Shown here: positions 1 through 64,000 of the stretch, piece by piece | Position numbering within the stretch: position 1 is the stretch's first letter | Layout: each line of letters starts with the position of its first letter | Virus record (IMG/VR): IMGVR_UViG_3300010165_000001 | Span: 64,001 to 128,000 of that record | Origin: a virus | Length of the DNA stretch: 64,000 bases | Direction: 5' to 3' (one strand) | The notes under the pieces: model-generated | Databases searched by the model: none | What the model saw: only the letters and a program-made list of their open reading frames with translations | Told to the model about the DNA's origin: nothing | Position numbers and translations under genes: made by a program

Positions 1-752
1 CACTCAAAATCTGATTTGTATAAAGGTATTGTTACTCCTTGACCATTCTTCCAACTTAGAGATGTTACTAGAGCTTTACTTCCTTCTAAGTCTGGTCTTA
101 ATGAATTGGTTTCTAAATCCCATGCAGTTATATCTACACCATCATTCTCATCTTGTTTAACTTCTTTAGTAAATATTTCTCTTACTCTTTCAATATTATC
201 TACAAACTCATATTTAACTTCTTTAGGTTTAAAGACTTCTTCACCGTTTTGTACGTATCTTTCTAATATGTCCATATCAGCTAAGACTTGTCTTTCACTG
301 TTTTTATTTACATTTGTGTATTCAATACTGTATGTTGGTAGTACCCAAGTAGAAACTTCCCCTATATCTATCTTTTTAGGAACCCCTCTAACAGAACCTA
401 ACTTAGTTACATTCAATAACATCTTAATACCTAATTTACCTGTAGGTACTATAATATCTGGTTTAATTTCTTCTATTCTAGCTTTAAGTTCTTCCATGAA
501 AGGTTTAGCTTCTGTTAGCTTTACATCTTCATATTTGATAACCTTACCATAGTTATTGTAAATAGGTTGAGGAATTTGATTATATACATAGTCAAATACA
601 TAGTCTTTACGTTGTCCATCTCTTCTTAAACTTGTTGTTGATTCTATAACTTGTTTAAATGTTTTACCATTCTGTGTTTGCAAGTATTTCCAATGTCCAT
701 TATTGTCGTAATGGTCTATTCTAATAAAGTCTAATAAAAATAAAACTTTCAT
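1..752 (-). CDS. Family A (PolA-like) DNA polymerase, N-terminal ~250 aa only; the gene continues past the left edge
   Basis: Absent from the ORF track because it is open at nt 1. The minus-strand ATG at 752-750 overlaps the TAA of the upstream gene (TAATG). My translation, MKVLFLLDFIRIDHYDNNGHWKYLQTQNGK..., stays open to nt 1. It contains ..DENDGVDITAWDLETNSLRPD.., the DxE ExoI motif of 3'-5' exonuclease domains. Confidence 0.75.
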   Translation of the reverse strand, partial: MKVLFLLDFIRIDHYDNNGHWKYLQTQNGKTFKQVIESTTSLRRDGQRKDYVFDYVYNQIPQPIYNNYGKVIKYEDVKLTEAKPFMEELKARIEEIKPDIIVPTGKLGIKMLLNVTKLGSVRGVPKKIDIGEVSTWVLPTYSIEYTNVNKNSERQVLADMDILERYVQNGEEVFKPKEVKYEFVDNIERVREIFTKEVKQDENDGVDITAWDLETNSLRPDLEGSKALVTSLSWKNGQGVTIPLYKSDFE

Positions 753-1024
753 TATCTCACCTCAATATCTACAGTATCATGGTCTGACCAAGTGTCTAAC
801 TTAACATTAGTTTCTACCTCTATATCAGATAAAACATCCTCTATACCTTTATAAATATCCTCTGAGAGTTCATCTTTATCAATAACACCTTTATTAAAAG
901 CTTCTGCTATCACAACTTCAATAATAGTTTTAAATTCTATCTCGTTAATCATAACCTCCTTATCAACTTTTAGATGTCTAAATAAATCATAGTTCTCAAA
1001 TAAATCTCTAATTGTAATTTTCAT
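752..1024 (-). CDS. Hypothetical protein (90 aa, acidic)
   Basis: Minus-strand ORF, co-directional with its neighbours. Its stop overlaps the PolA start. No motif recognised. Confidence 0.55.
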   Translation of the reverse strand: MKITIRDLFENYDLFRHLKVDKEVMINEIEFKTIIEVVIAEAFNKGVIDKDELSEDIYKGIEDVLSDIEVETNVKLDTWSDHDTVDIEVR

Positions 1025-1087
1025 CTTAACCTCTCCTTTTATTCGTTATGTATATAGTGTATCACAAACAAAAAAAGAAAGCAAGTA

Positions 1088-1387
1088 CTAATTGCTTTCT
1101 GTGTTTATATCTTCTATCGCTTTTTCTAGTTGTGTTAATGGTTTAAATTCTATATATTTTCTTTCTGGTAATTCAAAGTATTCTTTATTAAAACCATCAT
1201 ATGCTTTCTTACTTGGTCTAGTCTTAATCTCTAATTGAAATAGTTTATGATGTTTGATTTTCTTATGTCCTTCTGATATAAATTCTGCTATACTATCTTC
1301 TTCGGCTTCTAGTATTTCTTCTATATCTCTTATAAAATAACCTGTCTTATCAGATATTCTTCTAGCTAAGTCTTTTCTGTTAATCAT
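1088..1387 (-). CDS. HU/IHF-like DNA-binding protein
   Basis: 99 aa. The N-terminus, MINRKDLARRISDKTGYFIRDIEEILEA, resembles the HU/IHF helix-turn-helix start. A basic arm region, KTRPSKKAYDGFNKEYFELPERKYIEFKP, follows. It sits just upstream of polA, as I recall for the 'integration host factor' gene of phage K-like genomes. Confidence 0.6.
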   Translation of the reverse strand: MINRKDLARRISDKTGYFIRDIEEILEAEEDSIAEFISEGHKKIKHHKLFQLEIKTRPSKKAYDGFNKEYFELPERKYIEFKPLTQLEKAIEDINTESN

Positions 1388-2112
1388 GAGGTTATATTAT
1401 TCTCCTTTTTGACTTTAGTAATAATTTTAGATACTTCTTCGTAGTCTTTATCTGTGTTTGTTATTATATAGAGATACATTTTCCATACCGATAATGGGAG
1501 TCTTAGTTTAGTTGTAAAATCATATTTGTAATCAGGTTTAACATCATACCCTTCCCCATCATAGAAGTAATACTCTTCTTGGTCTTCTTGGATACTTGTT
1601 AGTCTAGGAAATGATAAATGAATCTCATCTACACTCATCTTCAAACTATATAGACCTTTAATAATAAGATAAGGGTTAACATAAGGGAAAGTAATAGCTA
1701 CATCAATAACTACTTTCACACCCATATAACTTAAAGATATATTATCAATTTGTTTATCTGTGAAATCTTCTTTCATTTGATAAACTACAGTAGAGTTTTT
1801 ATTATTAGATAATTGTTTAAATACATAGTAAGGAACAACTGTATCTGTATAAAATGTAACCCCACTACTATGTGAACATATCTTTTCTATAAGTCTATCA
1901 TTATTATATTGTTCATTAAATAACATGTACTTCTTATCTGTCTTAGCTTTGTATCTCTTAGACTTCTTTTCTAATTCATTCATTTCTTTTTCTATTTCAT
2001 CTTCATTAAGTCTAGTTACTTTTATGTACTCTTGGAATTCATCTTTTGTCTTTGTATGAATGTTAAAGTACCTATCACTATTATATATAGTCAGTGTTTT
2101 ATTTTTACCCAA
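1384..2112 (-). CDS. Hypothetical protein (242 aa)
   Basis: Minus-strand ORF with a TTG start preceded by AAAGGAGAG. It overlaps the next gene by 4 nt. No motif recognised. Confidence 0.6.
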   Translation of the reverse strand: MGKNKTLTIYNSDRYFNIHTKTKDEFQEYIKVTRLNEDEIEKEMNELEKKSKRYKAKTDKKYMLFNEQYNNDRLIEKICSHSSGVTFYTDTVVPYYVFKQLSNNKNSTVVYQMKEDFTDKQIDNISLSYMGVKVVIDVAITFPYVNPYLIIKGLYSLKMSVDEIHLSFPRLTSIQEDQEEYYFYDGEGYDVKPDYKYDFTTKLRLPLSVWKMYLYIITNTDKDYEEVSKIITKVKKENNITS

Positions 2113-2138
2113 CTTTAACTCTCCTTTAATTTTATATT

Positions 2139-2187
2139 AAAAAACACCACTACCCTGTTACATATATTATAACATAAGTAGTGGTGT
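2139..2187 (-). terminator. Putative terminator hairpin with a large loop
   Basis: On the minus strand, ACACCACTAC (25-nt loop) GTAGTGGTGT is followed by TTTTTT, just downstream of the 2201 stop. The loop contains TGTTATAAT, an extended -10-like sequence. Confidence 0.4.
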
Positions 2188-2200
2188 ATTCAAAATATAA

Positions 2201-2593
2201 TTAGCTTAAACTAATTCCTAAGTCTTTTACTAAAGCATCCATTTTATTAATACCTTCTGTAGGTTCTTTTATTTCTTTTTGAGAAACTAGTTCTCCATCT
2301 TTAAAACCTAATAGTGTAGGTACTTCTTTAATATCAAAATACTTTTCTACAGTTTCTTTTCCTTCTTTAGCTTGGTCTGTATTTAAGTTAACTGAGTGAA
2401 TATCTAATTGTAAGGCATCTATATAACTTCCAATACCAAACTCTAACATAGAACAAAAACCACAATTATCTTCACTAATCATTACTAATAACTTATCATT
2501 AGTTCCAGCTAAAGTTTCTAATTCTACTAAACTTTCTACTTGTTCAATCTTTTTAGGCTCCATAATAATCTCCTTTATTGTTAAGCTTCGCAA
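2201..2593 (-). CDS. Thioredoxin-fold redoxin (NrdH/glutaredoxin-like)
   Basis: 130 aa with a CxxC site in ..ISEDNCGFCSMLEF... It overlaps the end of the RNR alpha gene by 13 nt, which suggests translational coupling. Confidence 0.6.
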   Translation of the reverse strand: MRSLTIKEIIMEPKKIEQVESLVELETLAGTNDKLLVMISEDNCGFCSMLEFGIGSYIDALQLDIHSVNLNTDQAKEGKETVEKYFDIKEVPTLLGFKDGELVSQKEIKEPTEGINKMDALVKDLGISLS

Positions 2594-4263
2594 TTAATAC
2601 ATAGTTTTGATAGGTTGAATTGTTGTGCTGCATTAGTACCATGTTGGTAATATAATGATTTAATTCCATTAGCCCAAGCAAATAGGTATAATTCATTTAA
2701 TTCTTCAGAAGTAACATTAGTAGGATTAACCATAATATTTAGAGATTGTCCTTGGTCAATATAATATTGTCTTGTTGCTGCTTGGTCTAAAATATTATAT
2801 TGGTTGATTTCTCCATAAGTCTTGAATACTTCTTTTTCTGTTTGGTTTAGGAAATCTAAGTGTTGAACAGAACCATCAGTATCTCTAATACTTTCCATTA
2901 CTTCTTTTGTGTCCTTACCTTTTTCTTGTAATAATTCTTTTAGATAAGGGTTAATCATAGTTTTTTTAACTTTAGCAGTATCAACAACATAGTAGTTACT
3001 CATGAAAGGTTCTATTGATTTAGAAACTTGTCCAAGAATGAATGAACTTGAAGTTGTTGGAGCTACAGCGAGTAACGTTGTGTTACGTCTACCATACCCT
3101 TTTAGAATTTCTGGTTCTCCTAATAAGTTTGCTAATTCTTCACTTGCTTTATATGCACGTTTTCTTATTAAAGCAAATATTTGTGAATTTAATCTACTTG
3201 CCTCCACACTTTCAAAAGGAATAAGTTTAGATTGTAAGTATGAGTGCCAACCTAACACACCTAAACCTAAGGCACGATTTTCTTTAGCAAAGTTGTAAGC
3301 ACGCTCCATTAATTTAAAAGCTTCTACTTCTTCTCTATCTCGTGAATCTCTCATTAATTCTAGGTCTGAAATAAACTCACTCATTACTGCATCTAAGAAA
3401 TAAATCATTGTTTCTACTGCATCAGTGTCTTTCCATTCTTCATATTTAACTAAGTTCATACTAGATAAGTCACAAACAAATGACCAATCTTCTTTATTAG
3501 GTAACATTATCTCTGAACATAAGTTTGAGTTGTTAATTAATAATCCTTTATCTTTATAAACATCTACCGTATTTTTATTAGCATTAGTATGGAAGAATAT
3601 ATAAGGGAAACCTAGTTGAGTTCTACGTGTAAGTACTTTAGACCATATTCTACGTTTCTCTGTATCACCATTAATCATCTCTAACATCCAGTCATCTGTA
3701 ATAGATACTGCATGTGTCATGTTTTGGATTGGGTTACCTTCTGTACCTATTTCTAAAAATTCATCAATATCAGGGTGGTCAATAGGTAAGTAAGGACTAA
3801 AACGTCCTCTACGTGTGTTTCCCTGAGATACTACATCTGTTTCTGTTTCAAATAATTTCATAAAATGTACAGAACCACTTGTTTCACCATTATCAGTGAT
3901 TTTAGCACCTCTAGGTCTTATTTCACCAAAGTAACCGCTAGTACCTCCTCCATACTTACTCATTATTCCTACTTCACTGGCAGAGTTTAAAATACTTGGT
4001 ATGTTATCTTCAACATAACTACCAAAACAACTTATACTTAATCCTTTACCTTTACCAAAGTTAGCCCATACAGGACTTGATAAGGAATAAAAACCTCTAC
4101 CCATGTAATCATAAAATTTATCTGAAAAGCCTTCGATACCTAAAATATCTTCGGCTTTATCTGCTATATCTTTAATTCGTTGTTCAGGTGTCTCACCCTC
4201 ACTTAAGTACCCTCTTTCTAAGAATACTCGTGAATCTGTGTTTAACCATTCAAAGTTTGCCAA
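2581..4263 (-). CDS. nrdA: Ribonucleotide reductase catalytic (alpha) subunit, short form without an ATP-cone
   Basis: 560 aa. Class I motifs are present: LSISCFGSY, the active-site NSNLCSEI (N-x-C-x-E), APTTSSS, the radical-transfer pair SLYYQ, and a C-terminal redox pair CINCEA. Confidence 0.85.
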   Translation of the reverse strand: MANFEWLNTDSRVFLERGYLSEGETPEQRIKDIADKAEDILGIEGFSDKFYDYMGRGFYSLSSPVWANFGKGKGLSISCFGSYVEDNIPSILNSASEVGIMSKYGGGTSGYFGEIRPRGAKITDNGETSGSVHFMKLFETETDVVSQGNTRRGRFSPYLPIDHPDIDEFLEIGTEGNPIQNMTHAVSITDDWMLEMINGDTEKRRIWSKVLTRRTQLGFPYIFFHTNANKNTVDVYKDKGLLINNSNLCSEIMLPNKEDWSFVCDLSSMNLVKYEEWKDTDAVETMIYFLDAVMSEFISDLELMRDSRDREEVEAFKLMERAYNFAKENRALGLGVLGWHSYLQSKLIPFESVEASRLNSQIFALIRKRAYKASEELANLLGEPEILKGYGRRNTTLLAVAPTTSSSFILGQVSKSIEPFMSNYYVVDTAKVKKTMINPYLKELLQEKGKDTKEVMESIRDTDGSVQHLDFLNQTEKEVFKTYGEINQYNILDQAATRQYYIDQGQSLNIMVNPTNVTSEELNELYLFAWANGIKSLYYQHGTNAAQQFNLSKLCINCEA

Positions 4264-4279
4264 TATCTATTCTCCTCCA

Positions 4280-5629
4280 TTAATTACCTAGTGTTAACAT
4301 TCTCATTCTTAAAATCTCATTAACCTTGTCTTTAGACAGTTTTTCTTCATTTTCCTCAAACTCTGAATTAGATGAGAATAGTGTATCTTCTGTTACTGTA
4401 TTTGTAAATTTAGTATAGTTAACAGAACGTTTAGATAAGAAATCCGTTAGTTTCGTACTAATAACTTCATCATCAAACCATGCTGTTTCTGCTAACACTT
4501 CTTCATCAATTTTAAATAATTTTTCAAATCCGATTGATTCTAAAGAATTGTTTAATCTGTTTTTAATAAATTCTTTTACAGTACGCTTAGGTAAGAACTC
4601 TAACTCACCGTCTTCATATAACCAGTCTAAAACTTTTTTCTCTGTTTCATATGAATGTTCGCATGCTTCATATACTGTACGTTTCATTTCCCCATCGAAC
4701 CATTCAGGATGTTCTCCTCTTAAGATATTAATAATTTCAATACCAAATAGACCATGAATTTGTTCTTCTTTAGATGTAGCCTCAATAGCATTAGATAACC
4801 CTCTGAATAGGTTCTTATGTTTATTGAAACTCATCATGATTAAGAATTGACTGAATAATGATACATGCTCAATAAATAGTGAGAATAGTAATACTGACAG
4901 TACATAGTCTCTATTATCTTCACTCTTACTTAATTTAGTGTGCATAGTAAGCTCATCTACACGCTCTCTTAATGCAGGTATATCGTCTATATGTTTAAAT
5001 TCTTCATTTAATCCTAACAATTCTAGTAGGTGAGAGTAAGCATCAGCATGTCTAACTTCTGATTCTGAGAACGTTGCACCAACTGCACCTGTTTCCCATT
5101 TAGGCATACGATGATATAGGTCACCCCAAAATGTTTTAACAGCAACTTCAACTTGTGCAATAGCTAACATAGCATTTTTAATTGCAGTTCGTTCGTGAGG
5201 TTTAACATTTTGTTTAAAGTCTTGAATATCACTTGTATAATTAAATTCGGTATGAATCCAATAACTGTTTCTAATAGCATCTGCATATTCTAGTAATTCA
5301 GGGTATTCATAAGGTTTTAATTCTTTTCTTGGTTTAAATATATCTCGTCTACGTTCTCTATCTCTTTTGTCTCTATACAAAATAAAAGCCTTAGCAGTAT
5401 CTTTATACTTACTACCAAGCAATACTTCTTCCACTGTATCTTGAACACACTCTACTGTAAGTGTCTCTTCTTTTTCTTCTAATAGACTATCTACATCTTC
5501 TACTAAAGTATCGATATTATCTTCCAAGAACTCATTCGTTTCTGTATTAGCTCTTAGGATAGCATTTGTTATTTTATTTAGGTCATACTCCACAACAGAC
5601 CCGTCACGTTTCTTAATTTGCGTAATCAA
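4280..5629 (-). CDS. nrdB: Ribonucleotide reductase radical-generating (beta) subunit with an N-terminal ATP-cone
   Basis: 449 aa. Residues 1-95 (IKKRDGSVVEYDLNKITNAI...VECVQDTVEEVLL...AKAFILYRDKRDRE) match the ATP-cone consensus. The ferritin-like core carries LAIAQVEVAV, SESEVRHADAYS (E-x-x-H then Y at +4) and SKEEQIHG (E-x-x-H). Confidence 0.85.
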   Translation of the reverse strand: MITQIKKRDGSVVEYDLNKITNAILRANTETNEFLEDNIDTLVEDVDSLLEEKEETLTVECVQDTVEEVLLGSKYKDTAKAFILYRDKRDRERRRDIFKPRKELKPYEYPELLEYADAIRNSYWIHTEFNYTSDIQDFKQNVKPHERTAIKNAMLAIAQVEVAVKTFWGDLYHRMPKWETGAVGATFSESEVRHADAYSHLLELLGLNEEFKHIDDIPALRERVDELTMHTKLSKSEDNRDYVLSVLLFSLFIEHVSLFSQFLIMMSFNKHKNLFRGLSNAIEATSKEEQIHGLFGIEIINILRGEHPEWFDGEMKRTVYEACEHSYETEKKVLDWLYEDGELEFLPKRTVKEFIKNRLNNSLESIGFEKLFKIDEEVLAETAWFDDEVISTKLTDFLSKRSVNYTKFTNTVTEDTLFSSNSEFEENEEKLSKDKVNEILRMRMLTLGN

Positions 5630-5644
5630 TCAAATATCCCCTTT

Positions 5645-5956
5645 TTATTTATGTTTTTCAATCATTTCCTCAATTTTTTCTTTAGGTGCAAAACCATTAA
5701 TACTATCTACTTTTTCTCCATCTTTGTATAGTATCAATGTAGGAATACTCATAACTCCAAGATTTGAAGATACATCAGGTTCTTCATCAATATTAACTTT
5801 AAGAACATCCAGGTCATTAGATTCTTCACCGATAGCTTCTACAGAAGGCATAACCATTTTACATACACTACACCAAGGTGCCCATAAATCAACTAGGTTT
5901 AACCCTTCTTTTGTTTTATTATCAAAATCTTTTGTTTCTATATCAATTACTGCCAT
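5645..5956 (-). CDS. Thioredoxin
   Basis: 103 aa. It has the WAPWCSVCK active site (WCxxC) and the cis-Pro region ..MSIPTLILYKDGE.. typical of thioredoxins. Confidence 0.8.
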   Translation of the reverse strand: MAVIDIETKDFDNKTKEGLNLVDLWAPWCSVCKMVMPSVEAIGEESNDLDVLKVNIDEEPDVSSNLGVMSIPTLILYKDGEKVDSINGFAPKEKIEEMIEKHK

Positions 5957-5971
5957 TATTAAACATTCTCC

Positions 5972-6580
5972 TTATAATTTATCCATAATATTTTCTATAG
6001 CCTTGTCCTCATCTTTATTATCTTTTGTAGTTTCACTTTCTATCACTTTATAAGGTTCAGGCTTAAAATCGTCATAGTGATATTTAATATAGGAGGTCTT
6101 AAAACTGGTCAACGTATCAATGGTCATTATCATTACATCAAAATATTGTTTATCTTTTCTTATATTTTCAGTAATGAAATCCGTTCTCATGATAGGCTCA
6201 CCTGTGTCTCTTACATCTTCATATACACTTTCAATATATGGTAATGCTACAAATGTGTTAGCTCTATTCCTTGTAAATATCAAACAAGGAGCTTTACCTA
6301 TTCTATTTGAATCAGTGATTACTTGCTCCCACCAAGTATGTGGTTCTTTGTTATTAAGCATTATATTTTCTATTGTCCAATTTTCTCTATGCTTACATTC
6401 TATTACTAATGGAAAGTTAGCTTGCGGAGGGGCAACTATATCCCCTACCGCATTATTATCAGCTAACCAATGAGAACCTCCTGATTGAGGAGTTCTAGAA
6501 AACTTGAACCCCCACCAATCACCAAGGACTTTAGCAATCTTTCTCTCGAAAGTATTACCTTTTTGTTTACTATTAACCAT
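5972..6580 (-). CDS. PD-(D/E)XK nuclease, putative Holliday-junction resolvase
   Basis: 202 aa. The N-terminus is KQKGNTFERKIAKVL. A D...E-x-K signature is present (..GDIVAPP...LVIECKHRE..). Size and position match the 'resolvase' gene I recall between primase and RNR in phage K-like genomes. Confidence 0.55.
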   Translation of the reverse strand: MVNSKQKGNTFERKIAKVLGDWWGFKFSRTPQSGGSHWLADNNAVGDIVAPPQANFPLVIECKHRENWTIENIMLNNKEPHTWWEQVITDSNRIGKAPCLIFTRNRANTFVALPYIESVYEDVRDTGEPIMRTDFITENIRKDKQYFDVMIMTIDTLTSFKTSYIKYHYDDFKPEPYKVIESETTKDNKDEDKAIENIMDKL

Positions 6581-6975
6581 TATTTATCGTCTTTCTTGAA
6601 TTGGACAACTTTCTCATCAGATTTATTTTCTTTTTCTTCTGCTTCTTGGTCTTCTTTGAATTTCTCTTGGATTTCTTTCTCTCTTTCATCAAGAGCTCTT
6701 TCAATATCTTCTGTAGTTACATTAATTTTATCACGTAAAATAAAGAATACTGAGTCTAACATTGCTGTTAAGTTGTTAATATCACTTTGAGTTTCTAGTC
6801 TTACTAAATACTGTGCAATTGTAGAAGCATCAGCTAAGTTTACTGTTCTCTTAGATAAACGTTCTAATTGTTTTACTTGTTTTTCAGAAGGTTCTTTACC
6901 TTCTACTTTACCAAACGTAATAAATTCTACCCACATTCTTAAGTCTTGTTCACTAATTTGTTTTTCTTCAGCCAT
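6580..6975 (-). CDS. Hypothetical protein (131 aa)
   Basis: Minus-strand ORF abutting its neighbours with start/stop overlap. No motif recognised. Confidence 0.55.
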   Translation of the reverse strand: MAEEKQISEQDLRMWVEFITFGKVEGKEPSEKQVKQLERLSKRTVNLADASTIAQYLVRLETQSDINNLTAMLDSVFFILRDKINVTTEDIERALDEREKEIQEKFKEDQEAEEKENKSDEKVVQFKKDDK

Positions 6976-7292
6976 TATTCATTCTCCTCTACTTTTTGTT
7001 TATTTTCATAAATTTTATTTTGCATCTCTTCTACAGTATCTTCTGTAATAATTCCTGTGTCAATCATAGATTCAATCATTATGTTTAAATCTTCAACTAA
7101 CCCATCTTCTGTATTAGTCATTTGTGTATCAATGTTACGAATTAAGTTAGTTACAACTAATGCTAATTCTTCTCGTGTAACAGTAATATCTCTACCTTCT
7201 TTTAAAGTTTCTTCATAGTCTTGTTTATCTTTCATTGTCATACTATGAATAACTTTATCAATATAATTTAAAATACTTTCTTTCTCTTCCAT
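6975..7292 (-). CDS. Hypothetical protein (105 aa, acidic)
   Basis: Minus-strand ORF abutting the next gene. No motif recognised. Confidence 0.55.
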   Translation of the reverse strand: MEEKESILNYIDKVIHSMTMKDKQDYEETLKEGRDITVTREELALVVTNLIRNIDTQMTNTEDGLVEDLNIMIESMIDTGIITEDTVEEMQNKIYENKQKVEENE

Positions 7293-7352
7293 CTACATTT
7301 CCTCCTTGTGTCGATATATTCATTATACCACAATATCTTGTATTTAACAAGC

Positions 7353-8414
7353 TTAATTTATAAGTTTTTGTTGAATTTCATAATTTGTTAATCCTTCTGG
7401 TGTTGCTTTAATTCTTTTGTCTTTAATTAATTGAAAAGCTTTCTCAGTACCTAAATCATTTGGGTCTTCCTCCCCATGAGGTACAACATAAGTATTTGGA
7501 AACTTCTTAAATAATTCTCTAGCTACTTTTACATTGTACGTATAAGCATCACTATCTAGCATTAAATAAATATCTGTGTCTGGTTTTACATATTTCTTAA
7601 TCAATTTAATTTGATTATCAGATACTGCTTTACCGAATGTAGCTATACCGTATTGATGAAATGTTAGTGCATCAAAAACACCCTCAGTTATAATTAACAT
7701 TCTTTGGTCTTTAGCCTTATTGAAGTTAAATAAAACATCTTTCTTACCATATTGTTCATCACTTGCAGGTGCATTAATAGTTTTCATCTTGGTTGGAATA
7801 ATACTTCTTGTATTCCAATAAACGTATTCACCTTGTGCATTATACGTAAAGAATATTAAACTATTGTAGAAAGTAAAGGTTTGAATATTATCTGACTTAT
7901 AACATTTAGACTCTACAGTATAAGCAATATTATGTTCGATAATTTGCTGTAGTGTAACCCCTCTACTATTTAGGTACCTTAGAAAAGGAACAGCTTCTTT
8001 ATTATATAAGTTTTGAGATAAGAATTTATAATTAAAAGGTAATTTAGGTGGCTTCTTTTTAACTTCATATTCTTCAGGTTCTACACCTCTTAGTAGAAGT
8101 ATTAACTTTTCACTATCTGATAGACTATTATCAAATTTAATTGTTTTATCCATGTCTATTTCAATATTATTTTGTTCTAATAGTTTTACTGCATTTCTAC
8201 TATCAACGTTATAATATTGTTTCATAAATGTAATAGGATTTCCTGTTTCACCACAATTAAAACAAATGTATTGTCCATTCTTAGAATCTAAAGATTGTTT
8301 AACATAGAAACGTTTCTTTGTATCTGAACAGAAAGGACAATTATATCTTAATTCTCCTACTGTACTTTCTAAAGGTGCACCTAAAGTACCTTGTAAAAAT
8401 TCTTCAAACCTCAT
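7353..8414 (-). CDS. DNA primase (zinc finger plus Toprim)
   Basis: 353 aa. It has a CHC2-type zinc finger (CPFCSDTKKRFYV...CFNCGETGN) and Toprim motifs (ITEGVFDALTF, YLMLDSDAY). Confidence 0.8.
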   Translation of the reverse strand: MRFEEFLQGTLGAPLESTVGELRYNCPFCSDTKKRFYVKQSLDSKNGQYICFNCGETGNPITFMKQYYNVDSRNAVKLLEQNNIEIDMDKTIKFDNSLSDSEKLILLLRGVEPEEYEVKKKPPKLPFNYKFLSQNLYNKEAVPFLRYLNSRGVTLQQIIEHNIAYTVESKCYKSDNIQTFTFYNSLIFFTYNAQGEYVYWNTRSIIPTKMKTINAPASDEQYGKKDVLFNFNKAKDQRMLIITEGVFDALTFHQYGIATFGKAVSDNQIKLIKKYVKPDTDIYLMLDSDAYTYNVKVARELFKKFPNTYVVPHGEEDPNDLGTEKAFQLIKDKRIKATPEGLTNYEIQQKLIN

Positions 8415-8418
8415 ATAA

Positions 8419-9057
8419 TCATTCCTTTAACATATACTGTAGACTTTCAAGTCTATCTTTATATCCTATCCCTTTTCCAATACTTGCAATTTTCTTCATA
8501 ATCACAGTCATATTATATAACTGTCCTAATTCATCATAAGCATTGTTTAAAGTATCATCACTCTTACTTAATGCTCTATCAATTTGTGTCGTTAAATCAT
8601 TATCGATTAGTCTCTTTAATTGTTTATTATTTAAAGTCTCTTTATATTTCTCTAATACAATTAAATTAACTTTTTCAAAAATCATTCTAATCTTAGCAAA
8701 GTTCATTAATACTTTTTCTATATCAAAGTCTTCATCTATGAATGTAATATCAAATTCCTTTGCTCTTTCTTTAAGTTTAAGGTTATCTTCTTTCACACTA
8801 TCAAATGTAAAGTATTCAGTGTAATCTTGTTCATCTACTAAGTAAGTGTCTGTTTCTTTATAATGTTTAGGTAATGTAGAAGTTAATCTACATAGTTGTA
8901 TTTTATCACCTGTATTACTTATTTTCAAGTCATATGCTAAACTTAATGGATACCATTCAATTAAATTATCCAAGTTAACCTTAATAATTTTATCCTCTGA
9001 ATTCTTATATCTACATTTCAAATAACTATTTTCCCTATCTTTAATTACTAATTTCAC
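8419..9057 (-). CDS. Hypothetical protein (212 aa)
   Basis: Minus-strand ORF in the replication module. No motif recognised. Confidence 0.55.
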   Translation of the reverse strand: MKLVIKDRENSYLKCRYKNSEDKIIKVNLDNLIEWYPLSLAYDLKISNTGDKIQLCRLTSTLPKHYKETDTYLVDEQDYTEYFTFDSVKEDNLKLKERAKEFDITFIDEDFDIEKVLMNFAKIRMIFEKVNLIVLEKYKETLNNKQLKRLIDNDLTTQIDRALSKSDDTLNNAYDELGQLYNMTVIMKKIASIGKGIGYKDRLESLQYMLKE

Positions 9058-9060
9058 TAA

Positions 9061-10971
9061 TTAATCCTCCAGTCTTGATATTCCTTCTTCTTTTATTACT
9101 TTAATTGTATTATCAAACAAACTCTTAAGATTTTCATTATGAGTAATGACAAATATTGTACTTACAATATTCAATCTATCTTTAAGTAGTTTAATAACAT
9201 TCTCACAACCTATTGCATCTAAACCATCAAATACTTCATCATAGAGTGCAATATTTGTTGATATTTCTTCCTTACTCATTATTAAGTCCTGTATTGCAAA
9301 GCTTATAGCAATATCAATTCGTTTTTGTTCTCCTGCTGAGTTAGACTTGTAAGAACTTCCACCTTTACTATTATTAACAATAACATCAAACTTATCTTTA
9401 AGTTCTCCTTTAGCATTTTCTACTTGTGTTTGGAATTCTATTTCTATTCCTGAACCTGATAAAGTTTGTAAATATTCATTTGCTTTTTCATTTAAGAAAG
9501 GTGTAATGAAGTCTAAGACTACAGAACGAATACCTTTATTACTAAAAGCATTAACTGCTTGGTTATATCTTTGTTTCTTACTTTCTAATTGTACTATATC
9601 TTCCTTATAGTTGTCAATAGTTTTTTCTAATTCTTTTATTTCTTTTTGATGTTCTTCTTGATTAGGTTCCTTAATATAGGAATAATCATTTGCTTGAGGT
9701 ACTTGTAATCGATTCATTTCTCTTTCTAATTGAGAAATTTTATCATAGTATTGCTGTTGGTTTTGTAGTTTTTCTCTATTCTCTTTTTCGAGTTGTTCTT
9801 TTTGTTGTTCTTCCTGAACCTGTAATTGTCTCAATTCATCTATCTTATCCTTAACAGTTATTATTTTCTCTGCATACTGATTTATTTGTTTTTGCAATTC
9901 TTCTTCTTGTTTCTCTTGACTAGATATTGTCTCATTCATCTTTTCTTGCTCTTTTATCTTATGAGAGTTATCTATAGGTGAACCACATACTGGACAAGTA
10001 TCACTTGTATCTAATTTCTCTAAGTTATCTTTAGTCATAACAGTATTAAAATGTATTGCTTTTTGCAATTCTATTAAATCATCTTGTTCAGGTTCAAGTG
10101 TTTCTTTGAGAGCTTTATTTAGTTTATCTATACCTTCAGAACAAAGGTTGTATTGGTCTGTGAAGATATATTCTTCAGTATGAACTTTTGGTATCTGTTC
10201 CTTTACTTTTTCTATAGTTTCACTGTATCTTTGTCTCTCTTGAGTTATAATATTTGTTTGTTCTTCAATATATTTTTGTTCTTCTTCTTGTTTCTTTTTA
10301 ACTTCTTGATATTGTGCTAAGTCTTTTTGGAATTGTTGTTCAGTTAATTCTTTTTTATAACCTACTTTTTCAATTTCTTGTTCTAGGTTGTTTTGTTTTT
10401 CTTCTACTTCTTTATATTTCTCTTTAGCTACTTCTTGAGCTTCTTTATAAATATCTGTTTTAGTAATAGATTCTAAAATTTCCTTTTTACCTTTGTCAGT
10501 GGCTTGAGAAAACATAGGAATATCCCCTTGACCATATATGATAGAGTTAAGGTAAGTATTAAAGTCAATTCCAAACAATTCTTGTATTTGTTTATCTGTC
10601 ACATCATTTGTAGAACCTGTAATATCTTTATCGTTTAGGAATAGTTTAACTTTATTCTTATTTTCTTTATCTTTACGGTATCTTTCAATATGATAATGGT
10701 CTTCTCCAATATCAAAGTAAAGTTTAACATATGTGTTTTTACCTATCTTATTATTTACAACATCATCTGCTTTTAAACCTTTTTCTGTTTTACCATAAAG
10801 AGCATAAGTAATAGAAGATACTAAAGATGATTTACTAGACCCATTAGATTGAAAGGATTCATTTGTTTTATTCTCACCTTCTATTAGTATTAATCCTCTA
10901 TTATCTAATTCTAAATTAGCTTCCTTAATTGCCATGAAGTTTTGCATCTCAACTTTTTTAAATCGAACCAT
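9061..10971 (-). CDS. SbcC/Rad50-like recombination ATPase
   Basis: 636 aa. It has an N-terminal P-loop region (..IEGENKTNESFQSNGSSKSSL..), a long E/K/Q-rich coiled coil, a zinc hook (CPVCGSP), an ABC signature (SAGEQKRIDIA) and a Walker B (ALYDEVFDGLD). Confidence 0.8.
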   Translation of the reverse strand: MVRFKKVEMQNFMAIKEANLELDNRGLILIEGENKTNESFQSNGSSKSSLVSSITYALYGKTEKGLKADDVVNNKIGKNTYVKLYFDIGEDHYHIERYRKDKENKNKVKLFLNDKDITGSTNDVTDKQIQELFGIDFNTYLNSIIYGQGDIPMFSQATDKGKKEILESITKTDIYKEAQEVAKEKYKEVEEKQNNLEQEIEKVGYKKELTEQQFQKDLAQYQEVKKKQEEEQKYIEEQTNIITQERQRYSETIEKVKEQIPKVHTEEYIFTDQYNLCSEGIDKLNKALKETLEPEQDDLIELQKAIHFNTVMTKDNLEKLDTSDTCPVCGSPIDNSHKIKEQEKMNETISSQEKQEEELQKQINQYAEKIITVKDKIDELRQLQVQEEQQKEQLEKENREKLQNQQQYYDKISQLEREMNRLQVPQANDYSYIKEPNQEEHQKEIKELEKTIDNYKEDIVQLESKKQRYNQAVNAFSNKGIRSVVLDFITPFLNEKANEYLQTLSGSGIEIEFQTQVENAKGELKDKFDVIVNNSKGGSSYKSNSAGEQKRIDIAISFAIQDLIMSKEEISTNIALYDEVFDGLDAIGCENVIKLLKDRLNIVSTIFVITHNENLKSLFDNTIKVIKEEGISRLED

Positions 10972-11333
10972 TATAGAACCTCCTTAGTCACAATAAAGAA
11001 ACATCGGTGAGAACCATAATCAATTTTATAGTAATCATCATATTCTATAATTCTATTGTAATAGTTTTTCTCAAAACCACTATCTTTGAAAATCTTTTTC
11101 ATTTTATTCATTCCATCTTCTAAATCTATAACATTACATATATTTACTCTACTTCCGTCTGATTCTTCAAATTGTAAGATAGACTTATTTAAGAATAAGT
11201 CTTCTTGATATACATTTCTAATATCTAAATAATTCGTTTTAGGTCTTGTATTTTCTACATAGTCAATTAAGTCTTGAGTTAAATCATCTTTATCCAATTT
11301 ATATTCTTCTAAACCATTAATATATTTTTTCAT
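10971..11333 (-). CDS. Hypothetical protein (120 aa)
   Basis: ORF lying between the Mre11-like and Rad50-like genes and abutting both. No motif recognised. Confidence 0.55.
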   Translation of the reverse strand: MKKYINGLEEYKLDKDDLTQDLIDYVENTRPKTNYLDIRNVYQEDLFLNKSILQFEESDGSRVNICNVIDLEDGMNKMKKIFKDSGFEKNYYNRIIEYDDYYKIDYGSHRCFFIVTKEVL

Positions 11334-12358
11334 TATAGAACCTCCTTAAGACATTCTATTATTTCTTTCTTAGCTTCTGGTGTGAATTGTTTAGCATATG
11401 CTTCTGCAATTGTTAATGGGTCATCTGATACATCACTATCAATACGTTTTTCTACGGTATACTCTTTTTTAACTTGAACTTCAATATTATCTTCTTGTTC
11501 TTTATTTAAATTAATTTGTTTAGCTTGTTCAGGTGTCCCTATAAAACGAATAAAGTTTCCTTTTTCTACAAGCTCATCAATATTATCAGGAACATTATCT
11601 CCTTGTATTGTAATGAACTTACGTGTATCTAAAGGTATGAATTCAGTAGTTAATTTATCTGTATCTATTAAGTGTACCCCATTAGACTCTTGTTCATCTG
11701 AGAAGGATTGTTGTAATAAAGAACCCCCATAAAAATGATTAGGATTAGTGAAATACTGTCTTCTATGATAGTGACCTAATAGAATAAAAGCATAGTTGTC
11801 AGGTAATAAATCTTGATAACCAAATGCACCTTCAAGTCTGTGTGAACCCTTACCTGTCAGAGAACCCTCTACACCTAAGTGTCCTACTAGAATATTTACT
11901 TTACCTTCTTGGTAGCTATCTTTAATAAATTCTTTAATCTCTTCTGTCTCATCCCCATAAGCACACATCGTTAACTGTACCTTTGAGCTTAAAGGCTCAC
12001 TTCTTAATGTTTTAGCTACTTCTACATTAGGTAAAGTTTCAAATATATCTATACTTGAATCAGTGTATAGTGAGTTACTTACAGCATCATGATTACCTCT
12101 AACCATATAAACTTTAATGTCTTGATTATTAGCAAATATTTCAAAGACCTTGTTATACACTCTAGTATCTACTGAATTACGTTTGTGGAACAAATCTCCT
12201 CCAAATATAACTTTAGCTTTTTCTTCTCTAGCAATATTAAACACTTTCTGTAATGCCTCTATTTGCTCTTTAAATCTATCATTTACATAATATTCATCAG
12301 GTTTTGCATAGTTTGTAAATAAATGAAAATGACTATCAGTAAAAAATATAAATTTCAT
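11333..12358 (-). CDS. SbcD/Mre11-like nuclease (calcineurin-fold phosphoesterase)
   Basis: 341 aa carrying the phosphoesterase motifs FFTDSHFH, GGDLFH, RGNHD, VGHLG and LGHYH. Confidence 0.8.
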   Translation of the reverse strand: MKFIFFTDSHFHLFTNYAKPDEYYVNDRFKEQIEALQKVFNIAREEKAKVIFGGDLFHKRNSVDTRVYNKVFEIFANNQDIKVYMVRGNHDAVSNSLYTDSSIDIFETLPNVEVAKTLRSEPLSSKVQLTMCAYGDETEEIKEFIKDSYQEGKVNILVGHLGVEGSLTGKGSHRLEGAFGYQDLLPDNYAFILLGHYHRRQYFTNPNHFYGGSLLQQSFSDEQESNGVHLIDTDKLTTEFIPLDTRKFITIQGDNVPDNIDELVEKGNFIRFIGTPEQAKQINLNKEQEDNIEVQVKKEYTVEKRIDSDVSDDPLTIAEAYAKQFTPEAKKEIIECLKEVL

Positions 12359-12672
12359 TATTTATCCTCCAAATCCTCTTCAACAAGTTTGTGTATATGT
12401 TTTTCTAGTTCGTCAGATGAAGTATCTACATCATTTACATAAGTAGTTATTTTATTATTGTTATCTGTTAAAATAATTGTATTTGGTTTATATTCAAGCT
12501 CAAACACTCTATCTTCTGGACTTGCTACTTCAATTGTCATCCCTTTAGTTTCTGACTCACTTGTTAGAAATACTACATATCCTTCTGGTTTACTTCTATT
12601 AAAAAATCTAAAGTTAATTATTGGGTCAAAATTTCTCATTATAAATCTCTCCTTTTTTTGTTTGTAAACCAA
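12358..12672 (-). CDS. Hypothetical protein (104 aa)
   Basis: Minus-strand ORF abutting the Mre11-like gene. No motif recognised. Confidence 0.5.
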   Translation of the reverse strand: MVYKQKKERFIMRNFDPIINFRFFNRSKPEGYVVFLTSESETKGMTIEVASPEDRVFELEYKPNTIILTDNNNKITTYVNDVDTSSDELEKHIHKLVEEDLEDK

Positions 12673-12677
12673 GTATA

Positions 12678-13046
12678 CTATAATACTTGGTCATTGTCAA
12701 TATTTAAATACATTGTGCATACAATTGTTTCTGAACTGTTATTTAGTTTTTCTTCCAAATGGAATATCCCCATTTCATCTAGTACTCTAGGTACAAAGTG
12801 TGCATATTCCCATCCTTCTGTATACCATGTATCAACAAAGTCTTCTCCTTTTTTAATACCTTCTAATACTTTAATTGTCATTTCTAGTTTTATTAGATTA
12901 TATTCATCCTCGTCACCTTTTTGTTCATCTAAAACAATATCAATTGCACCTTCTAATGTTTCTATTAGACTTTCAATACTTTCCTCTGATAATTCTTTTA
13001 TGTAATTAATATTCATATAAAACCTCTCCTTTATTTGTAATCTCAT
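12678..13046 (-). CDS. Hypothetical protein (122 aa, acidic)
   Basis: Minus-strand ORF. No motif recognised. Confidence 0.5.
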   Translation of the reverse strand: MRLQIKERFYMNINYIKELSEESIESLIETLEGAIDIVLDEQKGDEDEYNLIKLEMTIKVLEGIKKGEDFVDTWYTEGWEYAHFVPRVLDEMGIFHLEEKLNNSSETIVCTMYLNIDNDQVL

Positions 13047-13086
13047 TATACAATAAAAAACTACCTAAGTCAATAGGTAGTTTAAA

Positions 13087-13359
13087 TTATTTTTCCTTTA
13101 ATTTTATTTCTATAGCTTCTATTACCTCATCTAAAGAATTACAAGGTATTGCAGGTTTTTTATCAGACATAACATTGTATTTATATCCTGAGGGGTTCCC
13201 TTCTTTACCTTGTAGTTTAGCCGACTCATCTAAGTCAATTACTCCTATACTTGTTCCTTTTAAATAAAAAGCTTTAATATTTCCTTTATCTTCCCATGTT
13301 GCTTTATGTCTTGTGAATATACGTCTTGCTTTTTTATAAATCTTTTTAAAATCATCCAA
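13087..13359 (-). CDS. Hypothetical protein (90 aa)
   Basis: Minus-strand ORF overlapping the upstream gene by 8 nt. No motif recognised. Confidence 0.5.
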   Translation of the reverse strand: MDDFKKIYKKARRIFTRHKATWEDKGNIKAFYLKGTSIGVIDLDESAKLQGKEGNPSGYKYNVMSDKKPAIPCNSLDEVIEAIEIKLKEK

Positions 13360-14797
13360 TGGACATACCTCCGAATTTATTATTTAAAGCTTCTCTTTTA
13401 TTTTCAGTCTTCTCAAATTTACTGTTATTCGGTTTGCTGTCTGAATCATTAATTAAGGATTTATGTTCAATTAATTCATCTTCAGTCTCATCTCTAATTC
13501 TCATTTTCTCTGGTTCTACTTTCAGATGTACGAATGGGTCTCCTGTTCTTGTACCGTTACGAACTTTATCTAGATAAAGTCTCATAAATCCAGATTTAAA
13601 TTCCTCACTTGTTTGGTTAAGAACTAAAGCTACTTCTACAGTGTTAAGTATTTTCCTAGAACCTTCTACATGTTCACTTGTAATTACTTCTGCACTATAT
13701 GCAGTTCTATTTGTTTGAGCTAGTGTCCAACATACAAAATCATATTTCTGTGCTAGACTTCGTATTTCTTCAAACATCTTACCACCTGACTCACTTATAT
13801 CATAGTATCTATCAAATTGGTTTCTCATAAGTTTAGGATAGTCAATTACAACTACATCTATATTTTTACCTTTTTTAATTGTTGTATCTATAATCAATTG
13901 TTCCAAGTTACCAATTGAAAGTTCATTAGGTTGGTATTTAGCAATATAATAATCACCAAACATATGTCCATCTCTTTTATAAATACTTTGGATACCTTCA
14001 AATAAGTCTTCGTTTAGTTGCATCTCAGAGTTCATTAAAGTCTTCTTATCTATACCAGCAAATTGTTGCTCTGCTCTTAGTACTAATCTGTTTTCTAATT
14101 CCTCTAATGCTACATACAAAACATTAAGTCCTTGCTTAACATAATTTCTTGCTAAGTTAGAAGCAAAGAAAGATTTACCTTTACCTGTAGGTGCAATGAA
14201 TACTCCAACTTCCCCTCTTGCAATCCCACCTTCAATTTCTCTATCTAAAGCATGATATCCTGTAGAGAATTTATTTTGATTGATTGTATTTAAGAGTTCA
14301 CGTTTTTTATCTACATCATTAAAGAAGTCAATAAAAGAACCATTTGTTCCTGCTATATCTTTAATGTCTATTTGTTTTAACTCATCTATAAGTTCATTCA
14401 AGTTCTCTGAATCTTCTTGTTTGTTTTCAGATAAGAATTTAGCTAGAGCATTTTTAGATAATTCTGTTTTAACATATCTCTCTATCTCTTTATTTAATCC
14501 TTTATCTTGACTATCTACCTCAACATTATATAATTCATCTAAATATTGAATTGTTTGTGTTACTTCTTCAGGGTCTTTTTTACTTCTATCTAATAGTTCT
14601 TCAATCTTAGCTGATAATGCTTGCTGAGATAATGGTTCAGAGTTAGTCACAGCATTTCTTTTAAGAACTGTAAATATTGTACTCATATTATCATTATCTG
14701 TAAATAACTTACCAGGTAAAGTTGTAAGAACATCCTTCGCAAACCCAATATCTTTAATAGATTTACTTAAGATAGAATCTTTAATCGTTTTACTCAT
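13352..14797 (-). CDS. DnaB-like/RecA-fold replicative helicase-type ATPase
   Basis: 481 aa. It has a Walker A (VFIAPTGKGKSFF), a Walker B (DVVVIDYP), and a ..WTLAQTNR.. segment typical of DnaB/RecA-fold loaders and helicases. Confidence 0.65.
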   Translation of the reverse strand: MSKTIKDSILSKSIKDIGFAKDVLTTLPGKLFTDNDNMSTIFTVLKRNAVTNSEPLSQQALSAKIEELLDRSKKDPEEVTQTIQYLDELYNVEVDSQDKGLNKEIERYVKTELSKNALAKFLSENKQEDSENLNELIDELKQIDIKDIAGTNGSFIDFFNDVDKKRELLNTINQNKFSTGYHALDREIEGGIARGEVGVFIAPTGKGKSFFASNLARNYVKQGLNVLYVALEELENRLVLRAEQQFAGIDKKTLMNSEMQLNEDLFEGIQSIYKRDGHMFGDYYIAKYQPNELSIGNLEQLIIDTTIKKGKNIDVVVIDYPKLMRNQFDRYYDISESGGKMFEEIRSLAQKYDFVCWTLAQTNRTAYSAEVITSEHVEGSRKILNTVEVALVLNQTSEEFKSGFMRLYLDKVRNGTRTGDPFVHLKVEPEKMRIRDETEDELIEHKSLINDSDSKPNNSKFEKTENKREALNNKFGGMSIG

Positions 14798-14812
14798 CTT
14801 AGTACTCCTTTC

Positions 14813-16357
14813 CTATATATTTAACATACCATATTTTGTGAATGGAATCAAATGTTTTTTATTATATTTTTCTAGTATGTGTTTTATATCTCTCATATCT
14901 ATGTCTAACCCTGTGTAGTAACCAAACATTCTTAAAGTATTATAGTCTATAATATCATTATAAGCATTTACAAAGTCTGCTCCTAATCGTATATCTGCTT
15001 CAGTATCAGTCAAACCTTCAATCTCTAAGACGTTGTTATTAAGAGGTCGGATTAACCCTATCCTTCTTAGATGTGCTACAGATAAAACTCTAGTTTGTTC
15101 TGAAAGAATTAAATCAATTAAATACATTCTTTGTAGAGGGAACATAGATAATCTATAAGTATTAGTAATTGTTTTAGGTGCATAACTATCTATAATTAGT
15201 AGCTTAACAAACCTATCTATCTTTTCTTTGTCCTCTTGTTCAAATTGTTTTATTTCTTCTTTGAACGTTTGGTAATAATTAAGTAAGTGTTGTTGTTTCT
15301 GCTCGATTAATCCTATTTGATAATCTTCTAAATCCATAGCTACATTAAATACTGTATTAATATCATAAGTTAAATGATGATAGTCTTTAATTAATAATAG
15401 CTTTAATTGTTGTAAGATTGTATCTTCATTATATTCAACTTCACTATTCATTCGTTGTGTGTAGTTAGTGAGTTGTCTATTATCACTATTCATACGATTT
15501 CTAATTGCATCCAGATATTTATAATAATTATCTATCTTTCTTTGTTCTGTAAACTCTACAGGTTGAGGTACAGGTTTATCTTCTTTACCTTGCTCAAACA
15601 TAAAACTATGTGTACTAAATACATTTATCATAAATTTAATTATATCTATTTCATAAGATAGATGATACAGGTATAGGAAATAACCATAAGTTGTGTTACC
15701 AAAGAAATCATCATTAAGAGTTTGTTGTCTTTCGTACTTAACAACTTGTTCTGCATAATAATTAGATTTAGCTTCTAAAGAAGAAATGTATTCTGGATAT
15801 TCATTATTCTTAATTGCTTTCTCTGTTTGTTCTTTAAACTTTCTTTTTCTAACCTTTAAATGTATTGTACAAAGCTTATCATATATTTTTGAAAGTATAT
15901 AAGTCTTAAAATGTTTCTCTGGGTCTGAGGATACTTCAAAGACTTCTTTGGTTGGAAATCTACTATATCTCATTCTAAAGTTCATTTCTTGAATTATTTT
16001 TCTTTCCTCATCTTTAATCGAATCAAAGACAACTTGTTCTTTAGGTGTTCTCTTATTCTCTTTTCTGTAAAATACCCTAGACCTCAAGTCTTTTGCATAA
16101 TCACTATCAGATTCTATAATATTTTCGTTAGTATTGAGAAAATCTTGAAGGTCTACTTCTGTATTAATAATAATATCTAAACCTTGTTTCTTCTTTTCTA
16201 CTTTAATTTTATTCTCTTCTTCTAGTTGTTTTAGTCTACTATTTAATATAGGTATAGAGATACTTAATTTTTCAGCTAGTAATTTCTTAGTTCTTATATT
16301 AAATAATCTTTGCTTACTGTTTTCTTTTAAATATTTAAGTACTTCTTGCTTATCCAC
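14813..16357 (-). CDS. Replication-associated protein (Rep-like), function uncertain
   Basis: 514 aa. The N-terminus looks like a winged-helix segment (..LLAEKLSISIPILNSRLKQLEEENKI..). Size and position between the two helicase genes match what I recall for the 'Rep' gene of phage K. Confidence 0.35.
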   Translation of the reverse strand: MDKQEVLKYLKENSKQRLFNIRTKKLLAEKLSISIPILNSRLKQLEEENKIKVEKKKQGLDIIINTEVDLQDFLNTNENIIESDSDYAKDLRSRVFYRKENKRTPKEQVVFDSIKDEERKIIQEMNFRMRYSRFPTKEVFEVSSDPEKHFKTYILSKIYDKLCTIHLKVRKRKFKEQTEKAIKNNEYPEYISSLEAKSNYYAEQVVKYERQQTLNDDFFGNTTYGYFLYLYHLSYEIDIIKFMINVFSTHSFMFEQGKEDKPVPQPVEFTEQRKIDNYYKYLDAIRNRMNSDNRQLTNYTQRMNSEVEYNEDTILQQLKLLLIKDYHHLTYDINTVFNVAMDLEDYQIGLIEQKQQHLLNYYQTFKEEIKQFEQEDKEKIDRFVKLLIIDSYAPKTITNTYRLSMFPLQRMYLIDLILSEQTRVLSVAHLRRIGLIRPLNNNVLEIEGLTDTEADIRLGADFVNAYNDIIDYNTLRMFGYYTGLDIDMRDIKHILEKYNKKHLIPFTKYGMLNI

Positions 16358-16373
16358 ATTAACCCACCACTTT

Positions 16374-18134
16374 CTATTTTATTTCTCTTACTTCAAAGTT
16401 TTCGTTATCATAAATACTTCTTCTCTCTAAATAATGTTTATAGAGGAATTTGTTTGTCATGTCTATAAAATCGTATATCTGTGTTGTATTATCTTCTTCT
16501 TTACGTCTTAAAGCACGACCTATTCTTTGTAATACTTGCCTTAAGGACTTTCCTCCTGCTGCAATAATTAAAGTATTAATTCCAGAAATATCCACACCTT
16601 CATCTATAAGTGAAGTAGCAATAAGAACTTTAAGTTTACCTGACTTCATATCAGATAAATACTGTTTACGTTTATCTGTTTCTAAATCACCGTAAATAAA
16701 TTCATGAGGAATATCATAACTTTCTAGTAATTCCGATATATTATTACCATGTTGTAAGAAATTAACAATAATTAAAATACCTTTATTATCATAATAACAC
16801 TTTTCTGTTATTTTTGCAACTAATGTATTTCTAAATTCATTATTCACAATACCTTTATCATATGCTACTTGGTATTGATTTTCTTCCTCTAAGTCAGTTG
16901 GGTTAGCTATAGGTATTGAATTGATTGTTGGTCTAGCTGATATTCCTCTTTCTATTAGATAATCATTAGATACTTTAATAAGTATTTCTCCACATAATGC
17001 TTTTAGTCTCTGTACTGTTAGAGGGTCACTGTGGTCAATAGAACCTGTCAGTCCTATTTTGTATAGAGCATTTTCACATTGTAATAAACTTGTATACCAA
17101 GTATCAGATTTAGCATGATGGAACTCATCACCAATGAAACATACAATACTCTGTAAGAAGTCTTTCATCTTGTAGTACTTATCATACTTCTTTTCATTTT
17201 TCTTTCTAAGGATTTCTTGGTACTTAACATTATACGTATTTAATTTCATCATTAATTCTGAATCTGATTTGTGGTCTTGATATATTTTAGTTAGTTCTTC
17301 TTTAAATGCTTGGTCTGCTTTTGTTTTAACTTTCATTTGTTCTAATATTAAGAATAACATTGTTCTCTTGTTAGGTGTTGTAGATAGTTTAGGTAATACC
17401 TGTAAAGCAACCTTCTTATAAATCATTTGTTTCTGGGTTAAAGTTACACCCTCACTTGGGTCTTTAAGATTTGCATTAACTGTAGGTATCATTACCACAT
17501 TTACTTGTTTTATATCAAATGAACCTGCACCTATTTTACCTATAGGAATATTTAGCCTTTCTTTCATTCTGTCTGCTGTTTGATGGAATATTTCTTTACT
17601 GTGTGTGAAGAAAGCAATCGTTTCTCCTTTTTCTAAGTAAGGTAGAAGTTCTTGTATAATTCCTGCTGCTATCTCACTTTTCCCTGCATTAGTGGCTGCA
17701 TTTAATATGCCATTATACTTAACTAGGGATTCTTCTACACCTTCTTGTTGATAGTCTCTTAGTGTAATTGTTCCTATCTTGTTATCTAATAACTTTATTT
17801 CTTTAGTTATATCTTCTGGTTCTAAGAAAGCTTCACTTCTTTCATCCACAACATCAAATTGGAATGTATATCTATTCTGTAAATCGTATAATAATTCCTT
17901 TACTTGTTCTAAGAGACCACTAGGAAATCTATCTTTATCGAATTCATAGAAGTCTGTATATCCATCCCATTTCTTAAGTTTAAATGCTTTAACAAACTGA
18001 TAACCTTGTGCTCTTACGCCTATATGTGTATGAACCCTTTTTCTAAAAACCTCCCTTAACGTTTCTTCATTACCACCAAACTCCACGTAAGTATAAATAT
18101 TTTGTAAATATAATTTCATTTGTTCTCCTTTCAA
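16374..18134 (-). CDS. SF2 (DEAD/DEAH-like) DNA helicase
   Basis: 586 aa. It has motif I (AATNAGKSEI), motif II (FIGDEFHH) and motif VI (QRIGRALRR). Confidence 0.8.
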   Translation of the reverse strand: MKGEQMKLYLQNIYTYVEFGGNEETLREVFRKRVHTHIGVRAQGYQFVKAFKLKKWDGYTDFYEFDKDRFPSGLLEQVKELLYDLQNRYTFQFDVVDERSEAFLEPEDITKEIKLLDNKIGTITLRDYQQEGVEESLVKYNGILNAATNAGKSEIAAGIIQELLPYLEKGETIAFFTHSKEIFHQTADRMKERLNIPIGKIGAGSFDIKQVNVVMIPTVNANLKDPSEGVTLTQKQMIYKKVALQVLPKLSTTPNKRTMLFLILEQMKVKTKADQAFKEELTKIYQDHKSDSELMMKLNTYNVKYQEILRKKNEKKYDKYYKMKDFLQSIVCFIGDEFHHAKSDTWYTSLLQCENALYKIGLTGSIDHSDPLTVQRLKALCGEILIKVSNDYLIERGISARPTINSIPIANPTDLEEENQYQVAYDKGIVNNEFRNTLVAKITEKCYYDNKGILIIVNFLQHGNNISELLESYDIPHEFIYGDLETDKRKQYLSDMKSGKLKVLIATSLIDEGVDISGINTLIIAAGGKSLRQVLQRIGRALRRKEEDNTTQIYDFIDMTNKFLYKHYLERRSIYDNENFEVREIK

Positions 18135-18183
18135 TATTCATACCCACCATGTATTTATTATACCATATAAGTTAAATTAAGTC

Positions 18184-18215
18184 AAAAAAAAAGATGCCTT
18201 TATTAAAAGGCATCT
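18184..18215 (-). terminator. Rho-independent terminator ending the structural operon
   Basis: A 9-bp stem, agatgcctt/aaggcatct (18192-18200 / 18207-18215), is followed on the minus strand by a T8-9 run. It overlaps the stop codon of the 18203 gene. Confidence 0.75.
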
Positions 18216-19588
18216 ATCATATTATAACCAATGATTCTGGTTACATATTGAGGTTTAGGGTTGTTTATAGCACTATCTTTAAGTTGGAAAGTATCATTTT
18301 TAAATTCCACACCAACTCTGTAGATGTTTTGTTCTGGTGGGCTTTCTCCTCCTACCATAGTTCCAGTTACTGCGTAATAACTTTCCCCGTCTCTGTAGAA
18401 TTTGTGTGCTTTATTTTGAATATAGTCTTTACCTTTAGTAGCTTTATCTGTTCTCATTTTAGTATATATTTCAACATAATCATAATTATTGATTGTATCT
18501 CTCATTGTTTGAGTTTTACCAACTGTAGTGAAACTCAAAGCCCCTTGCCATAAGACGTTTCCACTTGGTGTAGTATTTGGAGTGGTGAAAGTGGAACTAC
18601 TTATAGCTCCTGTAAATAATCGCCCACCATTGGTAATTGCGTAATAAATACCGTAACCACCTTCTGGTGTATCAGAAATTACCATTCCTCGGCTACTATA
18701 CTTACCGGCAGGTGACTTATCTACGCCACCTTGACAATAGAAGGTAAACATTGTTTTACCTGTTTTTAACTTATTTAATACCGCTGTTTCCCAATCAATA
18801 TCATCTGATTTATAAACAAATAAACCAAAGTTTGAATACTCTTTACCTGTCTCTGTAACACCTACATCCCCTAATAAGAGGTTCTGTATTTCACTTGCAT
18901 CTGTTTTATTTGTCTTCCAACCTATTGATGATTGAGATGAAGTTTTATACCCTGTATAGAACATTCCTAATTCATTATTATAATATTCATAGTATTTATT
19001 ATTATTGTTATCTACAAATATTTTAACAACACCTTCAGGATTTTTAATTTCTTCAGGTAAACCAGTACTATTATTTGTTAAGAAATAAGTACCAGGTTCA
19101 GCTGTATTTGATAAGTCTAAAGACTTACTAAAATATCTATTATTAGATAACGCATTAAAGTATACCCACTCTGAGTTACCTTCTTGTGTAATAAACCTAT
19201 AAACAACTTTACCATCTTCTAAGTTTTTACCTAATGTTGTGATTTGCTGAATAACTTCAGCTTCTCTTCTTGTAGGTTTTATTTCTATAATAGAATCACT
19301 TGTAATTAGAGATTTAGGTTTATCTGGTAATGTTGCTAATACAGATGCTGTCACATAATAAGTACCTGCTTGAGTTAAGTCTGACAAGTATCTTATTGTC
19401 TTGCTTAAAGCTAATCCTGTATCTGTTGTTAGTTTGTATCTTTGTGAGTTTCCTAAAGAAGATTTTAAGTCATTAACTTGGGTGAAGATATTGCCTGATT
19501 TAGACAACTCCCCACCTATTTTATTAAGTTCTTCTGTGTATTTAAGGAAGGTATCAGTTTCTGTTATTCTGTTAAATTCTACAGCCAT
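18203..19588 (-). CDS. Receptor-binding/tail fibre protein (paralogue 1)
   Basis: 461 aa and the last structural gene. Its N-terminus (MAVEFNRITE...) and C-terminal blocks (FTFYCQGGVDKSPAGK.., VLWQGAL.., ..TRIIGYN) are paralogous to the 20016 protein. Size matches the ~458-aa RBP I recall in phage K. Confidence 0.55.
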   Translation of the reverse strand: MAVEFNRITETDTFLKYTEELNKIGGELSKSGNIFTQVNDLKSSLGNSQRYKLTTDTGLALSKTIRYLSDLTQAGTYYVTASVLATLPDKPKSLITSDSIIEIKPTRREAEVIQQITTLGKNLEDGKVVYRFITQEGNSEWVYFNALSNNRYFSKSLDLSNTAEPGTYFLTNNSTGLPEEIKNPEGVVKIFVDNNNNKYYEYYNNELGMFYTGYKTSSQSSIGWKTNKTDASEIQNLLLGDVGVTETGKEYSNFGLFVYKSDDIDWETAVLNKLKTGKTMFTFYCQGGVDKSPAGKYSSRGMVISDTPEGGYGIYYAITNGGRLFTGAISSSTFTTPNTTPSGNVLWQGALSFTTVGKTQTMRDTINNYDYVEIYTKMRTDKATKGKDYIQNKAHKFYRDGESYYAVTGTMVGGESPPEQNIYRVGVEFKNDTFQLKDSAINNPKPQYVTRIIGYNMIDAF

Positions 19589-20001
19589 TATTTAGATTCT
19601 CCCTTACCTAATATTAATTTTTTAAGTTCTTCTAATTCTTTAGCTAGTTTATCATATTCTTCTCTAGATACTGTTTCAACTTGTTGTTGTTGTTCTTCTC
19701 TTTTACGTTGTTCTTCTTCTCTACGTTTTACAATTTCCCCATATTCGGTATTTTCTCTAACCTCGTAAGGTTCTGTAAGTAAAACAAACCTATCTGTATC
19801 ATAGTCTTTAAAGAAATTATCGGGTAAAAGTAGGCTTGCATTTTCAAAGTAAAAACTTCTAGGGTCATCTTCTCCTGTTATACCTCCGAATGTTGTATAC
19901 CCTGTAATAATCCCTGTTTCAGTATCAACGTTTAAGGTTATATTATCATTATTTCTATAGTCTACATTTCTAAAACTAGGTTCAATTGTTTTAGTCATCA
20001 T
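19588..20001 (-). CDS. Hypothetical protein between the two RBP paralogues (possible fibre assembly factor)
   Basis: 137 aa. It has an E/K/Q-rich coiled-coil C-terminus and start/stop overlap with the next gene. Confidence 0.5.
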   Translation of the reverse strand: MMTKTIEPSFRNVDYRNNDNITLNVDTETGIITGYTTFGGITGEDDPRSFYFENASLLLPDNFFKDYDTDRFVLLTEPYEVRENTEYGEIVKRREEEQRKREEQQQQVETVSREEYDKLAKELEELKKLILGKGESK

Positions 20002-20015
20002 AAATCTCTCCTTTT

Positions 20016-21998
20016 CTACAATGTATTAATTCCTGTTATACGTTTTATTGATATATCACCTTTTTCATTAAATCTATTTACTTTTTTATCTGTAACACTT
20101 AAATTTTTAGACATTCCAGATACAGCCTCTATAGGATTATCATTAGATACAATAAAATAGCCCTCGAAAGCATCGAATCCTGTTCTTGTAGAACTATTAC
20201 TTAAGTTAAAGTCTCTTATATAATAGTATTCAGAGAAATCAGGAGAAACTCTAACTCTTCTAGTAGCAAGATGTCCTGCTGCATTTGTATAATAAGTTAC
20301 ATCTAAAAACTCATAATTGTGTATACTATCAGATAATTTAACTTTAGCTCCTATTTCTCCTAAGTCTAGGGTACCATCCCACAAGTATGTTGCTTGTTCT
20401 GTCTTTCTTAAAGGAGACCACCCTTCTTGACTGTCTGCTTCACTGAATCTATTATCATCGTAATACAAATTATAGTTTAACCCATCGTAATCTGTAAATT
20501 GTGCATTAATAAACTTACGACCTGATTTTGTATCTCCATTATCATTATCTACTTGAACTGTTCCTCTTACAGAATTACCTTTTGGAGTCCCTTCTATACC
20601 ACCTTGAGCGTAAAAAGTATGGAAACCTTGAGGTAGTGTTTGTATTAAATCTTGTAAAGTCATATTTCCTACTTCGTTCTTCCAAAACGTATATTTGAAA
20701 TAGTTATCATTGTTAATATCTGTTGGGTAGTTATTTAATATAGATTGTTCATCAGGGTTTTCTAACCAATTTGTATAGATTTCATCAAATTGTTTCTTAT
20801 CATCTACATGTGTAATAAATGGGGTAACTTTATCTCCCTTTTCCAATTTAGGTAGTGCGAAATAAGCTGTCCAACTGTTTGATGGGGCTGTTCTAGTTAA
20901 ATTCCCTCTTAAGTTACCTGTAATGTACTTAACTCCTGAAGGAACTGTTTGTGTATTGGTTATTCTTACCCACTCACCTGGTTTAATTATTTCTATAGCA
21001 TTAGTTCCATTAACCGTTGTAGCACTACCTATTTGATTATTTATGTCTGAATTTATACTATCATATTTAGCAATTTGTATATAAACCCAGTTATCTTTCA
21101 TAGCATCTACATTATCAACCATAACGTAAGAAGAGAACGTAATTTCGTCTCCCACTTTAACATCTTTACCTACTTCTAAATAATTACTTCTTATTAATGG
21201 ATGATTATATGAAGTAGTATCCGAAATACCTACTGTTTTTTGACCTTGAAATTTAACTCCTGTATCAAAATCTATACCTCTTGATACACCAATTATTTGA
21301 GAGCTCCAAGCTTTATCTACTGTTTCTTCTGTGTACCTCTGAGGTATTTTTGTAAATAAAGCATCTTTAATTAAGTTAGGGTTTTGTACTTCCCTAGCTC
21401 TTTTTTGCATTTTTGTATATGTTGTAGTAGAATTAACAGGATTGAATGTTGTGATACTTGTATTACCATTCTCATGAACTTTTGTCTCTAACCATCCTTC
21501 ATTCATTTCAGGTTTTGGAGGGTCTACTAAGTTCTTAACATATATTGTTTTACTATTATTTAATTCTCTAATATCTATATCTTCTTGTGTAGTATATTGA
21601 CCTTGTTCATTGGTAAATTTATATTTTTGCCAATTATTTGTTTCTTCGTCCAATACAAACTTTTTCCAATCAGATAGTACTCCATTACGGTAGGTTCTTA
21701 AATATAAGTTTTCATTATTATAAGGATTAAAATATATTTTGTAGGAGTTATTATTTCTCTTTTCAAAGAAAACAAAACCATTCCAATTTGAATCTTTAGG
21801 TTGGTTTTTAGAGGTTGTTACATAATAATTTCCTGTTACATTTATATATTTTAAAATATCTTCAAAGTCAGGAGAATCTACGGTCTCTACATCTTCTTTA
21901 GTTAGTTCATTCTTTAGGTATTCTCCTACCTTATTTACTTCCTTAGTCATATCAGATAAATATTGCTTTTCAGTTAAGCTATTAAATTCAAATGCCAT
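20016..21998 (-). CDS. Receptor-binding/tail fibre protein (paralogue 2)
   Basis: 660 aa. It shares N-terminal and C-terminal blocks with the 18203 protein (MAFEFNSLTE.., HTFYAQGGIEGTPKGN.., YLWDGTL.., ..KRITGINTL). Confidence 0.55.
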   Translation of the reverse strand: MAFEFNSLTEKQYLSDMTKEVNKVGEYLKNELTKEDVETVDSPDFEDILKYINVTGNYYVTTSKNQPKDSNWNGFVFFEKRNNNSYKIYFNPYNNENLYLRTYRNGVLSDWKKFVLDEETNNWQKYKFTNEQGQYTTQEDIDIRELNNSKTIYVKNLVDPPKPEMNEGWLETKVHENGNTSITTFNPVNSTTTYTKMQKRAREVQNPNLIKDALFTKIPQRYTEETVDKAWSSQIIGVSRGIDFDTGVKFQGQKTVGISDTTSYNHPLIRSNYLEVGKDVKVGDEITFSSYVMVDNVDAMKDNWVYIQIAKYDSINSDINNQIGSATTVNGTNAIEIIKPGEWVRITNTQTVPSGVKYITGNLRGNLTRTAPSNSWTAYFALPKLEKGDKVTPFITHVDDKKQFDEIYTNWLENPDEQSILNNYPTDINNDNYFKYTFWKNEVGNMTLQDLIQTLPQGFHTFYAQGGIEGTPKGNSVRGTVQVDNDNGDTKSGRKFINAQFTDYDGLNYNLYYDDNRFSEADSQEGWSPLRKTEQATYLWDGTLDLGEIGAKVKLSDSIHNYEFLDVTYYTNAAGHLATRRVRVSPDFSEYYYIRDFNLSNSSTRTGFDAFEGYFIVSNDNPIEAVSGMSKNLSVTDKKVNRFNEKGDISIKRITGINTL

Positions 21999-22001
21999 AT
22001 T

Positions 22002-22172
22002 CTATTTACCTTCTCTCAATTTGTTTAATTCTTTCATATATTCTTCTTTTATTTTTTTAACTTCGTCTAGTTCACTTCTCAAATCTTCTTTAAGCTTTTT
22101 TGTTGTTCTTTCTTCTCGTGTAGGTACAAATAATAATGCACCTGAATAATAATCTCTTTTTTCTGTAGGCAT
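22002..22172 (-). CDS. Small hypothetical protein (56 aa) not in the ORF track
   Basis: My translation is GAGGTGAAAGAA-ATG then MPTEKRDYYSGALLFVPTREERTTKKLKEDLRSELDEVKKIKEEYMKELNKLREGK*. It has a strong Shine-Dalgarno sequence and fills an otherwise empty 230-nt gap. It falls below the 60-aa track cutoff. Confidence 0.5.
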   Translation of the reverse strand: MPTEKRDYYSGALLFVPTREERTTKKLKEDLRSELDEVKKIKEEYMKELNKLREGK

Positions 22173-22200
22173 TTCTTTCACCTCTTAAGTATTTTTTGTA

Positions 22201-22229
22201 TGTAAGAAAAAGGGCTTGATAGCCCTTTT
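22201..22229 (-). terminator. Rho-independent terminator after the 1165-aa tail protein gene
   Basis: The stem aaaagggc/gccctttt (22208-22215 / 22222-22229) is followed on the minus strand by TTTTTCTT. Confidence 0.6.
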
Positions 22230-22230
22230 A

Positions 22231-25200
22231 TTATTCTTCTCTCATCGTACACATAAGTCTTCTAATTCTTGGTCTTAAGAAGCTATTTTGTGTTTCTAAA
22301 TCTAAACGAACTTTAAAGTTATCATATGTTCCACTAGATTTAACTTTTTCTTCTATAACATATCTATAGAATTCTGTGTTTGCTCTTCTAACATCTGGTG
22401 TCTCAGTGAACGTTTTCCATGTAGAACCATTATCTGTAGAATATTTAGGTGTTACTTTTGTTCCTTGTGGTAAGAAAGCTTCATAACTTATTCTAATAGT
22501 GTTGTATGGTGCTTCTGACATGTCGATTGCTCTACCTACATAACTACCTGTTAATTCAGTTAAGAATGTAGTAAATGTTAAGTCACTTGAGCTTAGTAAT
22601 GGGGAAATATATCTATTAGATTTAAATGTAGCTCTAAGTTTAATCTGTCTAGCTTTTGCCCCTAAGTCAATATCTTGATAGTTACCAATTGGTTGCCAAG
22701 TAAGCATATCGAACGTTACACCTTCATCCATGTCTTCAAAAATAATCTTAGCTTCCCAGAAACAACCTGTATTTTCTGGAGTTAGATAAGAAGACATAAG
22801 CACTACTCTATCTGCTTCTACATTCTCAATAGGGTCAAATTCTATAGTACCGTTTTCTTCATATCTAGAAGTATATACGCCAAATTTCATATCAGAGTTT
22901 TGGTGAACAGACCATGTACTTGCGTTGGATGAACTGAATAGTACACCTTCTAAATAAGGGTTACCAGATATTGTTTCTTTAGGTTTATCTATTTTCGGTT
23001 GTGTTCTTGTCCCTATCCACATAGTATAATCATCATTCTCTGTAATAACTACAATTGCATACTCTTTACCTGCTTGAGCCATCATTGGGTCATCAAAGTA
23101 AACTCTTGTTTCTGCACTTGCATCATTAGAGATTTTAATGTCGTCAGCATTTAATACTGTTTCAGCACAAATTACTTTTGTTGGGAAACCTTGGTCTCCC
23201 ATTTCACGAATTTGAATTGTTACGTTAGAATTCTTATCCCCTTTACTAGCAAAGTATAATCCTAGAGAACTTATCGTTCTATTATCTAAGAATTGGAATG
23301 ATTGTGCTAGTGGGTCTACTAAGTTAATCGTAACTCGTGTACGAATAATAACATCTTGTACTGTTTTCTTACGTCCATGTGCTGAGTATGAAGTAGAAGC
23401 TACAGATTCATCGTTTCTTATTGTAACCTCTCTTGTACCACAACGTACACCTGCTGGAATTGTAAAGTGACCTTCAGCTCTTCCTTTAGCATTTGTTCTA
23501 ATTGTACCAGATTCAGAACCTTTTGTGAACCCTCTATCTGTATGTGGAACAATAGGACAACGAATTCCATCGAACAGTACGTATAAGTTATCAGCATTAG
23601 GATGTAATCCTGTAACTGTAAAATTAATATCTCTTACACGAATAAATTCAATAGCTTCTTCTAGTGTTCTAGTTCCACCTGCTTCAAGCATTGTACCAGT
23701 ACGACCATATTTAGTATCATATCTGTAAGCAGCACCTGCTGTTCGTCCTTGATTACCCCATGATTGCCCTGCATCTAATTTAATATTATTAAATGCTGCT
23801 TGTTCATTAGAACCGAACCTGTTAGGGTCATCTAAGTGTCTCCACCAACGATTAACGGTCATTGTTTTTGTTTTTTGGTCTGTAACTGTAATACGTTCCT
23901 CATCAATCCAGTTATCCTCACTTGGTGTAATTCGTAATACGCCTTGTTTATTTGGAATGTTATAAGGGTTAACGTTCATTGTTTCACTTGCTTGTGATTG
24001 GAAAAGTGCCCTCTCTTCTGTAAATGGAGCAGAAACTAATCTTCCCCATATATGAGCATTTGTTTTGTTCTTGTCAATACTAGGTTCATTAACTGCTGTA
24101 GTAAACTGTAATGTAGCCTCAGCATCTTCAAAACTAAAGGATACACCAAAATTAGAGTTAGTGATGTCTGCTTTATCAAGACTAATAAAACCTTCTGAAA
24201 AAACAGAACGTAGTGTAAGAGGGTCTTGCCCTTCCATTGCATCTTGGTCTAAAGCATTAACAGCTTGGTTATATTCTACGTTTTCTAGTCTTGTTTTAAG
24301 TTTCTGTAATTCAGACATTGATAAACGTTTAACAGAATCTTCTTCACAATAAGCTTCATCTGAATTAGGTAATACAGTTACGATACCTAATTTTAAGTTT
24401 AATGGGTCTGTTTGTTGTGGTGCAACTGCCATTCTTAGAATATCAGGTTCACCTTCAAGTCTAGTAATATCCCCATATTTATTTAACATAAGAACATCTT
24501 TACGTGCTAAGTAGTAAGTATAGTCTACTAAAATAACGGATTGGTCAATTGGTTTAACACCATTTAGATTGAAGTCTAAGTATGTTCTTTCTAATACACC
24601 TTCACCTTCATTTACATTGACTACTTTGTAATCTGTTCCTTCACGCATAGTTCTTGTGTATTTATATGATACATAGTAACTTGTACCACCTTGAGGTTCT
24701 TGACCTTGAGGAGACCAATTAATTTCTTGTCCATTGGTTAACACATAATCTTGACCTTGTTTATATTCTTTAAGTGTATTACCTGGGCTTGATTCTGTCC
24801 ATACTTTTACAACTTCAAAAGCTGTGTTGTTTTTTAGGTAGTCTGCACTATCTCCTGCACTTGCTCTACCTACTTCTTCTTTAGTAACTAACACTTGACC
24901 AGATACTCTATCTACTGATTTAACAGGTGCATTTGCTAGAGTGATTTTATTGTCAGATTTATTAAATACTGTAGATTCATTTGTACCTTTTTTCGTTGCT
25001 GTAGACTTTGGTACAGATATTCGAGTTGAGGTTGGTTTATCTACTTTAAAACCTTCTACATAAGCTTTACCTGCATCAATAACTACAGGTACAGTATCTT
25101 TACCTTTATCTTCTGGTCTTTCCTCAGAGAAGATATTAAATCCTTCTACTTTATACGAACCTGATTCGTCATATGTTCTTTCAGCTAGTATAGTATGGAA

Positions 25201-25728
25201 CTTCTCGGCTTCAGGGTTAAGTGAACGAATATATAATTTTCCATCTTGGAAAACATGTATTGGTGCTGAAGTAGGGTCATTTAGTGCTATTGATAATTTT
25301 TCTTCGAGCCTATCAGCACCTCTAGAGAAGTAACTAGGTACACCATTTGTTTGGTCTAATAAACTAGAATCTTCATCAGGTGTTATAATTGTTTGTGTTA
25401 ATTTCAATCCTATTGTCTCTTTACCTACACCTGATAATTGAATAGAATCATCACCATCATAGTAACGAATTCTTCCTCCTATATATACATAACCTGGGTT
25501 TAAGGTTAGGACATTATCTTGTGTTAATGTAAAGTTTAATCCTGATTGAATATCTCCGTCTTTGAAGATTGAATCTCCAAAATTCTTTTGGTAATATTCT
25601 ATGATAGATTGCATTTCATTTAATTCAGCTTGTTGTAATGGTCTATCAGGATTAAACAATAACTTGACCCTATCTTTTCTAGGGTCAAATCTATCATTAT
25701 AAGGAGAAGTCCTTAAATTAATTGCCAT
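22231..25728 (-). CDS. Large tail fibre/baseplate (adsorption-associated) structural protein
   Basis: 1165 aa. Size and position correspond to the ~1152-aa adsorption-associated tail protein I recall in phage K. No catalytic motif recognised. Confidence 0.6.
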   Translation of the reverse strand: MAINLRTSPYNDRFDPRKDRVKLLFNPDRPLQQAELNEMQSIIEYYQKNFGDSIFKDGDIQSGLNFTLTQDNVLTLNPGYVYIGGRIRYYDGDDSIQLSGVGKETIGLKLTQTIITPDEDSSLLDQTNGVPSYFSRGADRLEEKLSIALNDPTSAPIHVFQDGKLYIRSLNPEAEKFHTILAERTYDESGSYKVEGFNIFSEERPEDKGKDTVPVVIDAGKAYVEGFKVDKPTSTRISVPKSTATKKGTNESTVFNKSDNKITLANAPVKSVDRVSGQVLVTKEEVGRASAGDSADYLKNNTAFEVVKVWTESSPGNTLKEYKQGQDYVLTNGQEINWSPQGQEPQGGTSYYVSYKYTRTMREGTDYKVVNVNEGEGVLERTYLDFNLNGVKPIDQSVILVDYTYYLARKDVLMLNKYGDITRLEGEPDILRMAVAPQQTDPLNLKLGIVTVLPNSDEAYCEEDSVKRLSMSELQKLKTRLENVEYNQAVNALDQDAMEGQDPLTLRSVFSEGFISLDKADITNSNFGVSFSFEDAEATLQFTTAVNEPSIDKNKTNAHIWGRLVSAPFTEERALFQSQASETMNVNPYNIPNKQGVLRITPSEDNWIDEERITVTDQKTKTMTVNRWWRHLDDPNRFGSNEQAAFNNIKLDAGQSWGNQGRTAGAAYRYDTKYGRTGTMLEAGGTRTLEEAIEFIRVRDINFTVTGLHPNADNLYVLFDGIRCPIVPHTDRGFTKGSESGTIRTNAKGRAEGHFTIPAGVRCGTREVTIRNDESVASTSYSAHGRKKTVQDVIIRTRVTINLVDPLAQSFQFLDNRTISSLGLYFASKGDKNSNVTIQIREMGDQGFPTKVICAETVLNADDIKISNDASAETRVYFDDPMMAQAGKEYAIVVITENDDYTMWIGTRTQPKIDKPKETISGNPYLEGVLFSSSNASTWSVHQNSDMKFGVYTSRYEENGTIEFDPIENVEADRVVLMSSYLTPENTGCFWEAKIIFEDMDEGVTFDMLTWQPIGNYQDIDLGAKARQIKLRATFKSNRYISPLLSSSDLTFTTFLTELTGSYVGRAIDMSEAPYNTIRISYEAFLPQGTKVTPKYSTDNGSTWKTFTETPDVRRANTEFYRYVIEEKVKSSGTYDNFKVRLDLETQNSFLRPRIRRLMCTMREE

Positions 25729-25746
25729 TCATTTTCTCTCCTTTTA

Positions 25747-26265
25747 TTAAAATTCTACAACCATTCGCTCTGTTGTAGTTACTTGTTCAGTTCTGTTTTG
25801 GAATTGTTTGTTATCATAGAACATTAAAGTACCTTGTGAATTTAACTCACTAGGCAATAATGCCTGTTTACCGATACCTGTTTTAGGTTCTACATCGATT
25901 GCGATTCCTGCTTGTCTATGTGTACCTGTAGGTAGTTCATCTCCAACTACTTTACTTTCAAAGTACACCCATTTAGCTCCTTCTGCTATAGCTTCTCCCT
26001 CACCAATCACTGTCCATGATTTGTTTCCGTAAGATATAATTTCTCTGTTTGAATCACTGTCTTTAGTTGGTCTAACTAATACAGCTTTTGTTACTTTCTT
26101 ATATCCGATTATATCATCTAATTTTGTTGTTCTTTCAGTAGGCTCAGGTGGTGCTTGTTCATTTGACCAAGGTGTTGGTCTACCGATTACTAAGTAAGTT
26201 GTATTAATCTTACTTATGATAAACTTAGCTAGTTCTACCCTAGCATTATAGGTTGTAATTGCCAT
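25747..26265 (-). CDS. Baseplate/fibre-associated structural protein (172 aa)
   Basis: Size and position match a 173-aa gene I recall in the phage K baseplate module. Confidence 0.5.
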   Translation of the reverse strand: MAITTYNARVELAKFIISKINTTYLVIGRPTPWSNEQAPPEPTERTTKLDDIIGYKKVTKAVLVRPTKDSDSNREIISYGNKSWTVIGEGEAIAEGAKWVYFESKVVGDELPTGTHRQAGIAIDVEPKTGIGKQALLPSELNSQGTLMFYDNKQFQNRTEQVTTTERMVVEF

Positions 26266-26339
26266 TTTGTTATTTCCCTTCTTTATAAGTTTTCTATCTG
26301 TTCTAATATAATATTATTATATCATATTATTGTGTTTTT

Positions 26340-29300
26340 TTAAAGTTCAATTATATCTAAACTATAAATTGTGCTTTCATTACCATCATAAGGTCTGACA
26401 TTTAATATTATAGTTTCATTTAGTCTAGGTTTATCACTTGTTTCATCTCTTGCTATAATTTCTCTTGTACCTACACCATTAATAACCTGTTCTGGATAAA
26501 TAAATGTTTCATTAAAGTTAGTATTCGAATTATATACAGAGATAAATACATTATCTTTGAAATCACCTTCAACAATAACTCTATATCTCTTACCTGTTTC
26601 TATAGGTTTAATTAAAGGATATTCAGCAAATTGTGATTGTGTTACTTTCTTCTCTTTATAACTATCTCTAATAATTAAGTCTCTTGTAGTTGTTTCTGTA
26701 GTAACTTGAGGTACATGAGTAATATTTATCTCTTTTGTACTTAGTTTTGTATCTGCTAATTCACCTAATGTTAAGTTAGAGTCTAATGTAAGTGATTGTT
26801 TATATACTGAAGGTACTAATGTTTTTATATCTACATCTGTATAGGTATTAATACTTTGTTTAGGTATCTTTATAACATCTCCTGTAGAGTTATCTATAGT
26901 TCCGTTTGCTACATCTTTTAATACTTTAGGTGTTGGGTTTTTATGCTCAGAGTAAATATCTACTTCTTGCCATAACGCATTAAAGAACCCATTAGGTAAG
27001 TCTACAATATTACCTATATCTTCCATCAATTTAGTTATTGTGAAATCTAAGAATGGTCTTATGATTACTTGACTAAATGGATTTAATGTTTGGTATGTTA
27101 AGTTCTTAATACCATACAAGTCAATTGTATCATTTTCTACGTGTGTTTCTCCTACTGGTAATGTAGTAAACTTCTTCATATTAAGGAAATCATTTCCATA
27201 TACTCCGTATTGTAAATTAACATTATTTAAGTCTGTTGTAGTTCTTAAACCTATAGATTGTATATCATTGTAGACCCCTGTGAACCTGATTGTCTTATCT
27301 AGAAATGACACCATATCTTCTGGGGAAGTGTTATAAGGTGTTGCTTTAGTTTCGTATTGTAATACAGTTTTACTAGGTTTTATATTACCTTCTATATCTT
27401 TAGCTATAATGTCTACATATTTATTGGGGTCATTAGCTCCATATATATCTTCAGGGTTAGGTTGGTAGGGTGTTGCCTTATTACCTAACTCCATTTTAAC
27501 ATCTTTCATTTCAAAGTCAAGGTCTTCGCTACCATTTGGTCTAAACTGTATGTGGGGCGAGCCTCCTGTATAAGAATATCCCTCTGCTTTAAAATAAACA
27601 GTTTCGTTTTCGTTATAATAAAAGTTATTACCGTCTTGTGAATAAAATCCATTCAGTGTTATCTTTAAAGGTTTTTTTGTCTTTAACTTAAATGATATAG
27701 ATATTTCTTCTAACATATAGCTAAATATTTCATTTAATTCATAAAAGGCTTTAACATCCCAGTCACCACCAGTAAGTTTTACTCGTGTATACCCATTAGA
27801 ACTCTTCTCTATCGTTTTTGTAGCTCCTCGAAAAGTGTTTATATGGTTATCTATATCTTGTGAGTTAAAAACTAAGTTTCTGTTAATACTATTATCATAC
27901 CCATCTGTTAACCTTAAATATTGCGTAGGTTGATAACCAGATTTAGTAATAATATCTCCATTATCTAATTCTATATCTTTTATAGCATCTAACTCTGCTA
28001 AGTAATCTGTTTCTTGATGGTTTTCTATTAATCCTTTAAATGGTTTTATTGTATAAACATCTTTTTCATATCTTCTAAATGTTAAATCAAAGTAACCTAT
28101 CCTTAATTCTGTATCTTCTTTAACAGGCTCAACTTCTAACTTAATAAATATAGTTAAGTTATCATTTAAATAATCTACTAAGTTACCTATTTTATTACCT
28201 ATATTTTTTTCTGTTAAAGTTAAAGTTTCCCTAGATACTATAACCCAAGAGTAAGACTCAAAATCGTAGATACAAAGTTTTACAGATACAGGATTTGAAG
28301 GTGAAACCATGGCTTGTATATCTAAGTCTAAACTAACTTCCCCAAAATAATTACTAACATAGTTAGTTAGTTCTCGTTCACTCATCCCTAAATTAGAAAC
28401 AACAATACCTTTTCTTCTTAAATATTCTATTGTATCTAAGTTAAAATGTATATTTGTTCGTTTATTATTTCCTTTAAGTACCAACTCTGGTTTTATATTA
28501 TCCCTAACTGATGTTTCTGTATAAAAGTCTTTAGCTAATTCTTCTCCTATGGCTTGGTTAAACATAGTAGATATTGTTGTGACGTAATCTTCCTTTGTTG
28601 GCTCATATTTACGTTGTGTTTGATAAGCGTAGTTATAAAATTCCCTACCAACCGTAGCAGAACCTGACAAAACGTCTAAACTATTAATTAAACTATTATT
28701 TGTTTTAAAAACATCTGTAATATCTTTAACTTTAGCTATACCTAAATTTAAATGCCCGTATAAAATTCTCCCATATCCTCTAAATATATCTACATCTTGG
28801 TATGTTGTTACTTTAGGATAACCTTTATAAAACACAGGTGTAATTATTTTATCTTCACCTAAGTCATAACTGCCATCATACGTAAAGTAAACTTTAACTC
28901 CAGCAGGTTTAAACTTGTTAATTTCATCAATAATTTCTAAAGGGAATGATTTACCGATTGTAATATCTATAACCGCAAACCTATAATAGTTACCCATTAA
29001 GTGGTCTTCACCATTTAAATGAGATTTATTTGTATAGAATATATTTTTAAAAGGCTCATATATATCTACATAAACATCTTCATCCTCTAAAAACCTTTTA
29101 ATAGCTCCTATAATAGAATTGTTTGTTCCTCTTTTTAAAAGTACATACTCAATAATTCTATCTCTATAAGTATCATCAAGTTCATTTTTCTTTCTAACTA
29201 ATCCGTACCAATCTCCATAAATATCTAAGTACTTTCCTGTAGCAGTACCTAAACTAGATTGTATTTTACTATCAATCGTTTCTTGTTCTAAATTATCTAA

Positions 29301-29405
29301 CTCTTCACTAAACATATTAATAATTGCATAGTGAGGGTCTTTATTGTCTTTTGGGTTTTTCTTACGTTTTAATAAAGGATGTAAGTTTTTTAAAAAGTTA
29401 CTCAA
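26340..29405 (-). CDS. Large baseplate structural protein (1021 aa)
   Basis: Size and position match the ~1019-aa baseplate morphogenetic protein I recall in phage K. Confidence 0.6.
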   Translation of the reverse strand: MSNFLKNLHPLLKRKKNPKDNKDPHYAIINMFSEELDNLEQETIDSKIQSSLGTATGKYLDIYGDWYGLVRKKNELDDTYRDRIIEYVLLKRGTNNSIIGAIKRFLEDEDVYVDIYEPFKNIFYTNKSHLNGEDHLMGNYYRFAVIDITIGKSFPLEIIDEINKFKPAGVKVYFTYDGSYDLGEDKIITPVFYKGYPKVTTYQDVDIFRGYGRILYGHLNLGIAKVKDITDVFKTNNSLINSLDVLSGSATVGREFYNYAYQTQRKYEPTKEDYVTTISTMFNQAIGEELAKDFYTETSVRDNIKPELVLKGNNKRTNIHFNLDTIEYLRRKGIVVSNLGMSERELTNYVSNYFGEVSLDLDIQAMVSPSNPVSVKLCIYDFESYSWVIVSRETLTLTEKNIGNKIGNLVDYLNDNLTIFIKLEVEPVKEDTELRIGYFDLTFRRYEKDVYTIKPFKGLIENHQETDYLAELDAIKDIELDNGDIITKSGYQPTQYLRLTDGYDNSINRNLVFNSQDIDNHINTFRGATKTIEKSSNGYTRVKLTGGDWDVKAFYELNEIFSYMLEEISISFKLKTKKPLKITLNGFYSQDGNNFYYNENETVYFKAEGYSYTGGSPHIQFRPNGSEDLDFEMKDVKMELGNKATPYQPNPEDIYGANDPNKYVDIIAKDIEGNIKPSKTVLQYETKATPYNTSPEDMVSFLDKTIRFTGVYNDIQSIGLRTTTDLNNVNLQYGVYGNDFLNMKKFTTLPVGETHVENDTIDLYGIKNLTYQTLNPFSQVIIRPFLDFTITKLMEDIGNIVDLPNGFFNALWQEVDIYSEHKNPTPKVLKDVANGTIDNSTGDVIKIPKQSINTYTDVDIKTLVPSVYKQSLTLDSNLTLGELADTKLSTKEINITHVPQVTTETTTRDLIIRDSYKEKKVTQSQFAEYPLIKPIETGKRYRVIVEGDFKDNVFISVYNSNTNFNETFIYPEQVINGVGTREIIARDETSDKPRLNETIILNVRPYDGNESTIYSLDIIEL

Positions 29406-29419
29406 GGTTAACCTCCTTT

Positions 29420-30466
29420 CTATTTAAGAGTTACATTTATTTCACCTGAACGAATAATTTCGTGAGGCTCTGTTATAATATTCTCATGATTTATATTATA
29501 TGTCAAGTCATAAATGAGTGAATCATCTATATTCATAATGACTTGTGTTAAGTCTGCAAGTATTAAATCTTTATTTACTGTAAAATCGTTTAAATAGTTT
29601 CTAATGACATTCTCAATATGTTCTTTAAGTGTATCATTAATTCTTTGTTTGTTTGTGATTTCTACATCAACATTCACATCTACACTTATTTTGTCTACAG
29701 GTTGAACATCTAATTTAATACCACTTGGTCTATAGTCTTCTATATTTTCATATATTTCTTTAACCATGATATTGGATAGGTTACCATTACGGTCATGGGC
29801 GTAAACTAAAACTCTTCCTACTTGTTCATATACATATACGCCCTCAACATCTAGAACACTCAATACTCCATATTGAATAGCTTTGTTAGTAGCTCTTCCT
29901 CTAGATTCAATAAATAAATGGAATCTTTCTTTTAAATCTTCTAAACTTTCTAAATCTTGTCCTGTATTAAATGATGTTTCATTATCTACTTCTTTAATCA
30001 CTGAGCTTGCACTTGACATACTATCAATAGTATGTTCAGGTATATTTCCATAAGTTCCTGCTTCTAAACAATACACTTCAATTTCAGCTTCAGTTGAACC
30101 TTGCTCTATATAATAGTCTACAAGAGTTTCGTATTGCTGACTGAATTGATTATTGCTAGAGGTAAATATTGTTCCTCTTGGTATATAATATCTTTGTTCT
30201 AAAGGGTTATACATTCTTAAGGTAACATCACCATATGCTTTACGATTCTTTTTCCTTTCAAAATCAAAAGCTTCCGTTGTCCCTTCTGCAATACCCCACT
30301 CAATATTCTCTTTTGTTAAAATATAAAATTGCTCTATCTCTAAAGATACAGCTTCTAGTAATGAACGGATTGCTGAACCTGGTGAAAAATCTGTTACTCG
30401 GTCAGTTCCTATCATTACTTTATCTATCATACGTGTTAGTATTTCAGATAGCTTTCTCGTCTTCAT
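29420..30466 (-). CDS. Baseplate J-like protein (T4 gp6 / P2 gpJ family)
   Basis: 348 aa, the same length and position as the baseplate J gene I recall in phage K. It lies directly after a gp25-like gene. Confidence 0.6.
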   Translation of the reverse strand: MKTRKLSEILTRMIDKVMIGTDRVTDFSPGSAIRSLLEAVSLEIEQFYILTKENIEWGIAEGTTEAFDFERKKNRKAYGDVTLRMYNPLEQRYYIPRGTIFTSSNNQFSQQYETLVDYYIEQGSTEAEIEVYCLEAGTYGNIPEHTIDSMSSASSVIKEVDNETSFNTGQDLESLEDLKERFHLFIESRGRATNKAIQYGVLSVLDVEGVYVYEQVGRVLVYAHDRNGNLSNIMVKEIYENIEDYRPSGIKLDVQPVDKISVDVNVDVEITNKQRINDTLKEHIENVIRNYLNDFTVNKDLILADLTQVIMNIDDSLIYDLTYNINHENIITEPHEIIRSGEINVTLK

Positions 30467-30475
30467 ATTATCCCC

Positions 30476-31174
30476 CTACTCAAAAATAGCGAATACACCG
30501 CTATCGTCTGCTCCAAGAACGAAATTTAAGGATTGGTCTACCGATATGATACTAACAGAAAATTCTCCTCTAAATAAGTTACCATCAATAACCCAATTAT
30601 TCAAATTCACTTCAGTAACTCTTGAATCTTCTAGTAATGTTCTGTTAATTTCATTTTGTATTTTCATTCCTTGTTCAGGTGTATTCAATTCAAATAATTT
30701 GTGTAAATCAGAACCGTAGTTAGGATGTAGTAATAAAGAACCTCTCCTAGTTAACATTCTGGTTTGTAATTGTTGTTTTAAATTCTCTATACCTCTTACT
30801 GTATCTAAATCTCTATGTCCATTATCTTTAAGAGAAAGTATTTCATCACTTGTACCACTTATTTTCATATCATCATTCGTAATATTTAAGTCTCTTCCCA
30901 AAGATAATTCAACAATTTTATCTCTATCTCTTTTATTAATTTCTTGTGCCTGAAGGTTTTTTAAGTCGTCTTGTATAGGTATGATTATGTAATCACCATA
31001 AGTAACTAACTCTTCAGGTCTCTTTTGTTTCTCTTCATCAGTATCTACAATGTACGGATATTTTAAATTATTATGTTCAATTAAATCTAACCAATGTTCT
31101 GGTGTGTCAAAATAAGATTGCGAAATGCTTTGTAACGTCTCTCCATATTGTATATAATGTTTTCTTAATCTCAT
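30476..31174 (-). CDS. Baseplate wedge protein with an N-terminal LysM and a gp25/GpW-like domain
   Basis: 232 aa. It has a LysM-like segment (YIQYGETLQSISQSYFDTPEHWLDLIEHNNL) and a gp25-like motif (RRGSLLLHPNYGSDLHKL). Confidence 0.65.
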   Translation of the reverse strand: MRLRKHYIQYGETLQSISQSYFDTPEHWLDLIEHNNLKYPYIVDTDEEKQKRPEELVTYGDYIIIPIQDDLKNLQAQEINKRDRDKIVELSLGRDLNITNDDMKISGTSDEILSLKDNGHRDLDTVRGIENLKQQLQTRMLTRRGSLLLHPNYGSDLHKLFELNTPEQGMKIQNEINRTLLEDSRVTEVNLNNWVIDGNLFRGEFSVSIISVDQSLNFVLGADDSGVFAIFE

Positions 31175-31698
31175 GTCTCACCATATTCTTTCTTAATTAA
31201 TGGTAATTGTAATTTTATAAAATCTATATCTAAACTTATATTTCTTAAATCTTGTATAATACTATTATAGTCATCTATTTCACCTAAATAATCACATACA
31301 TAATTAATATTATCACTTAAAATATTTAAATCTTTCTCAGTTAAATGTTTTACATTTTCTGGGTTTTCAGTTAAAGCATTTATTGTAGAATACACCTCTA
31401 AAACAATCAGTTGCATTAAACGATAAACTTTAGAATTTTGCCTTTTTAATCCTGATTTTATAACTCTTCTTACAAAACTATTTTCCCCTAAATCTTGGGA
31501 AGTAAGTTGTACATTACCATTTTTTAAATATTTTAAATTTTCTTCTGCTAATAAACTAATTTGTAAATTAGGTGTATAATAGAAAGAAATAAAATCTAAT
31601 TCATCATCTAACATATTCGTGCTTAAGAAACTATTCTTAACTTCTATACTTGTTAAAAATTTAACCAATTCAGGTGGTTGTGGTATAATTTGATTCAT
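31171..31698 (-). CDS. Baseplate-module hypothetical protein (175 aa)
   Basis: ORF with ATGA-type overlaps on both sides. Size matches a 174-aa gene I recall in phage K. Confidence 0.5.
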   Translation of the reverse strand: MNQIIPQPPELVKFLTSIEVKNSFLSTNMLDDELDFISFYYTPNLQISLLAEENLKYLKNGNVQLTSQDLGENSFVRRVIKSGLKRQNSKVYRLMQLIVLEVYSTINALTENPENVKHLTEKDLNILSDNINYVCDYLGEIDDYNSIIQDLRNISLDIDFIKLQLPLIKKEYGET

Positions 31699-32507
31699 TA
31701 AAATCCTCCTAATCCATAACCAATAGCTAAGGACATATTGCTTAAAGAACCCTCTAAACCATTTGTATTTACTCTTGGATTATATATTGTTCTTCCTTTA
31801 CTATCTACGCCTAATGAGCCTACACCTTCTGGTGACGTTGAACCTTTTCCTCTAGCTCTATCTATCGTATCCATAGCTTGTTTATTTCTAGCATTTTGTT
31901 CTTCCTCTGCTCTTGTTTGGTCTTGTATATACCTATCACTTGTATATCCAGAACTCTTATTGTTATTTCCAATATTAGAAGAATCTATTGTATCAAACTC
32001 AGGTTCTCCTGCATCTCCTAAGATAACTAAAGAAATTTGGTATTTGTATAATAGAGATTGTTCACTTGAACGTTCTATCTTAAATCCTTGTGGAGATAAA
32101 TGTACTTTGTAAGATTCATCATCTGTTAAGTTATAAAACACCATGTCATAAGAACTCTTATTACCACTACCTGCAGTATTACCATATTTATTAATTATAT
32201 CTTCTAGCTCATCTAATTTATCTTTACCATTTTTCATTTTCCCATCAAAATCTTTACGTCTTTTTAATCCTGTTTGACCAGAGAATTGAATTGTTTTTAC
32301 ATCTTGTCCGTAATCTTCATAAAGAATACTTGATTGTGTTTTTAGTACTGAAGTTCTATGTGGTATTTCTTTACTATAATCTTCAGGGTTTACTCTGAAC
32401 CTATATATTTTTGTTGTACCATCACTCTTATGTTTTAATTCTAATACAAAACGTTTTAAAGTATTTCTATCTTTTGTCGTATAATCTGCTTGTGGCACAA
32501 TTTTCAC
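31698..32507 (-). CDS. Baseplate-module hypothetical protein (269 aa)
   Basis: First gene after the terminator at 32586-32612. Size matches a 263-aa gene I recall in phage K. Confidence 0.5.
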   Translation of the reverse strand: MKIVPQADYTTKDRNTLKRFVLELKHKSDGTTKIYRFRVNPEDYSKEIPHRTSVLKTQSSILYEDYGQDVKTIQFSGQTGLKRRKDFDGKMKNGKDKLDELEDIINKYGNTAGSGNKSSYDMVFYNLTDDESYKVHLSPQGFKIERSSEQSLLYKYQISLVILGDAGEPEFDTIDSSNIGNNNKSSGYTSDRYIQDQTRAEEEQNARNKQAMDTIDRARGKGSTSPEGVGSLGVDSKGRTIYNPRVNTNGLEGSLSNMSLAIGYGLGGF

Positions 32508-32585
32508 CTCTCTATATTATAACATATTTTTTATGTATCTCCAATCTATACACAACTAATATAGCACGACCTAGTTATTTTTATT

Positions 32586-32612
32586 AAAAAAAGACCTATA
32601 TAAATAGGTCTT
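32586..32612 (-). terminator. Rho-independent terminator closing the accessory cassette
   Basis: A 9-bp stem, aagacctat/ataggtctt, with a 4-nt loop is followed on the minus strand by T7. It lies 6 nt after the stop of the 32618 gene. Confidence 0.7.
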
Positions 32613-32617
32613 AATAA

Positions 32618-33088
32618 CTAATAGGCTATTATTCTAATTAATTCTTGATTTTCATTTCCTCCAGAAGAATTAGTGCGAAATCCTTCTATATAATTATCTT
32701 GAATGTATATATATTTTTGTACAAAAGCTCCTCCTTGAGCCCCTAATATAAATTTAGTAGCTTTTTCTGATTCTGTTACGTAAGGGTGAACTTTAGGAAC
32801 GTACTGATAGTTGTAATTATGTGAACTACCTGTTTGTTTAAATAGAAATATCCATCCATTTTTACACTCAGTCAGTTTTTTATCTATATCTATTCTTTCT
32901 CCATCACCTAAAATAGACTTACCTTCCCACAATATAGTATATAGTGGTTCTCTTGTATCATTCATTATATCCTCAACATCATATTTCCACTGTTCTAAAG
33001 TCTGACCATTATTAAATGTAACGTTACCTGATAATGTTTTAGGGTACAGTTGTTGGTATTTACCATTATTATTTCCATTCATTTGCAT
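32618..33088 (-). CDS. Small knob-like protein related to the C-terminal domain of the RBP paralogues
   Basis: 156 aa. It contains ..QQLYPKTLSGNV.. and then ILWEGKSILGDGERIDIDKKL...ELIRIIAY. This parallels VLWQGALSF...TRIIGYN (18203 protein) and YLWDGTLDL...KRITGIN (20016 protein). Confidence 0.5.
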   Translation of the reverse strand: MQMNGNNNGKYQQLYPKTLSGNVTFNNGQTLEQWKYDVEDIMNDTREPLYTILWEGKSILGDGERIDIDKKLTECKNGWIFLFKQTGSSHNYNYQYVPKVHPYVTESEKATKFILGAQGGAFVQKYIYIQDNYIEGFRTNSSGGNENQELIRIIAY

Positions 33089-34183
33089 TTAGTTATTACC
33101 CCTTATTTGTATATTGTCATATTCATTTGTCGGGTACTTAGGTAAACCTGCTCCATATTTCTCAACTTCTCCAAGATTTTCAGCATTAACAGACATTCTC
33201 TGCAATATTTTTTCCCTATCTTCACCATATTTTTGTTTATATAGTATATATATTCCTAATGTAGCTGGTGCAGCATAAGAAGTTCCTGTTCCTGAATTAT
33301 ATGATTGACTTACTTCTTTTGTCTTATCTATAGTTGTAGATAATATACTCGTTCCTCCGTTTGAAAAATCTATATTTCTTCCTACAGAACTATTTAGATT
33401 CTTCTCTTTATTATCTTTAATATTAGCACAAGTTACTACAAAAGGATATTTAGACGGGTATACTACATTATGAGATTCTTGGTCATCTGAAGGTTGGGTA
33501 TTACCTGCACTACAAAAAATAGCTACCCCTGCTTCATAAGCAGCTCGAAAAGCTTCTTTTCTTGCATAGGATTCTGTGGTACTAGAGAAAGAACAATTTA
33601 CAGCATCCATACCATTTTCTATAGCCCAATTTATTCCTTTTATTTGGGAACTCCATATTGTCCTATTTATACCACCTTTACCATCATCTATTCTTATAGC
33701 GTATAAATCTACATCAGGAGCTATACCTAAAACTTTATTATCTAAACCTTTAGATGCTATAATACCTCCAACTCTTGTTCCATGACTACTCACTAAGTCT
33801 TTATCGTAAGGTACACTTGAATCATAAGCATTATATCCACCCGCTAAAACTATATTTTCATGTTTTTGTATACCTGTATCCATAACCCCTACCTTAAACC
33901 CTTTACCTGTAATTCCTTCTTTATGAAATTCCTTAATATTCATCATATCAAAAGCATAGGTTGTTTCTGTAGATTCTAAATTAGTTTCATCTGTAGTATC
34001 ATTACTATCTTTTTCTATGCTTAATATACTAGGTTCTTTATATAATTCCTTAACATCTTCCTCTTCCATATAACAAATACAAATTCTTTTTATGTGTTTT
34101 AATTTTTCTATTTTTATTGCTCCATGATTTGAAAGTAACTCTTCGTTACCTTCTCTATTAAAAGTTATTAAATATTTATTCAT
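33089..34183 (-). CDS. Subtilisin-like (S8) serine protease with an I9-like N-terminal prodomain
   Basis: 364 aa. The catalytic triad motifs are intact: VGVMDTGI (Asp), SSHGTRVGGIIA (His) and GTGTSYAAPA (Ser). The oxyanion region is DAVNCSFSS. The N-terminal ~70 aa (YLITFNREGNEELL...LSIEKD) looks like an inhibitor_I9 propeptide. I see no signal peptide. Confidence 0.85.
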   Translation of the reverse strand: MNKYLITFNREGNEELLSNHGAIKIEKLKHIKRICICYMEEEDVKELYKEPSILSIEKDSNDTTDETNLESTETTYAFDMMNIKEFHKEGITGKGFKVGVMDTGIQKHENIVLAGGYNAYDSSVPYDKDLVSSHGTRVGGIIASKGLDNKVLGIAPDVDLYAIRIDDGKGGINRTIWSSQIKGINWAIENGMDAVNCSFSSTTESYARKEAFRAAYEAGVAIFCSAGNTQPSDDQESHNVVYPSKYPFVVTCANIKDNKEKNLNSSVGRNIDFSNGGTSILSTTIDKTKEVSQSYNSGTGTSYAAPATLGIYILYKQKYGEDREKILQRMSVNAENLGEVEKYGAGLPKYPTNEYDNIQIRGNN

Positions 34184-34965
34184 TAGTCAGTCACCTCAAA
34201 CCAAATCATTGCTTCTTGTGGTTCTTCTTTAGATACTACGATAGGATTCCTAGTTATTAGTTTATCTTTGACCTTATCATTAACTTTTAGACTTTCTAAG
34301 AATGGGTAGTACATTAAGTTTTCTTTTTCAACTGTTTCTCTCTTTTGATATTCTTCTACAGCCTTAACTACAGCATCTGCATAATCATATAACTTCTGAG
34401 TCCAGTTGTTTTTATTTTCTCTATTCGACCTTGACCAATTTCCACCTAAAAAGAAATCTTTTCGTTGTTGTGTAGAAAGTTCTAATTGTACACCCATGCC
34501 TAAAGTTGTTCTATTAGCAATATTCATTGGTTCTACACCTGCTAGATTTCCTGGTGATTCTCTACAGTCAAAACCTTTTTCTGCTAAATTTTTCCAAATC
34601 AGGTTTTTAAGGGCAGTATTTCCACCACCCATATATGTGTAACTTCCATCTCCTGCTGCTCCATGTACAGATATAGAATGTTTTGAATCTTGTATCTTAG
34701 ATATAATTCTAGGTGCATCATACCTTGTACTCGTTACATGTAGTTGTGTATTGTTACTAGATAATTTAGCTACAAAAGAGAAATAATTATATCCACCTTT
34801 TTCGGCTATCACTCTCGCTAATTCAGTACTACCTATCTCAATACCGCCACCATGTACAGCCATAGATATAATATCACTAGGTGCATCAATTGTTTCTATA
34901 TCCCAATCTGTTCCTTCTGTTGTTTTACTCATAAGGTCAGTCATAGAATTATATAAGTCTGCCAA
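34183..34965 (-). CDS. Poly-gamma-glutamate hydrolase family protein (PghP-like, UPF0714 zinc hydrolase)
   Basis: 260 aa. The blocks AVHGGGIEIGSTEL, QLHVTSTRYDAP, SISVHGAAGD and GVQLELSTQQRKDFF match the blocks I remember from Bacillus phage PhiNIT1 PghP (HAGGIEVGTTEL, LHVTSTHFDEP, SFHG, GVQLEISSAQRRAFF). These include the His/Glu/His metal ligands. Confidence 0.8.
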   Translation of the reverse strand: MADLYNSMTDLMSKTTEGTDWDIETIDAPSDIISMAVHGGGIEIGSTELARVIAEKGGYNYFSFVAKLSSNNTQLHVTSTRYDAPRIISKIQDSKHSISVHGAAGDGSYTYMGGGNTALKNLIWKNLAEKGFDCRESPGNLAGVEPMNIANRTTLGMGVQLELSTQQRKDFFLGGNWSRSNRENKNNWTQKLYDYADAVVKAVEEYQKRETVEKENLMYYPFLESLKVNDKVKDKLITRNPIVVSKEEPQEAMIWFEVTD

Positions 34966-37900
34966 CTATAGACCCTCCTTTATTTTATACGTAGGTAATG
35001 GTTTATCTACAAAATATAAATCTTTAATAACTGAGTCTACCGTTGTTGATAATTTAATTGTATCTGAAATAGTTCCTGTATAGGATATATAATTAGTTAC
35101 ATTATCTACTTCATTATCTATCATAATACATAACACTTTAGTATTTGTAGACCATTTAACTGTTACTTTATTAAATGTATTTTCTTTAATTTTTTTAGAA
35201 CTTTGTATTGTTACCCCACCTACCGTAGCCTTAACTTGACCACTATTAACCGTTTGTACTAAAATACCTCCACCATCAATAATTGTATTATTAGATAAAG
35301 TTGTAGGTTCTATTTGAATACTTAATGTTCCTTCATTTAAGTTTAACACACTATTAGGAACTTGTAAAGTCTCACTTAAAGACTTAAATACTTCTATACC
35401 TCCATCTTTATAAATAGGTTCATTATTATTAAATGTTACTCCTCTATCAGTAATACTACTATTCCTTGTGAATATCGCTGTGTAATCTTTTGGTTTTTCT
35501 GTATCAGATATCGGGCTACTTAAATCTTTAATGTCATCTTTCGTAGCATATTCATATTTAGGAGTATATTTAGTTAATTCACCTGTACTTCTCTTATAAC
35601 TTACTTGATAGAAGTAATCATAATTTAATCCTTTTATTTTAACATAATAAGTTAAATTATTCATATTCTCTACCTCTACTCTACAACCTGTTGGTATAGA
35701 ACCTCCACCAAAATCTTTAATTGTTATTTTACTTGAGTAAAAAACAATATTATCTTGGAATGTATCTTTCATATAAATGATAAGCTCTTCTATTGTATTT
35801 ATGAATTCTCCTGTATATTCATTCACTAATTTGTTATCAATATTTGTCTTATAAGGATTATAATTAGCTGTAGGTGCTAAGAATGGTTCACCTATTGCAT
35901 TAAACGTATAGTCTTTTTCTTTAGGTTTATATTCTACAAGTAATACACCTTGTTTATTAGCATTAGCATTTGTTCTACCTTTATATACAATAATACTGAA
36001 TAGTCTATTGTTGTACGAGAAAGCACCTTCATGTTCAATAATATCTGCTGTTTTCCCTTGTGCACTTAAATAATCTTTCAGTTCTTGTGGGTGATAAGTG
36101 TAATCATTCATAATATCCCCACTAGGGCTTATCTCTTGTACACCTTGTAAATGGTATGTGTGTATTTCTGTATCTCTAGAAGGATTGTAGTTACCTCCTA
36201 ATGTTTGTACTATTGTGTTATTAACTAAAGTCATACCTTGTTTCTTAGCTGAATTATTCGTAACCCCAGTTAATAAATCATCAGACCATAAAGTTGAGTT
36301 AGAAGGGTTTATCCATAAGTAACCTGTTCGTTTACTAAAGTCTTTATTGAAGAATACAATTGTATCTCTTTGTAAATATACTCCTTTGGTTTGATTATAA
36401 TATTCTACTCCCCAACCATCTTTAGTTCTAAAGAAGTTCATGTAAGCATTTAAATTAAACTCTTTAATTGGTGTTAAAGTAGATTTCTCTTGTATATTTC
36501 TTAGGCTTGTAACATCAAACTTACCAATATTAAAACTATCTGTTCTAGCATAAAGATATGTTTTATTACCTTCTGTTTCTACATGTAATCCTTCTCCACC
36601 TGTAGTTCCTGCGAAGAACATGTTTACATATTTAAAGAATTCATCGTATACAACAATCAGTCTTTTACTCCCTGATTCTGGTGCTGAGTGTATAATATAC
36701 GTATAACCGTTATGAATTGCTAATCCTTGTGGGAATAAATAAGATAAATTTTCAGATGTTATAATACTATCATAATCTTTAAATTTAAAAGGTAAATCTG
36801 CATGTATCTTTATATCTCTAAATGTTGTTTGTCTATATTTCTCTTCTGTTTGTTTAATCTCTGGAATACTATCTACATTCAAATCATCTTTAAATGTTAC
36901 TAACTCTCGAATAATCTCATCATTTGTTTTTACGTATTTATTAATGTTACTCATAAAATTATTTAAGTTAGTAATATTACCCTCTACTCTTGAAGATACT
37001 TGTTGAACTTGAGTATTAAGTCCTGTAACTTGTTCTAAAGCACTTTTAGAACGTTGTTCAGACCTTTCAGAAGCATCTATAACTTCTAATAGGTTTTGTT
37101 TACCTGCACCATCTAAAAGGTTATTCACACCTTCTAAAGATTCTTGGATTGCTTTTAATTTAGATAACTGTTCATCTATCTGATTATCTATATCATCTAT
37201 CATAGGTTTACCATCTAAAAGTAATCCTTGGTCAGTAAATCTTAAATCATGATTACCGTTTTTTATATAGAAATCGTTATGTTCTTTATCTATACCGTAT
37301 TCTACATAATCTTGTCCGTTATCAAGTATTAAATCATCTTTCTGGGATAATGTACGTTGGTTTCCTTGGTCGTCAATCTCCCAAGAAGTTCTACTATTCG
37401 TTTCAGTATTAAGTACAGAGAACCTAAGCGTACCTTGTTCTGTTAGCTGTAACATTGTAATATGGTTATTTGTATTTAAATCTCCTTGGTGTTTAAATAA
37501 CATATCAGGTGCTCTTTGGTTTCTAGATTCAATGATTTCACCATTACCATATTTAGAAGACATTAAGTCTTCATATTCTGTACCTATACCAAAATCAGTT
37601 GCCATTGGTTTTTCATCGTCTTCAGATGTTATTGATAGGAAAGAGTTACCATTTAAACTTCTAACAATTGTACCATTACCATTTTGGAATGAGTAATTTA
37701 AAGAAGGGAAGATAGAAAACATCATACTACCGTAAGTATAAATATCATCGTTTCTAATGTCTCCACTCTCTAATGGATTAGGTGTTAGCATCTTACTATC
37801 CTCTGGATTAGAATAAATAGATAAGACAATAGGGTTTCCACTTTCACCTTCTATAAATCCTAATAAAACTAGCATACCTGGAATAATTAATGGTGTAGAA

Positions 37901-38136
37901 CCAAAAGGTCTTCCTTCTGGTGTTCTACCTGTAAATCCTCTTGGAAATGGTATAGAATATTGTCCATCTGTACCATTTACTCTTCCTGCATATGTTCTAC
38001 TTGTTCTTACTTCTACAGTACTGTATTGATAATTGACTTTCGTTATTGTACCATAAGTTAAACTATTAATTTTAAAATCATCTGAATCTGTTTTCTTTAA
38101 GTTACTACCTAAAGAAGATTGCATTTGTATTGCCAT
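34966..38136 (-). CDS. Baseplate hub/central spike protein with large C-terminal extension domains
   Basis: 1056 aa. The N-terminus (..YGTITKVNYQYSTVEVRT...IIPGMLVLLGFIEGESGNPIVLSIY) resembles a gp5/gp27-type OB-fold hub. The C-terminal ~180 aa resemble a concanavalin/LamG-like sandwich. The gene sits where phage K has its 848-aa GDPD-containing protein. Confidence 0.55.
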   Translation of the reverse strand: MAIQMQSSLGSNLKKTDSDDFKINSLTYGTITKVNYQYSTVEVRTSRTYAGRVNGTDGQYSIPFPRGFTGRTPEGRPFGSTPLIIPGMLVLLGFIEGESGNPIVLSIYSNPEDSKMLTPNPLESGDIRNDDIYTYGSMMFSIFPSLNYSFQNGNGTIVRSLNGNSFLSITSEDDEKPMATDFGIGTEYEDLMSSKYGNGEIIESRNQRAPDMLFKHQGDLNTNNHITMLQLTEQGTLRFSVLNTETNSRTSWEIDDQGNQRTLSQKDDLILDNGQDYVEYGIDKEHNDFYIKNGNHDLRFTDQGLLLDGKPMIDDIDNQIDEQLSKLKAIQESLEGVNNLLDGAGKQNLLEVIDASERSEQRSKSALEQVTGLNTQVQQVSSRVEGNITNLNNFMSNINKYVKTNDEIIRELVTFKDDLNVDSIPEIKQTEEKYRQTTFRDIKIHADLPFKFKDYDSIITSENLSYLFPQGLAIHNGYTYIIHSAPESGSKRLIVVYDEFFKYVNMFFAGTTGGEGLHVETEGNKTYLYARTDSFNIGKFDVTSLRNIQEKSTLTPIKEFNLNAYMNFFRTKDGWGVEYYNQTKGVYLQRDTIVFFNKDFSKRTGYLWINPSNSTLWSDDLLTGVTNNSAKKQGMTLVNNTIVQTLGGNYNPSRDTEIHTYHLQGVQEISPSGDIMNDYTYHPQELKDYLSAQGKTADIIEHEGAFSYNNRLFSIIVYKGRTNANANKQGVLLVEYKPKEKDYTFNAIGEPFLAPTANYNPYKTNIDNKLVNEYTGEFINTIEELIIYMKDTFQDNIVFYSSKITIKDFGGGSIPTGCRVEVENMNNLTYYVKIKGLNYDYFYQVSYKRSTGELTKYTPKYEYATKDDIKDLSSPISDTEKPKDYTAIFTRNSSITDRGVTFNNNEPIYKDGGIEVFKSLSETLQVPNSVLNLNEGTLSIQIEPTTLSNNTIIDGGGILVQTVNSGQVKATVGGVTIQSSKKIKENTFNKVTVKWSTNTKVLCIMIDNEVDNVTNYISYTGTISDTIKLSTTVDSVIKDLYFVDKPLPTYKIKEGL

Positions 38137-39039
38137 TTATTTACCCTCCACGTAAAAATCAAATATAGGGTCTTTATATCTCATAACTCTTCCGTTAAAA
38201 GCTTCCCAAAGTTCTTCTAACTTATAAGTTTTCACTTTTCCAGATTCGTCTATAGGGAAGTGACCTATAATAGTTGCTACTTCTCCATCTCCCATATAAA
38301 TACCTACATTATCGTCATTAATACCAAAGAATATTAAATCTCCTTCATTAATTTTTGAAATGTCATCTTTATATTTATGACCCTTTTCTAGTATAGTATT
38401 AAAATTCTCTCCTGTCAAGACATTAACACTTCTTAATGGATATTCTAATTCTACATCTACATTATAGTATAGCCAATAGATAAAGTTATATGAATCACAA
38501 GGAAGTTGTTTATCATCATTCACTAATGGATTCTGAAAGGGATAACCTTTATACATATAATAAATATTATCTAAATTAACGTTACCTATCATATATTCAT
38601 AGTAAGCTTGTTCTGACTTTCTAAGTTCAGGTTGTAGGTCTTCATAATCCATATAGGTAGCATATATTTGCTGTATGTCTGAAGATAAGGAACTTATAAA
38701 ATAACTTGATTTAAGTGTTCTTTCTACTTTTATTTGTTCAGTATGTTCTGATTCAGCCTTCTTACCATCATAAGTATGTGTTAAGGTTCTTACCTTAATA
38801 TTTACTTCATATAATCCTGTTTGTATTTCTTTTATATCATAGTTAGAGTTTGTTATTATCATTTGTTGAATTACATTAGAGTAAGGTCTTAAATGTGAAG
38901 CTGAATCTACTGTATCTGTTTCTGCTATTTGTTCTAATTCTTTTTGTTTATCAAATATTGTATCTTCATCAAAATCTTTTTCATATTCATATATATTTTT
39001 AATATACATCTCTACTATTTTATTAATATCTGTATCCAA
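38137..39039 (-). CDS. NlpC/P60-like putative tail peptidase
   Basis: 300 aa. It has a candidate catalytic Cys (QLPCDSYNFIYWLY) and a distal ..EGDLIFFGINDDNVGIYMGDGEVATIIGH.. segment typical of NlpC/P60. Size and position match the 295-aa hydrolase I recall in phage K. Confidence 0.5.
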   Translation of the reverse strand: MDTDINKIVEMYIKNIYEYEKDFDEDTIFDKQKELEQIAETDTVDSASHLRPYSNVIQQMIITNSNYDIKEIQTGLYEVNIKVRTLTHTYDGKKAESEHTEQIKVERTLKSSYFISSLSSDIQQIYATYMDYEDLQPELRKSEQAYYEYMIGNVNLDNIYYMYKGYPFQNPLVNDDKQLPCDSYNFIYWLYYNVDVELEYPLRSVNVLTGENFNTILEKGHKYKDDISKINEGDLIFFGINDDNVGIYMGDGEVATIIGHFPIDESGKVKTYKLEELWEAFNGRVMRYKDPIFDFYVEGK

Positions 39040-39051
39040 AATAGAACCTCC

Positions 39052-41496
39052 TTAATCGTAAATAAACTTAGCATTTTTCCCTTCAGGTGAACTCATTTGT
39101 ATTGTTCTTTCACCATAACCTTTTGGTGTATCATAGTTGTATTCAGAAACATGGAAAGATTTACCATCACTTGATACAGATTCAACAAAAGCTACGTGAC
39201 CATATTGACCTGAACCACCTGCTACCCCTCTTTGCCAAACACCAACTGCACCTTGTTTAGGTGTACTTCCTGTTTTAACTCCTGCTGCTTTAGCTGTTCC
39301 TATCCATTCGGCAGCATCTCCTGCAAATGGTGTGCTTAATCCTAGTTCATATCGTCTATTGTAACAATACCAAGTACATTGTCTAGCCCATTGACCTGTG
39401 TTAGGGTTTCCTGGTGCTATCCATGAAGTATTTGATTTATTTTTAGGTGTCGGTAGTTTACCTTTATATTTTTTAAGACCTGATAGTGTTCCCCCACCAT
39501 GTTCACTTCCACCATCACCATCTCCATCACCAGATTTCTTCTTCTTAGAAGCTACACCTTCTTCTTTAAGTTGTGTTAAAGTTTTCTCTCCTAAATATCC
39601 ACCTAAGAAATCTACACTTTGACCCCATAAGAAAGCAAATCTATTAGATGAACCTGATTCATTTTTATCATTAGGTTCCATTCTTAAACCTCTTGTTACT
39701 CCTAGAGTTGTTGTGTACCCTTGTTGCATATCAAAGTTATGTTCAACAGATTCTATATAATATTCCCAACGTTCATTATTCTGTCTATTGTGCATGATTA
39801 ATCTTTTACCTAAATCATAATCTCCACTACCTAATACTGTTAGTGTACCGTTAGAGAAGTTTTGGTTTGCATGATACCAATTAAATAATTTTTTAGAGAA
39901 TATAGAAAAAGCATTATCACCTGCAGCTGCTCCTGTTTCTTGAGCATTTTGAACTCTTTGTTTAGCTCTATCTGTAAACTTCTTATAGTCTTCTGAAGTT
40001 AAAGCACCTTTTTTCTTCTTAAAATCTGCTGTTAATTGTGCTATATGTGTTTCTTTAATCATAGGGTATTTTTCTTTAATTGCTTTAGTTAATTTCTTAT
40101 AATCACTATCTTCTTTAAAAGTTTCTTTGAATTTACTTTGAGGATATTTACCTTCTACAAAACTTTGTACGTCTTTTGCTGAAGGGAATTTACTAATTGC
40201 ATCTTCAGTTACTTTTCTATTAGGGTCTATTCCTGTTACTTCTTGGAAGTATTCAGGAGGTAAACTGTTTGTTTTAATATATTTCTCTACAAGTTTCTTA
40301 GCTTTAGGTTTATCTAATCCTCTATATTTAGAAGACATTCTCTTGACAATTCCATCTTTATCTCTAGAAACACGTTTTTGTCCTAAGTCTTCAAGTTCGT
40401 TAAATATTTGGTCGTATGTTATTTCAACATTACCTTTATCGTCATTTTCTTGACTATCTCCTTCTTCAGAGTTACTATCTGAATCAGTCATAGGTAAGAA
40501 CATGTATTCTGCTTCTAGTTTCTTATACCCATACCTATTTCTTAAAGCTCTATGAGTTTGTGGTTTAGAAGATACTGTAGAAGATAATTCTTTAGTTTGT
40601 TGTGGTGTTACAACATTAAATACTGCGTATGATTCAACATCAGATTTACCTAAGTCTTCATTAATTAATCTTCCAGTGTCTTCATGAACAATTTCTAAAG
40701 CTCTCCAGTCACTTGGGTCAAATGGGGTTCTCCTTAATACTAATTCTGACTTGCCTTCTTCTCCATTTCTAAAGAATAATTCATTAAATGGTTTACAAGT
40801 AATTAAATCTAACATCTGTTTGAAATTACCGTCAAAATTAATTAAGTTTGAATGGTCTTGTAAGTTTTCATATTCTTCCCAACTAGCTAAGTTTCTAGTA
40901 AAGTTACTCTTAAGTGTTTTATCTACATTACCATTCTCACCTGAGTAATCATATTTCATATATTCTAAAAATCTATCTAAAGCTGAATTCATAACTTCTT
41001 TTGCTGTTTTACCAGTAAATTCAATACCATGTTCTTTATCATCTGGTAACCATCCTACACTAGAAGAAAGAACTGCACTTACTTCTTGTATAATACCTAA
41101 ACCAAAGTTTAAAAATGGTTTAGAGAATGATTGTCCTGTTACTCTGTATACTGCTTTATCATTAGAGTGTTCTCCAACTGTAGATACTTGACTTACCATT
41201 CCGTTTAGTATTAAGTGCTCTTTTCCATCTATAATTGTTTCATCTTCTATTACGTATATTTTAATAATATCATTTGCTTGTAGCACTCTATCCCATTGAA
41301 CATCTCCGTAGAGGATAATTTGGAATACTGCACTATCATCAGACATTGAGTTTTTTGTTTGAAATTGTATAGCACGACTTGTTTTTTCTTTATCAGTAGC
41401 TGAAGCTCTTGCTTCATATTCAAAAGATACAGCATTAGTATCGTTAATAGCCTCTACTCTGAATCTTGGTCGTCTTACGTGATAGCTTTTAGTCAA
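39052..41496 (-). CDS. Tail-associated murein hydrolase with a C-terminal CHAP domain
   Basis: 814 aa. A Gly/Asp linker (SGDGDGDGGSEHGGG) is followed by a CHAP domain (..WARQCTWYCYNRRYELG...QYGHVAFVESV..). Size and position match the ~808-aa tail lysin I recall in phage K. Confidence 0.75.
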   Translation of the reverse strand: MTKSYHVRRPRFRVEAINDTNAVSFEYEARASATDKEKTSRAIQFQTKNSMSDDSAVFQIILYGDVQWDRVLQANDIIKIYVIEDETIIDGKEHLILNGMVSQVSTVGEHSNDKAVYRVTGQSFSKPFLNFGLGIIQEVSAVLSSSVGWLPDDKEHGIEFTGKTAKEVMNSALDRFLEYMKYDYSGENGNVDKTLKSNFTRNLASWEEYENLQDHSNLINFDGNFKQMLDLITCKPFNELFFRNGEEGKSELVLRRTPFDPSDWRALEIVHEDTGRLINEDLGKSDVESYAVFNVVTPQQTKELSSTVSSKPQTHRALRNRYGYKKLEAEYMFLPMTDSDSNSEEGDSQENDDKGNVEITYDQIFNELEDLGQKRVSRDKDGIVKRMSSKYRGLDKPKAKKLVEKYIKTNSLPPEYFQEVTGIDPNRKVTEDAISKFPSAKDVQSFVEGKYPQSKFKETFKEDSDYKKLTKAIKEKYPMIKETHIAQLTADFKKKKGALTSEDYKKFTDRAKQRVQNAQETGAAAGDNAFSIFSKKLFNWYHANQNFSNGTLTVLGSGDYDLGKRLIMHNRQNNERWEYYIESVEHNFDMQQGYTTTLGVTRGLRMEPNDKNESGSSNRFAFLWGQSVDFLGGYLGEKTLTQLKEEGVASKKKKSGDGDGDGGSEHGGGTLSGLKKYKGKLPTPKNKSNTSWIAPGNPNTGQWARQCTWYCYNRRYELGLSTPFAGDAAEWIGTAKAAGVKTGSTPKQGAVGVWQRGVAGGSGQYGHVAFVESVSSDGKSFHVSEYNYDTPKGYGERTIQMSSPEGKNAKFIYD

Positions 41497-41544
41497 TCAG
41501 TGTCACTCCTTTTTTTATATGTATACATAGTAGGTTTTACCCTA

Positions 41545-44500
41545 CTATGTTCTTCGATAGTTATTTTGGAAAATATCAAAATCACTTGAATCAAAGTAAC
41601 TATCTAATCTCTCTCTAACAGCTTGTGCTGTTTCTGCTGGACTATCCCCGCCATTAATATTTATACTTACTGATACGTTAGCAGTATTACCTGAGGTTGG
41701 TTGAGTCATTGTTGCTTGCTGACTTTGTAAAGTAGCCATGGAGCGGTTTGTGTATGTTGGTTCAGATGACCAATCTTTACCGCCTCCACCACCTCCATAT
41801 TTTTTCTTAAAGGATTTAGCATTGTTAACTCTAGTACCCATCATAGCTTCATGTGCACCCATACGTTCAAATCCTGTAGCAAATGCTTGAGTATTTTTCT
41901 CAAGACTAGCATTTTTACTCCATCCTGCATTTTTAAGACTGTTACTCTCATAATCTGATTGCATTTCTTTCCATAGATAATCTAATTGAACATCTAAATC
42001 ACTTGATTTTTTTCCTTTAGATTTAGCAAAATTATCTAGTCCCGTTTTTCTAGAACCTAGCCATTGAGCTATACCAAAAGCTCCGCTAGAAGGGTTTTTA
42101 GCATTAGGGTCAAGATTAGATTCTTGTTTTAGGTTACCCATAATAGCTCCTACCTGATTATCAGATAGTCCTTTAGATTTTAAGAAATTATATATTTTCT
42201 TAGAACCACTACCTCCAACGTCTGATGCACTGCCTCCTGAGTCCTCTGAATCACTATCTCCTCCAGCATCTAAACCTTTAGCTTCTTGGATAGATTGTTC
42301 CCAACGTGTTAGTAGGTTTTTGAACATGTTTAAATTCTCAGATTCAGATTTATTGTTTTTCTGTCTTAGTTCTTCAGCAGTCATTTTTTTCTTCTTATTT
42401 TCTGAGCCTTTGATACTATTTTCTTGTCCTCCTGAATTTTCAGTATTATCATAAGCTCCTGCAATTCCAGTGGAATCTTGTCCTCCACCGCCACCACCTT
42501 TAGCTTCATTTCCTCCACCAAAGAGTGACTTGATTCCATTAATAGCTCCCATAACAGGTTTACCTACAACAGAATCTCCGAAACCACCTTTACCATCTTT
42601 ATCTCCGTTACCCCAACTAAAGTCTACAAGTCCACCTTTTCCAACGATATTTCCTTTTTTAATAGCTTCATTGTTTTTCTTAGTAGTATCATAAGCGTAT
42701 TCTCCTACAGAGCCACCTAAAAGTCCTCCTGCAGTCGCTCCAATAGCTGTACCTATTCCAGGTACTACAGAACCTAGAGTTCCTCCTATAGTAGCTCCTG
42801 CTGTTGCTCCTACACCACCACTAGCACCTTTCATATCTCCTTGCATTAAGGAACTTCCAATTCCTAAAGCACTTAAGGCTCCTCCTACAAGAGGTATTCC
42901 TTTACCGAATTTACCAACCTTACCTAGCTTACCTAGCATACCTGAACCTTTACCTAAAGTTTTACTCATATTACCTGTAGGTGATTGTCCACCAAAGCTA
43001 GATAGTTTTCCAAATCCTTTTTGGGAAAATCCTTTAGATTTATCAAAACCCTTACCTAATATAGATTCAGTTTTAGATACTTTTTCGGACTTAGCTAAAT
43101 CACTTAGTTTACCTTTAGCCATATTAGGGAATCCTCTTAAAGCTTTATCCCCTTTAAGGAATTTAATTCCAGCTCTTTTACCTAGTCGTTTAGTTCCACC
43201 TTTTTTATAACTGTCTTTACCTTTACCGTAGATACCTTTACCTTTTTCAAATCCTTTTTTACCTAGGTCTCCTAATTTACCTATTCCACCATTCATAAGA
43301 GCTTCCATAGCCATCATTTGCATCATCATAGAACCCATAGAACCCATAGATGAACCGCCTGTAGGATTTCCTTCTTCATCGGTTTGTCCACCACTCATCA
43401 TGGAACCCATCATCATAGGCATCATACCAAATCTAGCCATTCGTCCTCCTGCTTGACCGATTTTACCTAACATACCTTTACGTTTTCCACCTTCTTGAGT
43501 GTCCCCACCTCCAAATGGGCTTCCCATCATTCCGCCCATCATCATTCCAGACATCATTCCGTTATCTACAATACCACTAGAACCTGAGCTTTTTTCATTA
43601 GATTTTCCACTTGCTCGTTTTCTTCCTCTAGGAGTACCTCCTAAGTTTGTACCTTTTCCTGATTTGTTATCTTTATCTGCTCTTTGACGAGTCATAGAGG
43701 AACCTCTTCTATTCATTGCTCCTCCTGCACGTTTCATTCCATAAGCTCCACCCATCATTGCAGCAGATGAAGCCATACTTGCTGCTAGTGCTTCTCCAGC
43801 AACCATTATTTGATAAAAAACTGGATTTAATCCAGCTAACATTCCTTGGAAGTTTCTTAAAGCTCCTAATGATTCATATAAAGCTTGTGATTGAGCTTCT
43901 TGTCTAGATTGTGTTGTGTTATCTTTACCTTGTTGTTGTTCTGATTGGTCTTTGTTGTTTTTGTCTATCTCACTAGAGTCTTGGTATTCTTTTACTTTCT
44001 TACCTAATTCTTCCTCAGATAATTCACCTTTGTCATACAACTTCATGATTTCTTCAGCTTGTTGTCCACTAAGTCCAAAATTATCCATGAGACCCATACC
44101 AGTAGCAGCTTCTTGTTCAGATGTTGCTGTACCATAGAATCCCATGAATTGACTTAAGTTCTCCCCTAGTTTACTAGGGTCTCCTAAATCTTTTCTTTGT
44201 TGCCATGCTCCTGTAACACCTGTGTATTCAGAACCGAACCCCATTATATTTCTCATTGAAGGGTCTTGGTATGCTCCCGCAATACCTTGTTGGATTTGGT
44301 TTAAAGCATTTGCACCTTTTTCACCTTGTAATGCTTTATTACCTGATTCTGCAAAAGTACCCTGTAAACTAGCAATAGAATTTAAATCAGCAGTTGAAAG
44401 TTCACGTTGAGCTCCCATTGTATTAGACATAGAAGATAAAGCTTTTAGTTGTTCATCTGCTTGGGCTTTCATACCTGATTCTTTAATACCGCCAGATACT

Positions 44501-45885
44501 GTTTTTTGGAATTGTTTTAAATCTACATCATCACCAATTCCACCACTGTGCATAATATCTGTCATAGATTTTAAGTAAGATTCTGTATCAGCTACACCCA
44601 TACCTCTAGCTCCTGTAGCTAGTTCTGTTGTGATTTCTTCTTGGTTTGGTAATCCTTTATCTCCAATTGCTTGCATAGCTTGCGAAGACATTTTAACAAG
44701 TTCAGAAGGTTTAAATCCTAACCCTCTATCATCGGATGCTCGGAATAAGTTTTTTCTTAGAGAAGAATAATCACTTGCACCTGTTTGTTGTCCTAGTGCT
44801 ATTTCTTCCCCTCTAATACCTTCTAGAGAGCTTTTACCTTGAGCGTATTGTAAACCTAGTGCTCCACCTACTCCCATAGTAGCATGAGATGCGATGGATG
44901 GTGCACGTTCTAAAGCAGTACCTAGTAACGTATCTCGACTTCTAGCTACTCTTCCTTGTTCAAATTGTTGTCTTGTTGCTCCAGTTTTACCTAAGTCGTT
45001 AGTCATACTTTTTAAGTTAGAGACATATTTTTCTCTCTCTTTAATTTCTTTATCGTATTGACTTGATAAGGTAGAATTATAAGCTGTTTGCTCTCTATGT
45101 TCTTCTTTTCCAATTTTATTACTTGAGTAGTCTGTATTTGTTTTCTCTTGATTTTTAGCAATATCTTCTTGTTTTTTTCTTAACTCTTTTAAAGAGGCTT
45201 TAGCTTTCTTAAGCTCATTTCTATATTGGTCATAATCTTGGTTTAAAGCTTTAGCTACTTCTGCACCATCTCTAGCAGAGTATTTACCATCTCTACGTTC
45301 TCTTTCATTTGCAGATGTAATTCTGTTTCTTTGTTTATTTAAAGTCTTGTTAGCTTCTTTTGTTTGGTTTATATTTTTCACAGACTTTTCATATTCTTTA
45401 GGCATTTTACCTAAACGTTCCCAATCTTTAATCATTGCTTGAACGTTAGGGTCTCTTGTTGTTTTTAAACCATTAAACTCTTTTTGTTGTTTAATTGTCT
45501 GACTCATTGTTCCATTCAAACCATTTAATGTTTGATGTAACATATCATAATCAGCTTTAATACCTTTAGATAATCCAGTCTTCTGAACATCTTGTAATAC
45601 ACCTTGTAAGTCTTTCATATGTTTAGTCATTTCTTGTGTTATCTTTAATGAACTATTCATATCTTTAGAAGATACAATTGTATTACCTTCGTTTTTACTC
45701 ATTATCTTTTGTAATTGTTTGTTTAAATCTACAGCTTTTCTAATCTTTTGTTCATAGTCTTTTAAAGGCTTAGACATATTTTGATTTTCAATAGCTTTTA
45801 GATTTGTAAGTATTGTCTCCAGTTCCTTGTTTAGTTTGGAACCATCACCATTTATGGTTAAATTATAAGTCTCATTCATTGCCAT
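41545..45885 (-). CDS. Tape measure protein with an embedded lysozyme-like (phage tail lysozyme) domain
   Basis: 1446 aa and the largest ORF in the window, lying downstream of the chaperone genes. It has an N-terminal coiled coil, Gly/Met-rich segments, and ..KGLSDNQVGAIMGNLKQESNLDPNAKNPSSGAFGIAQW.., a glycosidase-like E-S...G-I-A-Q-W motif. Confidence 0.8.
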   Translation of the reverse strand: MAMNETYNLTINGDGSKLNKELETILTNLKAIENQNMSKPLKDYEQKIRKAVDLNKQLQKIMSKNEGNTIVSSKDMNSSLKITQEMTKHMKDLQGVLQDVQKTGLSKGIKADYDMLHQTLNGLNGTMSQTIKQQKEFNGLKTTRDPNVQAMIKDWERLGKMPKEYEKSVKNINQTKEANKTLNKQRNRITSANERERRDGKYSARDGAEVAKALNQDYDQYRNELKKAKASLKELRKKQEDIAKNQEKTNTDYSSNKIGKEEHREQTAYNSTLSSQYDKEIKEREKYVSNLKSMTNDLGKTGATRQQFEQGRVARSRDTLLGTALERAPSIASHATMGVGGALGLQYAQGKSSLEGIRGEEIALGQQTGASDYSSLRKNLFRASDDRGLGFKPSELVKMSSQAMQAIGDKGLPNQEEITTELATGARGMGVADTESYLKSMTDIMHSGGIGDDVDLKQFQKTVSGGIKESGMKAQADEQLKALSSMSNTMGAQRELSTADLNSIASLQGTFAESGNKALQGEKGANALNQIQQGIAGAYQDPSMRNIMGFGSEYTGVTGAWQQRKDLGDPSKLGENLSQFMGFYGTATSEQEAATGMGLMDNFGLSGQQAEEIMKLYDKGELSEEELGKKVKEYQDSSEIDKNNKDQSEQQQGKDNTTQSRQEAQSQALYESLGALRNFQGMLAGLNPVFYQIMVAGEALAASMASSAAMMGGAYGMKRAGGAMNRRGSSMTRQRADKDNKSGKGTNLGGTPRGRKRASGKSNEKSSGSSGIVDNGMMSGMMMGGMMGSPFGGGDTQEGGKRKGMLGKIGQAGGRMARFGMMPMMMGSMMSGGQTDEEGNPTGGSSMGSMGSMMMQMMAMEALMNGGIGKLGDLGKKGFEKGKGIYGKGKDSYKKGGTKRLGKRAGIKFLKGDKALRGFPNMAKGKLSDLAKSEKVSKTESILGKGFDKSKGFSQKGFGKLSSFGGQSPTGNMSKTLGKGSGMLGKLGKVGKFGKGIPLVGGALSALGIGSSLMQGDMKGASGGVGATAGATIGGTLGSVVPGIGTAIGATAGGLLGGSVGEYAYDTTKKNNEAIKKGNIVGKGGLVDFSWGNGDKDGKGGFGDSVVGKPVMGAINGIKSLFGGGNEAKGGGGGGQDSTGIAGAYDNTENSGGQENSIKGSENKKKKMTAEELRQKNNKSESENLNMFKNLLTRWEQSIQEAKGLDAGGDSDSEDSGGSASDVGGSGSKKIYNFLKSKGLSDNQVGAIMGNLKQESNLDPNAKNPSSGAFGIAQWLGSRKTGLDNFAKSKGKKSSDLDVQLDYLWKEMQSDYESNSLKNAGWSKNASLEKNTQAFATGFERMGAHEAMMGTRVNNAKSFKKKYGGGGGGKDWSSEPTYTNRSMATLQSQQATMTQPTSGNTANVSVSININGGDSPAETAQAVRERLDSYFDSSDFDIFQNNYRRT

Positions 45886-45939
45886 TTGTATACCACCACT
45901 TTTCTAAAAAAATAAGGTAGTGGATTTTAACCACCACCT

Positions 45940-46569
45940 TTAAATATCGAAGAAATCATCTGTCTCTTCTTCTGTACCATTAAATAAGCTTATTGCACTT
46001 TCTAAATCATCTTTAGTCATATCTTCTGGAACTGTTGTAGAAGGTTTTTCTTCTTTAATTTTTCCATTGTTTACTTCATCATCAAGTTCTTCTAATTGTT
46101 TATTAATATGTTCTCTAATTTCATCTTGATGGTTTTGTTTAATCATTTCTTGTTCTTCTTCTGAATAATCATCAGCCTTAATACGTTCTGCTTTCTTACG
46201 TCTTTCTGTTTCAGAAAGTAAAGCATCTACTTGTTTAGCTAAATCATCTTCATCATGGTCTTCACGTAATGGGTCAAACGTTTCAGAATCTTCGTTCCAC
46301 CATGAATCATCATCATCTTCAACTGTATTTTTAAGTCCTTTAGCCATTCTTTGTTGTTCTTTCATATCCATTTCCATATTAGCAAATATGTACTCTATTT
46401 GGTCAGGGGATAGATTTTGGAATCTTTCATCTGTAGGTAGTACTTGGAACTTTTCCATAATTCTCCACATATTACGACCATAGTTATTCTTCGCAACATG
46501 CTTCATACCTCCTAATTCTTGTATATCTCTTCTAGTAACGAAAGGTTGATTGAAATTCCATCCAATCAT
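45940..46569 (-). CDS. Tail assembly chaperone-like protein (downstream ORF of an overlapping pair)
   Basis: 209 aa and very acidic. Its ATG at 46569 has no Shine-Dalgarno sequence and lies 38 nt inside the upstream ORF. It sits immediately before the tape measure gene. Confidence 0.5.
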   Translation of the reverse strand: MIGWNFNQPFVTRRDIQELGGMKHVAKNNYGRNMWRIMEKFQVLPTDERFQNLSPDQIEYIFANMEMDMKEQQRMAKGLKNTVEDDDDSWWNEDSETFDPLREDHDEDDLAKQVDALLSETERRKKAERIKADDYSEEEQEMIKQNHQDEIREHINKQLEELDDEVNNGKIKEEKPSTTVPEDMTKDDLESAISLFNGTEEETDDFFDI

Positions 46570-47077
46570 TATACATTTGAATTAATGGGGCAGGGTTATA
46601 CACATCTTCCTCATTCTTGAAATACTTAGGAACTTCATCACCTACAACTTGTATTGTAGCTAACATTTCAAAAGCATAATAAATATATGCTGGTTGGTCT
46701 ACATCCGTACCTCCAAGGTATTTGGAGCGTAGAGCATTAATTTGACCTTGTTCAATCATGTTAGGTAAGTGTAATTTAATTGTGAATGTTAAACCTAACT
46801 CTCTAAAGTCATAGTGTTTAATGAATGAATCATTATACCCTCTTATAACCTTATCCAATACTTTTTGTTTCTCTTGTTCTTGTTTGTATTTGATTTCTTC
46901 TATTTCTTCTTTAGTCATTTCAGAAACAGGTTTTTGTTTTTCTTCTTTTTCTTTAGAATCCTCTTCTTTAGATTCTTCTTTTTTATCTTCTGTTTCTTTA
47001 GTATCTTTTTTATATTTTAATTCATCTATCTCTTCTTCGGTCATTTCAGATAAATCTTTTTTAGTTTCTTCAGCCAT
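46532..47077 (-). CDS. Tail assembly chaperone-like protein (upstream ORF of an overlapping pair)
   Basis: 181 aa with an acidic E/K-rich N-terminus. It is the first gene after the promoter and terminator that follow the tail tube gene. Its RBS is GAGGAGAAAG. Confidence 0.55.
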   Translation of the reverse strand: MAEETKKDLSEMTEEEIDELKYKKDTKETEDKKEESKEEDSKEKEEKQKPVSEMTKEEIEEIKYKQEQEKQKVLDKVIRGYNDSFIKHYDFRELGLTFTIKLHLPNMIEQGQINALRSKYLGGTDVDQPAYIYYAFEMLATIQVVGDEVPKYFKNEEDVYNPAPLIQMYNDWMEFQSTFRY

Positions 47078-47172
47078 AATATAAACACTTTCTCCTCTTC
47101 TTAGTAATTAATTTTTTCCTTTTACATATCTAATATAGCACGCAATAATATTATTCTATCCTATTTATATTA

Positions 47173-47200
47173 ATTATATCATATTATTTATGTATAACAA
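47173..47200 (-). promoter_or_regulatory. Sigma-A-type promoter for the chaperone/tape-measure operon
   Basis: On the minus strand: TTGTTA, a 16-nt spacer, then TGATATAAT (TG-extended -10). It lies between the terminator at 47210-47240 and the 47077 start. Confidence 0.5.
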
Positions 47201-47209
47201 AATAGGAAT

Positions 47210-47240
47210 AAAAAAAAGACCTAGAAATTAATCTAGGTCT
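47210..47240 (-). terminator. Rho-independent terminator after tail tube exon 3
   Basis: An 8-bp stem, agacctag/ctaggtct (47217-47224 / 47233-47240), is followed on the minus strand by T8. It lies 17 nt after the TAA at 47257-47259. Confidence 0.75.
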
Positions 47241-47256
47241 AAAATATTCTAAAATA

Positions 47257-48262
47257 TTATGAGGCTTTATCTGATGCTGTAAGATAAGAAACAATTTTGT
47301 TACGAATAGAATCGTTATTTCTATCCTTCTATATGTTTCCATATAGTTCAGACTATATCATCACCTTAAAATTGAAGGTGTCTCCCATTTCCAATCACTT
47401 GATTGTACGTCCGCAGACTAGTCGTTGCACGTTCTCTTGTTTTAAGAGCTTCGCTCATGATTGCCCTCAACATTACTTGTTAGGGGTTTCCATGAATTAG
47501 AGAGATTTGCTATAACCATTTCTGATTATAGGAGCTTTTTACCTACTCAATACTTTCTGTAATCATTTCATTGGTATTAATTTCTTCGTCCAATATCTTC
47601 ATACAAGGTCGTTAATCTTGTACAGTTCTCTAATGAACTTCTCTATGTTTCCATAGATGATGAGACTATATCACAATCCTATAAGGATTCTTTTCTTTTC
47701 CATTTAACAAGGGTTTATTTGGTAATTACCCAACACCTTGACCACTTGGTTGTACACTTACTCCCTTTGAATAATCAATTAGGTTTCTGTTAGTCGTTTG
47801 GCATTTATGATTCTAGGAATCAATTTAGCACAGGATTGCCATATACTTAATGTACTTAGGTTTCCCTGTTTAGAAAAGTTTTTCGATAAGGATTACTCCT
47901 TAAAGCTACAACTTATTATAGTTATTTGCGCTGCAACCATGATAAGCTATGATTACACTCTTAGTTAAGTTATCTACAACTAAAATGTCGATAACATCTT
48001 TTTTAAGGATTTCTTCACCTAAAGAAGCATATCCTAATTTTGCGAAGTTTTCTTTTTTCATTCGTAATCTTTCTATCGTCACTGTACCTTCATATCTAAG
48101 GTAAACGTGTTCTTGTGGCATGATAGAACCAATTTCATATACGCCCTCAGTACCGTATTCACGTGTACCTGAAGCTGATTGAGCTCTGCCTACAATTTTA
48201 CCCTTAATCATTAGATAGACGGTATTACCAGTGTGAATACTTTGTTTAGCTTCACTTGCCAT
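47257..48262 (-). CDS. Tail tube protein, split into three exons (47918..48262, 47545..47590, 47257..47291); the spliced product is 141 aa
   Basis: The track ORF 47906..48262 ends prematurely at ..CSANNYNKL*. The downstream pieces encode DEEINTNEMITESIE and (F)SYLTASDKAS*. Together these restore the C-terminus I remember from the 142-aa phage K tube protein (..NNYNETWQTNEIVTEEIEFSYLTASDKART). Confidence 0.8.
47292..47544 (-). ncRNA. Group I intron 2 in the tail tube gene (ORF-less, 253 nt)
   Basis: Minus-strand elements: IGS GCTC pairing with exon GAGT, P2 CTATAA/TTATAG, GGCAATCATGAGCGAAGCTC, R GTGCAACGACTAG (47419-47430), S GATGATATAGTCTGAAC (47346-47362), and the hairpin CTATATGGAAACATATAG. 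It ends ..AAAATTG. It resembles, from memory, the crystallised Twort orf142-I2 ribozyme almost block for block. Confidence 0.85.
47591..47917 (-). ncRNA. Group I intron 1 in the tail tube gene (ORF-less, ~327 nt)
   Basis: Minus-strand core elements: CAGGGAAACC..GGCAATCCTGTGCTAA, R-like GCCAAACGACTAAC (47791-47802), S-like GTGATATAGTCTC (47662-47674), and a GAAA-capped hairpin CTATGGAAACATAG. The terminal nucleotide is G (47591). The P1 hairpin CTAT|AATAAGTTGTAG places a U.G pair at the splice site. Boundaries are +/- a few nt. Confidence 0.8.
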
Positions 48263-48302
48263 CTATATTCACTCTCCTATTTTGTTTAACTTTTTCATAA
48301 TA

Positions 48303-48325
48303 GGAGTACCTAATCTAGGTACTCC
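48303..48325 (-). other. Intergenic 10-bp stem-loop between the sheath and tube genes
   Basis: The stem is ggagtaccta/taggtactcc with a 3-nt loop. No T-run follows on the minus strand, so this is not a classic terminator. It may be an mRNA stability or processing element. Confidence 0.3.
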
Positions 48326-48331
48326 ACTAGA

Positions 48332-50101
48332 TTAGGCTTGTAATTGTTGTTCTTTATAAACCAATGATACAGTAATTTTTTTCAATGTTCTGATTGGGAA
48401 TACTGTCATTGAGATACGTGCTTCTTTACCTTCAATAATAACTTGTACGTCTTCTGGTGTGAAATCTTGGATTTCATGGTCACGTTTTTTACGTTCAAGA
48501 TAAGACTGAATAAAGTCTTTGATAATTGAAGGACTTGTTTCTGTTGTTCTAGTACCGATGAAGTTATCATCAAGTAAGATTTTAAGTTCAGAACTTAAGA
48601 AGTCGTTTTCTTCACCAATTGCCATTTCAGATTTAACAGGGTCTCTTGTATCATTGTATGTTGTAACGTCATCTACAATACGGAAACGAGTGTTTAATCT
48701 GTCACGAACGAATTCGATAGATACAACACCGTTTTCGTTTAATTGGTCTAAGTCTGAGGATTCATAAACTTGGTCTAATGAATTAATACGGAAGTTCTTG
48801 AATGTGATTGACTCACCAATATCTAGTCCACTTACTAAACCACCAATAGCTGCTGCTACCATATATGCAGGTACATGGTTTCTACGTCCATCTCCCATCA
48901 TAAATGTACCAGAGTTAGCTATAAGCGTAACACGTGGATTTACTAGAGCTGAAGCACGACCAATTAATTGTTCTTTTGCTTCATTAAACCCTGCACCAAC
49001 AATAGCTCTCATTGGTTCTCCTGCATCTGAACGTGAAGTTACAAAATGTGCAACCTCTGCGTGTACAGATTGTCTAGAACTTAGTGGTACAATGTAGTAT
49101 CCACCTTCATGAGCAAATTTATCTAATTTTTCTGACCAAGTGCTTGGAGGTGTTCCATTTGTTCCGCCTTGTAAGTTAGATAATTCAAATGGTTCAATGT
49201 CTTGTACAGATACAGTACTTCCTGCTGATACTTCAGCACTACTTTCACCTGCTTCTACACTTACATCGCTTGGAGAATCTTGTTGTCCTTCTGTACGTTC
49301 AATTGATATTGCTTGGTCATATTTTGTTTGATTTAAAATATCACCGAAGATTGCTGTTACATAAACCCCATCTTCAACTTTAATATCTACATCTTTAGCT
49401 TCATCTAAATACTTAGTTTCTAAGTCTTTATTTCCGAATGGTGATAATGTAGCTTTAAAGCTTGGTAAGTTGTTTACGTCTTTAATGATGTCATTCGTAT
49501 ATTCATATACACCTTCACCTAGTGCATAGTTTCTTACTTCTGAACCATCTTCACTTAAGATTAGGTTTGTAGCTTCACCAGTTTCTTTATTATGTTTAAC
49601 TGTATAAGTACCTTGACCTTCTCCTGTATATTCTAATTTGAAGATATTACCAATATTATCGTAAGTGTTACGAATACGGTCTTTATCAAAGATAACTTTC
49701 AAACGGTAAGAATCTGTGATAGTGTTTTCTTCTAAAGCAACTTGAATGTCATTAGAGTCTACACCATAGATTTTAGATTTAAAAGTTAATCCACCTTTAG
49801 TTAGTGTTGCAGGTTCTGCATCTTCAATACGCATTGCTAAAATAGTTCCTGCTGTAAATTGTGGGTTTGTAGTCCATGCTAAGTGAATAGCATCTACTAA
49901 TTCTCCTGAACGGAAAATTTGTTCAGCTTGTGAATAATTTCGTAATTCATATACTGTGTTAGGTTCCCCACCTTCAGCTTGTCCAATTAAGCAAAGAATC
50001 TTCTCACTTGAACTTGCTGAACCACCAATACCTGACGTATCTACATTTATTTCTGTATGTGGACGGGTGATAGGGATTCTTGGAAATACACTTTCAGCCA
50101 T
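48332..50101 (-). CDS. Tail sheath protein
   Basis: 589 aa. The N-terminus, MAESVFPRIPITRPHTEINVDTSGIGG.., resembles the phage K sheath N-terminus I remember (587 aa). It lies directly upstream of the tube gene. Confidence 0.85.
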   Translation of the reverse strand: MAESVFPRIPITRPHTEINVDTSGIGGSASSSEKILCLIGQAEGGEPNTVYELRNYSQAEQIFRSGELVDAIHLAWTTNPQFTAGTILAMRIEDAEPATLTKGGLTFKSKIYGVDSNDIQVALEENTITDSYRLKVIFDKDRIRNTYDNIGNIFKLEYTGEGQGTYTVKHNKETGEATNLILSEDGSEVRNYALGEGVYEYTNDIIKDVNNLPSFKATLSPFGNKDLETKYLDEAKDVDIKVEDGVYVTAIFGDILNQTKYDQAISIERTEGQQDSPSDVSVEAGESSAEVSAGSTVSVQDIEPFELSNLQGGTNGTPPSTWSEKLDKFAHEGGYYIVPLSSRQSVHAEVAHFVTSRSDAGEPMRAIVGAGFNEAKEQLIGRASALVNPRVTLIANSGTFMMGDGRRNHVPAYMVAAAIGGLVSGLDIGESITFKNFRINSLDQVYESSDLDQLNENGVVSIEFVRDRLNTRFRIVDDVTTYNDTRDPVKSEMAIGEENDFLSSELKILLDDNFIGTRTTETSPSIIKDFIQSYLERKKRDHEIQDFTPEDVQVIIEGKEARISMTVFPIRTLKKITVSLVYKEQQLQA

Positions 50102-50122
50102 ATTATTTATGTCTCCTATCTA

Positions 50123-50350
50123 TTATTTTAATTTTTTACCTAAATAACTTTCTAAGTAAGGTATAAAATCACGTTCTGAACGTTGATAATATTTACCTTC
50201 CATAAAAGCTTTAAATCCTTTAGCTTCTCCATCAGAGAATTTAAAGACTGTTTGTGCTGAGTTAATAAAAGTATCTATATCAGCATATCCTGTGAATTTA
50301 GGTTTTGTTTGTTTTGTTGTTGGTTTTTTACTAGCCATTGTTATAGTCAT
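50123..50350 (-). CDS. Hypothetical protein (75 aa)
   Basis: Minus-strand ORF between the connector genes and the sheath gene. It overlaps the upstream gene by 20 nt. Confidence 0.5.
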   Translation of the reverse strand: MTITMASKKPTTKQTKPKFTGYADIDTFINSAQTVFKFSDGEAKGFKAFMEGKYYQRSERDFIPYLESYLGKKLK

Positions 50351-51173
50351 ACCTTCCTTTAAATGTTAATTTGTTGATGTCTTGAGTGATTGTATAGTCC
50401 ATATCTATAGATGTTTCATATGAAATGATTGTTGGTCTACCCCAAATATAAAAATCAGTATCTGTAATTATAGGGGATAAATCTCCGAACTCTAATCTTT
50501 GTAATTGTAAAGATTGTTGTTCTTGTAAGCTATCTCTCATTGATATTAAAATCATTTTTAAAATAGCATCTAAACACCTTGCTGTATCTACGTTATCAGA
50601 TAATCCAACAATCGTTACTTGTTCACTAACAGTAAAACCTTTTACAAGACCTTTAGTATCACCTGTTTTTTCAACATATTTAACAATAGCCTGATAATTT
50701 TCTAAAGATTCATTTCCATCATATCTAAAAGAAATAACATTATCTTCCCACTTCAAATCATCAAACTCAGCAAAGGAAATATGTTCTACAACTAATACAT
50801 CATGAATAGGTTTAGAAACTTTAAGTTTCAATCTATCCCCATCTCTATACACTGTACTATATTCAGATTGTGTATTACCACTTGCTTCTAAGTAATCAGC
50901 TTGTATATTAGAGAAGGATGTATTTGATTCCCTGCCTTGTCCTTGTTGAATGAGATAATGTGCTTTAGTACCATTTTTAAATTCAGGTGTTTTGAAACTT
51001 ATAGTGACTTCATAAGGTGCATTTTCTCCACAAAAACCTTCTTTAAAGTTCTCTCTTGTGGATTCGTTGTAGTCCTTCAAAACCTCGTCTATAATATAAC
51101 AATTTTTAAGCACTGTCTGTAATCTAGGCTCTATTTCTTCTAGTAAATATGAGTCAGTTGAAGTGATAGCCAT
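50331..51173 (-). CDS. Head-tail joining/tail completion structural protein (280 aa)
   Basis: Called from position in the connector block between capsid and sheath. Size matches a 278-aa gene I recall in phage K. Confidence 0.5.
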   Translation of the reverse strand: MAITSTDSYLLEEIEPRLQTVLKNCYIIDEVLKDYNESTRENFKEGFCGENAPYEVTISFKTPEFKNGTKAHYLIQQGQGRESNTSFSNIQADYLEASGNTQSEYSTVYRDGDRLKLKVSKPIHDVLVVEHISFAEFDDLKWEDNVISFRYDGNESLENYQAIVKYVEKTGDTKGLVKGFTVSEQVTIVGLSDNVDTARCLDAILKMILISMRDSLQEQQSLQLQRLEFGDLSPIITDTDFYIWGRPTIISYETSIDMDYTITQDINKLTFKGRYDYNNG

Positions 51174-51189
51174 AATAGTCTTTTCTCCT

Positions 51190-51798
51190 TTATAGGTTGT
51201 TCATCTTCCATCTCATTAATGATTCAATATCTCTTCTATCTCTTGAAGACATCCCTTCAGTATTTCCTCTGTTTATTATCCAAGAGTTTGGAGGTGATGT
51301 ATCAGAAACTGTTCTGAAGAATACATAATGAGATTTGTTTTTAGGTTTATCTACTTTAGTTATATTTTTACTAGCTTGTTTTGGTGCTAAGCTAGGGACT
51401 GTTGTTTTCTGTCTAGTACCTTCTATATAATCTATTAAAGTATTTGTATACTTACCTTGTTTTTGAACCTTGTTTAATTTTGTATACATTCTACTACTCA
51501 TTTGACTTGTTTTTACACGAATAGGTACTATTAAGTACCATCCCCCATCTTTCTTGTCTTTCTTCTTAGAAGACCTAGCAAAGTATGGTTTTAAGTCAAT
51601 GATATTGTTTTCTTCCATTTTCTTTTCTATTTGAATTCTGTTATTAACTCTAGTTACCTTTACATCGTCCATATCCATTTGGATTTGTTGAGCTTGTAAA
51701 TGTAATTCATTTGTAGCATCATTCTCTAAACCTTTAGCAATCTTCCTAGATGATTCACTAGGATTTGCTAAAAACTTAGGTATTTTATTCTTTGCCAT
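51190..51798 (-). CDS. Head-tail connector-module protein (202 aa)
   Basis: Called from position. Size matches a 206-aa gene I recall in phage K. Confidence 0.5.
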   Translation of the reverse strand: MAKNKIPKFLANPSESSRKIAKGLENDATNELHLQAQQIQMDMDDVKVTRVNNRIQIEKKMEENNIIDLKPYFARSSKKKDKKDGGWYLIVPIRVKTSQMSSRMYTKLNKVQKQGKYTNTLIDYIEGTRQKTTVPSLAPKQASKNITKVDKPKNKSHYVFFRTVSDTSPPNSWIINRGNTEGMSSRDRRDIESLMRWKMNNL

Positions 51799-52679
51799 TA
51801 GAAAACACCACCAAAGAATCCACCTTTATTTTCTTGACTTGTAGGTTTAGCCTTAGGGTCATCTATAACATCATCTATTTGTATATCCTCATTAATACCA
51901 TCTTTAGGTTTATATGCTTCTGGTTTAACAAAAACGTCTTCTCTTTTTAAGAGTAACTTTTGTGGTAAATTTTCAAATTTAGTTTGAGGTTCATTGAATT
52001 GTGTATATTGATAACGACTTTCTTTAAGTATATCTGAAACAGTATATCTTAAAGTCATATATATTTTTAAAGATACATTTTGTCCTATAAATGATTTATC
52101 TAAATATAGTCTATTATCTTTTACTGTATAATCTTCTTCATACAAGACACGTTCATCTGTTGTTATATATATAATTTCTTTTGTATCATAGACTAATGAT
52201 ATTCCTTTTTTAACTCTATCTTCTGTTATTAAGAAAATCATATGTTGAGGCATTACTACATCTGGAACTGTAAATCTATCCCTGTAGGATACTCTATGTT
52301 CTAATTGTGTTGTTCCTATAGCAGTTCCTGTTTCCATAATACCTAAGTCGAATACACTCACACCTTTACCTTGTGATTGAATAGCCATTACTGTCTCTTT
52401 AGGTGGTAAATAGGCTATACCTGAACCATGGCATCTTGGACAATCTATTCTAGGTGCTCCTGTTTTTGTATTTAAACAAGGACAGAGGTATGCTTGTTCC
52501 CAAAGAACTTTTATACCTCTATGATACATAAACCTACGCATTTCTTTTGTGTCAAATTCTAATCTTGTTGTTGATGTTTGAGGTTCTTCTTTTTCTAAAG
52601 GAGAGTAGGAAGTATCATTGCTTATAGAAGGATTAACTTTATCTACTCTACTACTTGTTAATTTATAACTCTTTTCCAA
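51798..52679 (-). CDS. Head-tail connector-module protein (293 aa)
   Basis: Called from position. It contains a 4-Cys cluster (CPCLNTKTGAPRIDCPRCHGSG). Size matches a 292-aa gene I recall in phage K. Confidence 0.5.
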   Translation of the reverse strand: MEKSYKLTSSRVDKVNPSISNDTSYSPLEKEEPQTSTTRLEFDTKEMRRFMYHRGIKVLWEQAYLCPCLNTKTGAPRIDCPRCHGSGIAYLPPKETVMAIQSQGKGVSVFDLGIMETGTAIGTTQLEHRVSYRDRFTVPDVVMPQHMIFLITEDRVKKGISLVYDTKEIIYITTDERVLYEEDYTVKDNRLYLDKSFIGQNVSLKIYMTLRYTVSDILKESRYQYTQFNEPQTKFENLPQKLLLKREDVFVKPEAYKPKDGINEDIQIDDVIDDPKAKPTSQENKGGFFGGVF

Positions 52680-52692
52680 ATATATTCCTCCT

Positions 52693-53604
52693 TTAGATAG
52701 CTACCATGTTAGTACCAAAGTATGATTGTAGACCTTTTAATAGCTCATCAATATCATCATTTATTTGAAGGATTTGAGCACTAGCCCCACCATACATAGC
52801 TGTTTGAGTAGTACCAATTGTTTCACTAATACCATCAACATCTAGTGTTTTGTTTGCGATACCTGCACCAATAATCAAGTTACCCCATACTTGATATATC
52901 TCTTTAAGTGCATATTTAATTACTAATTGTTGCAAACTTGTAGGACATTCCCATGGTTTAGTTACACCTGCTCTTTTCTGTGGTAACATACCTGAAATAT
53001 ATTCTAAGTGTATCATTTGTGGAGCATAAGTATTACCTTGTGGTGGCATCATACCTGCTAGATAAGGATAACCACTTACCATACTAGAATAACTAGCTCC
53101 TTGCCCTACTTGCATTAAAGCTGTTGGGTATAGTTGTACTTGTCCATCTACATGGTGTACTTTCCACCAGTTAGCTGGGTATTTATATATTGGTCTACCA
53201 TTGAAGTGTAATTGTAATCCTTCAACTTGTAAGATTGGTTTCTTATAAGCATGAACAAACATATAACTATTGAAATCTTGTTCATAGTAGTCTCTTTGCT
53301 CATCTTGGAAATCGGGTAGTATAGATATATCTAATGCTTTTTCTGCTTTATCTATAGCCACTTCAAATACATGATTGTAGAAGGCATCATCCATTTCTTT
53401 ACCTGTTTCAGGGTTTTGTACCCTTATACCATACATGTAATGTTCTTTGATAGCTTCAGGTGTCCATCCATAATCAGCTAGAGTATATGATTCTACTTCT
53501 GATTTATCTATCTTCTTAGGATTACCTGCTGGGTGATAAGGATACTCATAATTATCTGTTGTTTCATACGGGTCTAGATGTCCGCCAAACATAGGGTTAG
53601 ACAT
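52693..53604 (-). CDS. Head-tail connector-module protein (303 aa)
   Basis: Called from position. Size matches a 302-aa gene I recall in phage K. Confidence 0.5.
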   Translation of the reverse strand: MSNPMFGGHLDPYETTDNYEYPYHPAGNPKKIDKSEVESYTLADYGWTPEAIKEHYMYGIRVQNPETGKEMDDAFYNHVFEVAIDKAEKALDISILPDFQDEQRDYYEQDFNSYMFVHAYKKPILQVEGLQLHFNGRPIYKYPANWWKVHHVDGQVQLYPTALMQVGQGASYSSMVSGYPYLAGMMPPQGNTYAPQMIHLEYISGMLPQKRAGVTKPWECPTSLQQLVIKYALKEIYQVWGNLIIGAGIANKTLDVDGISETIGTTQTAMYGGASAQILQINDDIDELLKGLQSYFGTNMVAI

Positions 53605-53616
53605 TCTTTATCACCT

Positions 53617-53910
53617 TTATTTCTCTTCAGTTTTTTTAGTTGTTTTACGTGCAGTTGTTTTTCTAGTAGTTCCTGTTGTCTTTTTAGTTGTTGAAGTTTT
53701 TCCCTCTTCTTTAGAATCTTCTTTATTCTCTGACTTAGATTGTGATTTATTAGTAGATTTTGACTCTTCTGCTTGTTCAAAATTAAATCCATTTAAAAGA
53801 ATATCTTCATCTGCTTTCTTTAATCCTTTAACTAATCCAAATTCATCAACTGTAACTTCTCCTACTACAGTTTGAACTTTTTTATTAAATGAGCCTTTAT
53901 ATTTTAGCAT
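53617..53910 (-). CDS. Hypothetical protein with a Lys/Thr-rich tail (97 aa)
   Basis: First ORF after the capsid terminator. The C-terminus is low-complexity: TTKKTTGTTRKTTARKTTKKTEEK. Confidence 0.5.
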   Translation of the reverse strand: MLKYKGSFNKKVQTVVGEVTVDEFGLVKGLKKADEDILLNGFNFEQAEESKSTNKSQSKSENKEDSKEEGKTSTTKKTTGTTRKTTARKTTKKTEEK

Positions 53911-53938
53911 ATATTAGTATCCTTTCTTTTATTATAAT

Positions 53939-53969
53939 AAAAAAAGCTAAGGTTATATGACCTTAGCTT
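53939..53969 (-). terminator. Rho-independent terminator after the major capsid gene
   Basis: A 9-bp stem, aagctaagg/ccttagctt, is followed on the minus strand by T7. Confidence 0.75.
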
Positions 53970-54009
53970 ATTGAGTTGTATTAAATTGTTATTTAAAGTG
54001 TTTATTAAA

Positions 54010-55434
54010 TTAGTGTGCGTATGGGTTAACTGCTGTGTAACGAACGTTTTTAATACGAGCCCATTTTTTAGGTGCACGTAATGCTAAAGCACCATACCAT
54101 AATACTGCAAATGTAATTGAAGCATTAATTTGAGCTAATGGTAATCTCATCATTGGAAGTAACTCGAATAAGTGAATTACTGTTGGAGTTAATTCACCAA
54201 CGAATACATCTGCTGTTTCTGGTAAGTTTTCGTTACGGTCTAAGTACACAATGTTTCCTTCTTCGTTTTGTTGAGAAACTGCTACTCTATCGATTAGGTA
54301 GAATAAACCAGTGTTTTTACCTTGACGGTAAATAGAAACGAATTGAGGTTGAGATTGATACATAGATTGTAATTGAATAGTTAATTCAACTGCATCTGTA
54401 GCATTTGAAACTTGTGCTTGTACTTCTTCACTAGCATAAGATTTAGCTTCATCTGAGTTTACTACTACTTTGTAGTTAACTTCAGTTTCTTGTGGGTCGT
54501 CAAATTTACCTTTTTGGTCTGTTTGAACAGTAGCACTTACTTTAGCTGGTTGAGGTGCATTTGGTTTTGGTTGAACTGATTCGTCTAAAATTAAGTCATT
54601 TTCCATTACAGTAGAACCATGTAAAGCAATGTGTCCACGTACTGAGTTAAATCCTTGTACGTTGTAACCTGCTGTTAAGTTACCACTGTTGTCTGACATT
54701 AATTGACGTTGGTTAGAAAGCATATCGTTTACGAATTCTGCATGTACACCTAAAGGCATGAAAGCATCTGTAGGTTGTCCGAAACCTTTAGAAATGTGAA
54801 CTGCTGCATCATTTAATAATAATTGGTCTAATGCTTTACCTTTTGCATCAATTACGTTTTCTTTAGAAATTAATTTAACTAAACCATCAAATTCAAGTCC
54901 GCCTTCGTTAGTTGGTTCACTTGATAATGAAGCATCACCATAGAATGAAGCCCACTCAATGTTTTTAGCAACTGTTACAATTGCATCTTCTGTCAAGATT
55001 TGAGCAGGGTCTTCAACGTTGTTTACTAACGTTGTAGCGATTGACATGTTACGAGTAGAACTTACGTATTTCATGTTAACGGTCTTTTGACGGATGTTAG
55101 GGTCTGATACAGGTGCTACGCCGATTTCACGAACGAAACCTGAGTGACCTACTTCACCATGGTTTAAGTAAACGTCATATTTCATAACTGTTGATTGAGC
55201 TGGACGTTTAGTAATTTGTCTGAAGAAAATCAAGTCTTCATTAGTATAAGTAAGCATTGTAATTTGGTCATCTAAAATTTCTCTACGTAAAGCTCCTGCA
55301 TCAATTTGTGTATCAGGAGTAATTCCGTATCCTGTTTGGAATGATTTTGACAATTGTTCTTGCAAGTTTTCAGCGAATTCACGTTGACTTGGTTTTAACT
55401 TTTGTTCAAAACCGTTTTTATTTTCTTCGGTCAT
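54010..55434 (-). CDS. Major capsid protein
   Basis: 474 aa. The gene follows the prohead protease and the acidic protein and is followed by a strong terminator. Size is close to the 463-aa MCP I recall in phage K. Confidence 0.8.
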   Translation of the reverse strand: MTEENKNGFEQKLKPSQREFAENLQEQLSKSFQTGYGITPDTQIDAGALRREILDDQITMLTYTNEDLIFFRQITKRPAQSTVMKYDVYLNHGEVGHSGFVREIGVAPVSDPNIRQKTVNMKYVSSTRNMSIATTLVNNVEDPAQILTEDAIVTVAKNIEWASFYGDASLSSEPTNEGGLEFDGLVKLISKENVIDAKGKALDQLLLNDAAVHISKGFGQPTDAFMPLGVHAEFVNDMLSNQRQLMSDNSGNLTAGYNVQGFNSVRGHIALHGSTVMENDLILDESVQPKPNAPQPAKVSATVQTDQKGKFDDPQETEVNYKVVVNSDEAKSYASEEVQAQVSNATDAVELTIQLQSMYQSQPQFVSIYRQGKNTGLFYLIDRVAVSQQNEEGNIVYLDRNENLPETADVFVGELTPTVIHLFELLPMMRLPLAQINASITFAVLWYGALALRAPKKWARIKNVRYTAVNPYAH

Positions 55435-55519
55435 TTATTATTCACCTTTCATTTATATGTTTTTTAAAAGTTTAAATTTTATTTCACTTCGTACTATAAT
55501 ATAACATAAGTTTTACTGT

Positions 55520-56539
55520 TTACTCTAAACCTGCAAAACGTTTGATATTTTGTACTTGGTCTTCAGTTGCTACACCATTTTGCCAATTGATATAGTCTTG
55601 ACGAGCAATTTCAATTTCGTTGTTACGTGGTGATTTTGAAGCACGTTCAGTAAATTGTTTCATGAAAGCACTTCTAAGTTTAGCATTTTCTTCATCTTTG
55701 TTATCTTGTGCTTGTTCTTCAGTAACTTGTTCTTGTGGAGCATCTTCTACAGAGCTATCTCCTTCTACTGATTTAGAAACAATACCTTCAGCTTTTTCAC
55801 CTTTAGCAACTGTTTCAGCAGTAGCTGATTTTTGAACTACATCTTCTTCATTAGATTCTTCATTCATGTAGTCAGTTGATTTAGAAATTGGAGCTTCTTC
55901 TTTAGCTTCAATTTTTTCATTTAACTCTTGAATAGAATCTTGAATTTTTTCTAAGTCTGATTTAGTAACAAATTCTTTTCTGTCTTCATTTAATGATTCT
56001 AAGTTTTTAAGAATAGAATTAAATCCTTTTAATACTTGTTCATCAGAGATTGATTTTTTAGCTTCTTCTTTTTTGTTCTTACGTTTCTCGTTGTCTTTAT
56101 CTTCTGTGTTAGTATCTGTATGGTCTACAGGGTCTTTAGATTCTTTTTTAGATTTCTCTTTATCTTCTGAATCTTCATCTTCTGAATCATCAGAGTCTTC
56201 ATCATCTTTTTCGTTCTTACGTTTCTTGTTGTCTTTATCTTCAGTGTTAGTGTCTTTTTGGTCTACTGGGTCGTTAGATTCTTTTTTAGATTTCTCTACT
56301 TCTTCTGAATCTTCACCTTCAACATGTTGTTCTTCTAAGTTCTTTTGGTCTTCTTTATTTTTCTCATCTTGCTCTTCAGTACCTTCTACTTTAGTAGGTT
56401 CTTTAGGTTCTTCTTGTGCATCAGCAGGTACTTGTTCATCTTCACCTTGTGCTTTGGTTACGTCTTCCGACTTAGTAACCTCTTCTTTATTTAGATTTTC
56501 GTACTTATCTAAAATATTATCAAATTCTGTACTAGCCAT
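55520..56539 (-). CDS. Highly acidic scaffold-like protein with an internal 46-aa duplication
   Basis: 339 aa and E/D/K-rich. It lies between the protease and capsid genes, where phage K has a 318-aa gene. Confidence 0.55.
   Translation of the reverse strand: MASTEFDNILDKYENLNKEEVTKSEDVTKAQGEDEQVPADAQEEPKEPTKVEGTEEQDEKNKEDQKNLEEQHVEGEDSEEVEKSKKESNDPVDQKDTNTEDKDNKKRKNEKDDEDSDDSEDEDSEDKEKSKKESKDPVDHTDTNTEDKDNEKRKNKKEEAKKSISDEQVLKGFNSILKNLESLNEDRKEFVTKSDLEKIQDSIQELNEKIEAKEEAPISKSTDYMNEESNEEDVVQKSATAETVAKGEKAEGIVSKSVEGDSSVEDAPQEQVTEEQAQDNKDEENAKLRSAFMKQFTERASKSPRNNEIEIARQDYINWQNGVATEDQVQNIKRFAGLE
56075..56320 (-). repeat. In-frame tandem duplication (138-bp unit, about 1.8 copies)
   Basis: The copy starting at 56075 (gttcttacgtttctcgttgtctttatcttc...) recurs at 56213 with a few substitutions. 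The encoded repeats are EKSKKESNDPVDQKDTNTEDKDNKKRKNEK and EKSKKESKDPVDHTDTNTEDKDNEKRKNKK. Confidence 0.8.
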
Positions 56540-57327
56540 TATTTTTCTCCTTCCGAATCTAATTCGTTTCGTCTTATATCTAAAACTGCTTTTTCAGCAT
56601 CTTTTCTTGATAATCCTTTTGCTAACTGTAATGTAACAATAGATTCCTCATAACCTAGTTTATTATTTTTAGACATGTAATTAACTACATCTTTCCATAA
56701 TTTATCTAAGTCTTTAGGATTTTGAAGGCTTGTAGAATATGTTAGGTTAGAAATACTACTTGAAATTTGTTCTCTTCTTAATGCTCCTGCATCTTGTTGT
56801 GTTTCTGGTGTTGTACCATAACCTGTAACAAATGATTTAACAAATTTCTCCCATGTAGCTTCAGGATTTGCAGGATGTGCAGTTAAAGCTACACCACTAA
56901 TCATAACAGAATCTATAATTCTATTATCATTAACATTTCTACTCTTCACTGCTCCTTCTATAGAGAATCCTAATCTACGTCCTGAGCCTGTCTTTTGTAA
57001 TTTCTCTGCTAAATCTAACATCTTAATAACTTTATCATTATCCTTAAACAATTTAGCTTCAATGTATAATCCTTTATTCATATCTACATAACAATTTTCT
57101 GAAGGAATACCTACGATTTGGTCAGGTTGATGTTCATAGTTAACATATCCATGCTTTTTGAAGTATTCTATATCTATCCCTTTAGGGTTTACAATATCAT
57201 TTTGTAAATCTAAGTTAGGTGTTGAAGCCCAACCAGATACTGTAGAGAATTCTCTAGTGTCATTTTCTACCTCTGTAGACTTCTCTAAATCTAAAGGAAC
57301 AAAAGTATTAAATTTTGTCTCTTCCAA
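56539..57327 (-). CDS. Prohead protease (HK97/U35-S78 family)
   Basis: 262 aa with a TTG start after GAGAGGTG. It contains ..GWASTPNLDLQNDIV..VNYEHQ..LGFSIEGAV..ISGVALTAHPANPEA.., consistent with His/Ser prohead proteases. It is positioned before the scaffold-like and capsid genes. Confidence 0.7.
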   Translation of the reverse strand: MEETKFNTFVPLDLEKSTEVENDTREFSTVSGWASTPNLDLQNDIVNPKGIDIEYFKKHGYVNYEHQPDQIVGIPSENCYVDMNKGLYIEAKLFKDNDKVIKMLDLAEKLQKTGSGRRLGFSIEGAVKSRNVNDNRIIDSVMISGVALTAHPANPEATWEKFVKSFVTGYGTTPETQQDAGALRREQISSSISNLTYSTSLQNPKDLDKLWKDVVNYMSKNNKLGYEESIVTLQLAKGLSRKDAEKAVLDIRRNELDSEGEK

Positions 57328-57454
57328 AAGGTTTTACACCTCTCTTATGCTATATTTTTCAAATACATATGTGTACTCTCTACATAATATAACATTATTA
57401 ACTTTCTTGTTGATTTTATTATGTATATTTATCTTATACATTTGCTATACATTT

Positions 57455-57483
57455 ATTATAGCATATAATCCTTTTTTTACAAA
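57455..57483 (-). promoter_or_regulatory. Putative promoter upstream of the prohead protease
   Basis: On the minus strand: TTGTAA, ~16 nt, then TGCTATAAT (TG-extended -10). It lies directly after the terminator at 57486-57512. Confidence 0.4.
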
Positions 57484-57485
57484 AT

Positions 57486-57512
57486 AAAAAAAAGACTACT
57501 TTAATAGTAGTC
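57486..57512 (-). terminator. Rho-independent terminator
   Basis: A 7-bp stem, gactact/agtagtc, is followed on the minus strand by T8. It lies 4 nt after the 57516 stop. Confidence 0.65.
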
Positions 57513-57515
57513 AAT

Positions 57516-57950
57516 TTATTCTAAATTAATATCTTTTTCATTTTGTTTACTCATATGTTTTTCATAATCATTAATATATGTTATTTGGTATCCTGTGTAA
57601 TTTTTAATACATGTTGTTTTATACTCACTTTCTACGTATACATTTTTACCTTCTTCTAACTGATTAAATACAGTATTAAGTTGTTCATTTGTATAATGTT
57701 CATTATTTAAATTAACTACACATGCTTGTATATATATTTCTATATACTTTATAGGGTTAGGTTCTTCTTTACCCAAAAGTTTGTCAATCCTTTCTAAGAT
57801 ACTTTTATTAAACTTTTCTCGTTCTTTCATTATCTTTTGTACCTCACTAGGTATTAATACAGTATTTGCATATTGCATATGCCATAAATATCCATTATCT
57901 AATAAATAATAGACAAGATTGTAAATTTCTCGTTTGTTGTAGTCACTCAC
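57516..57950 (-). CDS. Hypothetical protein (144 aa)
   Basis: Monocistronic minus-strand ORF bracketed by terminators. No motif recognised. Confidence 0.55.
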   Translation of the reverse strand: MSDYNKREIYNLVYYLLDNGYLWHMQYANTVLIPSEVQKIMKEREKFNKSILERIDKLLGKEEPNPIKYIEIYIQACVVNLNNEHYTNEQLNTVFNQLEEGKNVYVESEYKTTCIKNYTGYQITYINDYEKHMSKQNEKDINLE

Positions 57951-57994
57951 ATAGCAATACTCCTTTCACGTATTATATTTCTAATATAATAAAG

Positions 57995-58022
57995 AAAAAA
58001 GACTAGGATATTATCCTAGTCT
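57995..58022 (-). terminator. Rho-independent terminator
   Basis: A near-perfect palindrome, agactaggata-t-tatcctagtct, is followed on the minus strand by T6. Confidence 0.7.
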
Positions 58023-58028
58023 TAGATA

Positions 58029-58763
58029 TTAATAATAGTTATGAGCATCATGGTAAGAAAGGGCTGCACTTGTTGAACCATAACGGTCAATCATATATTG
58101 TTTAGCTCCTTTAGTTTGTTCAGCTACTGAACCATTAGCCCAATTTTTGCCAAGACCTTGGAAAAGTCCAGTCGCACCAGATGAAGCATTAACAGCATTT
58201 GGATTTAATGTAGATTCTCTTTTAGCAATTTCTACCATTGCTTGGTCTCCACCTGCTGCTAAGATTTGAGCTTCAATTGAACCGTTACTTGCAGTTGATT
58301 TAGATGAAGTTTCTTGTTTAACTTCTTGCTTAGGTGCTTCTACCTTTTTAGGTGCTTCTACCTTTTTAGGTTGTTCATTTGAACTTGTTGCTTTATTAGT
58401 ATTGATTTCATTTTGAGTATCAAATTGTGATTGTTGTTGGTCTACTTTTTGTTTAGGTGCATTATAAGCTTGTTCTTGTGCTGCTAATTGTGAACTTGTA
58501 TTATTTACCTGTGTTCCTACATGATACTCATAACCAAAGTAACCATTATAACTGTAGAAATGATAAGTAAATTCCCCATCGCTGAATGAGAAATCATAGT
58601 TTCCTTCTTGGATAGGTTCGTTGTTAATTTCTGGTGCATTTGTTTTAGCTTGTTCTGCTAATTTATTATAATCAATTTCGTCTGCACTAGCTTCGTTTGA
58701 AGCAAAACCTCCAAAAGTAATAGCTGTACCTAATGCTAATGTTGCAAAAATTGTTTTCTTCAT
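58029..58763 (-). CDS. Secreted transglycosylase-like (SLT/IsaA-like) protein
   Basis: 244 aa. It has a signal peptide (MKKTIFATLALGTAITFGGFASNEASA), a KKVEAPKKVEAP repeat, and a C-terminal domain with ..IAKRESTLNPNAVN..GATGLFQ.. (the E-S ... G-L-x-Q motif of lytic transglycosylases). Confidence 0.7.
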   Translation of the reverse strand: MKKTIFATLALGTAITFGGFASNEASADEIDYNKLAEQAKTNAPEINNEPIQEGNYDFSFSDGEFTYHFYSYNGYFGYEYHVGTQVNNTSSQLAAQEQAYNAPKQKVDQQQSQFDTQNEINTNKATSSNEQPKKVEAPKKVEAPKQEVKQETSSKSTASNGSIEAQILAAGGDQAMVEIAKRESTLNPNAVNASSGATGLFQGLGKNWANGSVAEQTKGAKQYMIDRYGSTSAALSYHDAHNYY

Positions 58764-58806
58764 AATTCTTAAAACTCCTTAATTAATTTTTTTTATTACA
58801 TAAGTA

Positions 58807-58835
58807 ATCATAACATACTTATGATTTTCTCACAA
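58807..58835 (-). promoter_or_regulatory. Sigma-A-type promoter for the transglycosylase gene
   Basis: On the minus strand: TTGTGA (58835-58830), a 17-nt spacer, then TGTTATGAT (-10 at 58812-58807). Confidence 0.5.
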
Positions 58836-58927
58836 GCTATAATATACCACTAAATAGTGTAATAATATTAAGGTTTAGTTACAAAAGTTACAGTATGTAA
58901 TTATTCAGAATATTATAACAGACAAAT

Positions 58928-58956
58928 AAAAAAAAGAGACCTGTAAATAGGTCTCT
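58928..58956 (-). terminator. Rho-independent terminator after the endolysin gene
   Basis: An 8-bp stem, agagacct/aggtctct, is followed on the minus strand by T8. Confidence 0.75.
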
Positions 58957-58967
58957 CTTAATTTCTA

Positions 58968-61733
58968 TTATTTAATTGAACCCCAAAGCTTTCCTAAGCC
59001 TTGATTTGGAGGAGCTACGCCATTCCATGTACGTATAGGAAGATAATATCTTTTCCCTTTCCAAGTATAACCTACCCACACTAAAAAATCTTGCAACATA
59101 ACTTCATCATAATCACAGTAACCTCCTGGTTGGAAGTTATAAGCTACTGGACAACTTCTAAATGGACCAGTTGTTCTAACTACAATAGGTTGATTACCAT
59201 TAGTAAATCTAGCTTTCTCACTCATATACCACGTACCATAACTATTACGTTTCCATTTTCCTGCTACAGTTGATTTAGTATTACTTGCAGAACCTGTTTT
59301 ATTAGATACAGTAGCTGTTGGTACTTTACCTGCTTGATAAGCTCTGATTTGCTTGATGAAATAATCTTTAAGTTTAAGTTGTATTGCTTTTGAAGGTACG
59401 CCTTGTGTCACAGGGTCGAAACCAGTGTGTAGTTTCATACTTCTGTGAGGGCAGCTAGTCTGTGAAAATTCCATATGGAGTCTCACTGTATTACGGTTGG
59501 CTTTTAACCCCCACTTATTTAATAAACGTGCAGTTTCTTGAAATGCTGCTTGTTCATTTGCTAGGAATACTTTATCACTTGCACCAATAGATTGACATAT
59601 CTCTATACCATAATAATTTTTATTACCATTTTGGTTAGCTGTATGCCATGCTATACGACTTTCTGGTAGTGCTTGATATACTGTATTACCACTGATATAT
59701 GAATGAGCTACACCTGCTTCTAATCGAGATAAAGGTGCATTTACTAATCCATTATGATACGCTTCTGCTGTTGCACCTACACTACCCGCATCATTGTGTA
59801 GAACAATGCCTTTAGGTGTATATCCACGATTAGGTAAACGATAACCTTTTACTTCATCACGAATATAAGTTAGTTTTTTAGCTTTTTTCTTAGCTGTTGA
59901 TTTTTTAGTTGTTGTTTTTTTAGTTGTTGTTTTTTTAGTTGTTGTTTTTTTACTTGGAGTTTTCGTTTTTGCCTCTTCTTTGTAATATGGTCTAATGAAC
60001 CATTGAGGAAAATCGTATGTGTGTGTTACTCTTGTTGCTGCTTCCCAACCTGTTCCTCCTTTAGCTGAACCGCTTGTCCAACCTCCGCCTTGCCAATTCT
60101 GGTCAAGACTTACAAACTTCATTAAGTTTCCGTCAGCATTTCCATTTAAAACTATAGATACGTGACCATACCCGCCACCGTAGGATGAGTTAAAAATTGC
60201 CAAGTCACCTGGTTTAGCTTTAAATGAAGATGTATTATTATATACCTTAGCTATACCTTTAAAATTATTTGAGTTAGGTATGTCTTTTGCTCCTACACCT
60301 TTAAGACTTAAACCAAATAATTTATTCCAATATTCGTTAGCTAGGTCAAAACACTGGTACCCGTACCCGATATGTTTACTAAGAACCCTTTCCATTTATA
60401 TATTTCTATATAAACTTGTATAAATTCATAGTGATTATTAATTAATCCTTATAGGTTTCCTATAAGACCAGACTATATCATTATATAGGTTAAATAAATT
60501 TAAAAGTATACTTTTTTCCCTCTATGTTTTTACAGAATTCCCTTTTTCCTTCTGCTACTTCTTTAATATGACTTAGTGTAGCTATATTTAAAGACCTTTT
60601 TACCTCAGCCATAGATTTATATTCTTTATTTGTCTCAAAACAATAAAATTTAAGTGTTCCTCTACCATCTTTATAATACTTATCATATATATTATACCTT
60701 TTTGCTAAAGTTATTACATAACCTAGGTCTACATTATATTTTTTAGATATTTGAAAAGCATTTATACCTTTTTTGTAATCTTCTAGTATTTTCAATATAT
60801 TCATATCTTTACCTTCTATTATAAGTTCTAGTATACTTTCTTTTCTTTTTCATCTATCGAAGGTAAAATACTCTCTTTTATTGAATCCTCTATATATTTA
60901 AAATAACTTTTAGAACAATCGAGTTCAACTAATTTTATATTATTTTCTTCACAATACTGTCTTTTTTCTTCATCAGATTGTTTAGTATTTTTATAAGAAT
61001 CTACCCAATTAGAACTAATATTATTTGTATAATGTTGTTCACCATGTGTTTCGATTGCTATGTTTAGTTTTGGTAAATAAAAATCTATAAATCTATTTTT
61101 ATTGTGAAGTTTATATTGATGTTCAAATTCTATATCTTTAGTCTTTAAATAAGAATATATAAATCTTTCAGGGTAGCTCATGTAGTCTTTACAGTAAGGA
61201 CAAGAAAAACCATTATTATATAAGTTATGTGCCCGAACCTTCTTTTCATATTTACAAATAGGACATACACAATCTATATACCTATCACTACCTCTACTGT
61301 AGTATTTTGCATCATTTTTATTTTTAAAATATTTTAATAAATGTGTTTCATTATAGAGGGAATTTTCTTTTTTTTACTCTTATGTTTTCACCTTTAAATT
61401 TCATTTTACATTTCTCCTATATACTCATCACTGTCCGTCAATTGACGATACTTAGTCGTTGAACCTTATTCTTCTTTCACTATATCATGAGAATAAATTA
61501 ATGTCAATAGTTAATCCAAAGAATCTTGGCTGCTGATTGCCTAATCCTTAGTATTTTTGAACTATCACGCTTACCGTTACCAGTTACGTTGTAGTTACTA
61601 AGGCTCTAAAGGGTTCCCAGCAATTCAATGAGTTTTACATGGACTCGTAAGTTAATCCATCAAAATCTATTTTCTTACCTTCTAAACTTTTGACAAATGC
61701 TACTGCTTCTTTTTCTGTGAGTTTTGCAACCAT
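58968..61733 (-). CDS. Endolysin (CHAP, amidase_2, SH3b), split into exon 1 (61655..61733) and exon 2 (58968..60367); the spliced product is ~492 aa
   Basis: Exon 1 (ATG at 61733, 2 nt after the holin stop) encodes [26 protein letters not shown]. Exon 2 continues [13 protein letters not shown].. (CHAP Cys), GYGHVSIV (CHAP His), an amidase domain ([22 protein letters not shown]) and an SH3b tail. The joined product reads DFDG(W/L)YGYQC, a canonical CHAP N-terminus. Confidence 0.85.
59885..59960 (-). repeat. 15-bp in-frame tandem repeat encoding the (KKTTT)n inter-domain linker of the endolysin
   Basis: ttttttagttgttgt occurs three times exactly (59901-59945), flanked by degenerate copies. The encoded protein is [26 protein letters not shown]. 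Confidence 0.8.
60490..60804 (-). CDS. Intron ORF 2: HTH plus NUMOD-like DNA-binding module, typical of homing-endonuclease C-termini
   Basis: 104 aa. It has an N-terminal HTH (..[27 protein letters not shown]..) followed by [31 protein letters not shown].., which resembles NUMOD1/IENR-type modules. Confidence 0.55.
   Translation of the reverse strand: MNILKILEDYKKGINAFQISKKYNVDLGYVITLAKRYNIYDKYYKDGRGTLKFYCFETNKEYKSMAEVKRSLNIATLSHIKEVAEGKREFCKNIEGKKYTFKFI
60828..61404 (-). pseudogene. Intron ORF 1: zinc-ribbon plus Vsr/DUF559-like PD-(D/E)XK homing endonuclease, with its frame broken at an A8 run
   Basis: AGGAGA-N8-ATG (61404) opens [12 protein letters not shown]. After the A8 run (61368-61375) this frame hits TAA at 61351-61353. 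The +1 frame continues [71 protein letters not shown].. to 60828. The track shows only the part from the internal Met at 61181. Confidence 0.55.
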
Positions 61734-61734
61734 C

Positions 61735-62292
61735 TTATTTATCATCCCTTTCTAAATTGTCAGGGTCAATTGTAGTATCTAATGGTGTATCATCATGAAG
61801 TTTACTTCCACCTAAAGGTGTACTATCGTCATCTTCATACTCAGAAACATCATATTCTACCTCGTCTGAATCATCTGTAAAAGGTTCAGAAGTATCGAAT
61901 TCTTCTGGTTCTTTTTCTTTACGCTCTGGAGCTACATCTGCAAGTGAACTATCATTTTGCCATTGAACAAATTCGTTAGGGTCTTTATCATTTCTAGGTT
62001 TTGTGTAATCAGTTCTTACAATCTCACTATCTTTTGCACCCTTACTGTTAGGGTCTACTGAAACACCTAACAATCCAAGGATTAAGAAAATAAACTCAAT
62101 AATTTTACTTGAGTTAGCTGTGATATCGTCTACTTGAGCTGATAAGTCTACACCTATTAATCCACCGAATGATACAGCAGCACTACCTAAAATACCTACA
62201 ACACCTGTCCAAAAATAAGGACTACGTACACGTGTAGATAAGTTTTGACCTAAAAATACTTTAGGCTTTTTCTGTTTAGTATCTTTTGACAC
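61735..62292 (-). CDS. Holin
   Basis: 185 aa with a GTG start after TAGGAGTG. It has two predicted TM helices (FWTGVVGILGSAAVSFGGLIGV; IIEFIFLILGLLGVSV) and a long acidic C-terminal tail. It lies immediately upstream of the endolysin start. Confidence 0.7.
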   Translation of the reverse strand: MSKDTKQKKPKVFLGQNLSTRVRSPYFWTGVVGILGSAAVSFGGLIGVDLSAQVDDITANSSKIIEFIFLILGLLGVSVDPNSKGAKDSEIVRTDYTKPRNDKDPNEFVQWQNDSSLADVAPERKEKEPEEFDTSEPFTDDSDEVEYDVSEYEDDDSTPLGGSKLHDDTPLDTTIDPDNLERDDK

Positions 62293-62318
62293 TATCTATC
62301 ACTCCTATAATATTATAT

Positions 62319-62355
62319 AAAAAAATCCATTAAAGACTTTTAATCTTCAATGGAT
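62319..62355 (-). terminator. Rho-independent terminator
   Basis: The stem atccatt(a)aaga / tctt(c)aatggat is followed on the minus strand by T7, after the 62368 stop. Confidence 0.6.
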
Positions 62356-62367
62356 AATATAGCAATT

Positions 62368-62553
62368 TTATTCTACTATTGTATTTAATTTTTTAATAAT
62401 ATCGGAAGTCTCTTTTGTATCAAAATCTGATAGACTAACTCCATCAAGGATTTCTAACTTATCTAATAAGTCTTGTTTGTCTTTAATTTTATCTTCCATT
62501 AAACCTTTTACAATTAAACTATTTACATAGTTAGTTTGTTTATAACTAGCCAT
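62368..62553 (-). CDS. Hypothetical protein (61 aa)
   Basis: Minus-strand ORF overlapping the upstream gene by 8 nt. No motif recognised. Confidence 0.5.
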   Translation of the reverse strand: MASYKQTNYVNSLIVKGLMEDKIKDKQDLLDKLEILDGVSLSDFDTKETSDIIKKLNTIVE

Positions 62554-62782
62554 TTAAAATAACTTCCTCATTCACTTTTATTTCTTTTAATTTACAATCA
62601 ATATTAATTACATATTTATATTGACTAATATATTTCTGTGCTAATTCTTTAGTGCTAAAGTAATATTCTTCTTTTGATATAGAAACATTTCCTTCTTCTT
62701 TCGAGTTATCTACTTGAATATCAGAAACTTTTTTATACTTAGTTACTTTAAATATACTAAACTTAGGTAATTTTTTATCCAT
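62546..62782 (-). CDS. Hypothetical protein (78 aa)
   Basis: Minus-strand ORF with RBS GAGAGGGGA upstream of the ATG. No motif recognised. Confidence 0.5.
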   Translation of the reverse strand: MDKKLPKFSIFKVTKYKKVSDIQVDNSKEEGNVSISKEEYYFSTKELAQKYISQYKYVINIDCKLKEIKVNEEVILNG

Positions 62783-64000
62783 ATTAAATCCCCTCTCATC
62801 AGATAAGTTATATGTAATTTCCTATACATTCGTATAGTTTTCTCCTTTTAATATATGTAAAAGAGAATTGATAAAGCTTGAAACAGGGGCAATTCAAGAC
62901 TCGGTATCTCAAGCCATCACTTTATATTCTATGACACTTCTTCTGAATATAAAGCTGTCCGATAGCTTGTATGTAAGAGAGTTATTGTTAGCCAAGGGGA
63001 ACTCTCAAAACCCTCAATCACTTTTCACGAACGGAAAGACTTAATGAAAAGTCTAAATTTCAAATATACCCTTACCTTTAGTTATTGTTTTATACTGGAA
63101 AACAGGGTAAGGACTAAAAAACAGTCATATGTTAAAATGTTTATGTATGGTATGGAGCCCACTATTCATCCATACTAATTATTTAAAGTGGGTTTATAGG
63201 TATATTACTTCGATTTGTCTGTAGAATGAATCTATACAAAAAACAAAGGGAAAGGAGGATTTATATGATTTAAATTTTGATAACTACAATATCTTTTCAT
63301 ATACCTAGGACTTAATATAACAATAAAAAATGTAAGGAATAAAACGAAGGAATTATTGTTATTAGATTACTAATGTAATCAAAGCACCTGTTATAACTCA
63401 TCTCACCGAGAACCTGATTATAAGACCTATTATTAAGTGAATCACTACGCTTGACTCTATTAAGGAGCTACCTTAAGTCCATCTAACGCAATCCAAAAGG
63501 ATAATGTGATACTAACATAATAGTTAGTAACGTTCACATGGTTGAAGAAATAATTTATTTGGTTTCACTTTTATATTTACCAAATATAGTTTTTGAAATG
63601 TAGATTTATGCTACTTGTACTGATAACCTCTATTATCAAACACATTTCTGTGCTCCAACTACAATAAGTCGTTATAGCGTATCTTCATAGGATTCCGCTA
63701 AGACCCTAAGAAGAAGTTAAACTCTAGCTGTTATCATACTCTACAGTCCTTATAATCAAGTACCAAGTATACCAATCGTATTAAACAATACTCATGACGA
63801 CCTACCCTACCGATTGACTAATCCGATAGGTTTTAGTTCGTTTGATTATCTTGTACCTTATGGGTACCAATCCATTATTCAGTCATTATAACAAGTGCTT
63901 TCAATACACTAATATTTATGTATGAACAGAGAGAACTTAATCCCTCTGAACATATAGGGTGGGTATGTGGTTTAAGTAGTGTATCTCAACTACTTAAGTA
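62783..64000. other. ORF-free, GC-enriched, hairpin-dense region; candidate structured RNA(s) or a cis-acting region
   Basis: No ORF of 60 aa or more exists in any frame over 1.2 kb. All three minus-strand frames hit stops within 15 nt of the right edge. Local GC reaches ~45% (for example 62881-62920), against ~30% in the flanks. It holds many short perfect hairpins, listed in the findings. Confidence 0.35.

Follow-up and report, generated by a model that had tools for sequence, protein, structure and literature searches.

The placing of an ATP-cone on the radical-generating subunit NrdB is an architecture known since 2018, and virus-encoded examples were already listed in the eLife paper of that year (PMC5794259). 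The same paper names the residues of the cone-cone (beta4) interface that dATP induces in the NrdB of Leeuwenhoekiella blandensis. The class Id tyrosine, Y207 in the L. blandensis protein, lies 6-7.6 A from the metal site and is no radical carrier (PMC5794259, PMC6754362). The architecture is also common in viruses. At least 80% of the phage NrdB analyzed here, cone included, is covered by 65 records of the phage collection; Staphylococcus phages account for 61 of the 223 matching records and for most of these 65. In IMG/VR we found 518 contigs with relatives; of the best 80 matches, 76 start within the first 7 residues and therefore include the cone.

The locus described here lies in a window of 64,000 nucleotides (bases 64001-128000) from a phage genome that is complete, 140,164 bp long and has direct repeats at its ends. 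The G+C content of the window is low, and its minus strand carries almost every gene. Over bases 2000-6000 the identity is 98.5% with Staphylococcus phage vB_SurM-PSU4 (Herelleviridae, Twortvirinae, Baoshanvirus) and 77-79% with Silviavirus (SA11, Remus/Romulus) and Mammaliicoccus phages. The source is a Staphylococcus phage of the Twortvirinae, near Baoshanvirus PSU4. A sequence-only reading of this DNA had pointed to the cone on NrdB and to the Leeuwenhoekiella precedent (Rozman Grinberg 2018). The precedent was well chosen, as the closest solved relative of the phage protein is 5OLK, but two points were missed: the architecture had already been reported for viruses, and NrdB has an extra C-terminal tail.

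The four-gene cassette and its class

The cassette consists of four genes in the order thioredoxin, NrdB, NrdA and CGFC redoxin, all on the minus strand:

5645..5956, minus strand: thioredoxin, 103 aa, active site WCSVC, first gene of the cassette (Pfam Thioredoxin, E 8.7e-24; TIGR01068, 102 bits, cut-off 96.8)
4280..5629, minus strand: nrdB, radical-generating subunit assigned to class Id, 449 aa, with ATP-cone, ferritin-like core and tail (best solved match 5OLK, E 4e-158, residues 2-418)
2581..4263, minus strand: nrdA, catalytic subunit assigned to class Id, 560 aa, no ATP-cone, C-terminal CxxC (6DQX, E 1.4e-211; 6DQW, E 1e-182; TIGR02510, 737 bits, cut-off 602)
2201..2563, minus strand: closing gene of the cassette, for a divergent 120-aa protein with thioredoxin fold and CGFC (Pfam Thioredoxin, 26.8 bits, cut-off 23.5)

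The intergenic gaps are 15-17 nt long and contain ribosome-binding sites. The thioredoxin stop lies 15 nt ahead of the nrdB start, a TTG codon with the ribosome-binding site AAAGGGGA upstream, and the boundaries of nrdB are identical in the GenBank annotation of the 98.5% identical vB_SurM-PSU4. Two flanking thioredoxin-fold genes had been reported before. Pfam recognizes the fold in both, and the WCSVC protein passes TIGR01068, but the start of the CGFC gene has to be moved: judged from the upstream sequence, it is most likely the ATG at 2563 rather than the TTG at 2593. This ATG is preceded, at a distance of 6 nt, by an AAGGAG site and gives a product of 120 aa, matching the PSU4 annotation. 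A PHROG search with the CGFC protein gave no match, and a scan of 1900-7400 for promoters and terminators gave nothing that usefully exceeded shuffles. At window 1384-2112, also on the minus strand, lies a gene for a 242-aa protein without Pfam match, which belongs to phrog_1054 over its full length (unknown function, E 1e-94). The MSShimriz1 counterpart carries the label 'DNA repair photolyase', for which our analysis gave no support.

The cassette encodes the sole ribonucleotide reductase (RNR) of this phage. The complete genome has exactly one RNR large subunit, and searches of it for NrdD and for a second RNR found none. A search of the whole 140-kb genome for NrdI (PF07972) was negative, whereas the same search was positive in five control genomes. 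A whole-genome Pfam scan gave a single ATP-cone, with 75.9 bits, at window 5357-5620. Two domains precede the tail in NrdB:

5357..5620, minus strand: ATP-cone domain of NrdB, residues 4-91 (PF03477, 72 bits against a cut-off of 25.8, E 6e-20)
4505..5326, minus strand: metal-binding core of NrdB, residues 102-375 (PF00268, Ribonuc_red_sm, E 5e-56)

On the alignments described below, the phage RNR is a class Id enzyme (NrdAi/NrdBi). The top eight PDB matches of NrdB are all class Id betas (5OLK, 6SF4, 8DQ3-5 and 6CWO-Q), while NrdA is nearest to 6DQX and 6DQW and passes TIGR02510. Membership of class Ia fails, with Glu instead of Asp as first ligand and a NrdA without cone, and the class Ia models failed too (NF006576 for beta, 27 bits against a cut-off of 346; NF006578 for alpha, 68 against 813). 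Class Ib fails as well, with no NrdI in the genome and low scores for TIGR04171 (57 against 355) and TIGR04170 (144 against 750).

The roles of individual NrdB residues were assigned from PMC5794259 and PMC6754362 via the 5OLK alignment. The metal ligands E161, E191, H194, E254, E289 and H292 correspond to E170, E200, H203, E263, E298 and H301 of L. blandensis, and K165, W168, Y198 and T285 correspond to K174, W177, Y207 and T294. The features of class Id among them are the helix-B lysine K165, the subclass tryptophan W168, and Y198 held by T285. The six ligands and these four residues are invariant in the NrdB alignment of 40 relatives. The earlier suggestion that the first metal ligand is Glu is borne out by E161 in AQVEVAV, and the Tyr at +4 from the first His is indeed present (H194 and Y198 in RHADAYS), but the tyrosine of class Id carries no radical (PMC5794259, PMC6754362). 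The link drawn to Mn-dependent NrdB subclasses could be made specific, as class Id, by the closest structures, the ligand set and the signature residues. By the same comparison the 'class Ia' labels on GenBank relatives from Staphylococcus phages are misnomers, and class Id is correct. The correction of this label is the practical gain of the class assignment.

In NrdA, Pfam gave only the barrel and a weak match to the all-alpha N-domain, and the ATP-cone (PF03477) was searched for and not found in it, in agreement with the earlier description of this 560-aa subunit. Its residue 3 aligned with residue 29 of the tagged 6DQX chain. C79, N247, C249, E251, C264, Y538, Y539, C555 and C558 are invariant in the NrdA alignment. 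Cys249 is the thiyl-radical residue, accompanied by N247/E251; C79 and C264 form the redox pair, Y538 and Y539 the tyrosine pair, and C555-x-x-C558 stands at the C-terminus.

The ATP-cone and the probable mode of action

Profile score and conservation agree that the N-terminal domain of NrdB is a bona fide ATP-cone, as the sequence-only reading had proposed. The cone is about 44% identical to that of L. blandensis, counted on the 5OLK alignment, and the core about 68%. The beta4-interface residues D73/E76/M80/K89/I92/I93/R95 of L. blandensis are D64/E67/L71/K80/I83/L84/R86 in the phage protein, which are identical or conservative. The KRDG motif at the N-terminus and many other cone residues are invariant or conserved in at least 90% of 40 sequences, down to 61% identity.

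The steps by which the phage enzyme would work are inferred from the enzymes of L. blandensis, F. ignava and F. johnsoniae; its metal content, its inhibition by dATP and its tetramerisation are predicted from a homologue with about 44% (cone) to about 68% (core) identity. NrdB would build a Mn2(IV,III) cofactor, with superoxide as the probable oxidant and NrdI not involved. This cofactor, and not a tyrosyl radical, would start the radical transfer, which would pass through Y405 in the NrdB tail to Y538/Y539 and C249 of NrdA. NrdA would be a minimal catalytic subunit with a specificity site and no activity site, and overall activity would be sensed on NrdB by the N-terminal cone. With ATP on the cone, NrdB would be a beta2 dimer and give the active alpha2beta2 complex; with dATP the cones would pair, and beta2 would pass into an inactive beta4. 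The C-terminal CxxC of NrdA would most likely be re-reduced by both phage redoxins.

How much of this control does the phage enzyme retain? The RNR of phage T4 has kept its cone yet is not inhibited by dATP, and phage RNRs can thus lose the dATP off-switch. The cone described here might likewise be functional only as an ATP-dependent activator or oligomerisation module, without the off-switch, because a lytic phage gains nothing by halting its dNTP supply. Our computed data fit ATP-only and ATP/dATP behaviour alike. However, the residues of the dATP-induced cone-cone interface of 5OLK are conserved both here and across the phage clade (D64, E67, L71, K80, I83/L84, R86), and we consider an ATP-only cone unlikely. 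A more extreme view, that the cone is vestigial and the enzyme unregulated, can appeal to the inactive cones known in other RNRs. It has against it the Pfam score of 72 bits, above the cut-off of 25.8, the conservation of the KRDG motif and of many cone residues, and the retention of the cone in 76 of the best 80 of the 518 IMG/VR loci; we give it very little credence. Sensing of both ATP and dATP by the cone is the reading with which we continue.

The C-terminal extension of NrdB

The solved NrdBi proteins all terminate at ...DDLF, aligned with residue 418, whereas the phage NrdB runs 31 residues further. Two parts can be distinguished behind the core:

4376..4504, minus strand: ancestral C-terminal tail of NrdB, residues 376-418, containing Y405 and ...EDTLF, the motif at the end of canonical NrdBi (aligned with the very C-terminus of 5OLK, 6SF4, 8DQ3 and 6CWO)
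4283..4375, minus strand: clade-specific C-terminal extension of NrdB, residues 419-449 (31 residues), absent from solved NrdBi and found in one branch of relatives

In the ancestral part, Y405 and F418 are invariant in the alignment of 40 relatives. The extension consists of three parts, namely the conserved motif SxxSE(F/I/L)E, a linker that is acidic and variable, and a predicted amphipathic helix (433-446). It is present in 40 of 61 dereplicated relatives and absent from the other 21, which are close and canonical. The 120 nearest relatives in the database show two types of end: behind the NY(T/S)K anchor there are 11 residues in the canonical type and 36-47 in the extended type. In a tree of the 61 dereplicated NrdBs, built with the tail and the adjacent co-varying segment excluded, the end types are split by a single branch (SH-aLRT 98), that is, by one change. 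Within the extension K433 and M444 are invariant, and S422, N437, L440 and R441 are conserved in at least 90%; mapped on the predicted helix, the conservation runs along one face. Between diverged phages pN of the extension is 0.22-0.28 against a pS of 0.54-0.86.

The extended-type contexts that we opened are all phage or prophage: Staphylococcus and Mammaliicoccus phages, a prophage of Nosocomiicoccus ampullae and three metagenomic phage contigs. A close relative with canonical tail was also found in a Herelleviridae-like phage. The 'bacterial' homologues in Nosocomiicoccus were rejected as support for a cellular origin of the extended clade: the examined copy sits in a prophage, and the 'bacterial' Nosocomiicoccus NrdB entries of NCBI are therefore prophage genes. 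This prophage (L005; N. ampullae chromosome CP079109.1, 1130917-1144251) has an extended-tail class Id RNR with nrdA in three pieces and also encodes Dam and C5 methylase genes.

An origin of the extension by loss of a stop codon was rejected: in the 240 nt past the stop, read in three frames at 16 loci with canonical tail, there was no extension-like sequence. A search of 1.84 billion representative proteins with a profile of the tail (28 positions, 40 sequences) returned no more than two NrdB fragments from the C-terminus and a false positive with TPR repeats; at the level of this profile, no other family carrying the motif and no donor were found. A search of the available literature for a described C-terminal extension of NrdB in phages found nothing relevant. 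We regard the clade-specific tail as a modest novelty on an otherwise known enzyme type.

It is worth noting that the RNR genes of several relatives are full of mobile elements (L003:3001-5522, L005:7350-10412, L006:7970-10713, L010:2997-5505 and proteins P0123, P0192 and P0001). The nrdA genes of relatives are split by GIY-YIG or HNH endonuclease genes; the RNR copies of our window are uninterrupted. Some NrdA homologues reach 893 aa with a LAGLIDADG (PF14528) insert, and some NrdB homologues 750-776 aa. In L008, a contig of a Herelleviridae-like phage, a TnpB/IS605 OrfB gene (11888-13021; PF07282, Cas12f1-like TNB) lies between the HU-like and DNA polymerase genes and is missing from contig L009, which is collinear in other respects. 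Between nrdB and nrdA of L008 (7260-8189) lies a 309-aa gene whose Pfam matches (DUF723, DUF4379) are faint and of homing-endonuclease type. In L009 a decayed remnant of it is left as an ORF of 36 aa (7350-7460), which was considered as a detached tail and rejected in view of the intact gene in L008.

What does the extension bind? Co-folding of NrdA with NrdB residues 419-449 gave an ipSAE of 0.81, against 0.01 for the best of three controls, the score being the model's own confidence on inputs that we supplied (an NrdA alignment of 31 rows, a tail alignment of 39 rows, and residues 419-449 alone). The ipSAE mark is reached by 58 of 80 solved complexes and by 2 of 110 mismatched pairs. At least 76% of the contacts are common to the runs, and the partner pLDDT is at least 68. 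The tail residues in predicted contact are 430-433, 436-437, 440, 443-444 and 447, including K433, V436, N437, L440, M444 and L447, and in the model these are the conserved helical face. On the side of NrdA the predicted contacts are 190-198, 489, 493 and 524-532. Residues 190-198 fall inside the stretch aligned with E. coli R1 194-350, and 489/493 and 524-532 align with human R1 residues about 689/693 and 722-730; this R1 region forms the site for the beta-tail peptide in class Ia structures (PMC3483043). By this model the helix 433-446 would sit in the beta-tail site of NrdA, as a second anchor or as a substitute for the ancestral one. Because the predicted site is the known beta-tail site, part of the high score may come from solved class I alpha/beta-peptide complexes that the model had memorised. 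The PDB sequence-search matches included no tail-bound class Id alpha-beta complex.

The contact with the lowest predicted error is NrdA residue 531. Its variation, an observation independent of the co-fold, fits the predicted docking. Every one of the 7 paired loci of the extended clade has A, S or V there, as have 92 of 92 NrdA homologues with at least 75% identity, and more than 60 canonical-tail loci have R, K, E, Q or M; below 75% identity, 22 of 22 homologues have R, E or Q. As a single evolutionary event underlies this co-variation, we treat it as a consistent signature to which no statistic is attached. A 12-residue insertion of NrdA near 300-316 was also considered as a partner feature of the tail and was rejected: it accompanies extended and canonical NrdBs alike and is therefore unlinked to the tail.

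On these results, a phage lineage of class Id RNR may have rebuilt the docking between alpha and beta. The helix 433-446 of NrdB would fill the beta-tail site of NrdA, fitted by the large-to-small change at 531, with the DTLF motif now internal. The tail would be bipartite, possibly of higher affinity or bivalent, and could alter the capture of alpha by the dATP-induced beta4. We offer this proposal tentatively, with a likelihood that comes close to an even chance and stays somewhat below it.

The extension could instead recruit a partner other than NrdA, such as a phage redoxin, a component of the replisome or of dNTP synthesis, or the ATP-cone of its own protein. A precedent for a reductant tethered to beta is the glutaredoxin fused to the class Id NrdB of Facklamia ignava (PMC6187632), and the conserved DTLF motif could remain the true anchor for NrdA. 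The thioredoxin neighbours, however, were rejected as tail partners for want of a pattern of co-occurrence, because thioredoxin genes also flank NrdBs with canonical tail (L008/L009) and none adjoins nrdB in L006. In the AF2 monomer of NrdB the helix is predicted with pLDDT 53-62, residues 391-419 have pLDDT below 50, and packing of the tail on cone or core is not seen; this model lends no support to an intramolecular role. The co-variation at residue 531 also points toward NrdA, and a different partner seems to us rather improbable, though slightly likelier than an ATP-only cone. Docking on NrdA is the reading that we prefer for the extension. As a whole, the interpretation of the locus as a class Id RNR with NrdB-borne activity sensing by homology, plus a bipartite tail predicted to dock on NrdA, is in our opinion highly probable.

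Both RNR assembly and its inhibition by peptides have classically been addressed through the C-terminal peptide of beta. If the proposed docking is true, a lineage with a second docking helix and a matching change in alpha would show how the alpha-beta interface can be re-engineered, and the phage enzyme would be convenient for studies of class Id alpha-beta complexes.

Comparison with known systems

The class Id RNR of L. blandensis (5OLK, 6SF4/6SF5; PMC5794259, PMC6754362) resembles the phage enzyme in the domain order of NrdB (cone, linker, core, tail), in the metal ligands, the helix-B Lys, the Trp, the Tyr/Thr pair and the residues of the cone-cone interface, as well as in its short NrdA without cone and in the lack of NrdI. 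In contrast, the phage NrdB is a phage gene whose product has 31 C-terminal residues past the end of the L. blandensis protein, and the phage genes are flanked by their own thioredoxin-fold genes. There are also small differences in motifs: DDLF of L. blandensis is DTLF in the phage, and TKH..DFF and TKR are TKL..DFL and TKF.

The phage NrdA is collinear, over residues 3-559, with the class Id alphas of Actinobacillus ureae and Flavobacterium johnsoniae (6DQX, 6DQW) and shares with them the catalytic Cys/Asn/Glu, the YY pair and the C-terminal CxxC. It differs from them by the 12-residue insertion near 300-316 and by Ala531, where they have Glu or Gln. The F. johnsoniae beta (6CWO-6CWQ) differs from the phage NrdB in its domain composition, since 6CWO has no cone. 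The Grx::ATP-cone::NrdBi of Facklamia ignava (PMC6187632) is a class Id beta of a Firmicute and resembles the phage protein in bearing an ATP-cone and in its physical association with a redoxin function. However, its glutaredoxin is fused N-terminally, whereas the phage redoxins are separate genes and the element added to the phage NrdB is C-terminal.

In Staphylococcus phage K (Kayvirus) the same slot of the replication module is taken by a class Ib cassette, likewise followed by a thioredoxin. This cassette encodes NrdI, a 704-aa NrdE with RNR_N domain and a 349-aa NrdF, and none of its proteins has a cone. The contrast drawn in the sequence-only reading between this NrdI-NrdE-NrdF set and the present cassette is thus justified, NrdI being absent from our genome. 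Comparison of phage K (L094:36884-41119) with window 2201-5956 shows that the slot is bounded by a PDDEXK/RusA-like resolvase gene and by HU-like and DNA polymerase genes. In Kayvirus it contains NrdI-NrdE-NrdF-hypothetical-Trx, and in Baoshanvirus and Silviavirus the class Id cassette. With different cassettes in the same slot, the two lineages of Twortvirinae therefore differ by a swap of the whole cassette.

Follow-up and report, generated by a model that had tools for sequence, protein, structure and literature searches.

To our knowledge, the enzymes that phage virions are known to carry act on polysaccharides, teichoic acids, peptidoglycan or lipids, and we know of no characterised general protease that a virion delivers against bacterial surface proteins. 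Proteolysis in fibre maturation has precedents in the S74 chaperone peptidases and in the processing of T-even gp37. In the baseplate of lactococcal phage Tuc2009, the BppU-BppA-BppL tripod follows the order anchor, accessory protein, small receptor-binding protein (RBP), and the poly-gamma-glutamate hydrolase (PghP) of Bacillus phage PhiNIT1 is a soluble enzyme. Phage 812 attaches to wall teichoic acid and cuts it with two distal parts of its central spike, a saccharide-binding knob and a teichoic-acid phosphodiesterase 'petal' (PMC13433997).

Here we analyse a 64,000-nucleotide stretch of DNA from a Staphylococcus phage (the window; positions 64,001 to 128,000 of IMG/VR record IMGVR_UViG_3300010165_000001), in which a gene for a subtilisin-like serine protease, S8, follows the genes for a central spike and a PghP-like protein. 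As judged from gene order across loci, S8 is invariably the central gene of a mobile cassette of three parts, consisting of a peptide motif at the C-terminus of the upstream protein, the protease, and a partner protein, Y, that joins an adaptor to an RBP-type head. The cassette suggests that the virus may carry a protease to the bacterial surface. Going by existing annotations, S8 is not new as a gene; its cassette context is the part that appears to be new.

The protease open reading frame

The frame and its parts, all on the minus strand, are as follows.

33089..34183, minus: S8A subtilisin-like protease, 364 aa plus stop (Pfam PF00082, PDB subtilisins, AlphaFold2/Foldseek)
34010..34183, minus: prodomain, residues 1-58, I9-type b-a-b-b-a-b (3whi alignment, AlphaFold2)
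33962..34009, minus: acidic Ser/Thr-rich linker DSNDTTDETNLESTET, residues 59-74 (pLDDT, conservation)
33143..33961, minus: catalytic domain, residues 75-347 (catalytic residues invariant in 57 homologues)
33878-33880, minus: Asp102 codon (checked)
33782-33784, minus: His134 codon (checked)
33500-33502, minus: Asn228 codon (checked)
33278-33280, minus: Ser302 codon (checked)
33092..33142, minus: C-terminal extension PKYPTNEYDNIQIRGNN, beyond the subtilisin fold (conservation, junction sequence)

The first-pass annotation had described an intact subtilase with the full Asp/His/Ser triad, and the searches bear this out. Pfam Peptidase_S8 (PF00082) matches the 364-aa translation with E 4.8e-32 and 111.9 bits against a cutoff of 21.8, phmmer against the PDB retrieves subtilisins DY, E and BPN' at E 1e-35 to 1e-31, and the AlphaFold2 model (pLDDT 89.7) superposes in Foldseek on subtilisins at 1.5-1.8 Å with TM 0.92-0.93. 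Every motif that had been quoted is found, namely VGVMDTGI (Asp102), SSHGTRVGG (His134) and GTGTSYAAPA (Ser302), so placed that Asp, His and Ser follow one another within D[ST]G, HGT and GTS motifs as in the S8A triad. The oxyanion-hole residue Asn228 lies in SAGN and aligns to N155 of BPN'; it is invariant together with the triad across 57 homologues of 43-90% identity. The plus strand at 33089-34183 gives a translation riddled with stops. In the substrate cleft, the S4 residues (W177, Q180, R208) are kept in phages of different hosts and the S1 pocket residues vary across the family; with S4 conserved across hosts, a conserved phage-encoded substrate fits as well as a host substrate. The frame thus apparently encodes a catalytically competent S8A zymogen, as predicted from these matches. 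The protein gives no Peptidase S74 match in Pfam, and the earlier statement that it has no signal peptide holds: the highest Kyte-Doolittle mean is 0.62 for any 12-residue window starting in the first 40 residues.

The I9-type prodomain, also proposed in that annotation, is supported as a fold and by alignment, while the Pfam model for it stays silent. A single phmmer alignment pairs residues 14-347 with residues 27-357 of unprocessed pro-subtilisin E (3whi), so that the propeptide is covered, and the AlphaFold2 model places the elements E2-8, H14-19, E23-27, E34-39, H41-47 and E53-58 at pLDDT 84-96 (residues 2-58). The suggested profile search accordingly splits in two, with Peptidase_S8 at the score given above and Inhibitor_I9 matching neither the whole protein nor residues 1-90 alone at E<=10. 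Superposed at full length on 3whi, the model has an rmsd of 16.7 Å, which means that the prodomain orientation in the model is non-canonical or undefined. Natural relatives that lack the prodomain (L009/L010, P0085) begin exactly at the predicted mature N-terminus, 'SYAY(D/E)FM'. BSwM-KMM1 was considered as a further prodomain-less variant and rejected, as its record is frameshifted and the prodomain is present as a separate 64-aa ORF. The linker is the least conserved segment (mean column identity 0.40), is disordered at residues 61-66 (pLDDT < 50), and would be expected to hold the autoprocessing site. The C-terminal extension has a mean column identity of 0.69, the same as the catalytic domain, with P348, P351 and N357 nearly invariant, and its final codons (AGG GGT) form the Shine-Dalgarno sequence of the gene for Y. 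In BFVD, S8-fold domains also occur inside proteins annotated as cyanophage baseplate or tail-fibre proteins, a precedent for the fold in tail structures.

Gene order and the three-part cassette

Around the protease, the minus strand reads hub, weld, spike, (PghP), S8, Y, terminator, with these features.

38137..39039, minus: weld protein homologue, 300 aa, NlpC/P60-like (9euf_A, E 3.7e-43)
34966..38136, minus: baseplate central spike protein, 1056 aa (phmmer to 9euf_B/9eul)
34183..34965, minus: PghP-like poly-gamma-glutamate hydrolase, 260 aa, bearing the tail motif (PF05908)
34186..34284, minus: 33-aa C-terminal extension of PghP (comparison with PSU4 PghP)
34186..34242, minus: upstream 'tail motif' IVVSKEEPQEAMIWFEVTD, extreme C-terminus of PghP (common to 13 loci)
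34191-34197, minus: S8 Shine-Dalgarno GAGGTGA, within the tail motif
32618..33088, minus: partner Y, 156 aa (always follows S8)
32948-33088, minus: Y N-terminal adaptor, residues 1-47 (found next to S8 only)
32621-32947, minus: Y receptor-binding-protein head, residues 48-156 (RBP resemblance)
32591..32612, minus: terminator-like hairpin after Y (consensus scan only)
32516-32543: promoter-like site before the tail tube initiator gene (consensus scan only)
31698..32507, minus: tail tube initiator protein, conserved right-hand flank of the cassette (Pfam PF23980, E 1.6e-87)

The weld homologue is named after the phage 812 protein (PMC13433997) and scores 22.8 bits with Pfam NLPC_P60 against a cutoff of 23. 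Residues 1-413 of the spike match 9euf_B/9eul (phmmer, E 9e-116), so that this N-terminal part is conserved with phage 812 and the distal part is swapped out. PF05908 covers residues 5-197 of PghP (E 6.9e-54), in which no virion anchor domain is recognisable. The PghP of PSU4 ends in ...FLESLKFKKY, whereas that of the window reads ...FLESLK and then VNDKVKDKLITRNPIVVSKEEPQEAMIWFEVTD, an extension that matches the C-terminus of the BS1-type central spike (phrog_22693 positions 936-968); RSM-J51Sa has the same chimera. By this comparison of protein ends, the extension marks the recombination junction that brought the cassette in.

Co-expression with tail genes had been proposed from the overlap of the S8 start with the PghP stop and from the abutting next frame. 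Both details are seen here: the TAA of PghP and the ATG of S8 share one base (TAATG), and the ATG of Y directly follows the S8 stop in the same frame, a single in-frame stop standing between the two. The hairpin follows Y, and the layout supports a single predicted transcription unit that ends there and couples S8 to the tail genes.

About ten Baoshanvirus (Twortvirinae) genomes already annotate S8 as "extracellular serine protease" or "protease", among them phiSA_BS1 (gp021, 'protease'), phiSA_BS2 and vB_SsapH-Golestan101-M (ORF121, 'extracellular serine protease'), and PHROG 3677 is named 'protease'; the earlier impression that such a gene was unfamiliar in phage K-like phages has to be dropped. 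These homologues occupy the same locus, are 54-97% identical and are followed by the same 156-aa ORF. In phiSA_BS1, as in Golestan101-M, the tail motif is on the spike's own C-terminus and S8 comes directly after the spike, whereas the window and RSM-J51Sa have the motif-bearing PghP in between. The searchable literature yielded no paper studying the gene, and no virion proteomics, structure or enzymology for any member of the cassette.

A survey of occurrence and synteny, proposed in the first-pass annotation, covered 222 matching Staphylococcus phage records and finds S8 at this locus in 12 of them. PSU4, the closest relative (flanks 98.4% identical), is without the cassette, which makes S8 accessory and speaks against the universal morphogenetic protease that had been named as the conventional explanation. 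PSU4 has a second S8 gene beside a lipase gene elsewhere in its genome; this second gene is absent from the window.

Nor is S8 free-standing, as it had been called. In 13 loci from myophages and siphovirus prophages (contexts obtained from exact-protein look-ups), the order upstream gene, S8, gene of ~150-163 aa is kept and the upstream stop overlaps the S8 start; in the siphovirus prophages the cassette lies behind BppU_N/collagen-like fibre genes. The upstream proteins are otherwise unrelated: spikes of 895 or 968 aa, the PghP of 260 aa, a BppU_N+collagen protein of 244 aa, collagen-repeat proteins of 262-293 aa, fibres of 648 and 761 aa, and small proteins of 94-172 aa. All end in [IV][IV]VS.xEP.....[IV]WF, a motif of ~15 residues (VVSKxEP.....IWF) that is C-terminal in 13/13 loci and is followed by just 2-3 residues. 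Its V, S, E, P and A residues use 2-4 synonymous codons, a pattern that suggests selection at the protein level, whereas E(-4) is always GAG and V(-3) always GTG. Since the end of the motif (E-V-x-D/E) and the end of S8 (R-G) encode Shine-Dalgarno sequences, some of the flanking conservation is imposed by constraints on the nucleotide sequence.

With tblastn over 50,697 phage records, significant matches to the adaptor and to the motif come only from the 12 S8-bearing records, and neither these records nor the 13 loci include a motif and an adaptor adjacent to each other without S8. One cluster, P0092 (on a 2.5-kb metagenomic contig), is a natural fusion of S8 to Y. A junction profile used to look for more such fusions returned 14 proteins, none of them across the junction; as it did not recover P0092 either, this negative result carries little weight. 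Scanning contigs with a profile of the S8 family alignment gave generic subtilisins only (<=35% identity) and no cassette, and a viral contig scan gave three close relatives only. HylP-type fibres have a junction motif 'GEIGFETDT...GDG'; we considered whether the tail motif and the Y adaptor are the two halves of such a junction split by S8, and no contiguous version was found.

The two parts of Y behave differently in databases. In 1.84 billion representative proteins, the head is the extreme C-terminal domain in 1348 protein clusters, whereas matches that begin at the first residues of the adaptor are almost confined to ~17 short stand-alone proteins. The adaptor, with its conserved N-terminus MQM.Y..., is kept even with another head type (L008, L009, P0092). 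Similarity to the head is seen in lactococcal 936-type RBPs (E 2e-9), in ORF019 of phage 187 and at the C-terminal end of EF24C ORF032, and Foldseek with the Y model retrieves the monocin side fibre, phage K gp144 and phi812 baseplate chains. A PDB sequence search with Y gave no match, and there the fold search alone tied Y to RBP heads. EF24C ORF032 is a tail protein with a covalently fused Y-like head, and P0123 and hundreds of other proteins likewise fuse such heads straight to carriers. As an orthologue of the central spike EF24C ORF032 was rejected, BLASTP against the window spike being non-significant (E 0.29). From synteny, the conserved flanking peptides and the one fusion cluster, we infer that the cassette products would associate physically.

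A possible role at the tail tip and its competitors

S8 lies in the tail operon at the distal end of the central-spike gene, where a tail-tip enzyme would be encoded. The reading we prefer, and put forward tentatively, is that S8 is a zymogen tethered to the tail tip which cleaves host surface proteins. The upstream protein, S8 and Y would assemble into one distal tail-tip complex, with the tail motif and the Y adaptor as docking elements. S8 would fold in the cytoplasm, where its prodomain would hold it latent, and the virion would carry it along; once the head had bound the wall receptor, S8 could cut the host surface proteins that shield the wall. S8 would then clear away protein much as the 812 petal cleaves teichoic acid and as the adjacent PghP would strip off a poly-gamma-glutamate capsule. 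Of the three roles put forward in the first-pass annotation, the cassette context favours an attack on the host surface by a tail-tip enzyme, and it also allows that S8 processes a virion protein. As the motif of the window sits on a PghP with no recognisable anchor, and the PghP of the Bacillus phage is soluble, the complex encoded here might not be virion-bound.

Processing of a virion protein would make S8 an assembly or maturation protease, acting on the tail motif or the Y N-terminus in the infected cell so that the head can be mounted, and it would require no action on the host. We regard this as rather unlikely. S8 is constantly accompanied by just two elements, the tail motif and the Y adaptor, a pattern that substrates and their enzyme would show, the S4 pocket is invariant across the family, and both the fusion P0092 and the single in-frame stop between S8 and Y would suit cleavage in cis. 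However, the direct fusions of Y-like heads to EF24C ORF032, P0123 and hundreds more carriers imply that the head needs no protease to fold or mount, the upstream protein's end 2-3 residues past the motif leaves almost nothing for S8 to remove, the S1 pocket varies, and PSU4 builds its tail without S8. S8 could instead be soluble cargo that has come to sit in a split spike/head junction, with the tail motif binding the Y adaptor directly, and S8 and PghP both released at lysis, when S8 would degrade proteinaceous biofilm matrix or the surface proteins of neighbouring cells to the benefit of the progeny phage. Bacillus phages do have S8 genes in non-structural regions, once near a PghP gene, the motif carrier in the window is a PghP without an anchor, and secreted degradative subtilisins typically have a prodomain. 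A passenger of 1.1 kb that the phage could do without should often be lost, though, and the failure to find a motif-adaptor locus without S8 counts against one; the conserved extra C-terminal segment, the natural fusion to Y and the start and stop codons that overlap or abut at each end of S8, which suggest stoichiometric co-production, argue in the same direction. We consider this reading distinctly unlikely.

Two further readings give the protease fold an unusual use. S8 might clamp the upstream C-terminus (...WFEV-x-D/E-COOH) in its cleft, much as subtilisin grips the C-terminus of its cleaved propeptide, or it might be a transpeptidase that trims the last 2-3 residues of the tail motif and joins the spike or fibre to the Y N-terminus. 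The S8-fold macrocyclase PatG acts as a transpeptidase, and we rate this pair of variants as very improbable. That the subtilisin fold is a mere structural adaptor between spike and head, its catalysis irrelevant, is hardly credible at all: the gene does occupy the linker position between stalk and head, and relatives do fuse the two directly, but across 57 sequences, with identities as low as 43%, nothing varies in the triad, the oxyanion Asn or the walls of the cleft, which would not be expected of a purely structural part.

If the preferred reading of a tail-tip protease is true, the cassette is a portable module of protease and receptor-binding head, plugged onto unrelated tail proteins by a short C-terminal motif and common to myoviruses and siphoviruses of staphylococci and relatives. 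It would bring a new class of enzyme into the biology of phage host range and biofilms, account for part of the variability of the Twortvirinae central-spike locus, and provide a natural docking system by which foreign heads or enzymes could be attached to therapeutic staphylococcal phages. If the joint is instead matured by S8, tail-fibre assembly would have a protease of a new kind; a transpeptidase would mean that two virion proteins, whose genes flank that of the enzyme, are enzymatically joined in trans.

Comparison with known systems

As an enzyme, S8 is closest to the Bacillus pro-subtilisins E, BPN' and DY (MEROPS S8A, I9 propeptide), at 29-33% identity and 1.5-1.8 Å rmsd over the catalytic domain, and it shares with pro-subtilisin E an alignable N-terminal b-a-b-b-a-b propeptide. 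Unlike these enzymes, it is encoded in a phage tail operon, lacks a signal peptide, has a five-residue insertion near the 100-104 loop and an extra conserved C-terminal tail, and bears W/Q/R at S4 where subtilisin has Y104/I107/L135. The Pfam I9 model misses its prodomain, which some members of the S8 family do without. The S74 chaperone domains of tail fibres and endosialidases are, like S8, serine peptidases genetically tied to a trimeric fibre; they are self-removing C-terminal fibre domains with a Ser-Lys dyad, whereas S8 is neither a fibre domain nor a dyad enzyme and is a separate ORF with a subtilisin fold and a D-H-S triad. PghP of the PhiNIT1 type is, like S8, an accessory hydrolase, there of a surface polymer, with a different fold and substrate. 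In Bacillus phage Goe8 the PghP and S8 genes lie ~1 kb apart with three small ORFs between them; the window PghP, unlike the PhiNIT1 type, has acquired the C-terminal tail motif of the cassette.

As an arrangement, the cassette has a gene order like that of the Tuc2009 tripod, the siphovirus cassettes lie behind BppU_N genes, and the lactococcal RBP heads are homologous to the Y head; BppA, however, is a carbohydrate-binding module and not an enzyme, whereas S8 is a predicted protease. In relation to the phage K/812 spike, the cassette occupies the corresponding place in the genome, and presumably also in the particle, where the central spike ends distally, and it follows the same logic of an RBP-type saccharide-binding head paired with a hydrolase against the outermost wall layer. 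The 812 knob and petal are covalent parts of the spike and the petal is a glycerophosphodiesterase, whereas the cassette would supply a predicted protease zymogen on separate polypeptides that need docking.

The protease and its prodomain

The open reading frame that the first-pass annotation had placed at 33089-34183 is present at exactly those coordinates on the minus strand, the plus-strand translation being full of stops, and its 364-residue product (a subtilisin-like S8A protease, here S8) contains all three catalytic-triad motifs reported for it (VGVMDTGI, SSHGTRVGG and GTGTSYAAPA) together with a SAGN motif. The Pfam Peptidase_S8 profile has an end-to-end match at residues 93-346 (E 4.8e-32), and a phmmer search of all PDB sequences returns subtilisins DY, E and BPN' (E 1e-35 to 1e-31). 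The AlphaFold2 model, whose input alignment holds 57 homologues (43-90% identity to the query), has a mean pLDDT of 89.7; over the catalytic domain it fits subtilisins to 1.5-1.8 Å, with TM scores of 0.92-0.93. Because Asp102, His134, Ser302 and the oxyanion Asn228 are invariant in this alignment and the chain matches the subtilisin fold, we conclude from sequence conservation that selection is keeping S8 catalytically competent. Alignment and model together show a predicted competent S8 zymogen.

The equivalents of the S4 pocket (W177, Q180 and R208) are also invariant in the family, where they replace BPN' Y104, I107 and L135. The S1-pocket equivalents (positions 229 and 241; BPN' E156 and G166) are highly variable (T/N/R/K and R/V/G/P), a pattern suggesting that substrate preference is fixed at P4 and variable at P1. 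Cys197 (NCSFS; 33595-33593, minus strand) is invariant and Cys224 (FCSAGN; 33514-33512, minus strand) nearly so; they align to BPN' Met124 and Ala151, which we take to lie on adjacent strands of the central sheet, and could form a disulfide or a buried pair.

The proposed I9-type prodomain stands by alignment and modelled fold but not by profile: a single phmmer alignment of residues 14-347 to unprocessed pro-subtilisin E (3whi) covers the propeptide, and residues 2-58 are modelled as β-α-β-β-α-β (pLDDT 84-96) with a disordered acidic linker after them, whereas the Pfam I9 model does not match the S8 prodomain. Superposing the full-length model on 3whi gives an rmsd of 16.7 Å, so the modelled docking of the prodomain is tentative. 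A third line of support for the prodomain comes from natural relatives that lack it (loci L009/L010 and protein P0085): they start exactly at the predicted mature N-terminus, with a start codon that overlaps the stop of the preceding gene. BSwM-KMM1 (L181, OP902294.1 85608-95492) was rejected as a prodomain-less case: frameshifts split its spike and S8 genes into several small ORFs, and the apparent loss is a record artefact or a set of pseudogenes. S8 has no signal-peptide-like hydrophobic stretch, as noted at first reading. From established subtilisin biology, the prodomain would assist folding and suppress enzyme activity in the cytoplasm.

Gene neighbourhood and relatives

The window comes from a Staphylococcus phage of the Baoshanvirus group (Herelleviridae, Twortvirinae), whose tail region is 98.4% identical to vB_SurM-PSU4 and 94% to both RSM-J51Sa and vB_SsapH-Golestan101-M.

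Features of the tail region, in gene order
39052-41496, minus strand: hub
38137-39039, minus strand: weld protein (match to 9euf_A, E 3.7e-43)
34966-38136, minus strand: central spike (residues 1-413 match phage 812 gp112, 9euf_B/9eul, E 9e-116)
34183-34965, minus strand: PghP, a poly-γ-glutamate hydrolase-like protein (Pfam E 6.9e-54)
33089-34183, minus strand: S8, between PghP and Y
32618-33088, minus strand: Y, 156 aa, directly 3' of S8
32516-32612, minus strand: terminator-like hairpin, then promoter-like site (consensus scans)
3' of the promoter-like site, minus strand: tail tube initiator

Both junctions read as first annotated, the S8 start overlapping the PghP stop (TAATG) and Y beginning immediately behind the S8 stop; S8 and Y share one reading frame. 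The hairpin directly after Y (within 32516-32612, minus strand) is AAGACCTATTTATATAGGTCTT plus a T run, and the promoter-like site before the tail tube initiator has an extended -10; judged only by consensus scans, the genes from spike to Y may form one transcription unit and the baseplate genes another.

The window spike shares with that of phage 812 only the conserved N-terminal 413 residues, and its distal part differs. The 812 spike is a trimer whose distal part, seen by cryo-EM to project below the baseplate, combines a coiled coil with a TNF-like 'knob', similar to the receptor-binding protein (RBP) heads of lactococcal phages, and a phosphodiesterase 'petal', and has been proposed to bind and cleave wall teichoic acid before spike release (PMC13433997).

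An S8 gene of this kind had seemed unfamiliar in K-like phages, an impression that the relatives overturn. The gene has 96-97% DNA identity in RSM-J51Sa and Golestan101-M, under the annotation 'extracellular serine protease', the protein is ~55% identical in phiSA_BS1/BS2 ('protease'), EW36/EW42, PG-2021_19, JDF86 and OPT-SC01, and PHROG 3677 bears the name 'protease'; the gene itself was therefore already known. It is annotated in relatives and uncharacterised: the Golestan paper does not mention it, and our literature search found no paper on the gene or on S8 proteases in tail modules. In PSU4, the closest relative, the order is spike, PghP, tail tube initiator, with neither S8 nor Y, and only 12 of the 222 Staphylococcus phage records matching the tail region carry S8 at this locus. 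By this distribution the gene is evidently accessory, and the alternative of a conventional, universal morphogenetic protease is ruled out.

A second S8 peptidase, encoded in PSU4 (L004, record region 14850-17129), is 28.6% identical and in an unrelated context: it adjoins a 'lipase acylhydrolase' gene of SGNH type, in a region of early or accessory genes, and is missing from the window. S8 proteases of the Bacillus phages Tsamsa (L177) and Goe8 (L178) are 25-29% identical and lie among non-structural genes. One Goe8 S8 gene sits ~1 kb from a PghP gene, so the PghP/S8 pairing recurs in an unrelated phage without tail context.

A three-part cassette

S8 had been described as free-standing, but although a separate ORF it is not really so: it is the middle gene of a three-part cassette in 13 of 13 loci. 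These loci were compiled from exact homologues on long contigs and annotated phage regions, and comprise myophages (the window, Golestan101-M, BS1, BS2) and siphovirus prophages or phage contigs of Mammaliicoccus sciuri, Staphylococcus sp. and further hosts. In every one the order is preceding gene, S8, gene for 149-163 aa, and the preceding stop overlaps the S8 start. S8 lies at the central-spike locus or behind fibre genes. The preceding proteins are mutually unrelated.

Proteins preceding S8
central spikes, 895 and 968 aa
PghP (window, RSM-J51Sa)
BppU_N + collagen protein, 244 aa
further collagen-repeat proteins, 262-293 aa
fibres, 648 and 761 aa
small proteins, 94-172 aa, between Dit and Tal

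All of them share one C-terminal end, [IV][IV]VS.xEP.....[IV]WFEV[TVI][DE] (the tail motif). Its E(-4) and V(-3) are always encoded GAG GTG, which with the next base gives GAGGTGA, a strong Shine-Dalgarno for S8, so that the constraint on these two positions is on the nucleotides; V, S, E, P and A further 5' use 2-4 synonymous codons and are therefore conserved as protein. At the other end of S8, a conserved C-terminal extension (PKYP...Y.NIQIRG) lies outside the subtilisin fold, and its last codons are the Shine-Dalgarno of Y. A tblastn search of 50,697 phage records with a consensus that joins the tail motif to the Y N-terminal adaptor gives significant matches only in the 12 S8-bearing records, and none of the 50,697 has motif and adaptor directly adjacent. 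These comparisons show an obligatory linkage of S8 to the tail motif and the RBP-head protein.

The window spike holds an internal junction-like copy of the motif, PISDTEKPKDYTAIF (35470-35514, minus strand), and continues past it, whereas the Golestan101-M and BS1 spikes stop at the motif. The ~167-residue C-terminal domain that follows (spike residues 875-1056; 34969-35514, minus strand) has no Pfam or NCBIfam match, lies outside the PHROG match (positions 1-850), and looks lectin/LamG-like by eye.

PSU4 PghP ends ...FLESLKFKKY, while window PghP has, after ...FLESLK, 33 extra residues (34186-34284, minus strand) that match the C-terminus of a BS1-type central spike and end in the tail motif. 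The two proteins are otherwise near-identical, making window PghP a chimera; RSM-J51Sa carries the identical chimera type, which argues for a real lineage rather than an assembly artefact. Over the ~50 nt that encode the motif, BS1, Golestan101-M and the window barely differ, although the S8 proteins 3' of it are only 55% identical. The motif therefore also seems to act as the left homology arm through which cassettes are exchanged, with the conserved region of the tube initiator as the presumed right arm.

The N-terminus of Y is always MQM.Y...G.F..LYPKTL..NV..NNGQ.LE.WK, and its C-terminal domain is of at least two unrelated types. By tblastn, residues ~50-156 match RBPs of lactococcal 936-type phages (E 2e-9), phage 187 ORF019, many S. 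pseudintermedius siphoviruses and the C-terminus of one Enterococcus phage EF24C tail protein. In a profile search of 1.84 billion representative proteins, the head is the extreme C-terminal domain in 1348 clusters (proteins of 100-1750 aa), and matches that include the start of the adaptor (positions 1-47) come almost exclusively from ~17 short stand-alone proteins. The AF2 model (pLDDT 74.7; confident head, unconfident N-terminus) matches the monocin side fibre, phage K gp144 and phi812 baseplate chains. From these sequence, profile and model matches, Y is predicted to be a receptor-binding head on a special adaptor.

Some relatives, among them EF24C ORF032 and P0123 (a spike-like C-terminus, then tube initiator, on a short contig), have head and carrier in one polypeptide and lack motif, S8 and adaptor alike. 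The three therefore behave as one unit in place of a covalent stalk-head link. P0092 (509 aa; one cluster) is a natural S8-Y fusion. The Y homologue P0125 (196 aa) repeats residues ~31-109 internally, either through misassembly or by a genuine tandem duplication. Neither the architecture of the cassette nor its position at the tip of the central spike seems to have been described before, and together they give the idea of a tail-tip protease a concrete and testable form.

Possible roles of the protease

We propose that the tail-motif protein, S8 and Y would form a distal tail-tip complex in which S8, as enzymatic partner of the head, cleaves host surface proteins masking the wall receptor, a reading we find plausible if not quite probable. 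This pairing of S8 and Y would parallel the knob-plus-petal of phage 812. Several coagulase-negative staphylococci make a poly-γ-glutamate capsule, which the neighbouring PghP would strip, and this fits a surface-enzyme picture. In BFVD, some proteins with a cyanophage baseplate or tail-fibre annotation contain S8-fold domains, so a virion-borne S8 domain has precedent at the annotation level. The tail-tip reading is tempered by a physical link seen in one fusion cluster only, by ribosome-binding sites that explain part of the flanking conservation, and by a motif carried here on PghP, which has no recognisable anchor. The invariant W177, Q180 and R208 could moreover mean that the substrate is a conserved phage protein, against which stands the variation of the S1 residues.

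Of the other roles, a maturation protease for the spike-head joint strikes us as unlikely. That S8 is a soluble passenger released at lysis would suit the non-structural location of the Bacillus phage S8 genes, and we consider it less likely still. We give very little credence to a cleft that clamps the C-terminus of the preceding protein or ligates it to Y, and least of all to a catalytically irrelevant connector, which the invariant active site contradicts.

Follow-up and report, generated by a model that had tools for sequence, protein, structure and literature searches.

The tail tube gene in the 64,000-nucleotide stretch of viral DNA analysed here (called the window below, with positions counted from its first letter) is split by two small group I introns, A and B, which are predicted to be self-splicing, carry no endonuclease ORF and leave between them an exon of 46 nt; we put the probability of this reading at about 0.9. 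The central reading, comprising the two introns, the 46-nt exon and a 141-aa product collinear with the phage K/812 protein, is supported because covariance-model matches, intron-less alleles, covariation of the core helices and collinearity of the product with a solved protein all point to it. The observation itself is real and far above what would be expected by chance. The window belongs to a Twort-like Staphylococcus myovirus, and its nearest relative is the Baoshanvirus vB_SurM-PSU4 (97.7% identity over 93% of 24 kb, about 22 kb). The features of the locus, together with the intron insertion sites known from related tube genes, are collected in Table 1.

An earlier reading of the same DNA, referred to here as the first-pass annotation, had taken the 118-aa ORF at 47906..48262 on the minus strand for the beginning of the tail tube gene and had placed the missing C-terminus in two further pieces on the same strand. 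This ORF is present in the ORF list and ends in HGCSANNYNKL before its stop, and the five segments were recovered at the positions given for them, with lengths of 345, 327, 46, 253 and 35 nt. Joining the three exons (345 + 46 + 35 nt) gives a frame of 426 nt that reproduces the 141-aa product originally proposed, MASEAKQ...SANNY-DEEINTNEMITESIE-FSYLTASDKAS followed by a stop. The spliced protein had a single match among solved structures, PDB 8q01 'Tail tube protein' (142 aa, E 1.4e-77), which is the tail tube protein of phage 812 and to which it aligns without gaps over residues 1-140; with the sheath ORF lying directly upstream, the identification as tail tube gene held good. No family was matched in a Pfam search of the tail tube protein.

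Using tblastn, we searched 50,697 phage records with the spliced protein and found matches in 761 of them. The intron-less Kayvirus proteins (ISP, Sb-1 and A5W tmpA) are 86-87% identical to it over residues 1-140, and JDF86 matches it in a single piece, with 99.3% identity over residues 1-136. The frame left after excision is uninterrupted, and the spliced 141 residues are collinear with JDF86, with ISP/K and with PDB 8q01. Each of the first two exons can be seen separately in these comparisons: a tblastn search with the intron-less ISP protein covers residues 1-115 in exon 1, which is 98.3% identical to phiSA_BS1 as far as 47918 by pairwise blastn, and the translation of exon 2 is found, identical, as contiguous sequence in phiSA_BS1, JDF86, Golestan101-M and PSU4. 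Megablast identified Twort orf142 (AF132670, described there as 'contains group 1 introns') as an orthologue of the locus, and Kayvirus tmpA is another; a newer Twort record annotates orf142 as tail tube protein, in agreement with PMC11878797. Scanning for terminators, we found none between the end of the 118-aa ORF and the terminator at 47240..47217, and JDF86, BS1 and Twort have the hairpin of this terminator behind their own tube genes as well.

Table 1. Features of the tail tube locus in the window, and intron insertion sites in the tube genes of Twortvirinae
Feature	Position	Strand	Description
Sheath ORF	48332..50101	minus	589 aa; directly upstream of the tube gene
Ribosome binding site	48272..48278	minus	AGGAGAG, 9 nt upstream of the tube ATG; read from the sequence
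Exon 1	47918..48262	minus	345 nt, codons 1-115, ends ..AAC UAU; from the ORF list
Intron A	47591..47917	minus	327-nt group I intron in the position of Twort orf142-I1; lacks an endonuclease ORF; omega-G is 47591
Intron A P1	47906..47921	minus	exon CUAU plus intron AA (47921..47916) with UUGUAG (47911..47906); found unaided by RNAalifold
Intron A P7	47664..47795	minus	GACUA 47795..47791 with UAGUC 47668..47664; encloses the P7.1/P7.2 extension, P3' and P8
Intron A P9, P9.1, P9.2	47601..47659	minus	P9 (GAAA loop) 47659..47641; P9.1 47639..47624; P9.2 47623..47601
Exon 2	47545..47590	minus	46-nt micro-exon, DEEINTNEMITESIE plus the first nt of a Phe codon
Intron B	47292..47544	minus	253 nt, group I, with P7.1/P7.2, no endonuclease ORF, omega-G at 47292
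Intron B P1 and P10 guide	47532..47548	minus	GAGU 47548..47545 with GCUC 47535..47532; AAA 47538..47536 with exon 3 UUU 47291..47289
Intron B P7	47351..47423	minus	GACUA 47423..47419 with UAGUC 47355..47351; encloses P7.1, P7.2, P3' and P8
Intron B P9, P9.1	47305..47346	minus	P9 (GAAA loop) 47346..47329; P9.1 47325..47305
Exon 3	47257..47291	minus	35 nt: last two nt of the Phe codon, SYLTASDKAS, stop UAA
Intrinsic terminator	47209..47240	minus	9-bp stem AGACCUAGA/UCUAGGUCU plus U run; 17 nt past the exon 3 stop
Junction-spanning peptides of the spliced protein			..ESIEFSYLTASDK; ..GCSANNYDEEINTNEMITESIEFSYLTASDK
Site D	codon 110		Golestan101-M, PSU4, EW15, CF5
Site A	after codon 115		window, Twort I1, phage 110, CIFT_MRSA28
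Site A2	codon 119		812, CF5
Site E	after ATCGT		CIFT_MRSA28, CF5
Site B'	5 nt upstream of B		Twort I2
Site B	after GAGT		window, BS1, phage 110, 812, EW15, CF5, CIFT_MRSA28
Site C	after GCAT		Twort I3, JDF86, Golestan101-M, PSU4, CIFT_MRSA28

A scan of the whole window against Rfam returned three matches at gathering level, two of which are Intron_gpI (RF00028, gathering score 50 bits) on the minus strand: 47927..47641 for intron A (75.2 bits, E 2.8e-17) and 47561..47329 for intron B (96.4 bits, E 1.3e-23). Twort I1, the homologue of intron A, scores 63.6 bits in an Rfam scan, below intron A. The covariance model thus agrees with the first-pass reading of both spacers as group I introns, and the alignment to intron-less tube genes fixed both junctions to the nucleotide. 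For this mapping, the locus was aligned with six relatives and compared by pairwise blastn. phiSA_BS1 lacks exactly intron A: identity stops at 47918 and resumes at 47590, and the phage reads AACTAT directly followed by GACGAAGAA (AACTAT/GACGAA). JDF86 lacks intron A and intron B, and across the intron B site JDF86 and ISP read GAGT directly followed by TTTCTTATC. The alignments leave no freedom to shift either boundary, because each intron begins with a base other than the one that opens the following exon and closes with a base other than the one that closes the exon before it. As had been read from the sequence, U is the last base of each 5' exon and G the last base of each intron.

The guide sequence of intron A contains an in-frame UAG stop at 47908..47906 (positions +10 to +12), and in intron B an in-frame stop, U/AG, straddles the 5' splice site. 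The first-pass annotation had also described the introns as GC-richer than their flanks, which is contradicted by the composition: the GC content of intron A (0.33) and of intron B (0.36) is at the level of the coding flanks (exon 1, 0.35; sheath gene, 0.33-0.40) and above that of the downstream intergenic sequence only (0.21-0.28). Its statement that the introns have no sense-strand ORF stands loosely, in that neither intron has an ORF of endonuclease size and the four short intron ORFs searched against Pfam gave no match, but not literally, because a 35-aa ATG ORF runs along the sense strand of intron B (47473..47366). This ORF is far below homing endonuclease size, and the longest ORFs within the introns are of 35 aa (sense) and 67 aa (antisense, with a TTG start).

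The structure of intron A was compared across a family of four tube-gene copies and two related nrdE introns, after the endonuclease ORF had been cut from one of the nrdE introns. RNAalifold found the helices P1 to P9.2 unaided, with 41 of the 81 pairs compensatory; when P7 and P9.1 were added, 95.8% of the cells were paired, compared with 37-44% in slid controls, and changes on both sides were seen at 41 of 91 pairs. P1 shows compensatory changes in the nrdE relatives, and the wobble at the splice site, U47918.G47909, is invariant in all six sequences. P7 is invariant and paired in all six, and the helices that it encloses carry compensatory changes. A P10 of 3 bp (GUU/GAC) is possible in the window copy, and 2-3 bp can be drawn across the family by inspection.

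For intron B, we used a family of 13 homologues from four insertion sites, keeping 10 nt of exon on each side, and drew P1, P2, P3, P4, P5/5a, P6/6a, P7 (pseudoknotted), P7.1, P7.2, P8, P9, P9.1 and P10 on the window copy. Standard pairs fill 94.2% of the cells, compared with 34-43% in controls whose 3' partners were shifted by 1-3 columns; 38 of the 74 pairs have changes on both sides, and the covariation score was reached by none of 500 shuffles. P1, which is only 4 bp long, is 100% paired in the 13 sequences, three of its four pairs covary with the exon context and its U.G pair is invariant (13/13). A P10 of 3 bp (AAA/UUU) is possible and is only partly conserved, with 66.7% of the cells paired across the family.

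The features read by eye in the first-pass annotation fit into these structures. The motifs that it quoted align to the Rfam consensus, GGCAATCCTGTGC/GGCAATCATGAGC corresponding to P5'-P4'-P6, AACGACTA to J6/7-P7 and GATATAGTC to J8/7-P7', while its GAAA-capped hairpin is P9. Likewise confirmed were the P1 pairings of CUAU with GUAG and of GAGU with GCUC, in both of which the junction is marked by a U.G pair: P1 covaries with the exon wherever the same intron family occupies another site or gene, and the U.G pair stays constant. Together, these comparisons establish the identity of the introns, their exact boundaries, their conserved structure and the restored reading frame.

In the pathway that we propose, the sheath and tube genes would be co-transcribed through both introns to the terminator. 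Each intron would fold into the standard group I core (P3-P8, P4-P6 and P7, with P7.1/P7.2 extensions), and its guide would pair with the end of the upstream exon (CUAU.GUAG in intron A, GAGU.GCUC in intron B) so as to present a U.G wobble at the cleavage site, which would be attacked by free guanosine. Next, the same pocket would take up the last nucleotide of the intron, G47591 or G47292, and a short P10 (GUU/GAC or AAA/UUU) would bring the following exon into place for ligation. Neither intron would depend on the other for splicing, and the in-frame stops of both introns would bar ribosomes from the ribozyme cores. We infer that splicing does take place in infected cells, and efficiently, because the introns are homologous to the self-splicing introns of Twort and because the tube protein is essential. 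Twort orf142 is a tail tube protein gene with three group I introns (PMC11878797, PMC10136302), and a passage of PMC10136302 that cites Landthaler and Shub 1999 describes these introns as self-splicing.

The precedent invoked by the first-pass annotation, Twort orf142, is indeed one, but it is the orthologue of the window gene and not a mere analogue: intron A occupies precisely the position of Twort I1, behind codon 115 (..AAC UAU), and the two introns share 79% identity and the same P1 (CUAU/GUAG). Landthaler and Shub reportedly found, in 1999, three self-splicing group I introns with exon skipping in this gene. The introns of Twort orf142 and of the window are all group I introns without endonuclease; Twort has three and the window two, the I3 site being empty in the window. 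Twort I2 and intron B have the same fold and are 75% identical, but the insertion site of intron B is displaced downstream by 5 nt from that of Twort I2, which makes exon 2 46 nt long in the window and 41 nt in Twort. The guide is GCUC in intron B and GUGC in Twort I2, and Twort I2 clusters, at 84-87% identity, with introns of the I3 site instead of with intron B. We reconstructed the Twort exons from AF132670 as 345, 41, 23 and 20 nt, which yield the expected 142 aa, and the 23-nt exon matches the one reported in PMC10136302; from these exon sizes it follows that intron B is not at the Twort I2 site.

The two-intron, micro-exon layout, for which the first-pass annotation had asked for separate confirmation, is not new. 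In Sepunavirus, the tube genes of phage 110 (OQ448195), vB_SepM_BE04, phiIPLA-C1C and PG-2021_1 have ORF-less introns at both of the window's sites and likewise a 46-nt exon 2, and the record of phage 110 annotates Intron_gpI twice. Against phage 110, intron A shows 80% identity and intron B 86%; downstream of its tube gene, phage 110 also has a 329-aa ORF with a NUMOD-like endonuclease DNA-binding domain, which the window lacks. The Baoshanvirus phages phiSA_BS1/BS2, JDF86, Golestan101-M and PSU4 form the same genus-level group as the window, with flanks 93-98% identical, and intron A occurs in none of these relatives. phiSA_BS1 has intron B only, 98% identical to that of the window, JDF86 has a single intron, located at the Twort I3 site, and Golestan101-M and PSU4 have introns at codon 110 and at the I3 site, with an additional ORF of 311 aa behind them. 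Phage 812 also has two ORF-less group I introns around a micro-exon in the same gene. The second of these is at site B and is 80% identical to intron B. The first, inserted at codon 119, is of a different lineage from intron A, to which it is 59% identical; exon 2 measures about 36 nt, and the nuclease gene I-812I lies after the tube gene. In 812 and CF5, the 3' splice site of the first tube-gene intron may follow either an A, which would keep Trp119, or a G, which would delete it. Outside the tube gene, intron A resembles introns in nrdE of Twortvirinae (qdsa001, S2G3), with 71-77% identity, the same architecture and compensatory changes; they differ from it in their host gene (ribonucleotide reductase), in their guide (GCAC with GUGU) and in having a homing endonuclease ORF in P6 or after P9, which intron A lacks.

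Exons were mapped by hand against the intron-less ISP sequence, and this gave at least seven insertion sites in the last ~100 nt of the tube gene across Twortvirinae. CIFT_MRSA28 and CF5 have four introns each, and some silviaviruses have four. The introns group by site, intron A being 77-82% identical to other site A introns and intron B 78-98% identical to other site B introns. Individual comparisons put intron A at 79-81% identity to Twort I1 and to its counterparts in phage 110 and CIFT_MRSA28. An Rfam scan of ten relatives listed no match for three of them, though their introns are 98% identical to scoring ones, and these were placed by alignment. The distribution of introns in Twortvirinae has been called well documented (PMC11878797), and phage 812 and four other kayviruses have been described as having non-coding introns in their tube genes (PMC6445280).

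Two other explanations of the locus were weighed against splicing of all three exons. In one, exon 2 is skipped and alternative splicing joins exon 1 to exon 3, giving a second isoform of 150 aa whose last 35 residues (FLILQHQIKPHNILEYFRPRLISRSFFYSYFVIHK) would be frame-shifted and would read through the terminator. Because 46 nt is not divisible by 3, the product predicted for skipping would differ from the full one, and exon skipping has been reported in Twort orf142 and in a Bastillevirinae polymerase gene (PMC10136302, PMC11878797). In Twort, however, it is the 23-nt exon separating I2 from I3 that is skipped (PMC10136302); I2 and I3 are 72% identical and have in common the guide GUGC and the 5' exon end GCAU, so that the end of Twort exon 2 can dock in I3. 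By contrast, the introns of the window are 53% identical to each other, and their guides (GUAG and GCUC) and 5' exon ends (CUAU and GAGU) differ, which leaves U.G as the one pair that the end of exon 1 could form with the intron B guide. Moreover, the P10 guide of intron A (GUU) misfits exon 3 (UUU), and the shifted tail enters the terminator hairpin and matches no known protein. As introns A and B use different guide sequences, exon skipping is not favoured; we consider it very improbable, and the suggestion to this effect in the first-pass annotation finds no support in the sequence.

The other explanation, which we likewise consider very improbable, is that the introns have decayed and no longer splice, leaving a pseudogene or a 118-aa truncated protein, as could result from a defective phage or an assembly artefact. 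Several relatives in GenBank do have an annotation of the truncated ORF only (phiSA_BS1, 393 nt; Golestan101-M and PSU4, 339 nt; phage 110, 366 nt), but these same-annotated relatives are isolated, plaque-forming phages, and the truncated annotation therefore reflects unjoined exons and not biology. In the window copies of introns A and B, all core helices are intact, exons 2 and 3 encode exactly the residues of the intron-less alleles with the frame kept, and the 26 C-terminal residues that a truncated protein would lack belong to the solved tube protein.

Read as a gene of three spliced exons, the tube gene calls for annotation as a join of three exons that encodes 141 aa instead of as the 118-aa ORF, and the annotation of several GenBank relatives is likewise truncated. 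Type of element, gene, the two insertion sites and the layout of two introns with a 46-nt exon have all been described before; the intron hot spot has been described in Twort, 812 and their relatives, the window being one more variant of it, and its introns reveal no new mechanism. What is new, within the sequenced Baoshanvirus phages, is the combination of introns A and B, each member having its own set. A degenerate pattern over exon 2 and an exact pattern for the exon 1/intron A junction had 0 matches in viral_contigs, and the exact junction pattern had 0 matches in genome_contigs. Among the phage records, none with both introns covers the locus above ~81% identity and the exact allele is absent; for intron A, no database copy exceeds ~81% identity over most of its length. 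A literature search found no paper on the introns of Baoshanvirus. Since intron sets differ within a region that is 93-98% identical, the 3' end of this gene is well suited to the study of gain, loss and site-hopping of ORF-less introns.

It is conceivable, although we think it unlikely, that introns without endonuclease are kept because they break the target sites of free-standing nucleases and are not merely neutral passengers. If so, a tube gene occupied by an intron would be immune to cleavage in mixed infections, the patchwork of sites at its 3' end would be the footprint of a phage-against-phage conflict ('collaborative homing', marker exclusion), and the window phage would have retained the immunity and lost the nuclease. 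Free-standing nucleases are encoded just downstream of their own tube genes in PSU4, Golestan101-M, phage 110, 812 and CF5.

At least seven intron insertion sites lie in the final ~100 nt of the tail tube gene of Twortvirinae (loci L001, L003-L005 and L008-L012), with four introns apiece in the silviaviruses CIFT_MRSA28 and CF5, and across genera the introns group by insertion site.

Twort I2, the second of the three group I introns of Twort orf142, is inserted 5 nt upstream of the site that intron B occupies in the window (after GAGT). Twort I2 is 84-87% identical to the introns that other phages carry at the Twort I3 site (site C, after GCAT) but only 72% identical to Twort I3 itself, and, like those introns of other phages, it uses GUGC as its guide and follows a 5' exon ending in AGCAU. 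These resemblances suggest that a site C intron transposed to a nearby look-alike site.

The homology between the window and its nearest genome, Baoshanvirus vB_SurM-PSU4, stops exactly at intron site D (codon 110; 47935) and restarts just past the tube stop codon (47250). Over this interval (window 47250..47935 compared with 11069..12749 of the PSU4 locus, L012), PSU4 and Golestan101-M have an intron pair unlike that of the window, as well as a 311-aa ORF that the window lacks and whose match to DUF2726 is weak and under the cut-off. The same position is taken in phage 110 by an ORF of 329 aa that includes a NUMOD-like endonuclease domain, and in phages 812 and CF5 by a gene annotated as a nuclease.

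In phages 812 and CF5 the first tube-gene intron lies at site A2 (codon 119), with a P1 of GAGACAU/GUGUCUC in which the U.G pair falls after ACAU, and no boundaries can meet both group I rules while retaining Trp119. In the Trp-retaining frame (ACA UGG CAG) the 3' exon must begin GGCAG, so that the intron would end in A; if the intron ends at the next G, the 5' exon must end in C and Trp119 is lost, giving a protein of 141 aa. The 426-nt orf103 listed in PMC6445280 agrees with this 141-aa, Trp-less version. P10 (CUGCUGU) is compatible with either register and P7 is unchanged.

Instead of a joined CDS, GenBank gives the tube gene of phiSA_BS1, phage 110, Golestan101-M, PSU4 and JDF86 as a truncated single ORF, which reads into the first intron or, in JDF86, into the site C intron.

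Features of tube-gene loci and of the S808 match
Feature	Source	Position	Compared with
Twort I2	Twort (L001)	1070..1321	window 47292..47544
First intron, site A2	812 (L009, EF136582)	about 445..749	
First intron, site A2	CF5 (L011)	1189..1493	
Truncated tube ORF	phiSA_BS1 (L002)	1639..2031	
Truncated tube ORF	phage 110 (L003)	1522..1887	
Truncated tube ORF	Golestan101-M (L004)	1639..1977	
Truncated tube ORF	JDF86 (L005)	1201..1620	
Truncated tube ORF	PSU4 (L012)	10742..11080	
S808 match	window	59149..59403 (-)	
475-aa ORF	window	58968..60395 (-)	

A multi-source Rfam scan gave no group I matches at three loci of relatives (L002, L004 and L010). Their introns are 98% identical to introns that score 90-96 bits in other sources, and the absence of matches probably reflects how the filter or the tool works, not a biological difference.

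Elsewhere in the window, Rfam reports a match to the Staphylococcus sRNA S808 (RF02897) that scores 80.2 bits, where the gathering score is 76. As this match lies wholly within an ORF of 475 aa that runs in the same direction, the S808 'sRNA' family may be partly derived from phage coding sequence.

Follow-up and report, generated by a model that had tools for sequence, protein, structure and literature searches.

A probable ROOL-family RNA gene, orthologous to Kayvirus lncRNA2, upstream of the lysis genes of a staphylococcal Twortvirinae phage

An ORF-free region composed of two parts

The window analysed here is a 64,000-nt stretch of viral DNA, and the last 1218 nt at its right edge (62783-64000) consist of two parts: a structured RNA at 63373-63909 and a separate hairpin-dense stretch at 62783-63372, with the 5' flank or leader of the RNA at 63910-64000. 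The initial annotation had described this region as free of ORFs of at least 60 aa, and the longest ORF touching it in any frame was indeed found to be 58 aa (62868-63044, plus strand, TTG start). As had also been stated, a stop codon closes each of the three minus-strand frames no more than 15 nt from the right edge (TAC TTA AGT AGT TGA; ACT TAA; CTT AAG TAG). In phage PSU4, which is 97% identical, the next minus-strand gene ends approximately 32 nt past the position of the window edge. No split ORFs were found around the region, ARAGORN predicted no tRNA or tmRNA gene in the whole 64-kb window, and Rfam placed group I introns in the window at 47329-47927 only, with no match to group I or group II intron models in 62300-64000.

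The region had also been considered GC-enriched, which was not borne out: its GC content of 31.7% compares with 31.0% on average for the window and is equalled or exceeded by 35% of windows of its size, while the RNA core (63373-63909) reaches 33.5%. The apparent richness is due to the two small neighbouring ORFs (62368-62782), which have a GC content of only 22%. The 47% GC reported for 62881-62920 is correct as a figure, but it describes a selected 40-mer. Since the enrichment could not be confirmed, there is no support for the view that the introns alone have this signature in common with the region. The description as hairpin-dense, on the other hand, proved accurate. All nine hairpins that had been listed are present within 1 nt of their given coordinates, and hairpin density is approximately twice that of shuffled sequence, with 27 stems of at least 6 pairs compared to 12.7 +/- 3.7 in dinucleotide shuffles and 13.0 +/- 4.6 in other 1218-nt windows (1% of which reach 27), and 11 stems of at least 7 pairs compared to 3.5 +/- 2.0. 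Seven of the nine listed hairpins fall within 62822-63175, outside the conserved RNA. The proposal of a large structured RNA thus holds for the core at 63373-63909, where covariation is very strong, but this core makes up only 44% of the flagged 1218 nt.

Structure and strand of the 537-nt RNA

The RNA gene spans 537 nt (63373-63909, minus strand) from the 5' to the 3' arm of its closing helix and was matched over its full length by nhmmer. An alignment of 25 sequences from approximately nine lineages supported a structure of 127 base pairs in 19 helices with 2 pseudoknots, in which 87 pairs show compensatory changes. Standard pairs occupy 98.0% of the cells, compared to 79.4% in shuffles and 38-42% when the partners were slid, and the covariation score is 0.566, compared to 0.208 and 0.07, respectively; none of 500 shuffles reached any of the observed measures. 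Hairpin insertions are lineage-specific and located in loops. Both conservation and covariation are thus present among the related phages.

The molecule is closed by P1, whose 5' arm (GUGUAUUGAAAGCACUUGUUAUAA, 63886-63909) pairs with the 3' arm (UUAUAACAGGUGCUUUGAUUACAU, 63373-63396), both on the minus strand. Both sides have changed in 14 of its 22 pairs, and the arms of the Baoshan type and the K type are entirely different in sequence while complementarity is kept. The 5' domain (63764-63883, minus; helices 2-8) comprises the P2/P3 hairpin (63855-63883) and the P4 junction (63764-63853) around the hairpins P5/P6 and P8. The arms of the P6 hairpin covary (CCUAUCGG/UCGGUAGG, CAGUAG/CUAUUG, CUAAAG/CUUUAG), and in PSU4 a 43-nt hairpin is inserted in its loop. 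The long-range helices P9 (63743-63760 with 63413-63430) and P10 (63738-63741 with 63435-63438), which together extend over 63413-63760 on the minus strand, enclose the central and 3' domains with 22 pairs, of which 15 are compensatory, and correspond to the {{{ }}} helix of the Rfam ROOL model (positions 170-190 / 514-540).

The central core (63599-63736, minus; helices 11-15) contains P11 (63725-63736 with 63621-63632), the P12 hairpin (63682-63714) with a pseudoknot between 63696-63699 and 63676-63679, the P15 hairpin (63639-63654) with an invariant GAAA loop, a second pseudoknot, UGUAG/CUACA, between 63659-63663 and 63599-63603, and an invariant GUACAAGUAGCAUAAAUC, all on the minus strand. 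It is followed by an A/U-rich linker (63542-63605, minus) of variable length and sequence, which in the Rfam alignment falls in a large loop at model positions ~344-405. The linker is closed by a helix of four pairs, GCAU:AUGU (63608-63611 with 63536-63539, minus), in which one pair covaries perfectly (CG n=13, UA n=12) and the other three are invariant. The ROOL cage contains a disordered internal linker (PMC12286853), and the A/U-rich linker is its counterpart. Finally, the 3' domain (63397-63541, minus; helices 17-19; Rfam ROOL model positions 395-545) carries a conserved UUCUUC...AUGUGAACGUU motif, a hairpin at 63510-63529, the small hairpin CCUUUUGG, a helix UUGCGUUAGAU/GUCAAGCGUAG around GGAC-UUAAGG-UAGCU-CCUUAA-UAGA (63453-63483) and a hairpin with a GUGAGA loop (63397-63410), all on the minus strand. 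Several hairpin arms of this domain were misregistered between lineages by MAFFT, and the helices concerned were therefore documented as per-lineage folds with compensatory arms and left out of the pair counts.

The strand, which the initial annotation had left unassigned, could be fixed from the same structure, since G-U cells outnumber A-C cells by 341 to 28 (approximately 12:1), which identifies the minus strand as the RNA strand. The folding energy z-score is -5.4 on the minus strand and -3.7 on the plus strand. Tolerance of G-U together with intolerance of A-C is the signature of a single-stranded RNA made from one strand, and it argues against a DNA-level element such as a replication origin, a packaging site or a terminal-repeat boundary. 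Such an element would suit an ORF-free region with many inverted repeats, but the homologues are known as discrete, abundant transcripts, the alignments show neither iterons nor direct repeats, and in every relative the element has an internal position in the genome, and we regard this reading as extremely improbable. Neither these possibilities nor a cluster of small RNAs, all of which had been offered as alternatives, found support for the RNA core.

Likewise, there is next to no chance that the locus encodes several small proteins, as a few GenBank records have it. Hypothetical proteins of 30-40 aa are annotated here in 184DA, MSShimriz1 and WIL-1, but the longest ORFs within the RNA vary in place, strand and frame among lineages (25 aa in the window), so that no small ORF is conserved, and variability by codon position (0.69, 0.65 and 0.69) is without 3-nt periodicity. 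In addition, the authors of the Listeria phage CKA15 study withdrew their own CDS calls in the corresponding region (PMC12282133).

Orthology with lncRNA2 and the flanking sequences

Matches to the RNA core occur in 314 Twortvirinae records, with identities of 67-93%; most records among the matches listed leave it unannotated, and in the rest only short 'hypothetical protein' calls overlap it. It is present in Kayvirus, Silviavirus, Sepunavirus, Twortvirus, Sciuriunavirus and Baoshanvirus, and to judge from these sequence matches it is conserved across all Twortvirinae genera. Kayvirus lncRNA2, listed as lnc002 by Finstrlova et al., lies at 38,000-38,525 in vB_SauM-515A1. In phage K, the core aligned to 38032-38568 with 81% identity over 539 columns (blastn), which coincides with lncRNA2 as mapped by RNA-seq (38,024-38,566; PMC11598898). 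Three RNA-seq studies place lncRNA2 among the two most abundant phage K transcripts (PMC7698491, PMC9241854, PMC11598898); in 515A1 its share of counts (CPM) is 8.4%, and in phage K 27% of reads come from lncRNA1 and lncRNA2 together (PMC7698491, PMC11598898).

The surroundings are syntenic with phage K: in both, the RNA follows a zinc-ribbon gene, precedes the genes for the 61-aa protein, the holin and the endolysin, and has the same orientation with respect to the lysis genes. The zinc-ribbon protein is small and basic (gp191 in phage K, phrog_1257); its gene stands upstream of the RNA in all five Twortvirinae lineages checked, and a homologue adjoins the RNA in Listeria phage P100. Compared to the window RNA, phage K lncRNA2 has wholly different P1 arms, a compensatory replacement, and an additional 36-nt hairpin; it is preceded by a canonical -35/-10 promoter rather than the extended -10 promoter that probably lies ~90 nt upstream of the window RNA, and followed by a Trp/Phe/Asp tRNA cluster, where the window has 530 nt of hairpin-rich sequence instead. 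The RNA stands directly 5' of tRNA genes in K, B2-102, PG16, 184DA and Romulus, and tRNAs flank it in P100, while in PSU4, Twort, DH2 and PG31 the tRNAs do not adjoin it and the window itself is without any tRNA.

Searches further afield yielded few additional homologues. Among 80 IMG/VR loci beside zinc-ribbon gene homologues, none but P100 carried the RNA, and no prophage copy with the sequence pattern was found in GTDB species-representative genomes, the sole match being a chance one inside a Legionella coding region. A loose 19-base pattern returned approximately 50 chance loci and two real ones. Phage K lncRNA1, which was also considered, does not resemble lncRNA2 and has no homologous sequence in the window, and Rfam identifies it as neither ROOL nor GOLLD.

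The 5' flank or leader (63910-64000, minus) contains two hairpins, at 63972-63997 and 63927-63948. No canonical sigma-70 site was found within 63890-64000. The sequence TGTTATAAT in the 5' arm of P1 was considered as a start site and rejected, since P1 covaries and must therefore be transcribed. Because the window stops before the promoter site, the promoter was deduced from PSU4 (L001 7404-7413), in which an extended -10 box, TGTGTTATAAT, lies 2-12 nt past the window edge; the box is conserved in Golestan101, phiSA_BS2 and L011 and is likely the promoter of the window RNA. In other lineages, a TTGACA-17-TATAAT promoter precedes the RNA, often together with a late -10 box.

No intrinsic terminator was found after the RNA. 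Approximately 50 nt 3' of its end, toward the lysis genes, lies a late-promoter -10 box, TGTTATATTA (63313-63322, minus), an exact match to the Kayvirus consensus (PMC7698491). The window contains four exact matches to this box, all on the minus strand, compared to 1.1 expected, and the one at 63313-63322 is kept at the same place in four relatives. In phage K, a late-promoter box is found directly before the holin gene.

The remaining sequence at 62783-63372 is not part of the 537-nt RNA. Most of it is a mosaic, hairpin-dense non-coding stretch (62783-63312, minus) between the RNA and the 78-aa gene, in the place of the phage K tRNA cluster, which holds 16 of the 27 hairpins with stems of at least 6 pairs and folds with z-scores of -2.2 (minus strand) and -1.1 (plus strand). 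It is lineage-restricted, being found in 23 phage records only, and matches no Rfam family. No tRNA remnants were detected in 62300-63400 (phage K tRNAs as blastn query, best E 0.03), and the downstream segment shows no synteny with K, B2-102 or 184DA. Covariation here amounted to a term of -0.04 with one compensatory pair, among five relatives only that are 91-98% identical. Two modules of the mosaic recur elsewhere. A 69-nt hairpin module (62892-62960, minus) is also found inside the lncRNA1-locus insertion of other Twortvirinae, with 92-97% identity to SAP23, 184DA, B2-102, P68 and others, ~20 kb from their lncRNA2, and a CCUUACC...GGUAAGG hairpin with a UUGUUUUCCAGUAUAAAACAA module (63070-63132, minus), which shows one compensatory change from CG to UA, has its UUGUUUUCCAGUAUAAAACAA module upstream of the RNA in K, 184DA and MSShimriz1. 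The late lysis transcript probably has the stretch at 62783-63312 as its 5' leader, and 62783-63372 would accordingly comprise a late-promoter box and the leader behind it, feeding the genes for the 78-aa and 61-aa proteins, the holin and the endolysin.

This raises the question of whether the whole 1.2 kb could be a cis-acting 5' leader or riboregulator of the lysis genes or tRNAs, with no trans-acting RNA. The holin and endolysin genes downstream on the same strand, the lack of an intrinsic terminator 3' of the RNA and the probable leader nature of the downstream 530 nt would all be in keeping with this. However, a separate late promoter stands between the RNA and the genes, in phage K directly before the holin gene, and what follows the core varies by lineage between tRNAs, a transposase gene, small genes or nothing. 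Moreover, the downstream tRNAs of phage K are far below the RNA in abundance (PMC11598898). A purely cis-acting role is thus very improbable.

Relationship to ROOL and possible role

The initial annotation had thought a ROOL or GOLLD RNA conceivable, and homology with ROOL (RF03087) was supported by reciprocal nhmmer searches, the Rfam ROOL model and a covariance model built from Twortvirinae alone. The ROOL RNA was reportedly described by Weinberg et al. in 2017, and to our knowledge no function has been established for it so far. In a 601-nt search, the Rfam model matched 63388-63854 on the minus strand over model positions 1-574 (54.3 bits, E 3.9e-10), below the gathering cut-off of 99.1 bits, which is an operational threshold and not a biological feature. 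The match was absent from a 64-kb gathering search and a 1.7-kb search of the window at E<=10, the window RNA being lost by the Infernal filters in these larger searches, and it was also absent in K, Romulus, Twort, PSU4 and P100. In the Rfam alignment P9/P10, P11, P15, the linker helix, the 3' domain and the core motifs are in register, while the 5' domain aligns poorly and P1 and P2/P3 fall outside.

An HMM built from Twortvirinae and P100 detected Rfam-certified ROOL loci at E 1.7e-16 to 3e-6 (nhmmer), loci that score 105-314 bits with the Rfam model itself. Conversely, an HMM from nine certified ROOL RNAs detected the window (E 1.1e-10), Twort (2.6e-16) and P100 (6e-13), with the similarity limited to the central and 3' two-fifths to half, approximately (model positions 286-515). 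The Twortvirinae-only covariance model of the central domain found P100 with 81.7 bits and ten certified ROOL RNAs at E 5.5e-11 to 0.06, and no match among control loci. Of the central-domain pairs, 82.7% are kept in ROOL RNAs compared to 52% in shuffles, with 24 of 28 pairs compensatory, though the underlying alignment was fitted to the model and is biased toward structure. The core motifs, a GNRA hairpin, AUAA, AGUACAAGUAGC..AAA, UUCU..GUGAAAGUU and GGUNGCUCC, are invariant in all 25 Twortvirinae sequences and recur at the same model positions in certified ROOL RNAs, in which the pseudoknot arms of the central core also covary.

The link to ROOL runs through the Listeria phages. CKA15, a member of the P100/A511 group, has a highly transcribed non-coding region (26,727->26,236) whose expression rises progressively, for which its authors considered sRNA or Y-RNA roles and not ROOL, and in which they retracted their CDS calls (PMC12282133). 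The RNA of the P100/A511 group (subfamily Jasinskavirinae) is a full-length homologue, scoring 208 bits with nhmmer once P100 is in the profile. It has a closing helix of 23 bp and shares the core motifs with the Twortvirinae RNA, but is only ~50% identical, ~580 nt long and situated between tRNA-Pro and tRNA-Met. On this sequence evidence, the Twortvirinae RNA is taken to be a previously unrecognised, divergent member of ROOL. GOLLD (RF01998) is likewise a large, ornate, cage-forming phage RNA found near tRNAs and abundant in lytic growth, but it gave no match at E up to 10 in the 601-nt and 1.7-kb searches.

Resemblance to ROOL extends beyond sequence. Both are phage-encoded and of similar size (537 nt compared to a 574-position model). 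In both, a helix closes the 5' and 3' ends, the long-range helices are nested, there are multiple pseudoknots, (U)AUAA comes after a hairpin with a GNRA cap, and the internal linker is variable and A/U-rich; most of the ROOL loci examined are flanked by tRNAs, as is seen in relatives of the window phage, and the homologues are extremely abundant. The window RNA differs in its much shorter peripheral hairpins in the 5' domain, its longer P1 (22-24 bp), the lack of a neighbouring tRNA and its host, a strictly lytic Herelleviridae phage of Staphylococcus. One could therefore ask whether it belongs to a new class of large phage RNA that is ROOL-like only in a short core, by convergence or through a shared module, which the sub-threshold Rfam score, the poorly aligning 5' domain and the restriction of HMM similarity to model positions 286-515 might suggest. 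We consider this improbable, since the Rfam alignment extends globally through positions 1-574 and keeps the long-range helices, linker helix and 3' domain in register, since size, closing helix, pseudoknots, the tRNA context of the relatives and extreme abundance all fit ROOL, and since the P100 RNA links both groups over the full length. The sequence at 63373-63909 on the minus strand is thus very probably an ornate 537-nt RNA gene of the ROOL family and the Baoshanvirus-type orthologue of Kayvirus lncRNA2.

A possible course of events can be outlined. Transcription of the RNA would start at the extended -10 promoter just past the right edge. As covariation shows, the 5' and 3' ends of the RNA are held together by a helix of 22-24 bp, and a second long-range helix surrounds the central core, which contains two pseudoknots and a hairpin capped by GAAA; a short helix closes the variable A/U-rich linker ahead of the 3' domain. 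Such a closed, compact fold could plausibly make the RNA extremely stable, which would be in line with the homologues in phage K, 515A1 and Listeria CKA15, described as accumulating from early to late and becoming the most or among the most abundant phage RNA. The ROOL RNA env-120 was seen by cryo-EM to form an RNA-only homo-octameric nanocage that exceeds the ribosome in size (Kretsch et al. 2025, PMC12286853), and by analogy the window RNA would most likely also assemble into a homo-oligomeric cage; its oligomerisation and function are what we infer purely from this one ROOL structure. The RNA would most likely act in trans and stoichiometrically during the lytic cycle, our leading guess for its cargo or target being the translation apparatus (tRNA, ribosomal subunits). 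Tentatively, and as a proposal rather unlikely to hold in full, the lncRNA2-type RNAs of Twortvirinae and Listeria phages may be a Herelleviridae branch of ROOL, forming a cage or RNP on the host translation apparatus in lytic growth, possibly with gp191.

Three Kayvirus studies and one Listeria-phage study have left a hugely abundant non-coding RNA unexplained, likening it to ROOL or GOLLD by location and abundance at most (PMC7698491, PMC9241854, PMC11598898, PMC12282133), and no published assignment of these RNAs to ROOL was found in the literature searched, though one may exist elsewhere. A ROOL identity would explain these abundant transcripts, and the existing time-course expression data would thereby apply to a ROOL. 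It would also mean that the Rfam model and its filters miss a whole ROOL clade in more than 300 therapeutic-phage genomes, and that several GenBank records bear spurious small CDSs on the RNA. Finally, it would place ROOL in strictly lytic, engineerable phages (K, A511/P100) in which knock-outs, pull-downs and cryo-EM are routine, so that, if the translation-apparatus reading is true, ROOL function could be tested directly, and ROOL would gain a genetically tractable lytic-phage model.

The ORF-free region and the neighbouring lysis genes

The window derives from a Staphylococcus phage of the subfamily Twortvirinae, and its closest records, vB_SurM-PSU4 (97% identity) and vB_SsapH-Golestan101-M, both belong to the genus Baoshanvirus. 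The region 62783-64000 borders minus-strand genes for a 78-aa protein (62546-62782), a 61-aa protein (62368-62553), the holin (61735-62292) and a split endolysin, and in PSU4 the ORF-free gap extends about 32 nt past the window edge, to where a minus-strand gene of 100 aa has its stop codon. The initial annotation's description of the region as non-coding and hairpin-dense was borne out: no ORF of at least 60 aa overlaps it (the longest is 58 aa), all three minus-strand frames are stopped within 15 nt of the edge, ARAGORN returned no tRNA or tmRNA across the whole window, and all nine listed hairpins are present. Perfect hairpins with stems of at least 6 numbered 27, compared to 12.7 ± 3.7 in dinucleotide shuffles, a count equalled in just 1% of other 1218-nt windows, and those with stems of at least 7 numbered 11, compared to 3.5 ± 2.0. 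The reported GC enrichment could not be reproduced (31.7% against a window mean of 31.0%, with 35% of equal-sized windows reaching at least that value). The proposal of a large structured RNA proved correct in essence for the right-hand 44% (63373-63909), the other 590 nt (62783-63372) being a different element.

The endolysin gene consists of a 36-aa first-exon ORF (approximately 61635-61745) and a 475-aa ORF (58968-60395), both on the minus strand, and the roughly 1.24 kb between them holds ORFs of 104 and 117 aa (60490-61181). The lysin gene is an uninterrupted 495-aa frame in PSU4 and is also split in Golestan101; no group I intron was called in it by Rfam at the gathering threshold. Within the endolysin coding sequence, 59149-59403 (minus strand) matched the Rfam family "Staphylococcus sRNA 808" (RF02897) at 80.2 bits, probably because this family was built from the lysin sequence of a prophage and does not mark a distinct RNA gene. 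A terminator-like hairpin (62325-62355, minus strand; 14 pairs, then a U-run) lies between the 61-aa and holin genes; the TATAATATTA that comes after it nearly matches the late -10 box. In PSU4, another ORF-free stretch, about 1.1 kb long (locus L001, 7960-9070) and some 0.4-1.5 kb past the right edge of the window, contains a terminator-like hairpin and two consensus sigma-70 promoters directed towards minus-strand genes (TTGACA-17-TATAAT and TTGACA-17-TATAGT). Searched against Rfam at E up to 1, it gave no match.

A conserved minus-strand RNA corresponding to lncRNA2

Wide conservation within the region, assessed by megablast and blastn, was limited to 63393-63889, and this core occurs, at 67-93% identity, in 314 records of Staphylococcus and Mammaliicoccus phages; the locus is unannotated in most listed records, a minority carrying short "hypothetical protein" calls. 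The phage K counterpart, 38032-38568, coincides with lncRNA2, a minus-strand transcript defined by RNA-seq at 38,024-38,566 in phage K (PMC11598898) and at 38,000-38,525 in vB_SauM-515A1 (PMC7698491), and is contained in lnc002 of Finstrlova et al. (PMC9241854). The window RNA is the orthologue of this transcript, already reported but unexplained. In 515A1, lncRNA2 accounted for 8.4% of all counts (CPM) (PMC7698491), and in phage K lncRNA1 and lncRNA2 jointly made up 27% of reads (PMC11598898), with lncRNA2 detectable from 2 min and increasing through infection. These papers give neither structure nor function and liken the RNA to ROOL and GOLLD solely via its abundance and tRNA-adjacent location; a later review mentions sequence similarity but shows no data for it. 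Kayvirus lncRNA1 is unrelated to lncRNA2. Its 3' end (phage K 13632-13768, minus strand; 1133-1269 of locus L004) matched the Rfam DUF3800-I RNA motif at 43.4 bits, below the gathering score of 44.2 (the small search gave E 3e-5), and lncRNA1 was otherwise neither ROOL nor GOLLD.

The RNA gene runs from 63909 to 63373 on the minus strand (537 nt). Its fold was analysed on 25 homologous sequences drawn from GenBank phages, IMG/VR and metagenomes, representing about nine lineages with six named genera (Kayvirus, Silviavirus, Sepunavirus, Twortvirus, Sciuriunavirus and Baoshanvirus), aligned in RNA sense; the structure combined RNAalifold with two manually added pseudoknots, giving 127 pairs in 19 helices. 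Standard pairs occupied 98.0% of cells (79.4% in shuffles, 38-42% with partners slid), 87 pairs were changed on both sides (58 and 12-23, respectively), and the covariation score was 0.566 (0.208 and about 0.07), with none of 500 shuffles attaining any observed value. The terminal helix is the most striking, its arms reading 5' GUGUAUUGAAAGCACUUGUUAU and 3' AUAACAGGUGCUUUGAUUACAU in the window, AUACAACUAAAUAUCUGAGCAU and AUGCUUGGAUAUUUAGUUGCAU in phage K, and a third, different pair in Romulus. In the helix closing the linker, one pair covaries perfectly (CG in 13 sequences, UA in 12), and several 3'-domain helices misregistered by MAFFT were clearly compensatory once the lineages were inspected one by one. 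Lineage-specific insertions form hairpins within loops, 43 nt long in PSU4 and about 36 nt long in both K and Romulus. The RNA is encoded on the minus strand, since G-U cells outnumber A-C cells by 341 to 28 and the folding z-score is -5.4 on that strand compared to -3.7 on the plus strand. Neither a conserved ORF nor codon periodicity in variability could be found within the RNA.

In the Silviavirus DELF3 (locus L021, 1159-1714) the RNA seems to be disrupted. Matches to the model are confined to positions 2-185 and 375-535, the central ROOL core is absent or replaced, and an annotated CDS spans the RNA; the cause is either a natural loss of function or a faulty assembly. In Romulus, a transposase gene sits just 3' of tRNA-Ser and the ROOL-like RNA, adjoined by a RAGATH-18 RNA (locus L005, 18-107; 63.8 bits, above the gathering score).

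Relationship to the ROOL family

Rfam at gathering thresholds gave no match at the RNA locus, nor did E-value searches of 1.7-30 kb from the window, PSU4, K, Romulus and Twort. The link to ROOL came through a basic zinc-ribbon protein of 70 aa (CxxC...CxxC; gp191 in phage K; phrog_1257, with the label "ribosome associated inhibitor A"), which is conserved and has many relatives in other large phages. Its gene lies 5' of the RNA in the Twortvirinae lineages checked, counted as five (Kayvirus, 184DA, Sciuriunavirus, Silviavirus, the environmental L044 lineage and two Baoshanvirus relatives), always outside the window (4834-5052 of comparison locus L003, 7751-7960 of the PSU4 locus, and others); the protein could be a partner of the RNA or just a syntenic neighbour. 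Fetching IMG/VR loci around relatives of this gene led to Listeria phage P100, in which it lies about 400 nt from the RNA. There, an HMM of Twortvirinae RNAs matched a stretch between tRNA-Pro and tRNA-Met, a full-length homologue sharing the core motifs, with its own TTGACA-17-TATAGT promoter and a closing helix of 23 bp. The P100-type RNA occurs in 53 of 53 Pecentumvirus records (A511 26158-26779, minus strand) and corresponds in position to the non-coding region that is most active in phage CKA15 (26,727->26,236; PMC12282133). An IMG/VR pattern built from features common to the Staphylococcus and Listeria RNAs (GTTG, a hairpin, ATAA and AGTnnAAGTAGCnnAAA) yielded further loci with HMM matches of E 1.7e-16 to 3e-6, which are ROOL by Rfam (105-314 bits), the majority within tRNA arrays.

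An HMM of nine certified ROOL RNAs matched the window at 63461-63687 on the minus strand (E 1.1e-10), as well as Twort (E 2.6e-16) and P100 (E 6e-13). In a 601-nt search, the Rfam ROOL model (RF03087) aligned end to end with 63388-63854, minus strand (54.3 bits, E 3.9e-10), with the long-range helices P9/P10, P11, the GAAA hairpin, the linker helix and the 3' domain in register with the consensus structure. Reciprocally, a Twortvirinae-only covariance model of the central domain (ten sequences) recovered P100 at 81.7 bits and ten certified ROOL RNAs, control loci giving no match. The model helices were 82.7% paired in ROOL RNAs compared to 52% in shuffles, and 24 of their 28 pairs were compensatory in this alignment, which is fitted to the model; the pseudoknot arms covary family-wide (UGUAG/CUACA, UGCAG/CUGCA, UGUCG/CGACA, GUCCAG/CUGGAC and GUGCAG/CUGCAC). 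On this agreement of HMM, Rfam model, covariance model and pseudoknot arms, the RNA was assigned to ROOL as a divergent, new member of this known family, one that scores below the operational Rfam cut-off and whose match Infernal filters lose in larger searches.

The downstream segment and the proposed working of the RNA

The mosaic segment 62783-63372 was found in only 23 records, all from the same lineage, PSU4 and Golestan101 each carrying differing insertions relative to the window. Neither an Rfam match nor tRNA remnants could be detected in it, its sequence variation is below the level needed for covariation analysis, and its folding bias is modest (z -2.2 minus strand, -1.1 plus strand). 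It contains 16 of the 27 hairpins with stems of at least 6 and seven of the nine originally listed. A late-promoter -10 box, TGTTATATTA, matches exactly at 63313-63322 on the minus strand, one of four exact boxes in the window, all minus strand, compared to 1.1 expected; it is kept in four relatives, and in phage K the equivalent box directly precedes the holin gene. With moderate confidence, the segment is best interpreted as the 5' leader of the late lysis transcript, long and rich in hairpins.

One hairpin module of 69 nt (62892-62960) recurs in many other Twortvirinae, where it forms part of an insertion at the lncRNA1 locus. In SAP23 (locus L077, 2378-2639) and 184DA (L078) this insertion is about 260 nt relative to phage K, and its module is 92-97% identical to the copy downstream of the window RNA; in B2-102 and several other phages the module lies about 20 kb from lncRNA2. 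It resembles a small RNA module that moves or recombines. Another hairpin module, that of 63081-63132, is found upstream of the RNA in phages K, 184DA and MSShimriz1. On the plus strand, 63245-63275 holds a strong Shine-Dalgarno and a two-codon ORF (AAAGGAGGA-N7-ATG ATT TAA); read on the transcribed minus strand, 63250-63268 is AAAUCCUCCUUUCCC, resembling the 16S rRNA 3' end, and CCUCC-rich stretches also occur 3' of the RNA in K, PG31, MSShimriz1 and DH2.

The analysis established the fold, strand and family of the window RNA; accumulation from early to late infection to extreme levels is documented for homologues only. PSU4, Golestan101, phiSA_BS2 and an IMG/VR contig share TGTGTTATAAT, which ends 2 nt past the window edge and would replace the canonical promoter in the Baoshan-type lineage; transcription would then start near 63995, with a leader of 86 nt that contains two hairpins. 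In Twort and DH2, the promoter of the RNA combines a -35 box with an exact late -10 box, which fits continuous expression. The closing helix may act as end protection or a processing stalk, which would account for the tRNAs downstream of the RNA in phage K being far scarcer than the RNA itself (PMC11598898). ROOL env-120 assembles into a D4 octameric cage, about 280 Å in size, whose internal linker is disordered (PMC12286853). The counterpart linker of the window RNA (63542-63605) is variable in length and sequence, and by analogy the window RNA may likewise assemble into a cage, possibly with a cargo. The finding joins two literatures, and provides ROOL with a tractable lytic-phage system.
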